Of a stretch of 32,000 nucleotides of DNA, positions 1-32,000 are shown piece after piece. The notes under the pieces were generated by a model. That model was not told where the DNA came from, did not search any database, and worked only from the letters and a program-made list of their open reading frames with translations. Both the position numbers and the translations under genes were made by a program. The first letter of the stretch is position 1. Each line of letters starts with the position of its first letter. Source of the DNA: Telmatocola sphagniphila (GTDB taxonomy: Bacteria; Planctomycetota; Planctomycetia; Gemmatales; Gemmataceae); NCBI RefSeq assembly GCF_018398935.1, contig NZ_CP074694.1:2640001-2672000 (forward strand), in the 5' to 3' direction.

Positions 1-619
1 TATGTCCTAATTCGTGCGATGCAACGGAGAAAAAATCGTATTGATTCGACTGAATCGGTACACCGGAGTTATTGAAATACCAGCCCCCACCGCCCGGGTT
101 GGATTCGAATGAAATCGAACCTCCCCATGGCCCATAATCTGTAGCATTAGGCCCCGTTGCATTAGCCTGCCCTCGCGCGGCGATGGTATCGAACCAGGAC
201 TGCGTGCCCGATGCGGAATACCCTCCTGAACCGCCTAACCCAAGTTCGGAGGAATTCAGATTCCTAGCCCCCACAAAAATTACCAGTGTGTTTGCTAGAA
301 CCGAGAGATTCGCTAACTGAGTTGAATCCCCGGTGGCAGGATTGAAGAAGGAAGCGGACCAAGTATTTGTGCCACTCGGTGAAATGGCCGACAGCTGATC
401 GCCCAATTTCGAACCGATGGCATCGGCAGCAGCCTGTAAATCTGCTCGCTTCGCCGCGGTGTTGAAGAAATTGGACGTGTCGTATCGATAGTCGAAAACG
501 ATGTTAATTGCAGGCAATTCTCGAGATTCCAGACTCTCGACATGCAATTTATTTCTCGTTTTATGGGTTCGATTCTCCGAAATGCCCTCCGGACGCCACC
601 AACTTCGAATTCGCTTCAT
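1..619 (-). CDS. Secreted zinc-metalloprotease-like protein, N-terminal part (start codon in window, 3' end runs off the left edge)
   Basis: Absent from the ORF track because there is no stop codon inside the window. The reverse-strand ATG at 619 opens a stop-free frame down to nt 2: MKRIRSWWRPEGISENRTHKTRNKLHVESLESRELPAINIVFDYRYDTSNFFNTAAKRADLQ...GGGGWYFNNSGVPIQSNQYDFFSVASHELGH. The HExxH motif (HELGH) is encoded at nt 16-2. The N-terminus is basic and carries a LE-x-LE-x-R-x-x-P motif instead of a hydrophobic signal peptide. The track ORF 313-543 is a different, shorter frame of the same strand. Confidence 0.65.
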   Translation of the reverse strand, partial: MKRIRSWWRPEGISENRTHKTRNKLHVESLESRELPAINIVFDYRYDTSNFFNTAAKRADLQAAADAIGSKLGDQLSAISPSGTNTWSASFFNPATGDSTQLANLSVLANTLVIFVGARNLNSSELGLGGSGGYSASGTQSWFDTIAARGQANATGPNATDYGPWGGSISFESNPGGGGWYFNNSGVPIQSNQYDFFSVASHELGH

Positions 620-738
620 CAGTTCACCCAATCTCTTATTGCCCAATAGCTTTGCAAGGCCGATAGTTCATAATTAAATACTGAGAGCTCCGATTCTAAG
701 GCATACCAGATATCTGGCACAAGAGTTAGTGGAACAGC

Positions 739-1380
739 ATGAGCATCCGAATCGGTATTTTCGGGGGCACCTTCGATCCCATCCATCTCGCTCACTTATT
801 AATCGCGGAGCAATGCCGGGAACAAGCGAGGTTGGAAAAAATTCTTTTTATCCCCTCTGCAGTTCCCCCTCACAAGACTCTGACGAATATCAGCAGTTTT
901 TCGGACCGGGCCAGGATGGTAGAACTGGCAATCGCTGGAAATTCCCGATTCGAAATCGATCTCCTCGAATCTAACCGAAGCGGCCCCAGTTATACACTCG
1001 ATACTTTGACGGAGCTCCATGCTTCCCATCCCGATTGGGACATTCACTTTATTATTGGTGCAGATGGAATTCTTGATCTGCCGGGTTGGCATAAGCCCCG
1101 CGAAATTCTGATGAAATGTCAGCTTTGCATCGTCAATCGACCCGGATTTCCGGACGTCGATATACCCGCCCTGAGTCGTCAGCTCAATACGGAGATAGAG
1201 GATGTCAAATTTTCTATTGTTAGTGTAGCACAGTTGGACATCGCCAGCCGGGATATCAGGGCTCTTCACAAAAAAGGAGCAAGCATCCGATATATGGTTC
1301 CGGACAGCGTGCGGAATTGGATTGTGGAACGAGGGCTCTACTCAGAAACCAAAGAACTTGGATCAACCGAACAGAAGTAG
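739..1380 (+). CDS. nadD: Nicotinate-nucleotide adenylyltransferase (NaMN adenylyltransferase)
   Basis: 213 aa. The N-terminus MSIRIGIFGGTFDPIHLAHL carries the (H/T)xxH nucleotidyltransferase signature GGTFDPIHxxH. PPHK and the C-terminal SxxxIR region (ASRDIRALHKKGASIRYMVP) are typical of NadD. Confidence 0.95.
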   Translation: MSIRIGIFGGTFDPIHLAHLLIAEQCREQARLEKILFIPSAVPPHKTLTNISSFSDRARMVELAIAGNSRFEIDLLESNRSGPSYTLDTLTELHASHPDWDIHFIIGADGILDLPGWHKPREILMKCQLCIVNRPGFPDVDIPALSRQLNTEIEDVKFSIVSVAQLDIASRDIRALHKKGASIRYMVPDSVRNWIVERGLYSETKELGSTEQK

Positions 1381-1872
1381 GAGATTCCAGGGTAATTCTT
1401 TTTCAAACTGGCAGCCGATCTCGAAGTAATCTCCGATTTCGCGGCAATTGCGTACGACGATGGGGATCCAGGGAACTTCTTCGGAACAATTCTGAGGCCG
1501 CACCTGAGCGGTGCTTCCTATGGGAATCGCCTTCTGAATGGCTATTCGAATGCCTCCCGTCGAACGATCCAGCACATAAGCATCCATCGGCCGACGAGCC
1601 TGAAGAGGATCGACGACGGAGATCGGAGTGGGAACTCCGCCGCGTCGGACCGATTTTCTTTTCTCATCGGTGCGTCGAACGGCACTATTCCAATTCGTCG
1701 GTGGGAGAAAATTGCTATCTGCGTTCGAGCCGCCCCCGGAAAGTAAGTAACGGGACGGACGTCGGCTACGAATGACAAAGAACATGACGACAGCAAGAAA
1801 TGCTCCAGCCGCCAGCCATACGGATGGGTCGGAGAGAGAAAGCTCAGAGAATAACTTCACGAGATCGGACAT
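1363..1872 (-). CDS. Membrane-anchored PilZ-domain protein (putative c-di-GMP receptor)
   Basis: 169 aa with one N-terminal TM helix (VWLAAGAFLAVVMFFVI). PilZ signature pair: RxxxR (EKRKSVRR), then D-x-S-x-x-G (LDRSTGGIRI) about 25 aa later. The 3' end overlaps the nadD 3' end by 18 nt. Confidence 0.65.
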   Translation of the reverse strand: MSDLVKLFSELSLSDPSVWLAAGAFLAVVMFFVIRSRRPSRYLLSGGGSNADSNFLPPTNWNSAVRRTDEKRKSVRRGGVPTPISVVDPLQARRPMDAYVLDRSTGGIRIAIQKAIPIGSTAQVRPQNCSEEVPWIPIVVRNCREIGDYFEIGCQFEKELPWNLLLLFG

Positions 1873-2013
1873 TAATGAATCTCATCTAACACTCGGTCGT
1901 TCAACTTTTGGACGTAAACTGCCTGTTTGCAAGAATTCTATCGATAAGATTTCAATAATAAGCTCGGGGTGTCAACTCCATTTTGACGCAAGCATTGAAT
2001 CTGCATCAACTTA

Positions 2014-3945
2014 TCACACATTGGCCTCGGGTAAAATCTCTTCAAAAGGAATTTCCCACTGCCCCAATCCCACGCTGACCAGAACAACTCCTTTAGCCGG
2101 CAAAACTCTAACAATCTTACCGGCTTTTCCGAATCGCTGGACATACACCTCGTCGTTTATGGCCAGATGGGAACGCCATTCACGCAAGGCCTCAGCCTTG
2201 GCCTGCGCAAGTTCGATTTCCTTCATCTGATGGCTGAGCTGCTTCCGTGTCACCTCCGCTTCATGCTGTGCGGCCAGGGCGTTCAGCTTGGCTTTCTCGG
2301 CGTCTTCCCGCAATTCTTGTAGCTTTAAAAGTTCTCCCCCCTGATGTCGACCCTTGCGTCGTTTCAAATAGCGGTGTGCCCCACGAATCACCTCTCGCGG
2401 CAGCTTTAGCCGCTGGGCGATCTTTAAAGCGTTGCTCATCCCGAATTGACCGATGTGGAGTTTGTACGTTGGCCGCAGGGTTTCGATATCGAATTCGACA
2501 GCTCCGTTCTCCGCGTTCTCGTTGGTGAAAGCATAAGTCTTCAAGTCACCCAGGTGAGTAGTCACCATTGATAGACCACCACTTCCATCAATGTAATCCA
2601 AAATTGCCCGGCCAAGAGCCGCTCCCTCGGTCGGATCGGTACCCGCACCCAATTCATCTAGGAGAATAAGCGTTTTATTGTCGGAATCTTGAAGTATGCG
2701 GGCGATGCGTGTGATGTGCGAAGAGAAAGTGCTCAAGGATTGCTGCAAATTCTGTTCGTCGCCGATGTCGCAGAAGACATTCTCGAAGTAGGGAATCTGA
2801 CTCCCCGGATTTGCCGGTATGTGAAGTGCGGACAGGGCCATCACCGATAACAGACCTGTGGTTTTCAGCGTTACTGTCTTCCCTCCCGTATTGGGACCGG
2901 TGATAACCAGCATCCGAAAGCCAAAACCTAATCGCAATTCGATTGGAACAACTTTTCTTTTCTTTCCGGCCGCGGCCTCTTCATTGGTGGCGGGTAATTG
3001 ATTGCGGAAAAGTTGTTCCAGGATGGGATGTCTGCCCTCGCGCAGCCAAAGTTTGCCTTCTTCGTTGATCTCGGGTGCACTCATGCGGTAATCGTCCGAA
3101 TAGCGGGCTTTGGCTGTGATGAGGTCCAAATGCGCGATGACTTCCAGTATGTAGTTGACCTGTCGCGCATACTTACCCACTTCGCCACTGAGCTTTCTCA
3201 GAATGCGCCGAACCTCGCGATCCTCTTCCGACTTGAGATACGACCTCTCCGAACTGATCGCGGCCAGGCTGGCCGGCTCAATGAACAAAGTCTCGCCGGT
3301 ACTACTGGACCGATGCACAACGCCTGGAATTTTCTGACGATGATTCGCAGCCACGGGTAAGACGTAATGGTCTCCGTTCACAGTGGCATTGGAAAATCGC
3401 AAGATCTTTCGAATCTCCGGATCTCGGAGGAGCCTGTTAATTTCGTTTTTAGCTCGCTCCTCAATTTCATTCAGGCTCTGCCGGATTGCCCCCAATTCCG
3501 GGCTGGCACTGTCGATCAGATGCCCACGGCCATCGATCGAACCGGTGATCGTCCGGGCTACCGTGCCCAGATCATCCACTGAGCTGAGCATGTCGATGAT
3601 CCTGGCAAACTTTCCATCCAGTCGGGAGCGGTACCGGTAGATTGCGCCGGTCGCAGTAAGAGTCTCCGCAATTTGAAGCAGTTGTTCGGCCGTCAACATT
3701 GTGCCGATTTCCGCGCGGCGCAGGATCAGACGGATGTCGTGTACCCCTGCAAAAGGGGGCGATTGACCCGATTGCAGGGCTTCGACCATTTCCGAAACCA
3801 ACTCGAGTTCCGTGCGAATCCGGGCTACATCTTTGAGGGGAGCCACGTCGCTGGCGAGCTGTTTTCCCAGTGTGGTGGCGGCATACTCGCTCAGAATCCT
3901 CCGGATGGTGTCGAATTCGAGTAAATCGAGAGTTTGCTGATCCAT
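2014..3945 (-). CDS. mutS2: MutS2-family ATPase (endonuclease MutS2 / ribosome-rescue paralogue) lacking a C-terminal Smr domain
   Basis: The ORF extends to 4014, but homologue-like sequence begins at MDQQTLDLLEFDTIRRILSEYA (ATG at 3945). Walker A is GPNTGGKTVTLKT, with DELGAGTDPTEGAALG and TTHLGDLK motifs. It has a coiled-coil, then a short KOW-like C-terminus (VYVQRFGKAGKIVRV...), and stops there. Confidence 0.88.
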   Translation of the reverse strand: MDQQTLDLLEFDTIRRILSEYAATTLGKQLASDVAPLKDVARIRTELELVSEMVEALQSGQSPPFAGVHDIRLILRRAEIGTMLTAEQLLQIAETLTATGAIYRYRSRLDGKFARIIDMLSSVDDLGTVARTITGSIDGRGHLIDSASPELGAIRQSLNEIEERAKNEINRLLRDPEIRKILRFSNATVNGDHYVLPVAANHRQKIPGVVHRSSSTGETLFIEPASLAAISSERSYLKSEEDREVRRILRKLSGEVGKYARQVNYILEVIAHLDLITAKARYSDDYRMSAPEINEEGKLWLREGRHPILEQLFRNQLPATNEEAAAGKKRKVVPIELRLGFGFRMLVITGPNTGGKTVTLKTTGLLSVMALSALHIPANPGSQIPYFENVFCDIGDEQNLQQSLSTFSSHITRIARILQDSDNKTLILLDELGAGTDPTEGAALGRAILDYIDGSGGLSMVTTHLGDLKTYAFTNENAENGAVEFDIETLRPTYKLHIGQFGMSNALKIAQRLKLPREVIRGAHRYLKRRKGRHQGGELLKLQELREDAEKAKLNALAAQHEAEVTRKQLSHQMKEIELAQAKAEALREWRSHLAINDEVYVQRFGKAGKIVRVLPAKGVVLVSVGLGQWEIPFEEILPEANV

Positions 3946-4048
3946 TGCTGCTTTCAAATTTCTGATGCGTCGCGGGCAGTGCAATTTTACGCCTGGGAGG
4001 GCGGCGTTCAACAAAGAGATTTTCCGACAAGGTGGGTTCGCGAAAATG

Positions 4049-4085
4049 AAAAAGACACGACCCGGCTCTTAAGTCGGGTCGTGTC
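4049..4085 (-). terminator. Rho-independent terminator downstream of the secretin gene
   Basis: Perfect 11-bp inverted repeat GACACGACCCG (4054-4064) / CGGGTCGTGTC (4075-4085), extendable inward by G-U, C-G and U-A pairs. On the minus strand it is followed directly by a U-run (plus-strand AAAAA at 4049-4053, then CATTTTC in the minus sense). Confidence 0.7.
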
Positions 4086-4112
4086 GAGTGTTTTTAAATT
4101 ACCCAGCCCGGA

Positions 4113-7100
4113 TTAGGGGTTGTTGTTCACGTCTTCGCTGTCGAATCGCGAAGTCCCTGTCTGGCGGAGTTGCTCTTCTTCGTTGATGATAACGCGAGGC
4201 GTCACCATCAGCATCAGACTTTGAGCATCCCGACCGTAAGCGTTGTTGCGGAACAATCGATTCAGGTAAGGGATGTTGCTCAGAATCGGCGGGCCGAATT
4301 CGTTACGACCTTCCGACAGAGTCTTCATACCGCCCAGCAGAACCGTACCACCATCCGGAACCGCAACCGTCGTCTGAATCAACAGCGAGGTGATGGTCGG
4401 CTGTTGAACATACTGGGTGAACGGAATCGGTTGACCCTGGCTACCACCTTCGAACACCGGAGTGATGAAGGTCGTGATCGGGAACAGCGGCACGTTCGTC
4501 GAAGCCAGGTTGGTAACCTGGTGGTTGATGTTCAATCGCACGAACGAACCATCACCCGAAATCGTCGGCTGAATCGTCATCTGTACCCCCAGCGGGTACG
4601 GATTGTTATTCGGCACGAAGGTCAACTGGCCGTTCGCCGTGGTAACCGTAATACCCGTCATGAAGAACTGCTGATCCTGAATCTGGATCGTGGCCGACTG
4701 ACCGTTGAACATGGTCAGTTTCGGTGCCTGCATGACGTTGATACGTCGATCGCCCTGAGCCGCTTCCATGAACATCGACACCTGAATATCGTTCAGGAAC
4801 GCCAGACCCAGCGACAAACCGCCGTTGGCGAAGTTGTTCTGGAAGCCACCGAACGGAGGAATCGATTGAGCGAAGCTCGTCGAGGTAATCGGGATATCCA
4901 GGTTGTTGGAGTAAACACCCGGAGCCTGGAGGCCGATCACGTTACCCTGGCCGTAACCATTCAAGGTATTGATGTACGGCGGGTTCTGGTTGATACCCGA
5001 AGTCAGGTTCGGCTGAATATTAATGTTGTTGGTCTTAATACTCATCGAGAAGTCCACACCCATCCGTTCGAAGAACGATTCGGACAGAGTGATCATCTTC
5101 ACTTCGATCGACACTTCGCGATCCTGGAGACGTCGCAGCGACTTCAGGAGGCTGGTGATTTCCTCGATCACGTCCGGCGTCTGGTTGATAACCAAAGCCA
5201 TGGTGGGAGCGTGGAATTCAATTCGTCCCTGACCGCCCAGGTCTTCCCAGGTGTCGGCGTGAATCGTCTTGGTGATTAGGTTGATCAATTCGCGTTCGGC
5301 GGTATCGCTGGTTCCGTTATAGTTCCAGCTATCCGAAGGCTTATTAACCAGCTTGCCGCCCGTGAGATCCTTGCTCATGGTAGCGGAGATGTTGTCTCCA
5401 CCATTCAAGCCGAACTTCGGAGTCGAAGGACTGTTGCCGTAGATCTGCGGCTTGGACAGTTCGATATTTCGTTCCAAAGCTCTCTGCAGGGAGCTGGTTG
5501 GACCGGGGTTGGCATTCGCGATGCGAACGACCAGGTCGGCCACAGGGAAAGCTCTCTGAACCATCGCCCCGTGACCATGTTTGGCCGTGGTGATCTTCAG
5601 AACATCGTCCTCGATCTTGTAAGCCAGTCGAGCCTTCTTCAGGATGACCTGAAGAGCGGATCGCATCGGGATATCGTTCAGGATTTCCGTTACCGGCATC
5701 TTCGAAGAAAGGTTTTCCTCTTCCAGAGCCGGAGTATCGATCACGATGTTGATGCCCGAATAAGTGCGGAACTGATCGATCACCTGCTCCAGGCTGTTAT
5801 CCTTGAAGTTGATGTTGATCGACTTATTCAGCTTCGATTCGATGTTCTTCTCGGCGGCGCTTCGCAGAGTTGAGGTCTGCTGGCTGCCATCCCGTCCGGC
5901 TCGCAACGCGCGATCCTGCTGTCGCTTGATGCTATCCGGATCGAGGTCGAGCTTGATAGGATCTTTGCCACCAACGTATTTGCCTTGCTTATCGGTATCA
6001 TTCAGAGCTTGAAGATTAAACTCTTCCTTTTCCGCTCGAATCTTGTCGTAATCTTCGCGACGGGACATCATCTTGGACATCTTCATCGCGGCAAATACTG
6101 CTGGATCTTTGGGATCCAGCTCATTCATGCGCATCGCCAGAGCATTGGCTTCCTGAGTCTTGCCCTGATCGTAGAGTTTGTGGAACTCTTTCATCAGCTT
6201 GGCAATTTCTTCATGCTTGTATTGCTCAGCGAGAGCTTCGCGGCTGATTTCAGCCTTCAAGCCGTCTGAAGCCTTCTTCTGTCCGTATTCGACATCCACG
6301 TTATGCTTGACCAAACGCAAACGTTCGAGCCGGACTTCCAGAGGACGAATCAGAACTTTCTGCTGATCGGGATCCACATTGGATTGCTTCACTTTACCGA
6401 TGAAGTCCATGATGTCCTTCATAGCGGCATCGGTTTCACCCTTACCGAAGCGAACGGTCGCTTCCGATTCCACTCGCATCCCTTCGGAGCGAAGTTGCTG
6501 GAAGGCGAGCGCCTGCAGAGCTTCCTGCTTCTGCAAGAGACTTTCCGCGGAGGCCGCGGGCTTGGGAGCGGTCTGATCGTTCGTCCCGCTGGTCTGAACC
6601 ACTTCCGTCTTGGTCATCTTGCTCGGCGCGGCGGCAGAAGCCCGCATCTGAGCGTTGATCGTCAACTCGAACAGCTGGTTCTTCTTGCCGCTATCCAGCA
6701 AGCTGGGATCCACCTGCTTGAAGATCGAGGAAGCCTTTGAATATTCGTGGTTGTTGTAAGCCACGATACCGGATTCGAATGTCCGCAGTGCAGTCAATCG
6801 CTTCTGAGCGGCTTCTTCCGCTTCGATAGTACGCAGCAGGCTTTCCGCATCGGCCTTGGCCGTGTAGGGACCGCTGAGAACATCGATGGTCATCTTGCGG
6901 GCGGTTTCGAGATCGCCCTTCTTCAATTCCAGACGGGCTTTGCTGAGCAGTTCCGTTCCGGAATCTGAGCCAGCAGGAGCCAGCGCGGTTGTGGCTGGGA
7001 CAGCGGTCGTCTCCGGCAGCGGTTGATTTCCGGAAGAGGCCACCACAGCCTTCAAACTGGTTCGTTTTTCCAGAATGATGCTGGTATCGAACGAGAAAGT

Positions 7101-8321
7101 GGTTGCCAGCAGATGAGCTTCGGTCAGGCAGGTATCCGCCTTGGCGTGATCCGCCGCGGTCTTCCTCACCATATGCTCATCGGCATCTGCGCAAAGCTTG
7201 GTCATCTTGGCCTGAGCACCGGAGTTGATCGCGGTCATCAGGCTGGCCGGGCTTTCTTCCCCCGCCTTCCAGGCGACATTCAATTTCATCGCGGCCATGC
7301 ATTCCATGCGGGCTTCGACGAACTTGCCATCCTTCTGGAAGTTCTTCGCCTGGGTCATGTGCTGAATGGCTTCAGAACGAACCATTTCCTCCGGCGACTT
7401 GGGAGTCGCCGTGGTCGGTTGGTATGGCGAAGCCGACTGAGTATTCGACGTTAAGGTCAGATTGGCCTTGAACGGTGCGGCCGTGCTGGGTGTTGCCGAC
7501 TTATGGTCGGCCAGCATCGGAGCTGTCGTCGGTTTGGTCGCCACGACGCCGGCCGCTTTCAGCTTGGCTCGAACGGCTTCGATTTCACTGAGAGTCTTGG
7601 TGGGACGATCGCTGAAGTCCCACATGCTGTAAGGGCCATGCAACTTCTCGGCTTGAACGCACAGCATGGACGCCTTGTCGAGGTTGGCCAACCGATCGCC
7701 ATCGGAAGCGGCCTTTTTCTCGAACAGCATGCGAGCTTCCGCATGCATCCGAAGCGCGTCGGACTGATCCTTCTTGGCCTTGGCTTTGGTGACATCCTTC
7801 ATCAGTGAGGAAGGGGTGTCTTCGAAAAGGCCCCAGCGGCTGGAAGGGAGAATGGCCTCGGCTTCGCGGGCCAGGTCCTGGGCCTGTTCCAGCTTGCCCA
7901 TCGCCAAGGATTCCCGACCCTGCTTGAGCAGAATCTTGGGATCGGTCACTTTCTTGACCGTCGGCTTCATATCCTTAGCCGGTGTCGCCGGCATTTTCTT
8001 GGCAATATTGCTGAGCATTACGTCGGGAAGATCGTCTCCCATGACGTAGTTCTGCACCGGAGAGGCTTTGGCTTTTTCGCACAAAGATTTCGCCGTGGCA
8101 TAGTCGCCTTTGTCGTAGGCGTCTTTCGCCTGCACCATCAACCGGTGAGCCGTTTCCGGCTGGCTGGCGGATTGCAGTTCTTGATCCACGAGCATACTGC
8201 TTCGTGCCATAGCTTCCGGTGAGACCGCCCCGATCCCCGGCAACAGCATAAGGCCGAACGCAAGTCGCTTCCAACCCCGAATTTTCGCCTGGAACACCCC
8301 TGGCCTCCTTTCCCCAACCAT
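4113..8321 (-). CDS. Giant outer-membrane secretin (GspD/PilQ family, type II/III secretion system protein) with a long repetitive N-terminal extension
   Basis: 1402 aa. Signal-like N-terminus (WKRLAFGLMLLPGIGAVSPEAMA). GAAGGGG lies 9 nt upstream of the ATG at 8321. N0/secretin_N-like region: NINFKDNSLEQVIDQFRTYSGINIVIDTP...DDVLKITT. C-terminal secretin domain: REVSIEVKMITLSESFFERMGVDFS ... VMQAPKLTMFNGQSATIQ ... VAVPDGGTVLLGGM ... GPPILSNIPYLNRLFRN ... LMLMVTPRVI. Confidence 0.9.
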   Translation of the reverse strand: MVGERRPGVFQAKIRGWKRLAFGLMLLPGIGAVSPEAMARSSMLVDQELQSASQPETAHRLMVQAKDAYDKGDYATAKSLCEKAKASPVQNYVMGDDLPDVMLSNIAKKMPATPAKDMKPTVKKVTDPKILLKQGRESLAMGKLEQAQDLAREAEAILPSSRWGLFEDTPSSLMKDVTKAKAKKDQSDALRMHAEARMLFEKKAASDGDRLANLDKASMLCVQAEKLHGPYSMWDFSDRPTKTLSEIEAVRAKLKAAGVVATKPTTAPMLADHKSATPSTAAPFKANLTLTSNTQSASPYQPTTATPKSPEEMVRSEAIQHMTQAKNFQKDGKFVEARMECMAAMKLNVAWKAGEESPASLMTAINSGAQAKMTKLCADADEHMVRKTAADHAKADTCLTEAHLLATTFSFDTSIILEKRTSLKAVVASSGNQPLPETTAVPATTALAPAGSDSGTELLSKARLELKKGDLETARKMTIDVLSGPYTAKADAESLLRTIEAEEAAQKRLTALRTFESGIVAYNNHEYSKASSIFKQVDPSLLDSGKKNQLFELTINAQMRASAAAPSKMTKTEVVQTSGTNDQTAPKPAASAESLLQKQEALQALAFQQLRSEGMRVESEATVRFGKGETDAAMKDIMDFIGKVKQSNVDPDQQKVLIRPLEVRLERLRLVKHNVDVEYGQKKASDGLKAEISREALAEQYKHEEIAKLMKEFHKLYDQGKTQEANALAMRMNELDPKDPAVFAAMKMSKMMSRREDYDKIRAEKEEFNLQALNDTDKQGKYVGGKDPIKLDLDPDSIKRQQDRALRAGRDGSQQTSTLRSAAEKNIESKLNKSININFKDNSLEQVIDQFRTYSGINIVIDTPALEEENLSSKMPVTEILNDIPMRSALQVILKKARLAYKIEDDVLKITTAKHGHGAMVQRAFPVADLVVRIANANPGPTSSLQRALERNIELSKPQIYGNSPSTPKFGLNGGDNISATMSKDLTGGKLVNKPSDSWNYNGTSDTAERELINLITKTIHADTWEDLGGQGRIEFHAPTMALVINQTPDVIEEITSLLKSLRRLQDREVSIEVKMITLSESFFERMGVDFSMSIKTNNINIQPNLTSGINQNPPYINTLNGYGQGNVIGLQAPGVYSNNLDIPITSTSFAQSIPPFGGFQNNFANGGLSLGLAFLNDIQVSMFMEAAQGDRRINVMQAPKLTMFNGQSATIQIQDQQFFMTGITVTTANGQLTFVPNNNPYPLGVQMTIQPTISGDGSFVRLNINHQVTNLASTNVPLFPITTFITPVFEGGSQGQPIPFTQYVQQPTITSLLIQTTVAVPDGGTVLLGGMKTLSEGRNEFGPPILSNIPYLNRLFRNNAYGRDAQSLMLMVTPRVIINEEEQLRQTGTSRFDSEDVNNNP

Positions 8322-8993
8322 GCGTATACCCCTTCGCAGTTGCCCGGTGCTTCCCCCGAAACCCGAGCCGGTGACGAAATTTTTTCACCCCCGGCCCGGA
8401 CCATCCGTGTCTGAGTCGACAGACGGATAATGATCCGACACTCCGAGCGGGTGCAGTTCTGTAATCAGTCGTGGGCAATAGCCATGCGTGCGAAAGCGAT
8501 CAAGCCTAATAGACGAAAAAAAACCAGATTTTCTAAGGATTTTGGAAATCGATAAACTGCCCGATCATCAGTAATTCGCCGCATCCCCAAGTTTCCTCCG
8601 AAACTGTGTCCGCCAGTTGGGAGACGCCTTTTCTCCAGATTCCCACCGATTAGTGGGGGAAGTATCTTTTTCCTCGAGAATGCTTTAGAATTTTAATCCG
8701 AACCGGCAGGTTTGGGAGGATATGGGAAAGGGGTTGTCAACCCTTAGATTGTCATGCATTTGCCGGGAAGGTCATCAGATCATCAAATTTGATATAGTGG
8801 CGAAGGCCATTTTGATGACCTTTGAAGATTCCTTGGGGTTTTTGGCACTTCCCCACACAAAATTCCAATCCAATTCGTCTCTTTTGCTTTCAGATCTCCA
8901 CGAGTGCCCTCTGACGTCGAAAGGTTCCAATCCCGGCAAGAATTGGATAAAGTAGTGTAATCGATACGTCCCTGTTTTCCCATGTAGGTTCCC

Positions 8994-9452
8994 ATGAAAC
9001 TAGCCATCGCAGCCGATCACGCCGGGTACGATTTGAAAGAAACCATCCGATACCTTCTCCTGAATACAGGCCATGAAGTAATCGATCTCGGCACGGACTC
9101 CGCTGATAAACCGGACGACTATCCCGATTTCGCTCTCGCGCTGGGAAAATCCATCCTTCAGAAATCGGCGGAGCGAGGAATTCTCGTCTGCGGTTCCGGA
9201 GTGGGAGCTTCGATCGCCGCAAATAAAATCCCCGGTGTACGGGCCGCCATCTGTCATGATCATTACTCCGCCGCTCAGGGGGTGGAGCACGACGATATGA
9301 ATGTCCTGGTTCTAGGAGCCCGGGTGATTGGTTTAGCGACGGCCCAGGATCTGGTCACCGCCTTTCTGAATGCAACCTATTCGGGAGAAGAGCGTCACGC
9401 TCGCCGATTGGCCAAGGTGCTTGCCATCGAAGCGAACCCACCGAGAAGCTAA
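8994..9452 (+). CDS. rpiB: Ribose-5-phosphate isomerase B (RpiB/LacAB family)
   Basis: 152 aa. [16 protein letters not shown]..., [39 protein letters not shown] and EERHARRL are all hallmark RpiB blocks. Confidence 0.92.
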
Positions 9453-9512
9453 TACGAAATAATTCGCACTGGTAGTTTTAAGTTCTAATCCAATCGATTT
9501 GGAACGAGTCTC

Positions 9513-10433
9513 TCAATCAAACTCATGCTGGTAGCCCTGGGCTTCGAGGGGCTGCCACTGATTATTCTCGTCTAAAAGTCGAATTCCCTGCTCTGCTTTT
9601 TGAATTCTTCCTATCGCCGTGCAATTCCACATCGGGTCTTTACGAATTTGCTCGGCCACCGATTCCGAAACCGTGAAGCAGAGTTCGAAATCCTCCCCAT
9701 CGTGCAAAGCATGATATTCAGGAGTCCGGCCATCCTGCCGCGAAAGTTGTTGCGCCGCGGGCGTGATCGGTAATTCTCTGGCCCAAATCTCTGCCCCGCA
9801 ATGGCTCTCCTCACAGATATGTCCAAGATCCCGGCTGAGCCCATCGCTCAAATCGATCATCGAGTGTAGGTCGAAGGCCCTGTGAAGTTGAAGCGCTTCC
9901 CGGACTCGGGGCTCAAAGTTCAGATGCCTCCCGAGGATAGATCCGCCTAAGGGCCCAGTTACAAAAATCACATCACCTATTTCAGCCCCGCTCCGTTTCA
10001 CCGGCCCTTTTGCGGTGCTCTCCCCAAAAAGGGTAATGGAAATGCTCAATGGGCCGTTCCAGGAATTGGTGTCACCGCCGATAATCTCCACTTCGTAGTC
10101 TCGGGCCAAGCTTTCAATTCCCCGAAAAAGCCCCTGAGCGATTTCTGCTCCTTTTTTGCGCGGCAATGCCAGACTGATGAGAGCGGCCTTCGGAATACCT
10201 GCCATGGCCGCAATGTCCGATAAATTCACTGCTAAAGCCTTGCGGCCGACCGCTTCCGCGCCGGCTTCGGCCAAGAGGAAGCAGCTCCCTTCGAGCAGCA
10301 TATCCGTTGTAATCAGTGCATCGCAACCGGGGGAAAATCGAAACCCGGCGGTGTCATCTCCTATTCCAATGGTCGTTTGATGACCCGGGGTCTGTCGCTT
10401 TCGCAGCCAGTCTATGAAGCCGAATTCGTGCAT
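9513..10433 (-). CDS. thiL: Thiamine-monophosphate kinase
   Basis: 306 aa. EFGFIDWL...IGIGDDTAGF...ITTDMLLEGSCF...VGRKALAVNLSDIAAMAG...EIIGGDTN matches the AIR-synthase-related ThiL pattern. Confidence 0.88.
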   Translation of the reverse strand: MHEFGFIDWLRKRQTPGHQTTIGIGDDTAGFRFSPGCDALITTDMLLEGSCFLLAEAGAEAVGRKALAVNLSDIAAMAGIPKAALISLALPRKKGAEIAQGLFRGIESLARDYEVEIIGGDTNSWNGPLSISITLFGESTAKGPVKRSGAEIGDVIFVTGPLGGSILGRHLNFEPRVREALQLHRAFDLHSMIDLSDGLSRDLGHICEESHCGAEIWARELPITPAAQQLSRQDGRTPEYHALHDGEDFELCFTVSESVAEQIRKDPMWNCTAIGRIQKAEQGIRLLDENNQWQPLEAQGYQHEFD

Positions 10434-10515
10434 TCTTCAAAAATTCCTTCTCCCAAATCCTACAACCCGCAAGGCTTATCGTATCTCTTACCTAATCGGG
10501 CGATTGAAAAATCGG

Positions 10516-12501
10516 ATGAACCCCGACATACCTGAAAAAACTAAGGTAAACTGCAAAGATGCTTTCCTTCGCATGACGCAAGGTTTATCCTATTGGAAAG
10601 CGCGATATAACTCGGACAGCTTAACAGCCGAACCCCTTGACACCGAGGCCGGAAGGTCCATGAGCAACTCAACGAACTTTGCATCTGCGGTCACAGGATC
10701 CATTGGTGCGCCAACTTATCTTGATCGAACCTACGGTCAGCCCTTATTCCATACGGAAAGCGACGTCCTGGCGATGCGCTTCTCGGAAGACGGATTGATC
10801 TGGACGATCGAAGAATGCGGTTTGCTTCGCCAATGGTCTCTCGATGGGCGACAGATCTCGCGTGTGTTCCTGAACGATCTCGAAAATGTGTGGCAATTCT
10901 CCCCGACCGGGAAATTTGTCGCCTCGGGCAGTCAGGAACTCTGTCTTTGGTACGTCAACAGCGGTCAGGAAGCATTCCGGGTAGATACCGAATGCTGGAT
11001 TACCGCTCTGGCCTTCTCCGCCGATGGCAAACTCCTGGCGAGCGGCCACGACGATGGCAGCGTCCGCATCTGGGACACCAAAGGTTTAAAACTGCTTCAA
11101 AAAGTCGATCTGCATACTGTGGCCATCTCGGCCCTCGCCTTCCGACCCAACGGTACGGAACTGGCGAGTGCGGCGGAAGATCGCAAGATTCGCATCTTGA
11201 ATCTCGAATCCTACCAAGTCACCACGACTCTGCTGGGCCATCCCGATCGCATCCCGGCCTTGGTCTGGTCGGTGAACTCCGATCTGCTCCTTTCCGCGGG
11301 CTGGGATACCAGCGTTCGAATCTGGCAGCCCCCGCAGGTCGAACCGAAGATGCTTTTGAACACGCACTCCGAACAGGTCACCTCGCTGGCCATCAGCCGC
11401 GATGGGCACTTCTTAGCGTGTGCGGACTCCGATTTTGAAATTCATATCTGGGATAACCTGGAAGCCAAGAAACCGAGCTATTCGTTCCGCGGACCTACCG
11501 AAGAAATCAAGGTCATGGCCTTTTCCCCCGATGGCGTACACTTCGCCTCGGCCGGAGCCGACCATACGATTTGCGTCTGGAACATCAAATCGGGTGAAAT
11601 GAAAGGCGGTCCCACCGCCGCGGTACGCCATCAGATCGCGGTGCTGCCTCAGAACAAGAAAGAACTTTTGCTGAGTTCCGTCGGAGCTTCGCTGCAATCC
11701 TGGGAAACGGAATCGGCGCATTTGACTCTGCTGCCGACTAAAGAAACGATCCGCTCCGTCGCCGCGAGTGCGGATGGCCGCTGGATTGCCACCAGTAACG
11801 AAACGCCTCAGGTTGAAATCTGGGATGCCGCTAAGCAGACGCTGGTTCGGACTCTGAATCATACTTTCGGGCCGATCTCCTGCCTGAATTTCGCTCCCGA
11901 TTCGAAGACATTGGCAACGGCGAGTCTGAGCGATGGTCTCGCGTGGATTTGGGATCTGAACGAGAAAGAGGCGATTCTGGTGATCCCGGAAGCCGCCGAG
12001 TCCTGTTCGATCGAAACCCTGGCCTTTCATCCGAAAGGTAACCTTCTGGCCGTTGGCGGGGTCGATTTCCTGGCCACCAGCGGTTCGGATGGAGCGGTCT
12101 GTCTCTGGAATCTCGACGAAAAGGAAAAACTCACAACTTTCGACCACGGGGTTACAGCCCTCTGCTTCGATCCGCAGGGTCGTTATCTGGCCGGGGGTTC
12201 GCTCAAGAATTCCCTAGTGGTTTGGGACTTGAAGGACGACAGGGAAATTTTCGACTTGCCCGGCCATACCAATCGGATCGGCGCTTTGGCTTTCAGTCCC
12301 GATGGCTCCTGGCTGGTGTCCGCCAGCGACGATTGCACGCTGCGGGTATGGAACGTTTTGAATGGCCGGCTTGTGATCGCCCGAACCTTCGATACGGAAA
12401 TTCATTCTCTCGCTTTCGGAGAGAACGGCCGATACCTTTACACCGGCAACGCCGATTCCACTTGCTACCGACTCTTGATGAGTCAGTTGCTGGAAGACTA
12501 A
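10516..12501 (+). CDS. WD40-repeat protein (enough repeats for two beta-propellers), function unknown
   Basis: The ORF runs 10414-12501. At least 11 WD-type blade endings are present: VRIWDTKG, IRILNLES, VRIWQPPQ, IHIWDNLE, ICVWNIKS, VEIWDAAK, AWIWDLNE, VCLWNLDE, LVVWDLKD, LRVWNVLN. The start is uncertain. The ATG at 10414 would overlap the divergent thiL start by 20 nt, and in-frame ATGs lie at 10516, 10573 and 10660. The stop at 12501 is firm. Confidence 0.8.
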   Translation: MNPDIPEKTKVNCKDAFLRMTQGLSYWKARYNSDSLTAEPLDTEAGRSMSNSTNFASAVTGSIGAPTYLDRTYGQPLFHTESDVLAMRFSEDGLIWTIEECGLLRQWSLDGRQISRVFLNDLENVWQFSPTGKFVASGSQELCLWYVNSGQEAFRVDTECWITALAFSADGKLLASGHDDGSVRIWDTKGLKLLQKVDLHTVAISALAFRPNGTELASAAEDRKIRILNLESYQVTTTLLGHPDRIPALVWSVNSDLLLSAGWDTSVRIWQPPQVEPKMLLNTHSEQVTSLAISRDGHFLACADSDFEIHIWDNLEAKKPSYSFRGPTEEIKVMAFSPDGVHFASAGADHTICVWNIKSGEMKGGPTAAVRHQIAVLPQNKKELLLSSVGASLQSWETESAHLTLLPTKETIRSVAASADGRWIATSNETPQVEIWDAAKQTLVRTLNHTFGPISCLNFAPDSKTLATASLSDGLAWIWDLNEKEAILVIPEAAESCSIETLAFHPKGNLLAVGGVDFLATSGSDGAVCLWNLDEKEKLTTFDHGVTALCFDPQGRYLAGGSLKNSLVVWDLKDDREIFDLPGHTNRIGALAFSPDGSWLVSASDDCTLRVWNVLNGRLVIARTFDTEIHSLAFGENGRYLYTGNADSTCYRLLMSQLLED

Positions 12502-12512
12502 TCGCATCGATT

Positions 12513-12541
12513 TACCCGTCGGACAGAAAGCCCGACGGGTA
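12513..12541. terminator. Hairpin between convergent genes (possible bidirectional terminator)
   Basis: 10-bp inverted repeat TACCCGTCGG (12513-12522) / CCGACGGGTA (12532-12541) with a 9-nt loop. It sits between the WD40 stop (12501) and the stop of the minus-strand gene (12542). There is no strong U-tract on either side. Confidence 0.4.
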
Positions 12542-14233
12542 TTAATACCAGAAGATCCGATCGATCGGTTCCGTCACTTCCAGGACGACATATCGTCCCG
12601 AACGGAAAACGACTTTCTGGTCCCAGGGAAAGGCTGTTTTCGCAAAATCGGGCAAGCTTGGGGGAAACTCCGGATTGTTGTCCGCCATTTCTTTATCGGG
12701 TATATCGAAGTACCACTTGGGCAGTGAAAGATCGACCACTGCATATTTAGGGGAGCACTTCAGGACATCGGCCCGAATTAAATCTCGTTTACTTTGAAAC
12801 ATCAACGCTGTATGCACGTGCAGATAGCGAATGGCGGGTTTCAGGTTCAATTCCCGATAAATCAAAAACGTCGCATCGCACCAGCAGACGAGTTGTCCCT
12901 CCTGCAAGTTCAGCGGTTTCAGAAAATTGACGACGTCGCGCTGGGCTACATACGATGGCACACCGAGATGATCGCGGAAATACGGCAGTTTATCTCGAAC
13001 CACATCGGGGCAATCCCATTTCAGACAGTCGGACCAAAGTTCCAGTCGCTCGGGATCCAAGGAACAGTGATAGGGGAAAAAGACGTAGAAGGTGGCCGGG
13101 CTTCGCTGCTTCCAGGAGTTCAGATAATGACCAATCGAGCTGTCCTCTTTCATACCGCAGATGTGAGAACTGATTAGCACCCAGAAAACGACGCAGATCA
13201 GCGCTTTGCCCACATAAGAAGCCACGAGAGCAATTCCCAAAATCATCCCGGGCGCCTGAATGTATGCCATCGATTTCTGCAAGAGAAATGCCTGTGCAAT
13301 CCAGGTGAGATACAAAACCGCCAGCAGGGAACGGTAATAGGTGGTTGCCGTAGCCTCACGACTTCGGTAATTCCAGATTGCAAAAATCGCCAGGGGAATG
13401 GCCACCGCATGCAACCGGGACCAGGGTTGCAGTGTGAACCAGAAGGAAACCCAACGGAAGTGATACTCCGAACTCGACCAGTCGTAATATTCGGGATTCC
13501 AGTTCAGGAAGATGTCGAGCATCGGTGCCAGGGAACCGCTGGCGATCAGCCAGCAACTCATGGCCGAGCCGACCAGCACAACGCCCACAAAGATTCCCAG
13601 AAAGCCGGGTGGTCGGCCTAAGGAACCGCGATCGGAAGTTGGCTCGGTTCTTCGACCGAACCGCATCCAAAGATAGGAACCGAGAGCCGGAATTAAGACG
13701 TGCGGCTTCAGACAGACTGCGGTTCCAATTGCACACCCCACCAGAAAGGCACGCAGAAATCTTCGTCTGGGTGTTGTCCCATCATAGAGATTTATGGCCA
13801 CCAGGATCGGCAGGAGCATCCAGACATCGCGTTGGCAGTGGATGTATTCAGACTCGAAAATGTAGAAAAAGGCCCCGGTAATGAGGAAGCAGAAGACCGC
13901 CAAGCTCGACAGAGACGATTTCTTCAAGAGTCGGCTCAGCAGCAGCAGAATCGCTGTGATCACCAGCAGATCAATGGCCAGAATCGCCTCGGAAGACCAG
14001 CCCAAAAGGGAGCGGATACCCAACTGCAAGAGCATCATGCCTGGCGGATTGGTATCGAGAGTATCCCGATAATGCACGCCTCCCTGCAATACGTTCCAGG
14101 CGGCGATGTCGTACAGACTGACATCGACCCAAAGGGGCGTACGCAAGTAAGGCGGGATCCCAAGGATCAGGATAGCCAGCAACAACGCGCCGGCTCCAAA
14201 CCAGGCGAGGATGGGGCGAATTGAAAAATTCAT
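12542..14233 (-). CDS. Polytopic membrane protein, putative GT-C fold (ArnT/PMT-like, GT39/83-type) glycosyltransferase
   Basis: 563 aa with about 10-12 hydrophobic helices over the first ~370 aa, followed by a ~190-aa soluble C-terminal domain. The first loop has acidic and aromatic residues and a PPG motif (WVDVSLYDIAAWNVLQGGVHYRDTLDTNPPGMMLL), as in the PMT_2/ArnT family. The start ATG overlaps the upstream stop (ATGA at 14230-14233). Confidence 0.55.
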   Translation of the reverse strand: MNFSIRPILAWFGAGALLLAILILGIPPYLRTPLWVDVSLYDIAAWNVLQGGVHYRDTLDTNPPGMMLLQLGIRSLLGWSSEAILAIDLLVITAILLLLSRLLKKSSLSSLAVFCFLITGAFFYIFESEYIHCQRDVWMLLPILVAINLYDGTTPRRRFLRAFLVGCAIGTAVCLKPHVLIPALGSYLWMRFGRRTEPTSDRGSLGRPPGFLGIFVGVVLVGSAMSCWLIASGSLAPMLDIFLNWNPEYYDWSSSEYHFRWVSFWFTLQPWSRLHAVAIPLAIFAIWNYRSREATATTYYRSLLAVLYLTWIAQAFLLQKSMAYIQAPGMILGIALVASYVGKALICVVFWVLISSHICGMKEDSSIGHYLNSWKQRSPATFYVFFPYHCSLDPERLELWSDCLKWDCPDVVRDKLPYFRDHLGVPSYVAQRDVVNFLKPLNLQEGQLVCWCDATFLIYRELNLKPAIRYLHVHTALMFQSKRDLIRADVLKCSPKYAVVDLSLPKWYFDIPDKEMADNNPEFPPSLPDFAKTAFPWDQKVVFRSGRYVVLEVTEPIDRIFWY

Positions 14234-15066
14234 TCGGGTTCTTCCGTACTATCGATGGTCAGCAGCGACCGGAAAATCCGCGGATCGGTTTTCCAGGTCA
14301 AAAAATGGGCTCTTCCATCGGCCATGGCGGCGTAAACGCCATCGAGATGAATACCTCCGAGATCGCTCGAAGGGCCCAGGTAGACCGATTGATCGCGCTT
14401 CCATGTACGGAGAGTGGAAGGTCCGCCCTGCAGCCAGGGTCCGGTGAAAAAATCGGTTTCCAAAAAGGCGATAGTCTGTGCCAAGCCGTCTTTGACTTCG
14501 ACATAGGGAGTTTTTATATCGGGTTCGAAGAGACCGCGTAGCTGTTCGGAATTCCATTTGGGCAGGGCCGCACCGTTCTCCAGGCCGCCGTTAGCGACGT
14601 AATTGGTAATGGCGAAGCCCTCGGCCGTGACCGGCTTCTTCGTGGCCGGGACAATCAGGTGTTTGGCTTTCTGGGTGGCCAGTTCCCGATTACTTCCCAA
14701 ATTCCACTTCTGGTCCTTGTCTATCTGGCTCCAAAGTTTGGTCATCCCGGTTTTTTCATCGAAATTCGCGTTCTCGGTGGTACGATCCAGGGAATGCACG
14801 AAATAGGCGTACAGGCTGAGGCGTTCGTCCCGTTTCAACGCGGGGTTTGGTAGCGTGCCGGAGGGGAAATAGTCGATGGATTCGGGCTTGATCACACTAC
14901 CGGGATCGGTACAGTGCATCATCGCAAAACCGATCTGCCGGATATTGTTTTCCGAGTACTTGCGGTCGCCGACATTCCGGGCGTAACCCAGAAATGTGAG
15001 AATGAGGCCAAGCCCGAAAACTCCCAGACCGACGACGGCTATCAGTACAAGTAATCTCGCAAACAT
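14230..15066 (-). CDS. DUF1559-like (H-X9-DG) protein with an N-terminal TM anchor and no canonical prepilin leader
   Basis: 278 aa. ARNVGDRKYSENNIRQIGFAMMHC resembles the DUF1559 block AREAARR.QC.NNLKQIGLALHNY. The C-terminal GGIHLDGVYAAMADGRAHFL is an exact H-X9-DG spacing. The N-terminus MFARLLVLIAVVGLGVFGLGLILTFLG lacks the G/FTLIE prepilin motif. An in-frame TGA two codons upstream of the ATG excludes a longer N-terminus. Confidence 0.65.
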   Translation of the reverse strand: MFARLLVLIAVVGLGVFGLGLILTFLGYARNVGDRKYSENNIRQIGFAMMHCTDPGSVIKPESIDYFPSGTLPNPALKRDERLSLYAYFVHSLDRTTENANFDEKTGMTKLWSQIDKDQKWNLGSNRELATQKAKHLIVPATKKPVTAEGFAITNYVANGGLENGAALPKWNSEQLRGLFEPDIKTPYVEVKDGLAQTIAFLETDFFTGPWLQGGPSTLRTWKRDQSVYLGPSSDLGGIHLDGVYAAMADGRAHFLTWKTDPRIFRSLLTIDSTEEPE

Positions 15067-15143
15067 CCTTCATCCGGTATATAAGAAACTTGGATCGTCC
15101 TCTACCGTGTATGATAGTGGGAAGATTGAAATGAGGGACTTCG

Positions 15144-16157
15144 ATGACCAGCAATAAGTTGATTATCGGCGGCGCGTTGGCCTTACTGGCAGGAGCAGTC
15201 GTGATGTTCACGAATTCCAGTTCGAGTAAAGAACTACCCGAACAAATCACTTCCGCCAAATCGGGACAATCTTCCAAACCGCTTGCCTCAACCTGGGAAG
15301 CCGGCGAACCGGCCCCTTTCGATCCCGATCGGGCGATGAAATACCTCAAGCAACTTTGCGATCTCGGCCCGCGCATCAGCGGCAGCGACGGCATGGCCAA
15401 AATGCAGGATCTGCTGAAGAAGCACTTCGAAAATCTCGGTGCAAAAGTCACTTTTCAGAAATTTGAAGGCAAACAGCGTTCGCAGCCGAAATCGGTTCCC
15501 ATGGCCAACATGATCATCAGCTGGAATCCCGAAAGTAAAACCCGGGTGATCCTCTGCGGGCACTACGATACCCGTCCCATTGCGGATCAGGAAAGACGCC
15601 GGGAAGACTGGACTCGACCTTTCCTCAGCGCGAACGATGGCACTTCCACCGTCGCACTGTTAATGGAGTTGGGCAATCACATGAAAAAAGCTCCCAAGAT
15701 GAAGGTCGGGGTGGACTTTGTGATTTTCGACGGGGAAGAATGGATGTTCGATCCCAAGCGGGATAAATTCTTTCTCGGTTCGGATTACTTCGCGGATAAT
15801 TATCGCGATCATCGCCCGGCCTACACCTACAAATCGGCAATTCTGCTCGATCTGTTCGCCGGGATTAATACCCGTTTCCCCTGGGAAGAAAATTCCCGAT
15901 TTGAAGCCGGCGGCCTGATGGAAGAAGTCTGGGATATCGCCAAAGAATTGAACGTTAAGGAATTCGTCTTCGAACGAGGCGACGCCGTGCTCGACGACCA
16001 CATGGGGCTGAACCGCGTTGGCATCAAAGCGATCGACATCATCGATTTCAGCTACCCGCACTGGCACAAATTGACCGATTTGCCGGAAAACTGTTCCGGC
16101 GAGAGCATGGCCAAGGTGGCAAAAGTGCTGAGTGTCTGGTTGCAGAGGACAAAATAA
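15144..16157 (+). CDS. M28-family metalloenzyme, glutaminyl-peptide cyclotransferase-like
   Basis: 337 aa with an N-terminal signal-anchor (LIIGGALALLAGAVVMF). Blocks: ILCGHYDTRPIAD, SANDGTSTVALLMELGNHM and DFVIFDGEEWMF (M28/QC metal-ligand blocks), plus HWHKLTDL near the C-terminus. GAGGGA lies 5 nt upstream of the ATG. Confidence 0.72.
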   Translation: MTSNKLIIGGALALLAGAVVMFTNSSSSKELPEQITSAKSGQSSKPLASTWEAGEPAPFDPDRAMKYLKQLCDLGPRISGSDGMAKMQDLLKKHFENLGAKVTFQKFEGKQRSQPKSVPMANMIISWNPESKTRVILCGHYDTRPIADQERRREDWTRPFLSANDGTSTVALLMELGNHMKKAPKMKVGVDFVIFDGEEWMFDPKRDKFFLGSDYFADNYRDHRPAYTYKSAILLDLFAGINTRFPWEENSRFEAGGLMEEVWDIAKELNVKEFVFERGDAVLDDHMGLNRVGIKAIDIIDFSYPHWHKLTDLPENCSGESMAKVAKVLSVWLQRTK

Positions 16158-16239
16158 TCCGTTAGGCTGAATTAGATACCCAGGAAATGAAGGATTATTT
16201 CCGGTCCGCTACCACCAGCATCTACCGAGAAAGCGATCC

Positions 16240-16776
16240 GTGAGTACTTCGGAAATTATCTTTGGCCTGGGTTTCGCAGTTATCCTGGCGGTCACGGCCT
16301 GCTATACGGCTCGCATTCCGTTCCGAATTTTCCGTCGCCTGCGCTCCCACGAAATCATCCCCAGCGACGAACGCAAATACCTGCAAAAACAGGCTCGCCT
16401 CCGGCTGGTCAACAGCGTTTTCATGCTCATTCTCGGGGGTTTCTTGGCTTGGACTTACCTCTCGGGTATGGAGCGGCGGGCGGGCGAACTGGTTCAGAAA
16501 GTGGATGCTTCCAAGCAGAATAATATCGAAATTCCGGAAGCCGAAAAAGAAATCGATAAAGCCTTCTTTAAGAACTACTTCTACTGCTGGATAGCCATCG
16601 TCATCTTGCTTTTTGGCATAGTGGCTATCGCTTTCATCGATCTGATGTCGACCCGCAAATATGCCTGGCAGCAGATGGTCCTTTTGAAGGATGACCATAA
16701 AGCCAAGCTCGAGCGGGATTTAGCTATGTACCGGCAGCAGATGAACGACCGCCGGCGCGGCTTGAATCGGAAATAG
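16240..16776 (+). CDS. Hypothetical membrane protein (3 TM helices plus a basic coiled C-terminus)
   Basis: 178 aa with a GTG start. TM segments: IIFGLGFAVILAVTACY, LVNSVFMLILGGFLAWTYL and YCWIAIVILLFGIVAIAFIDL, with positively charged loops. The antisense ORF 16222-16698 looks non-protein-like. Confidence 0.6.
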   Translation: MSTSEIIFGLGFAVILAVTACYTARIPFRIFRRLRSHEIIPSDERKYLQKQARLRLVNSVFMLILGGFLAWTYLSGMERRAGELVQKVDASKQNNIEIPEAEKEIDKAFFKNYFYCWIAIVILLFGIVAIAFIDLMSTRKYAWQQMVLLKDDHKAKLERDLAMYRQQMNDRRRGLNRK

Positions 16777-16777
16777 A

Positions 16778-17917
16778 CTACTTTTTGAAGAAGTTCGTCA
16801 GCTCGATTTCTTCAAAGGGATTCTTAGTCGCCGAGCGGTCACCTCCCACCGACACGTGCATCACCCGGCGGCTCGGTTCAAAAACCACGGCATGAATCGT
16901 CGATTTCCCCTGATTGACGCGATCCAGCGATTTGACCACATCCGGGACCCCATACTTATCGTCACACTTCTGGCATTCCTGCAGCTTGGCATAGCGATCA
17001 CATTTTTTATGGACCGAAAGCTCTTCGGTGCGAAAGTGGTTCGTAGTGCAGCAGACCCCGTTTTCGGCGGTGCGCGGCACCACGTTCTTCGTGGTCACTT
17101 CCAGCACCCGGCCACCGGATTTATCGCAGAGCGTTAAGACGTACATGCCAGTACGTTTTGCTTCCCGAACCAATTTTTCCGCCTGATCGAGATTCTCGCA
17201 TTCTTCCATCACCCGGCGAAACAAAAGCAGCATGGGAGTTCCCGTAACATCCAAAGGCGGGGTTTTGTCCTTCGTCGCATAGATTTCATTAATCGTGAGA
17301 CAGAGCCCGGAATCATTCATCGCGGTGACCACACCGATGAGCGGAGAAATAGTCAGTGCGGCAAAAGCATGCTTCCCCTTGGGCTTTTCGACAACGATCA
17401 GCGAATGCTGCGCCAGCCCTTCGAACGGCGGCCAATCCAGGAGTCGGCCAAAGAGCGGTTCGCCGGTTTGGCTACGCGTCTTTTCGACGATCAGCGTGGA
17501 GCAGCCACCGATTTTTTTCAGATCGGCCACGGTATTCGCAAATATGAGCAATTTGAGATCGATTCCCGAGGCTTTGGCGGCACTTTCGATTTCGGTACGG
17601 TGATCTTTCGGGAATGAATCGAGCATGCCCGCACTCATTTTCAAGAGCAGCGGATAGGCCGATTTGAAGCCAATGGAGTCGACGAAACCATCAATTTGCT
17701 TGAGCAGATTTTTACCTTGAGACATGGCAATGGCCCCGTACTGCTTCCCGAGTTCCTCGGGTGTGCCCTCGACGACGAGAACGGGAATGCCTTTGACGTA
17801 CTGAAGCTTACCCGGTCCTTCGGTTTGCTCCTTGTAAACGAATTTGGAATGGGCGTCCTGGGCGAAGAGAGGAAAGCTGCTTGCTAAACACAAAACGAAT
17901 GACCAGAGATAGCGCAT
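16778..17917 (-). CDS. Periplasmic C45-family Ntn-hydrolase (acyl-CoA:6-APA acyltransferase-like peptidase)
   Basis: 379 aa. Signal peptide MRYLWSFVLCLASSFPLFAQ. VVEGTPEELGKQYG block. Putative autoproteolytic nucleophile in KKIGGCSTLIV, followed by GEPLFGRLLDW. MNDSGLCLTINE and TTNHF are also present. AGGAG lies 7 nt upstream of the ATG, and the gap to the upstream permease stop is 13 nt. Confidence 0.62.
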   Translation of the reverse strand: MRYLWSFVLCLASSFPLFAQDAHSKFVYKEQTEGPGKLQYVKGIPVLVVEGTPEELGKQYGAIAMSQGKNLLKQIDGFVDSIGFKSAYPLLLKMSAGMLDSFPKDHRTEIESAAKASGIDLKLLIFANTVADLKKIGGCSTLIVEKTRSQTGEPLFGRLLDWPPFEGLAQHSLIVVEKPKGKHAFAALTISPLIGVVTAMNDSGLCLTINEIYATKDKTPPLDVTGTPMLLLFRRVMEECENLDQAEKLVREAKRTGMYVLTLCDKSGGRVLEVTTKNVVPRTAENGVCCTTNHFRTEELSVHKKCDRYAKLQECQKCDDKYGVPDVVKSLDRVNQGKSTIHAVVFEPSRRVMHVSVGGDRSATKNPFEEIELTNFFKK

Positions 17918-17930
17918 CGCGAACTCCTAA

Positions 17931-19757
17931 TTATTCATCGCGGGCGGCCACCTCCGATACGACTTCAAATTCACTAATCAGAGGCTTCAGCATAGCATAG
18001 ATGGCAAAACCAAATGTTCCACCAACCATCAAAAACGGGATCAGCGGATCCGTTGATTCGTTAGTCCCCGGCTTGGCAATCAAGACGTTGGTTACCGAAT
18101 AAAACATGGCGAGCGGGCAGATGGTGGAGGCCAGCGAAAGGGCTGGTGCCGGCCGCCCGGAGCTCAAGACCCACCAGAACCCCCCAATTCCAAGCAGCAG
18201 GAAGCCGCTGAAACTCAGCAATTGATTCCCCAGGCTGTTGCCGTTGATTATGATCAAATAGATGCTGATCAGCGTGCCAATCGACAGAAAGAAAATCGTT
18301 CCCAGCGTATTCCCAATCGCCAGACGGCTATTATCGATTCGCAGAGCCACATGCAGCCCGAGCATGATTGCAAAGGCCAGCATCACCAGCACGGTACCGA
18401 AAGAACAGACGATGGAAAGCCACGAAGTCGCAAGTATCCCCTCTCCGGAGTTGGCAACCGTCGCCGGAGCGAACGCGCCCGCTAAGCCATAAAGTATGAC
18501 CATTACCAAGGGGGGAATCAAAAATTCCTTCGTATTCCAGATCACGCCGCCAATCTTGCCGATCATGAATTCGCGTGGGGACAGATCGGTCACCAGCAAC
18601 AAGTCGAGAGTTCTGCCGTCTCGTTCGGAAGTGATTGAGGTGACGGCCTGAGCCGCCAGCAACAGCAGACTAATAACCCCTGCGGGAATCAGGCCATAAG
18701 CGGCCGCGAAAGTCGGCCGTTCCCCGGAGCGGTACAGCGAATGGAACGCGAAATAGCAGATTAGCCCGAGTACCAGGAAATAAATCAGTTTCACCATCAG
18801 TGGCCTTCGACCATAGGCCAGAGTTCGGATTTCTCGCCAAAGAATCGGGTTTTCCCAGACCGCGCGAGCCTTCCCTGGCGCGGCGTGAGCTTTGGAACGA
18901 TCGACGGCTTCCAATTCCGATTCGCTGGGAACTTCGCGTTGAATAATCGGCTCGCCGCTGGGGTTCCATTTACGCAGTTTCCAGATTCCAAAAGCGTTGA
19001 GGAACACGCAGAAAGCGATCATCACGGCGAAGAAAATATAGGCGGGGGCAATTTCGGTTCCCCCTTCAATCGGTGGTTCTAATACGGAGCGGAGTGTCAG
19101 GAACGGATCAAACCAGGCTTGGATGTTGCTCCAAAGAGCATCGGAATTGACATTGGCGACGAACATCCCCACCAGACTCGGCAATCCCTGAACCAGGGAC
19201 AAATAGAGGACCAGACCCAGTACCGCCAGGGCGAGAGATTGGAATGTTCTTTCCCGCCATAACGCTATCAGCCCCCCCAGCGACCCGGCCGCCAGAGAGG
19301 TTCCCGCGAACACCAGCCCGGCCTGAATCACCTGCTCGACGGAAATGCCCCCGAGCAACAGACACAGGAAAAATACCGGCATGACGCAGGTGAGAATGAT
19401 GCCAATCGGCAGTAAACTTCCGAGCATCTTACCGAGCACGATCTCGTAATCGCGCATATCGGTCAGCAGAAGCAAAATGAAAGTTCGACGATCTTTTTCC
19501 TGAGCGATCGTACTGGCGGCCGAAAGAGCCGAGAAAAACAGAAGGAGTGTCAAAAGGACGTAGGAAATAATTTGAAAGTAAAGTAGGCCGAAGTGAGCAG
19601 TTTGACCCAGGGTGGGATCCAAATTAAATCCGACAGTTGCCTGCCAGGCGGTCAACCCGATGACCCAGAGCAGAGCCAGCAGGCCCACTCTCGCGATGTG
19701 GTGTTTATCCCGCCGGGGTACAGTTACAAATTCCCTGGCGAAAATTGGCCCCAGCAC
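17931..19757 (-). CDS. ABC-2-type transporter permease, internally duplicated (two 6-TM-like halves)
   Basis: 608 aa with a GTG start preceded by GGGGAG. The first half opens PIFAREFVTVPRR. The second half opens with the analogous ENPILWREIRTLAYGRRP motif. The rest is highly hydrophobic. No ATPase gene is adjacent in the window. Confidence 0.68.
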   Translation of the reverse strand: MLGPIFAREFVTVPRRDKHHIARVGLLALLWVIGLTAWQATVGFNLDPTLGQTAHFGLLYFQIISYVLLTLLLFFSALSAASTIAQEKDRRTFILLLLTDMRDYEIVLGKMLGSLLPIGIILTCVMPVFFLCLLLGGISVEQVIQAGLVFAGTSLAAGSLGGLIALWRERTFQSLALAVLGLVLYLSLVQGLPSLVGMFVANVNSDALWSNIQAWFDPFLTLRSVLEPPIEGGTEIAPAYIFFAVMIAFCVFLNAFGIWKLRKWNPSGEPIIQREVPSESELEAVDRSKAHAAPGKARAVWENPILWREIRTLAYGRRPLMVKLIYFLVLGLICYFAFHSLYRSGERPTFAAAYGLIPAGVISLLLLAAQAVTSITSERDGRTLDLLLVTDLSPREFMIGKIGGVIWNTKEFLIPPLVMVILYGLAGAFAPATVANSGEGILATSWLSIVCSFGTVLVMLAFAIMLGLHVALRIDNSRLAIGNTLGTIFFLSIGTLISIYLIIINGNSLGNQLLSFSGFLLLGIGGFWWVLSSGRPAPALSLASTICPLAMFYSVTNVLIAKPGTNESTDPLIPFLMVGGTFGFAIYAMLKPLISEFEVVSEVAARDE

Positions 19758-19853
19758 GCGAACTCCCCGCTTGAAATAATGTCCTGATCTCTATCTTTCG
19801 GACCTTCGATCTTTAGATTACCGAAAGGCTCGCCAAAAGGAAGGAACTTCGAT

Positions 19854-20852
19854 TTGTCTCCAGATGCTACGAAAAAAATTCTCGTTTTGTTCTTCGATCG
19901 TCTACCGACCCGTTGGATTTCCGGCTACGGCAGCGACTGGCTCGAAACACCCGAGTTCGACAAAATGATGGCCGAGGGGCTGACCTTCGATGATTATTTT
20001 TCCGCCAATATCGACCCGAACGACGATTCCTGGATCGATCCGCTCCTGGAAAAACTGGAAGGAAACGATATTCCCCTGGAGCAGGAATTCCTGCCGCTTT
20101 CGCATCTGGCGGCCACTCTGGAAGCCAGCGAGGACGATGAACCGACCGAGGAGGAGGCTCTGGTAGCCGATACGCTAGAAGAAATCGTCGGATTTTTTAG
20201 CGAAGAGGAGGCCGGGGTATATTGGTTGGAAATTCAAACGAATCTTTCTGAAAGGCTCGCCCAACAACTTCCTGACGACCGGGAACCGGCCAGTTCCGCC
20301 ATCGCCGAATTGATGAAGCAAGCGGATTTTCTGGTTGGGATGATTCGCGAAACCCTGAAACAACGCGAACTGGAAGATAAAGTCTCGATTATTTTAACGA
20401 GCGGAGAAGGCTGCCCGCTTCCCCACCAAAAAGCGGGTACCCTGCACTCTGCTGCCACGCACTTGCCCTTGATCGTTCTCCATCCCAACGCGGCCATCGG
20501 CGAACGCCGGGAGGCCATTTGTACCGAAATTGATTTGGCAGATTTCCTGGTGAACGGAAATTCGTCGGAACAAGAACCGCTCGGGCTGACTCCGTTGTTT
20601 CAATCGGATCTCGCACAGCTCCATGAATACCTGATCCAAAAATCGGCTGATGCGATCGCTCTGCGAACTCCGGCCTGGCTTTTTATTGAACAGGCGGAAC
20701 GCAATTTACTTTTCAAGAAACCCGAAGATCGCTTTGAAGTCAATGATTTATCTAACAAGCAACAGGAGTGGTGCGAATCGGCCCGTAAATTCCTGCAGTT
20801 GGTAAAGAATTCCTTAACTCCGTTACCATTGCCCGAGCCGCTCAAGACTTAG
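19854..20852 (+). CDS. Acidic sulfatase/alkaline-phosphatase-superfamily-like protein, apparently catalytically degenerate
   Basis: 332 aa with a TTG start preceded by AAGGAAGGA. KKILVLFFDRLPTRWISGYGSDWLETPEFDKMMAEGLTFDDYFS parallels the sulfatase N-terminus (ILLI.DDLR...GCYG....TPNLDRLA.EG..F.NAYS). ILTSGEGCP parallels IFTSDHG, and HLPLIVLHP parallels HVPLII. No C/S-x-P-x-R nucleophile motif is present. Confidence 0.42.
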   Translation: MSPDATKKILVLFFDRLPTRWISGYGSDWLETPEFDKMMAEGLTFDDYFSANIDPNDDSWIDPLLEKLEGNDIPLEQEFLPLSHLAATLEASEDDEPTEEEALVADTLEEIVGFFSEEEAGVYWLEIQTNLSERLAQQLPDDREPASSAIAELMKQADFLVGMIRETLKQRELEDKVSIILTSGEGCPLPHQKAGTLHSAATHLPLIVLHPNAAIGERREAICTEIDLADFLVNGNSSEQEPLGLTPLFQSDLAQLHEYLIQKSADAIALRTPAWLFIEQAERNLLFKKPEDRFEVNDLSNKQQEWCESARKFLQLVKNSLTPLPLPEPLKT

Positions 20853-20872
20853 GATCTTGCTTGGCTGCGAAA

Positions 20873-21994
20873 TCACTCGGTGTATCGAGCAACTACTTTG
20901 TCGCGAAGTAATTGTCGAAGCTCAGCCGCTCCTTCGAAAATATCGAACTCTATTCGAAGGTAATACAGCGGGCGCAAACCTAAATTCGATATACGAAGCT
21001 TCACAAAATCTTTCTGCGTTGTGAGAACGGGCATTCCCGCCGGAAACGAGCTTGCCCATTCGCCGAGAGATTTCACATCCGTAGACCGAAAATTGAAATG
21101 ATCGGGATAGGTTCGAAAATCCTGAATCTCCACCCCTAGAGCTTCGAGAGTTTTTCGAAAACTTTCCGGATTGGCCAGACCGCAGAACGCCAAGGCCTTA
21201 TGACCTCGAAAACATTCCGGCGGTAAAGCCTCTGCTCCTTCCTGTTGCCAGATCGCCGGAGCATGTCGCGCCAGAGAGACGGGAAGGCCTGGCTTATACT
21301 TTTGAAACAACTCCCGCCAGGATTTTAGCGATAGTTCCGAAACTCGATCCGCATGGGTGAGAATCAAAGCATCGGCCCGGCGAATACCAGCGAGAGCTTC
21401 GCGGAGATAGCCGCGCGGAAAGATCCGAACCGCTTTTTGAGAGGCATCAAACAGTACGATATTCAGATCCCGCGCCAGCCGGCGATGTTGAAAGCCATCA
21501 TCGAGAATCAAGACTTGGGATTCCAACTCTTCGATGGCCGTGCGAGCCACCGCTGCCCGATTCCTGCCCTGCAAATGGGGCACATCGGGGAGATTTTCTT
21601 CAAGCAATAAAGCCTCGTCATTGGGTCCGGAATCCGAACCGTAGCCCCGACTCAGAATCGCCACCATCAGGTCCTGTTCGCGCAAATATTTGGCAATCCA
21701 CTCCACGCAAGGAGTCTTTCCGGTACCACCCAGGGTTAAATTCCCAATGCTGACCACTGGAACATCCACGGAGGCTGAAGAGAGGATTTTTTTATCGTAA
21801 AGCCAATTCCTGCAGGAGGTTACAAGTCTGTAGAGAAGGCCAAGCAACCCCAGGAAGGCATTGCCAGCCAGAGCGAGCGGGTTAGCAGATTTGTTCTCGA
21901 CGAGATTTTTCCAGGCGGCGACTATCGACAAAGAAACTCCTCGTAACGAGCAACTGACTATAATTAGTTCAGAGGTTAAATTATCATGCTGCAA
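20873..21994 (-). CDS. lpxK: Tetraacyldisaccharide 4'-kinase (lipid A biosynthesis)
   Basis: VPVVSIGNLTLGGTGKTPCVEWIAKYLREQDLMVAILSRGYG is the LpxK P-loop block, and ILDDGFQH is also present. The maximal ORF starts at the ATG at 21994. A more likely start is the TTG at 21931 (LSIVAAWKN...), which has AGGAG 5 nt upstream and removes the overlap with the divergent ORF at 21986. Confidence 0.88.
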   Translation of the reverse strand: MQHDNLTSELIIVSCSLRGVSLSIVAAWKNLVENKSANPLALAGNAFLGLLGLLYRLVTSCRNWLYDKKILSSASVDVPVVSIGNLTLGGTGKTPCVEWIAKYLREQDLMVAILSRGYGSDSGPNDEALLLEENLPDVPHLQGRNRAAVARTAIEELESQVLILDDGFQHRRLARDLNIVLFDASQKAVRIFPRGYLREALAGIRRADALILTHADRVSELSLKSWRELFQKYKPGLPVSLARHAPAIWQQEGAEALPPECFRGHKALAFCGLANPESFRKTLEALGVEIQDFRTYPDHFNFRSTDVKSLGEWASSFPAGMPVLTTQKDFVKLRISNLGLRPLYYLRIEFDIFEGAAELRQLLRDKVVARYTE

Positions 21995-22276
21995 CGCGGG
22001 ATTTATATATTTCTGACGGTGTTCTGGCTTGGCGTAGCTCTATTTCTGACGTTTCGCGGTTATTTGATGCCGGACTGGAATCCAGCAGAGGAACAGGCTC
22101 GGAAGCTTCAATGGCTTCAGGTGGCCTCTTTTATTTTCGTCGGTTGGAATTTGGTACGCTTGGCCTTGAATCGCTCTCAGAGGCGGCAACAGTCGCAAAT
22201 AGCCGAGGATTATGCTCGCCGCATTCAGGATCGCCCGGATCCGGCTAACAAAGCTAATCGGGAAACTTCGCCTTGA
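21986..22276 (+). CDS. Small hypothetical membrane protein (2 TM helices, basic tail)
   Basis: 96 aa. The two helices are IYIFLTVFWLGVALFLTF and WLQVASFIFVGWNLVRLAL. It is the first gene of the plus-strand run 21986-26374. Confidence 0.5.
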   Translation: MLQRGIYIFLTVFWLGVALFLTFRGYLMPDWNPAEEQARKLQWLQVASFIFVGWNLVRLALNRSQRRQQSQIAEDYARRIQDRPDPANKANRETSP

Positions 22277-22341
22277 AAAAAGGATAATGAAAAATTAAAA
22301 TTCAGACACCTACCTTCGCCCGTTCTGATTTTGCTTCGACT

Positions 22342-22971
22342 ATGAATACCTGCCTGAAGATTCCCGGTTTGCTGTTACTCTGCGCGCTCGGTATTTCGAC
22401 CCTCGGCTGTTCGGAGGATCCGGGCATCCGCCATTACAAGGAACCGCGAGTTGCCGGCGACACCAAAAAAGCCGAGGCACCGGGCAAGGCGTTCGTGCCG
22501 GAAGCCGGAAGTCTGATCCGCTATCTGAACGCCATCGTTCCCACTCCCGATGGGCGATCCTATTTCGTCAAATTGATGGGTCCACCGGAAGATCTCGCCA
22601 AAATCGAACCGGCGTTCACCAAGTTCATTCAATCGCTGAAGTTTCCCAAGGAAGCAGGCAAGAGTCTGACCTGGGAAGCGCCGGAGAACTGGACGACCGG
22701 TCCCGAGAATCAGATGCGGATCGCCACTTTGCGGATCCCCTCGGGGGAGAAGAAACTCGAATTGACGATCACGCTTTTCGGGGGTGATCTCAAAGCCAAC
22801 ATCGACCGTTGGCGCATGGAACTGGGCCTTCCGGAACTCGGTGCAATCGGTGACGCGGAATATCAGAAAACGGTTAAGGAAATGACTGTCGACGGCTCCA
22901 AAGTGTATATCGTCGATATGCAAGGTATCAAAAAACCAGGTGGCATGGCGCCGCCTTTCATGAAACAGTAA
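22342..22971 (+). CDS. Hypothetical lipoprotein
   Basis: 209 aa. Signal peptide with a lipobox: LLLLCALGISTLG|C. The mature part has a W..P..W......MR.A..RI ... NIDRWRMELGL pattern. I cannot name the family from memory. Confidence 0.65.
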   Translation: MNTCLKIPGLLLLCALGISTLGCSEDPGIRHYKEPRVAGDTKKAEAPGKAFVPEAGSLIRYLNAIVPTPDGRSYFVKLMGPPEDLAKIEPAFTKFIQSLKFPKEAGKSLTWEAPENWTTGPENQMRIATLRIPSGEKKLELTITLFGGDLKANIDRWRMELGLPELGAIGDAEYQKTVKEMTVDGSKVYIVDMQGIKKPGGMAPPFMKQ

Positions 22972-22999
22972 CTCCCCACTTGCTCAAGCGGTAATAGAT

Positions 23000-25900
23000 A
23001 TGGCAAACGATCCCAAGATACACGATAGCTACGTGAGCGAGACGCCGAGTTACAAATCGTCGCTCGAAACATCTACTCTCCCCGAATGGCGGCACATTCT
23101 CAAGCCGCTCGCTTCGTTGCAATTGACAGTTACTCTCTTCGTACTGTCGCTGCTATTGGTCTTTTACGGCACTTTGGCTCAGAAAACCAGCAGCACCTGG
23201 ACGGCCGTGGATGATTATTTCCGCTCTTACCACGTCTGGATTCCCAATCAGTTGAACGCTGAATTTTTCTCGACCTTCTTCGATAGCTGGGTCGGCAAAA
23301 ATCCGCAATGGAGTGGCTCAATCCCCTTCCCCGGCGGGAAAACCATCGGCCTGCTCCTGCTGGCGAATCTGCTGGCCGCGCATCTCGTGCGATTCAAACT
23401 GACCTGGAAGCGCTCGGGCATTATCATCGTCCACCTCGGCCTGATATTGATGCTGCTCAGCGAATTGGTAACTGGCTATTTATCCGTCGAGTCGCTCATG
23501 ATCATGCGCACGGGGGATCGCACCAATTTTGTCAGCTACTCTCGCGAGTACGAACTGGCTTTCACTAAACAGGGCGATCCCAAATTCGACGAGGCGATCA
23601 CGGTTTCGCAAAAGCTCTTGAAGGATGGGAACAGGATCTCCGATCCGGAACTGCCGGTCGATATCCAGGTCGTTGAATACTGGCCCAACTCTGAGCTGCT
23701 TCTGATCGCCCCGGCGACATTGACTCAGACTTCGGTGACGGTGATTACCGATCCCCGGAGCATGTCCACGGCGGAACACAAGCTCACCCCCACCGATGTG
23801 ATTCTTACGTTGCTTGATGGCAAAAAATATCTACTGACTCGTTCGCGAATCGTAACCGGGGTCGAAGCATCCGAAAAAGAGAACATGCCGACGATTGTGG
23901 TCGACCTTTTTGAAAAAGGGACCGAGAAGAAAATCGGCACTTATCACCTTTCGGATTGGGATTTCTTCTATTCCATTCGCGGCCTCCAAATGTTCCCGGA
24001 AGTGACCGTGGAACACCAGGGCGAAAAGTACACAGTCAGTTTCCGGAATCGCCGTTCTTATCGCCCCTTCTCGATCGAACTGAAGAATTTCGAACACAAA
24101 GTCTATGAAGGAACGCAGATGGCTCGAGATTTCGCCAGCACGGTGAAACTCGTCGATTCGGATGGCTACGAAAAGGACGACATCCGGATCTGGATGAATA
24201 ATCCCCTTCGATACAAGGGCGAATCCTTCTTCCAGCATCAGCATATGGGCGATGGCCAGGGCACCGTGCTGATGGTAGTGAAGAACCCGGCCCGACTTTG
24301 GCCTTATATTTCTTGCGCTATGGTGACTCTCGGTCTGATCGTTCAGTTTTTATTGAGTCTGAACAAAAAAATGAGCACCATGGCCCAACAGGAAGAGAAG
24401 GCACTGGAAGCAAAAGAGGCAAAATTGGCCGCAAAAAAATCGGCCCGAGGATCTGAAAAGCCACCTCACAATTTGGAAGCCGAGGAAAATCCCGATGCGG
24501 TATCTCCCTCACTCCTGCTGACCTTTTTGCCTCTGGCTACCGTCTTAATTGCCGCGACCTGGCTGGCCTCGAAATACAACGAATTGAAAACGGCTTCCAG
24601 CGATCCGGTCTATCGCCAAATCGCTCGACTTCCGATCATGGAAGAAGGTCGCGTGATGCCGCTGGACACCTATGCCCGCTTCCGGCTGCAATCGATCAGT
24701 AACCGCACGGAAGTATTCAAATGGAATGCAGAGAAGCACAAAGCGGAGTACTCGAAATCAGCGCTGGAATGGATTCTCGATACCATGCGGAATTCTTCCC
24801 CGATCGAGGGACCAGGTGCCAAGAATCAGATTTTCCGCATCGATAATGATGAATTACTCGGAGCGATGAAACTGGAGCCGCGGCCAGGTTTCTTCCGTTA
24901 CTCCCTGGAGGAAATCGCCCCTTCCTATCAGAATCTCGTCAAGCATGTCGAGGAAGCGGTGAAAAAAGATCCCAAACAGCGGGAACTTTTCGACGAAAAA
25001 GTCCTTCTGCTGAGAAGCAAAATCGAAGTATATCTCAGCATAGCCTTGGGAAACACTCCACACATTTATCCGCCGATCGCTGCGGGTGGAAGTTGGGAAA
25101 GTGTACACGATCAAGAGGAGAACATTAAGAAGTTCAATCCTTCTGCCGCGCAGCGTGATGAAGCTCGTGAACGTGCCAAGAAGCGAATTGAAAGCATTCT
25201 CATTCAGCAATTCGGTAAACTCGAAAGCGTTCCGCCGAAGATTATGGAACAGGCAAAAGGACTGGAAGACGAAACCACCGCTCGCGAACTCTATGAGGAT
25301 TACCGAAATACTCTGCCGAAATTGAATCGCGACATCGATGATCTCATCGAAGCGCATCAGAATGGGAAAGCGAGTGAACTCGACAAGCTCATGCAGAGCA
25401 TCTGGGATTCCTATCCCAAAGATCCCTCGCCTTACAGTCAATCTAAGATCGAGAGGGAAGTGCGAATGAATTTCCTCTCCCCCTTCTATTATTCGTGTTT
25501 CCTGTATCTGACCTCGGCGATCCTGATTATGGCATCGCTTTTGTTCGGACAAGTGAAGGTCCTCAGCAGAATGGCCTTCGGCTTAACCGCTTTAACGTTT
25601 CTGGTGCACACCACAGCCTTGATTATGCGAATGGTTATTCAGGAACGCCCCCCGGTGACCAATTTATACTCATCGGCCATCTTCATCGGCTGGTTCGCCG
25701 TCGGCCTTTCATTGGTTTTCAGTCGCGTGCTGAAATCCGATCTTCCGACCTTGGCGGGGAATTTCATCGGAGCGGCCACGCTCTACATCGCCAACGTCTA
25801 TCTGAGTGCTTCTGGAGATTCCCTCGGGATGCTGCAAGCGGTGTTGGATACCGACTTCTGGTTGGCCACGCACGTGACCACTGTTACGATTGGCTATAGC

Positions 25901-26374
25901 GTGACTTATCTGGCGGGAATACTTGGTATTGTCTACATTTTTGCCCGTCCATTTGTGGATGCCAAGCAGTCGAAATACATCGCGGGCATGATTTACGGCT
26001 CGACCTGTCTGGCCATACTGTTCAGCTTTCTGGGGACGGTGCTGGGCGGACTCTGGGCCGATGCTTCCTGGGGTCGATTCTGGGGCTGGGATCCCAAAGA
26101 GAATGGGGCCGTACTGGTAGTGATTTGGAATGCCCTGATTCTGCACGCTCGCTGGTGCGGACTCGCCAAGAACCGTGGGATTGCATTGCTGGCTATCGGC
26201 GGCATTATGGTCACCACCTGGTCCTGGTTCGGTACCAACCAGTTGGGGATTGGTCTGCATGCTTACGGTTTCGATAAAGGCTTGGCAGAATTCTGCCAGT
26301 ATACCTGGGAAGGTACGATTCTGCTGATCGGTCTGGGCCTCATCCCCTTCAAGTTCCACCCTAAAGCGGCTTAA
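23000..26374 (+). CDS. ccsBA: Fused System II cytochrome c biogenesis protein CcsBA (ResB/Ccs1-like N-terminal half plus CcsA-like C-terminal half)
   Basis: 1124 aa. ResB-like blocks: LASLQLTVTLFVLSLLLVFYGTLAQ and MNNPLRYKGESFFQ. K/E-rich linker: QQEEKALEAKEAKLAAKKSA. CcsA-type periplasmic block: LPIMEEGRVMPLDTYARF. WWD haem-handling motif WGRFWGWDPKENG at nt 26069-26107, flanked by His-containing TM helices (FWLATHV, ILHARW). Confidence 0.85.
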   Translation: MANDPKIHDSYVSETPSYKSSLETSTLPEWRHILKPLASLQLTVTLFVLSLLLVFYGTLAQKTSSTWTAVDDYFRSYHVWIPNQLNAEFFSTFFDSWVGKNPQWSGSIPFPGGKTIGLLLLANLLAAHLVRFKLTWKRSGIIIVHLGLILMLLSELVTGYLSVESLMIMRTGDRTNFVSYSREYELAFTKQGDPKFDEAITVSQKLLKDGNRISDPELPVDIQVVEYWPNSELLLIAPATLTQTSVTVITDPRSMSTAEHKLTPTDVILTLLDGKKYLLTRSRIVTGVEASEKENMPTIVVDLFEKGTEKKIGTYHLSDWDFFYSIRGLQMFPEVTVEHQGEKYTVSFRNRRSYRPFSIELKNFEHKVYEGTQMARDFASTVKLVDSDGYEKDDIRIWMNNPLRYKGESFFQHQHMGDGQGTVLMVVKNPARLWPYISCAMVTLGLIVQFLLSLNKKMSTMAQQEEKALEAKEAKLAAKKSARGSEKPPHNLEAEENPDAVSPSLLLTFLPLATVLIAATWLASKYNELKTASSDPVYRQIARLPIMEEGRVMPLDTYARFRLQSISNRTEVFKWNAEKHKAEYSKSALEWILDTMRNSSPIEGPGAKNQIFRIDNDELLGAMKLEPRPGFFRYSLEEIAPSYQNLVKHVEEAVKKDPKQRELFDEKVLLLRSKIEVYLSIALGNTPHIYPPIAAGGSWESVHDQEENIKKFNPSAAQRDEARERAKKRIESILIQQFGKLESVPPKIMEQAKGLEDETTARELYEDYRNTLPKLNRDIDDLIEAHQNGKASELDKLMQSIWDSYPKDPSPYSQSKIEREVRMNFLSPFYYSCFLYLTSAILIMASLLFGQVKVLSRMAFGLTALTFLVHTTALIMRMVIQERPPVTNLYSSAIFIGWFAVGLSLVFSRVLKSDLPTLAGNFIGAATLYIANVYLSASGDSLGMLQAVLDTDFWLATHVTTVTIGYSVTYLAGILGIVYIFARPFVDAKQSKYIAGMIYGSTCLAILFSFLGTVLGGLWADASWGRFWGWDPKENGAVLVVIWNALILHARWCGLAKNRGIALLAIGGIMVTTWSWFGTNQLGIGLHAYGFDKGLAEFCQYTWEGTILLIGLGLIPFKFHPKAA

Positions 26375-26384
26375 TTCCCGATTC

Positions 26385-26421
26385 AGATTTCTACCCGCTT
26401 GCGGGTGCCGGGTAGAAATCT
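26385..26421 (+). terminator. Hairpin 10 nt downstream of the ccsBA stop (probable terminator)
   Basis: Perfect 13-bp inverted repeat AGATTTCTACCCG (26385-26397) / CGGGTAGAAATCT (26409-26421) with an 11-nt loop. A competing small hairpin ACCCGC-TT-GCGGGT (26393-26406) shares the left arm. The downstream tract TTATCCTCTC is only weakly U-rich. Confidence 0.5.
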
Positions 26422-26515
26422 TATCCTCTCTAATAATCCCCTTGGCGGCCAACCGGAATTATTGCTTCTTCCGGAGGTGTCGCAACGGGAATTCATTCAT
26501 TAGAGAGGCTCTCCC

Positions 26516-27628
26516 ATGTCAACCAAAAAGGTTCGCGTTGCAATCGTAGGCCTGGGCTTCGGGGCGGAATTCATTCCCATTTATCAAGCCCACCCCAATG
26601 CCGAAATGGCCGCCATCTGCCGACGAAATGTCAAGGAACTTAACGCCTGCGGCGACAAATACAAAATCGCCAAGCGGTACACCAGCTACGAAGATCTGCT
26701 GAAAGATCCGGATATCGATGCCATTCACATCAATAGCCCGATTCCCGATCACGCTTCGCAGAGTCTGGCCGCGCTGAAAGCGGGCAAGCATGTCGCCTGT
26801 ACGGTACCGATGGCCACCACGCTGGATGAACTGCACGTCCTGTGCGACGCCCAGCGAAAGAGCGGCAAAGTCTACATGATGATGGAAACCGTCGTCTACG
26901 CTCGCGAATATCTTTTCGTCAAAGAGCTCTACGACAAAGGGGAGTTGGGTCGTCTGCAATTCCTGCGCGGCAGCCATCAGCAGGATATGGATGGCTGGCC
27001 TGATTACTGGCCAGGCCTGCCGCCCATGCACTACGCCACCCACTGCGTCAGTCCCTGCCTCGCCATTCTCGGCAAGCTGGCCGAGAGCGTTGTCTGCCAC
27101 GGCTCGGGTCGGATTCGCGAAGAGCTCATTCCCAAGTACAACAGCCCGTTCGCCCTTGAAACGGCCACCTTCAAGATTCGCGGTAGCGATGTGGTGGCCG
27201 AAGTGACCCGGAGCCTCTTCGATACCGCCCGGCAGTATCGAGAAAGTTTCGATGCCACGGGATCCAAGAAGTCCTTCGAATGGCAGCAGGTCGAAAATGA
27301 AGATCCGGTGATTCATACCCGCGGCCTGCCGGAGCCGGAAATTCCCCAGCGCGTGAAGGTGCCCGATTACGCCCACCTCTTGCCGGAACCGATTCGCAAA
27401 TTCACCATGCCAGCCGCGATTCAGGACGCCGATCACCTGAGCTTCCTGCAAGGGGGTGGCCACGGTGGCAGTCACCCGCACCTGACGCACAATTTCTTGA
27501 TGGCCGTGCTAGGGGAGAAGGTCGCGATGCCCGATGCACCGACTTCCGCCAACTGGACCGCTGTCGGAATTTGTGCCCATATGTCGGCCATGAAGGGCGG
27601 CGAACGCGTCGAGATCCCGAACTTTTAA
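26516..27628 (+). CDS. Gfo/Idh/MocA-family NAD(P)-dependent oxidoreductase
   Basis: 370 aa. The N-terminal Rossmann block is VRVAIVGLGFGAEFIPIYQAHPNAEMAAICRRN, followed by YEDLLKDPDIDAIHINSPIPDHASQSLAALKAGKHVACTVPMA. GAGAGG lies upstream of the ATG. Confidence 0.88.
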   Translation: MSTKKVRVAIVGLGFGAEFIPIYQAHPNAEMAAICRRNVKELNACGDKYKIAKRYTSYEDLLKDPDIDAIHINSPIPDHASQSLAALKAGKHVACTVPMATTLDELHVLCDAQRKSGKVYMMMETVVYAREYLFVKELYDKGELGRLQFLRGSHQQDMDGWPDYWPGLPPMHYATHCVSPCLAILGKLAESVVCHGSGRIREELIPKYNSPFALETATFKIRGSDVVAEVTRSLFDTARQYRESFDATGSKKSFEWQQVENEDPVIHTRGLPEPEIPQRVKVPDYAHLLPEPIRKFTMPAAIQDADHLSFLQGGGHGGSHPHLTHNFLMAVLGEKVAMPDAPTSANWTAVGICAHMSAMKGGERVEIPNF

Positions 27629-27676
27629 TGAAGCGATGCGGTCTTAGATTCCTAGAGGACAAATGAATCCGTCCGT

Positions 27677-27705
27677 CTGGACGGACTCAAATCGTGTGAT
27701 ATACT
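27677..27705 (+). promoter_or_regulatory. Candidate sigma70-type promoter for the cimA leader (extended -10)
   Basis: CTGGAC (27677-27682), a 17-nt spacer, TG at 27697-27698, then TATACT (27700-27705). The predicted transcription start falls at about 27711-27713, essentially on the leader-peptide ATG (leaderless or near-leaderless). The -35 overlaps the palindrome GTCCGTC-TG-GACGGAC (27671-27686). This is pattern matching only. Confidence 0.3.
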
Positions 27706-27711
27706 CAAGTT

Positions 27712-27798
27712 ATGATTCGAATTCAGGCTATTCGCGTTAACGATGTCACCGAGGTACGTATTGTACGCTCCGTAGTCGTTATTATTCACGGCGAATAG
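27712..27798 (+). CDS. Ile/Val-rich attenuator leader peptide (28 aa)
   Basis: Too short for the ORF track. ATG at 27712 to TAG at 27796-27798 encodes MIRIQAIRVNDVTEVRIVRSVVVIIHGE. It has 6 Ile, 7 Val and 0 Leu codons, with five consecutive branched-chain codons (VVVII, 27772-27786) just before the stop. It lies directly upstream of a terminator/antiterminator pair and of cimA. Confidence 0.6.
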   Translation: MIRIQAIRVNDVTEVRIVRSVVVIIHGE

Positions 27799-27841
27799 CT
27801 CCGGGCGGGTCAGAACTTAGACACCCTCAAAGCCCTGGAGC
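27798..27841 (+). promoter_or_regulatory. Candidate antiterminator helix of the cimA attenuator
   Basis: GCUCCGGGC (27798-27806) starts on the last base of the leader stop codon. It can pair with GCCCUGGAGC (27833-27841) over 9 bp (8 Watson-Crick plus 1 G-U). That sequesters the left arm of the terminator stem. Paired by hand, not folded computationally. Confidence 0.45.
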
Positions 27842-27861
27842 CAAACTCCAGGGCTTTTTTT
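27829..27861 (+). terminator. Intrinsic terminator (attenuator) 41 nt upstream of the cimA start
   Basis: 10-bp stem AGCCCUGGAG (27831-27840) / CUCCAGGGCU (27846-27855) with loop CCAAA. An A-run lies on the 5' side, and seven consecutive T residues (27855-27861) lie on the 3' side. Confidence 0.8.
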
Positions 27862-27902
27862 GTTGATTGGAATACGAGAAAAGCGGTTACGAGAAAAGCT
27901 TT

Positions 27903-29480
27903 ATGAAACGCATCGCCATATACGATACCACGCTCCGCGACGGCAGCCAGGGGGAAGGTGTGAACTTCTCCCTGGAAGATAAGCTTCTTCTCACGAAAAA
28001 GCTCGATGAACTGGGGGTCGATTACATCGAAGGGGGCTATCCCCTTTCCAACCCCAAAGATCACGAATACTTCGTGGCGGTTCAGCAACTGCCATTGAAA
28101 CACTCCAAGGTTTGTGCCTTCGGCATGACCCGCCGGAAGAATTCGCCGCCCGAAACAGACACCTGCTTGAAAGCACTCATCGACTCCCAAGCTCCCGTAA
28201 TTTGCATCGTGGGCAAAACCTGGGATATGCAGGTGCAGCAGATTCTTTCGACTTCACTCGAAGAGAATCTGAAAATGATCGAGGACTCCATCGCTTATTG
28301 TCGATCACTCGGCCGGGAAGTGATGTACGACGCCGAGCATTTTTTCGACGGCTATAAAGCGAATCCGGAATATGCTCTGAAAACCCTGAAGGCCGCGGAA
28401 AAAGCGGGAGCCAGTGTGGTGATCCTGTGCGATACCAACGGCGGCACCATGCCCGAGGTGATTTCCGAGCGTGTAACAGCCGTCTGCAAAGAAATCAAGT
28501 GCCAGGTGGGCATTCACTGCCACAACGACTGTGAACTGGCGGTTGCGAACAGCCTGGCCGCGGTACGCGCTGGTGCGTCGCAAGTACAGGGAACTATGAA
28601 TGGCATCGGCGAACGCTGCGGCAACGTGGACCTGGTCAGCGTTATCGCCAACCTGAACCTGAAATACGGCCTGGAAGTTCTTCAACCAGGAAGTCTGGCG
28701 AAACTGACGGAAGCCTCCCGCTATGTCTACGAGATTGCCAATCTCAACCATCGCAACGGCCAGCCATTCGTGGGACAAAGTGCCTTCGCCCACAAAGGGG
28801 GCATGCATACCCATGCGGTCGCTTTAAATCCGGTGAGCTACGAGCACATCGATCCCACTCAGGTGGGGAACGAACGTCGGGTGCTGGTCAGCGAACTGTC
28901 CGGCCGTTCGACCATACTGACGAAAACGCAGAAATACGACCTGCACAATGATAAACCGTTGATGAGCAAGATCTTGAATCAAGTGCAGGATCTGGAAAAC
29001 GACGGCTATGAATTCGAAGCGGCCGAGGCTTCCTTCGACTTGCTGGTGAAGAAAGTGGCCGGGCTATATAAACCCTGGTTCGATCTCATCGCTTACCGCG
29101 TGAACATCGAACATGACAAAAATAACAAACCGATCACCGAGGCCACGGTCAAGATCGGTCTGGCCGATAAAATCCTGCATACGGTGGCGGAAGGCGATGG
29201 CCCGGTGAACGCCTTGGATGGGGCTTTGCGCAAGGCCCTGCTCTCCTCGTTTCCGCAACTGTCGGAACTGCAGTTGGTCGATTACAAAGTACGCGTCGTC
29301 AACAACCGGGCAGGCACGGCGGCCAAGGTGAGAGTGACCATCGAATCGCGCGATCAGGGCGATGTCTGGGGTACCATCGGAGTTTCTGAAAATATCATCG
29401 AAGCCAGCTGGCTGGCGCTAGTCGATTCCATCGAATACAAGTTGTTCAAGGACAAGGAAGCGGGAGCGAAAACGAATTGA
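27903..29480 (+). CDS. cimA: (R)-citramalate synthase (isopropylmalate/citramalate synthase family, CimA type)
   Basis: 525 aa from MKRIAIYDTTLRDGSQGEGVNFSLEDKLLLTKKLDELGVDYIEGGYP. The RDGSQ signature (rather than the RDGEQ of LeuA), the HCHND block (IHCHNDCELAVANSLAAV) and a C-terminal LeuA-dimer-type regulatory domain fit the long CimA clade. The TTG-extended ORF from 27867 is rejected because it would begin only 6 nt past the terminator U-tract and read through the 12-nt tandem repeat. Confidence 0.88.
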   Translation: MKRIAIYDTTLRDGSQGEGVNFSLEDKLLLTKKLDELGVDYIEGGYPLSNPKDHEYFVAVQQLPLKHSKVCAFGMTRRKNSPPETDTCLKALIDSQAPVICIVGKTWDMQVQQILSTSLEENLKMIEDSIAYCRSLGREVMYDAEHFFDGYKANPEYALKTLKAAEKAGASVVILCDTNGGTMPEVISERVTAVCKEIKCQVGIHCHNDCELAVANSLAAVRAGASQVQGTMNGIGERCGNVDLVSVIANLNLKYGLEVLQPGSLAKLTEASRYVYEIANLNHRNGQPFVGQSAFAHKGGMHTHAVALNPVSYEHIDPTQVGNERRVLVSELSGRSTILTKTQKYDLHNDKPLMSKILNQVQDLENDGYEFEAAEASFDLLVKKVAGLYKPWFDLIAYRVNIEHDKNNKPITEATVKIGLADKILHTVAEGDGPVNALDGALRKALLSSFPQLSELQLVDYKVRVVNNRAGTAAKVRVTIESRDQGDVWGTIGVSENIIEASWLALVDSIEYKLFKDKEAGAKTN

Positions 29481-29530
29481 ATGCAAGGCGATGAAACTCC
29501 CTTGCGTTTAATCTCTTCGGAAAAATATAT

Positions 29531-32000
29531 ATGAGCAACGAAATCGCCAAAGCCTACGACACCAAGGAAGCGCAAGGCCGCTGCCTGCAATTCTGGTTGG
29601 AAAAGGGTTACTTTTCTGCCGATCCTAAAAATCCGGCCGAAGCCTATTCCATCGTCATCCCGCCGCCGAACGTCACAGGGGCATTGCACCTCGGGCACGC
29701 TCTGAACAACACCCTGCAGGATATCCTGATCCGCTGGCGGCGGATGCAGGGCCGCAATACCTTGTGGATTCCCGGGACCGATCATGCCGGGATCGCCACG
29801 CAGAGTGTGGTGGAAAAGCGCATTCTGACGGAAGAGAAAAAGAATCGCCACGACCTCGGCCGCGAGGAACTGGTCAAACGCATCTGGCAATGGAAAGAGC
29901 AATACGAAGCCCGCATCACCACCCAGTTGAAGCAACTAGGCTCCAGTGCGGACTGGAATCGGCAGCGCTTTACGCTCGACCCGATCTGCGCCAAGGCCGT
30001 GCGCGAAACCTTCTTCAACATGTTCAAGGACGGCTACATCTACCGCGGCAAACGGTTGGTGAACTGGGATACGCAACTGCAAACCAGCGTGGCCGATGAT
30101 GAAACTTACACTGAGGATACGGCTGGGGGATTTTGGACGTTCCGTTATCCCGTGGTTGGGAGTGAAGAATCGATTCGCTTTTCGACCACGCGACCGGAAA
30201 CCATGCTCGGCGACTCCGCCCTCTGCGTGCACCCCAGCGATGAACGCTACCAGCATCTGATCGGCAAAAGAGTTTCTTTACCGCATAGCCTGGGTAGGAC
30301 GATTCCCATCATCGCCGATGGCTTGCTGGCCGATCCGACGCTGGGTACCGGATGCGTGAAGGTGACACCGGCTCACGATCCGAACGACTATGCTTGCTGG
30401 CAGCGAAATCCGCAGATTGAGATCATCAACATCCTCAATCCGGACGGCACCATAAACGCTAATGGAGGTAATTACGCCGGGCAGGATCGTTTCAAGGTTC
30501 GCGAAGCGATTGTGAAAGAGATGGAAGAACTCGGGTTTTTTGAAGGCCGGGAAGACCGTACAATTCCTTTGAAATTCAGCGATCGCAGCAAGACGCCGAT
30601 TGAGCCCTATCTCTCCGATCAGTGGTTCGTGAAAATGGCTGATCGCGAGGATGGTAAGCCGGGCCTGGCTCAAATGGCGCTCGATGCCGTGACTTCCGGT
30701 GCGGTAAAATTTTTCCCCGAAAGATACGCCAAGACCTATCTCGACTGGCTGGGGGAAAAACGCGACTGGTGCATCAGCCGGCAGTTATGGTGGGGGCACC
30801 GAATACCTGTATGGACTAAAGTGATTTCATCATCGGATATGAGGTACAAGCTTGAACACGACGAACAATGGTCTGATTTTTTCCTTGCAGGCGAAGCTTC
30901 AGAACATCTTATTGCGGTTCAAACTTCGACTGAAATGTACCACGTGACCGGACATAGAAAATCTCACCAATGTTTTGGGGAAGCAATTCAGACTTCAGAG
31001 AAAGAAGAAGTCACATGGTTTATCGCACCTTCACCTTCACAAAGTGACAACCCTAACTTCGTGTCTTGGCTGAATTCGCATGGATTTACGCAAGATTCTG
31101 ACGTCCTCGACACTTGGTTCTCCTCCGCGTTGTGGCCGCATTCGACTCTCGGCTGGCCGGAAGAGACACCCGAGTTCAAAAAGTATTACCCAACCAGCAC
31201 CCTGGTGACTAGCCGCGACATCATCACTTTGTGGGTGGCCCGCATGGTGCTGACCGGCCTCTACAACACCGGCAAAATTCCGTTCCGACATGTTTACGTT
31301 CACCCGAAGATGCTGGATGGATTTGGCGAAACCATGTCCAAATCCAAGGGCAACGGGGTGGATCCGCTCGATATCATCGATATTTACGGCACGGATGCTT
31401 TGCGTTTTGGAATGGCAAGCTTGGCGACCGAAACCCAGGATAGCCGATTACCAGTCAGCAACATCTGCCCTAACTGCGGTACTTCGGTTCCGGTCAAGCA
31501 AGAGCACATGTACATGCGGACGAAGAAGCTGAATTGCCCTTCGTGCAAACAGCCATTCCGTCCGGGGGGTCCCTGGCCCGATGAAGACAAGGAATTGAAG
31601 ACGGCCAAGCAAGGCGCAGAACGCTTCGAACTGGGTCGAAACTTCGCCAACAAGATGTGGAACGCCGCTCGATTCATTTTGATGAATATCGAGCCGGGCT
31701 TTGTGCCTCAAAAACTCGATTACGCAAAGCTCCCGATTGAAGACAAATGGATTCTCAGTCGCTTATCCACGACCTCGCGAGAAATTACCGAACATCTCGA
31801 AAGCTACCGATTCAGCGATGTCGCCAAGCAGATTTACGAATTCACCTGGTCGGAATTCTGCGACTGGTACATCGAAATGGCCAAGGGTCGCACGAAAGGC
31901 GACTCCGCAGAGAGCGTTCAATCGGTACTGGTCGGTGTGCTCGATGGGATTCTGAAACTGGTACATCCCGTGATGCCCTTTGTGGCCGAGAGCATCTGGC
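29531..32000 (+). CDS. valS: Valine--tRNA ligase, N-terminal ~823 codons (3' end beyond the right edge)
   Basis: Absent from the ORF track because there is no stop in the window. ATG at 29531: MSNEIAKAYDTKEAQGRCLQFWLEKGYF...PPPNVTGALHLGHALN (HIGH motif), TRPETMLGD, CVKVTPAHDPND, WCISRQLWWGHRIPVW, DVLDTWFSSALWP, KMSKSKGN (KMSKS motif), RNFANKMWNA. Stop-free to nt 32000. Confidence 0.95.
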   Translation, partial: MSNEIAKAYDTKEAQGRCLQFWLEKGYFSADPKNPAEAYSIVIPPPNVTGALHLGHALNNTLQDILIRWRRMQGRNTLWIPGTDHAGIATQSVVEKRILTEEKKNRHDLGREELVKRIWQWKEQYEARITTQLKQLGSSADWNRQRFTLDPICAKAVRETFFNMFKDGYIYRGKRLVNWDTQLQTSVADDETYTEDTAGGFWTFRYPVVGSEESIRFSTTRPETMLGDSALCVHPSDERYQHLIGKRVSLPHSLGRTIPIIADGLLADPTLGTGCVKVTPAHDPNDYACWQRNPQIEIINILNPDGTINANGGNYAGQDRFKVREAIVKEMEELGFFEGREDRTIPLKFSDRSKTPIEPYLSDQWFVKMADREDGKPGLAQMALDAVTSGAVKFFPERYAKTYLDWLGEKRDWCISRQLWWGHRIPVWTKVISSSDMRYKLEHDEQWSDFFLAGEASEHLIAVQTSTEMYHVTGHRKSHQCFGEAIQTSEKEEVTWFIAPSPSQSDNPNFVSWLNSHGFTQDSDVLDTWFSSALWPHSTLGWPEETPEFKKYYPTSTLVTSRDIITLWVARMVLTGLYNTGKIPFRHVYVHPKMLDGFGETMSKSKGNGVDPLDIIDIYGTDALRFGMASLATETQDSRLPVSNICPNCGTSVPVKQEHMYMRTKKLNCPSCKQPFRPGGPWPDEDKELKTAKQGAERFELGRNFANKMWNAARFILMNIEPGFVPQKLDYAKLPIEDKWILSRLSTTSREITEHLESYRFSDVAKQIYEFTWSEFCDWYIEMAKGRTKGDSAESVQSVLVGVLDGILKLVHPVMPFVAESIW

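Follow-up and report, generated by a model that had tools for sequence, protein, structure and literature searches.

A probable ribosome-mediated leader-peptide attenuator upstream of the citramalate synthase gene in Telmatocola sphagniphila, with a counterpart in many Planctomycetota

The citramalate synthase gene cimA of Telmatocola sphagniphila is preceded by a gap of 274 nt, which extends from the stop codon of an upstream oxidoreductase gene (27628) to the cimA ATG (27903). All positions refer to the window, the whole 32,000-nt stretch of DNA that was analysed. The first-pass annotation of this DNA, which gave the same size for the gap, proposed that it holds a transcription attenuator sensing isoleucine and valine through the translation of a short leader peptide. 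The question raised by this locus is whether the gap contains such a device and, if so, whether it belongs to this genome only or to a wider group of bacteria. Judging from sequence and structural models, we consider it probable, at roughly 0.8, that a leader peptide and the ribosome translating it attenuate transcription of cimA, probably together with that of the downstream valS gene. This reading is supported by sequence, folding and comparative evidence, and the attenuator is very likely real because the same arrangement recurs across Planctomycetota. The features of the locus are collected in Table 1.

Table 1. Features of the cimA leader region and of the adjoining genes in the window
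Feature	Position	Strand	Description and basis
Second stem-loop	27664-27689		Between the oxidoreductase gene and the leader, as is the promoter
Predicted sigma-70-type promoter	27678-27705	+	-35 TGGACG, 16-nt spacer, TG-extended -10 TGaTATACT; consensus scan, 9/12 match
Leader ORF	27712-27798	+	28 codons and TAG, MIRIQAIRVNDVTEVRIVRSVVVIIHGE; ORF translation
Long leader hairpin	27727-27799	+	GCUAUUCGC (27727-27735) with GCGAAUAGC (27791-27799); inverted repeat, 9 nt, 100%
Putative regulatory codon cluster	27760-27786	+	IVRSVVVII, core VVVII at 27772-27786; codon inspection
Putative antiterminator, 5' strand	27798-27806	+	GCUCCGGGC; first base is the last base of the stop codon
Spacer hairpin	27803-27828	+	GGGCGGGUC...GACACCC; MFE structures
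Predicted intrinsic terminator	27829-27861	+	12-bp stem, 5-nt loop, U7; inverted-repeat and terminator scans
cimA	27903-29480	+	Citramalate synthase, 525 aa from ATG; TIGR00977 equivalog
valS	29531-32000	+	Valyl-tRNA synthetase, HLGH motif; partial, runs off the window; 50 nt after cimA

The cimA product matches the TIGR00977 citramalate synthase model with 710.2 bits (cut-off 450) over residues 4-520 of 525, which bears out the original assignment, and the LeuA models score under their cut-offs. The valS gene follows on the same strand; a consensus scan of the junction found no plus-strand promoter or terminator, and the cimA stop codon lies within a hairpin of -19.5 kcal/mol. Of 160 loci, 101 have cimA and then valS on one strand, the two genes being a median of 107 nt apart. 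The layout of the two genes suggests that valS is probably co-transcribed with cimA and hence part of the attenuated unit, in which case the Val codons of the leader would be accounted for. Across loci, Val codons in the leader are weakly associated with valS (p 0.016, uncorrected). Minus-strand ORFs after cimA have no Pfam matches and are regarded as shadows of the plus-strand valS rather than as genes.

The leader appears to be a transcript of its own. The promoter places the predicted transcription start at about 27712, and at least 62 of 80 related loci have an equivalent element (TTGACN-17-TANNNT, score of at least 9) ahead of the leader ORF, so the terminator is not just that of the upstream gene. 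The leader ATG is located only 6 nt past the -10 element and no Shine-Dalgarno sequence precedes it, so the ORF is probably translated leaderless, from a 5' AUG. Several related leaders likewise have their ATG 6-10 nt past the -10. Leaderless short ORFs are common in Actinobacteria.

The leader ORF is composed to an unusual degree of isoleucine and valine codons. Six Ile and seven Val codons make up 13 of its 28 codons and Leu is absent, just as had been reported, and the VVVII run described near its end is also there and is the sole run of five or more I/V codons in any frame of the window. With an I+V fraction of 0.46 the ORF is an extreme outlier among the 105 ATG-initiated ORFs of 20-40 codons in the six frames of the window, for which the mean is 0.099 (sd 0.063). 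Three codons (HGE) separate the final Ile from the TAG stop at 27796-27798. All six Ile codons are ATT, as compared with 40% ATT in the genes of the window (p about 0.004), while the Val codons are GTA (three), GTC (two) and GTT (two), with no GTG. The same preference is found in related leaders, where 73% of Ile codons are ATT versus 24% in the adjacent cimA genes; leader Ile codons are thus biased to the non-preferred ATT. The leu leader of Escherichia coli uses a rare Leu codon (CUA), and the cimA leader resembles it in placing a non-preferred synonymous codon at regulatory positions, the difference being the amino acid. The ATT bias of the leaders could also reflect a constraint at the RNA level, for example avoidance of G/C.

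Downstream of the ORF, two predicted helices share one strand. The strong hairpin with a U7 tract that was first described as the terminator is present, and its stem measures 12 bp: the arms AAAGCCCTGGAG (27829-27840) and CTCCAGGGCTTT (27846-27857) are 100% complementary, seven T (27855-27861) follow the G-C core, the hairpin energy is -20.8 kcal/mol, and 41 nt separate the end of the terminator from the cimA ATG. The alternative helix is formed by GCUCCGGGC and GCCCUGGAGC (27832-27841) and has 9 bp with U27836 bulged. The initial description of this helix was correct about its length and its 5' strand, 27798-27806; its partner was given as 27833-27841 and the bulge was overlooked. Duplex energies are -18.1 for the antiterminator and -22.5 for the terminator arms. 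The leader as a whole folds with an MFE of -62.3 kcal/mol (z -5.2). A third helix pairs 27727-27735 with 27791-27799 (duplex energy -16.8); it is the counterpart of the helix known as 1:2 and shares only 2 nt with the antiterminator strand. In the terminated conformation the spacer hairpin is also present, and the 3' half of the antiterminator strand is tied up in it.

In order to relate these helices to the position of a ribosome, equilibrium folding of the full-length leader under ribosome masks had been suggested together with the original proposal. This check does not distinguish the two states, as the terminator has a probability of 1.00 wherever the ribosome is placed. Since the terminator is always favoured at equilibrium, a switch would have to be kinetic, and because full-leader folding is uninformative in this respect we modelled the footprint on a transcript lacking the 3' arm of the terminator, with a ribosome mask at a given A-site codon. 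In these models the probability of the antiterminator in the window is 0.8-0.9 for A-site positions up to Ile25 and then drops to 0.21 at Gly27, 0.06 at Glu28 and 0.04 at the stop codon. For 80 related leaders, medians of 0.75 with the ribosome at the I/V codons and 0.45 with it at the stop were obtained (Wilcoxon p 2e-11). The models therefore reproduce the proposed logic, in which a ribosome at the stop codon frees the terminator and one stalled at VVVII frees the antiterminator. No convincing anti-antiterminator (1:2) that would enforce termination without translation was found, including in the window, because the 27727-27735:27791-27799 helix overlaps the antiterminator strand by 2 nt only. 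When no ribosome is placed, the antiterminator keeps a probability of 0.79 in the window and exceeds 0.5 in 66 of 80 relatives. The classical branch, in which no translation means termination, may thus be missing, which is a point against the proposed attenuator. An anti-antiterminator is a trp-type feature and is dispensable for the basic attenuation mechanism. The signal for a general pause hairpin just before the I/V run is weak in related leaders (mean z -0.35), and we do not claim one.

The elements described above suggest the following sequence of events. Transcription would start at the dedicated promoter, at about 27712, and a ribosome would enter the 28-codon leader at the 5' AUG with polymerase still on the leader. 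When Ile-tRNA and Val-tRNA are ample, the ribosome would proceed to the TAG, where its footprint would lie over the antiterminator strand; the 5' arm at 27832-27841 would then be left free, the hairpin at 27829-27857 would form, and transcription would terminate in the U-tract at about 27861. When charged tRNA-Ile or tRNA-Val is scarce, the ribosome would stall within IVRSVVVII and leave the antiterminator strand exposed. The exposed strand would pair with the 5' arm ahead of the synthesis of the 3' arm, allowing readthrough into cimA, for isoleucine synthesis, and valS, for the charging of valine. Translation of the leader ORF, the kinetic competition between the helices and the response to amino-acid supply are predictions from the sequence and the models.

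If the attenuator is functional, its parts should be recognizable in relatives, and an alignment of regions upstream of cimA had been proposed for this reason. We examined 153 Planctomycetota cimA loci from two independent collections of genome and metagenome contigs, in which relatives with a CimA more than 77% identical are missing, so that the comparison covers longer evolutionary distances. A strong terminator lies within 400 nt upstream of cimA in 120 of the 153 loci. In 95 of these 120, an ORF with at least four I/V codons out of six ends no more than 90 nt before the terminator, and 80 additionally have nine codons or fewer from the I/V run to the stop. The same arrangement occurs at only 5 of 143 other terminator-like hairpins in these loci (Fisher p about 1e-30; 55-fold enrichment). 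Windows with at least five I/V codons out of six are found on the forward strand in 16 of 79 loci; the reverse strand has 2 and shuffles give 0.5. The best I/V windows of related leaders contain 254 Ile, 164 Val and 3 Leu codons. Carriers of the leader include both Planctomycetia and Phycisphaerae, among them the cultivable Gemmata sp. IIL30, Bremerella cremea JCM 17758 and, with a less clear leader, Novipirellula rosea JCM 17759; about one third of the cimA loci have no recognizable leader.

The spacing of the elements is conserved as well. Measured from the first ATG, the leader ORFs of relatives are mostly 19-34 codons long; an in-frame start codon follows the promoter in 77 of 80, and the last I/V codon is mostly 3-5 codons from the stop. 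The stop codon and the 5' arm of the terminator are separated by a median of 31 nt (IQR 28-34), the window having 30 nt. Among the segments upstream of the 5' arm, its best partner (median z -2.3 against shuffles) has its centre 0 to +10 nt from the stop codon in 54 of 80 leaders and overlaps the stop in 48 of 80; it is located on or just past the stop codon in 74 of 80 leaders versus 44 of 80 for a reversed-arm control. The body of the leader is poorly conserved in primary sequence, with a mean column identity of 35% in the MAFFT alignment.

Both helices covary. Covariation was assessed on a structure-blind MAFFT alignment of 77 leaders, with shuffle controls that ignore the phylogeny of these mutually related loci. 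In the terminator, 87% of the cells are paired and double-sided changes number 111, compared with 33.5 in shuffles, a level reached by 0 of 500 shuffles. In the first antiterminator register that was tried (i+j = 120, alignment A1), 48.4% of the cells are paired, equal to shuffles. In the register i+j = 121, which corresponds to five of the window's own pairs, 67.6% are paired versus 62.2%, and 116 double-sided changes compare with 66.8, again with 0 of 500 shuffles as high; this register beats every slid register, and its result is somewhat favoured as it was picked after the slide table. The alignment of relatives thus yields what had been expected of it: a conserved I/V-rich ORF that has an antiterminator strand at its stop and is followed by a terminator, with compensatory changes in both helices.

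The arrangement can be compared with several characterized leaders. In E. coli, ilvGMEDA (ilvL, ...VVISVVVIIIPP...) and ilvBN (ivbL, ...AAVVVVRVVVVVGNAP) are preceded by short leader ORFs that end in Val/Ile runs. The cimA leader resembles them in having mutually exclusive antiterminator and terminator hairpins after the leader ORF and in being placed before a gene of branched-chain amino-acid synthesis. It differs in lacking sequence homology, an Rfam match and Leu codons, in its probably leaderless start and the absence of an effective 1:2 anti-antiterminator, and in its context, which is cimA of the citramalate route rather than an ilv gene, in Planctomycetota rather than Proteobacteria. 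In trpL, about 3 codons separate the regulatory codons from the stop, the antiterminator strand starts at the stop or just past it, termination takes place about 60-70 nt past the stop, and the terminator is more stable than the antiterminator, the decision being kinetic. The cimA leader shares this geometry of codons, antiterminator strand and terminator, as well as the stronger terminator. However, the 1:2 helix of trpL blocks 2:3 when there is no translation, whereas here the 27727-27735:27791-27799 helix is compatible with the antiterminator. The pheST leader of E. coli (pheM) is an instance of an aminoacyl-tRNA synthetase operon under leader-peptide attenuation. The likeness lies in a synthetase gene, here valS, behind a leader rich in cognate codons; the difference is that valS is the second gene, after a biosynthetic gene, and only presumably co-transcribed with it. 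Outside Proteobacteria, comparative genomics has described branched-chain leader peptides for actinobacterial ilvB and leuA, including an ilvB uORF in Corynebacterium (PMC1262725, PMC10272879); these concern other genes and another phylum, and the titles and abstracts of the two papers make no mention of a cimA leader. No relevant paper on a leader of cimA or other citramalate synthase genes, or on planctomycete attenuation, emerged from a literature search that had most subscription journals outside its reach.

The same gap could be read in other ways. A trans-acting factor, either an RNA-binding protein like TRAP, PyrR or HutP or a small ligand, might be the sensor, binding RUN triplets or a leader hairpin, so that the ORF would be incidental. 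The ATG of the window without a Shine-Dalgarno sequence would fit this, and so would an invariant hairpin of 14-15 nt, GCGCAGGGAGUGCG(C), located inside the leader in 14 Gemmatales-type relatives; its lack of synonymous variation points to a constraint at the RNA level. That hairpin, however, is missing in the window and in most of the phylum. What is conserved phylum-wide is Ile/Val identity rather than a nucleotide motif, since third positions vary and I and V replace each other, and a stop codon always follows the run in frame, at a fixed distance, and is itself embedded in the antiterminator strand. The start codons of 77 of the 80 leaders argue in the same direction, as does the absence of Rfam riboswitch or T-box matches. 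Neither the window nor 18 related loci contain a match to any Rfam family at its gathering score; hits at E up to 10 (NsiR1, STnc310, 23S-methyl) were rejected as chance matches to the terminator hairpin only, and a tRNA and tmRNA search found none. We regard sensing by a trans-acting factor as improbable.

It is slightly less probable still that the 150-nt transcript (27712-27861) is an independent or dual-function sRNA acting in trans, its place before cimA being secondary. It has its own promoter, a strong terminator and a very stable fold, and a terminated leader RNA would accumulate regardless of its role. Against this, the leader is strictly syntenic with cimA in more than 100 genomes despite differing upstream genes. 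A purely non-coding role does not explain the pattern of I/V codons, the preference for ATT or the fact that the antiterminator overlaps the stop codon, and the poor conservation of the leader body also speaks against it. We give very little credence to the idea that the ORF encodes a small hydrophobic protein with a function of its own, for instance a toxin or a membrane peptide, and that the hairpin serves as the terminator of its gene or of the oxidoreductase gene. The ORF does have an ATG and is rich in hydrophobic residues, and a hairpin with U7 would stop any upstream transcript; but peptide sequence and length are unconserved outside the I/V run, and the window peptide is broken by R, D and E and does not amount to a transmembrane helix. 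Furthermore, the leader stays with cimA while upstream genes vary among loci, the stem-loop and the promoter separate the oxidoreductase gene from it, and the antiterminator covaries. A chance coincidence of an I/V-rich ORF and a terminator, for which nothing speaks beyond the small size of the elements, is effectively refuted by the outlying composition of the ORF in the window and by the enrichment of the arrangement over other terminators.

We conclude that the cimA attenuator is very likely an uncatalogued example of textbook ribosome-sensed attenuation. With it, the citramalate route of isoleucine synthesis, and possibly a tRNA-synthetase gene, would join the known targets of leader-peptide attenuation. 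It also points annotators to a promoter, a small ORF and a conditional terminator, all of which gene callers overlook. To our knowledge, gene regulation in Planctomycetota is almost unexplored, and the attenuator would provide this phylum with a conserved cis-regulatory RNA that lacks an entry in Rfam 15 and is definable computationally. More tentatively, and with less confidence than we place in the attenuator itself, the leaders may constitute an undescribed phylum-wide family of regulatory RNAs with two inputs, Ile for cimA and Val for the co-transcribed valS, that are leaderless, tuned through ATT codons and 'on' by default, the last because there is no anti-antiterminator. As part of the same tentative reading, conservation in Gemmata and Gemmataceae may speak to co-transcriptional translation. 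For the Gemmata lineage, it has been claimed that transcription and translation are spatially separated (PMC6212462), a view that has been disputed (PMC6554331, PMC5394234). Ribosome-mediated attenuation requires translation coupled to transcription, with the ribosome within about 60 nt of the polymerase, and its occurrence in Gemmata-type bacteria therefore bears on this claim and would allow it to be assayed genetically and directly. If the reading is true, the retention of the attenuator by Gemmata and Gemmataceae would argue, on genetic grounds, for co-transcriptional translation, and the attenuator would offer a simple reporter for testing the claimed separation.

The gene downstream of the leader is a citramalate synthase, as the first-pass annotation had proposed (TIGR00977, at 710 bits with the cut-off at 450). 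The short ORF regarded there as an Ile/Val leader peptide is likewise present; 13 of its 28 residues are Ile or Val and none is Leu. Its combined Ile and Val fraction (0.46) is extreme among 105 ATG-initiated ORFs of 20-40 codons in the six frames of the window (mean 0.099, sd 0.063), and, its VVVII segment apart, no frame of the 32 kb has a run of five or more consecutive Ile or Val codons. The leader ATG lies 6 nt past the -10 element of a predicted promoter and has no Shine-Dalgarno sequence, which points to probable leaderless initiation at a 5' AUG. At least 62 of 80 related loci have a TTGACN-17-TANNNT promoter upstream of the leader, and several further leaders also have an ATG 6-10 nt past the -10. 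An inverted repeat overlaps the -35 element of the window's promoter; it could be an operator, a terminator without U-tract for the upstream oxidoreductase gene, or, given that TTTGTCC follows it on the minus strand, a minus-strand terminator.

Features of the cimA leader region and of related leaders (positions within the window unless a locus is named)
Feature	Position	Strand	Description
Gfo/Idh/MocA-type oxidoreductase	26516-27628		upstream gene; weak sub-threshold NCBIfam hits
Inverted repeat TGAATCCGTCC/GGACGGACTCA	27664-27689		-15 kcal/mol; unique in window
Sigma-70-type promoter	27678-27705	+	TGGACG-16-TATACT, TG-extended -10; consensus scan; directly upstream of leader ORF
Leader ORF	27712-27798	+	translation MIRIQAIRVNDVTEVRIVRSVVVIIHGE
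Antiterminator	27798-27806 / 27832-27841		GCUCCGGGC as upstream strand; 9 bp, U27836 bulged
Terminator	27829-27840 / 27846-27857	+	perfect 12-bp stem, 5-nt loop, seven T at 27855-27861
Direct repeat TACGAGAAAAGC	27873-27884, 27888-27899		perfect, 12 nt; directly 5' of cimA ATG
cimA	27903-29480	+	citramalate synthase
Hairpin UUGAAUGCAAGG...CCUUGCGUUUAA	29476-29510		cimA-valS spacer, spans cimA stop codon; -19.5 kcal/mol, z -3.2
valS, valyl-tRNA synthetase	29531-32000 (window end), partial	+	frame 3; 50 nt past cimA stop
Invariant hairpin in relatives	L001 2820-2833; L003, L004, L006, L011, L012, L068, L081, L082, L084, L086, L088, L089, L148		inside leader ORF

The predicted 150-nt leader has a very stable fold (-62.3 kcal/mol, z -5.2), in which the terminator comes after a long hairpin whose closing helix is 27727-27735:27791-27799. 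The strong hairpin with a U7 tract, earlier placed at 27831-27861, proved to have a 12-bp stem beginning at 27829. The alternative 9-bp helix also exists, although its partner strand had been placed one nucleotide off and the bulged U had been left out; as a duplex it has an energy of -18.1 kcal/mol, the terminator arms one of -22.5. The closing helix of the long hairpin shares only 2 nt with the antiterminator strand. Each copy of the direct repeat that follows is 82% complementary to the terminator U-tract (27853-27863), and folding of the read-through RNA predicts pairing between the U-tract and the second copy, immediately 5' of the start codon; such pairing might add a translational layer. 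No counterpart of this repeat was seen in the relatives' sequences inspected.

In order to compare regions upstream of cimA, we collected CimA relatives from 80 loci on one-genome-per-species contigs and 80 on metagenome contigs. Their CimA proteins are 57-77% identical to that of the window, with none above 77% in either collection, and no record matches the window's protein exactly. By record titles the genome-derived loci span Planctomycetia and Phycisphaerae. The 400 nt upstream of cimA contain a strong hairpin with a U-tract in 120 of 153 analysable loci. In 95 of these an ORF with at least four Ile or Val codons per six consecutive codons ends within 90 nt upstream of the hairpin, and in 80 of the 95 at most nine codons separate the Ile/Val run from the stop. 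Typical ORF tails are ...VVVVITTG*, ...SIIIICEITDSQ*, ...VGVIVVIIGREGP* and ...AVGIIIVVEVRP*, and the best Ile/Val windows contain 254 Ile, 164 Val and 3 Leu residues. The closest leader homologue, at locus L083, has GCTCCGGGCGGGTC in common with the window directly after the stop codon. The leader spacing is fixed across loci: the stop codon lies a median of 31 nt (IQR 28-34) from the 5' arm of the terminator (30 nt in the window), and the last Ile or Val codon mostly 3-5 codons from the stop (3 in the window). Windows with at least five of six Ile or Val codons were found on the forward strand of 16 of 79 loci; the corresponding figures are 2 for the reverse strand and 0.5 for dinucleotide shuffles. 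With the same detection, only 5 of 143 other terminator-like hairpins on both strands of the same loci showed the arrangement (Fisher p about 1e-30).

The comparison, which the first-pass annotation had suggested, found an Ile/Val-rich ORF with a terminator in 80 of 120 loci, and compensatory changes in both helices. In 54 of 80 leaders the best upstream partner of the terminator 5' arm has its centre 0 to +10 nt from the first base of the stop codon, and in 48 it overlaps the stop codon. A wider interval of -10 to +15 nt takes in 74 leaders, versus 44 with a reversed-arm control; against shuffled partners the median z is -2.3. We used an alignment of 77 leader sequences built with MAFFT without structural information. 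On it the terminator pairs at 87%, and double-sided changes number 111, compared with 33.5 when shuffled (0/500 as high, in shuffles that ignore relatedness). The first antiterminator register tried gave no signal on this alignment. The register of five of the window's own pairs is 67.6% paired versus 62.2%, with 116 double-sided changes versus 66.8 (0/500 as high, relatedness again ignored by the shuffles), and it outscores all slid registers. The terminator stem sequence is conserved phylum-wide in the aligned 5' arms (loci L001-L160; consensus AGCCCTGAGGCC...GCCTCAGGGTTTTTTT). In many loci the stem centre faces the leader stop codon in the antiterminator (GGCC-TAA-GGGC, for example), which may explain this constraint.

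When the complete leader was folded with a 28-nt ribosome footprint, the terminator probability was 1.00 at every position. In classical attenuators, too, the terminator wins on the complete leader; the decision must therefore be kinetic. The masked folding earlier suggested as a check was thus uninformative on the full leader but discriminating on the transcript preceding the terminator 3' arm (27712-27845). There the antiterminator is predicted with a probability of 0.8-0.9 when the A-site is at any codon up to Ile25, 0.21 at Gly27, 0.06 at Glu28, and 0.04 at the stop codon. Among 80 leaders, the median probability that the 5' arm is paired upstream is 0.75 for ribosomes at Ile/Val codons versus 0.45 at the stop (Wilcoxon p 2e-11); 34 loci show a difference above 0.3 and one a difference below -0.3. 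The models of the window and of the 80 leaders thus match the proposed logic, in which a ribosome at the stop codon would favor the terminator and one stalled at Ile/Val codons the antiterminator. Without a ribosome the window's model gives the antiterminator a probability of 0.79, and in 66 of 80 relatives the value is higher than 0.5. The default state would then be read-through, with a ribosome at the stop codon needed for termination.

Codon choice in the leaders is distinctive. Ile codons are 73% ATT and 25% ATC in leaders, against 24% and 74% in the adjacent cimA genes (80 loci), and GTA is enriched (16% versus 5%). The window's genes use ATT for 40% of Ile codons and GTA for 10% of Val codons, whereas its leader has ATT at all six Ile codons (p about 0.004) and GTA at three of seven Val codons. 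Non-preferred codons at sensing positions are the outcome expected from selection for tRNA-charging sensitivity, and the rare Leu codon of the E. coli leu leader is a precedent; possibly the bias has an RNA-level reason instead. Inside the leader ORF of 14 Gemmatales-type relatives lies an invariant hairpin, GCGCAGGGAGUGCG (or GCGCAGGGAGTGCG(C)), in which a 5-bp stem closes a GGGAG loop. It codes for AQGVR with no synonymous variation. Each of these loci has a single copy, confined to the leader; the window has none. Candidate roles for it are those of a pause hairpin, a Shine-Dalgarno-like loop or a protein-binding site.

The feature is real, and its sequence, the folding models and the comparison of relatives support leader-peptide attenuation, the mechanism first proposed, which it would share with the ilvL, ivbL, trpL, leuL and pheM attenuators. 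Four other explanations were weighed. Attenuation by a factor or ligand, with the ORF incidental, is improbable, and a trans-acting small RNA somewhat more so; a functional small hydrophobic protein, or a terminator of the upstream gene, is very improbable, and chance is the least likely of all. None of these accounts jointly for the frame-specific conservation of Ile and Val over variable nucleotides, the fixed place of the stop codon within the antiterminator strand, and a linkage to cimA that stays strict although upstream genes vary. Every testable defining feature of an attenuator was found, save a 1:2-type anti-antiterminator and an unambiguous initiation signal: unlike the textbook model, the window's leader has no effective one, and its initiation is probably leaderless. 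We assign leader-peptide attenuation of cimA, probably extending to valS, a probability of about 0.8 from sequence, folding and comparison.

The leader family is conserved across Planctomycetota and uncatalogued; the window's leader fits no Rfam 15 family. The first-pass annotation had known of no attenuator for cimA or in Planctomycetota, and we likewise found no such leader peptide or attenuator described for cimA or in Planctomycetes in full-text literature that covers subscription journals thinly; an earlier description may exist. The nearest papers concern actinobacterial ilvB and leuA leaders (PMC1262725, PMC10272879).

On the plus strand between cimA and valS a consensus scan found neither promoter nor terminator, and the two genes are likely co-transcribed; this is short of certain because of the hairpin spanning the cimA stop codon. 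That hairpin, which lacks a clean U-tract, might terminate weakly, serve as a processing site or act as a stabilizer. In 101 of 160 Planctomycetota loci valS follows cimA on the same strand (median gap 107 nt; at most 150 nt in 63 of the 101). The last 16 leader codons include 3.4 Val codons beside valS versus 2.0 otherwise, with equal Ile numbers (p 0.016, in a small test uncorrected for phylogeny), and several leaders without valS nearby are Ile-only. The conserved gene pair is a possible reason for the Ile/Val codon mix. The wider gene context (23000-26374, plus strand; 20873-21994, minus strand) is otherwise unconnected with amino-acid metabolism. Among its products are a protein of 1124 aa whose CcsB-type cytochrome c biogenesis domain scores below the cut-off, LpxK, an ABC-2 permease and a sulfatase-like protein.

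One sensor probably couples an isoleucine-pathway gene to the valyl-tRNA synthetase. Gemmata-type genomes, such as that of Gemmata sp. IIL30 (locus L005), carry such a leader, and a ribosome-dependent attenuator there would presuppose co-transcriptional translation, a process disputed in the Gemmata lineage (PMC6212462; for contrary views, PMC6554331 and PMC5394234).
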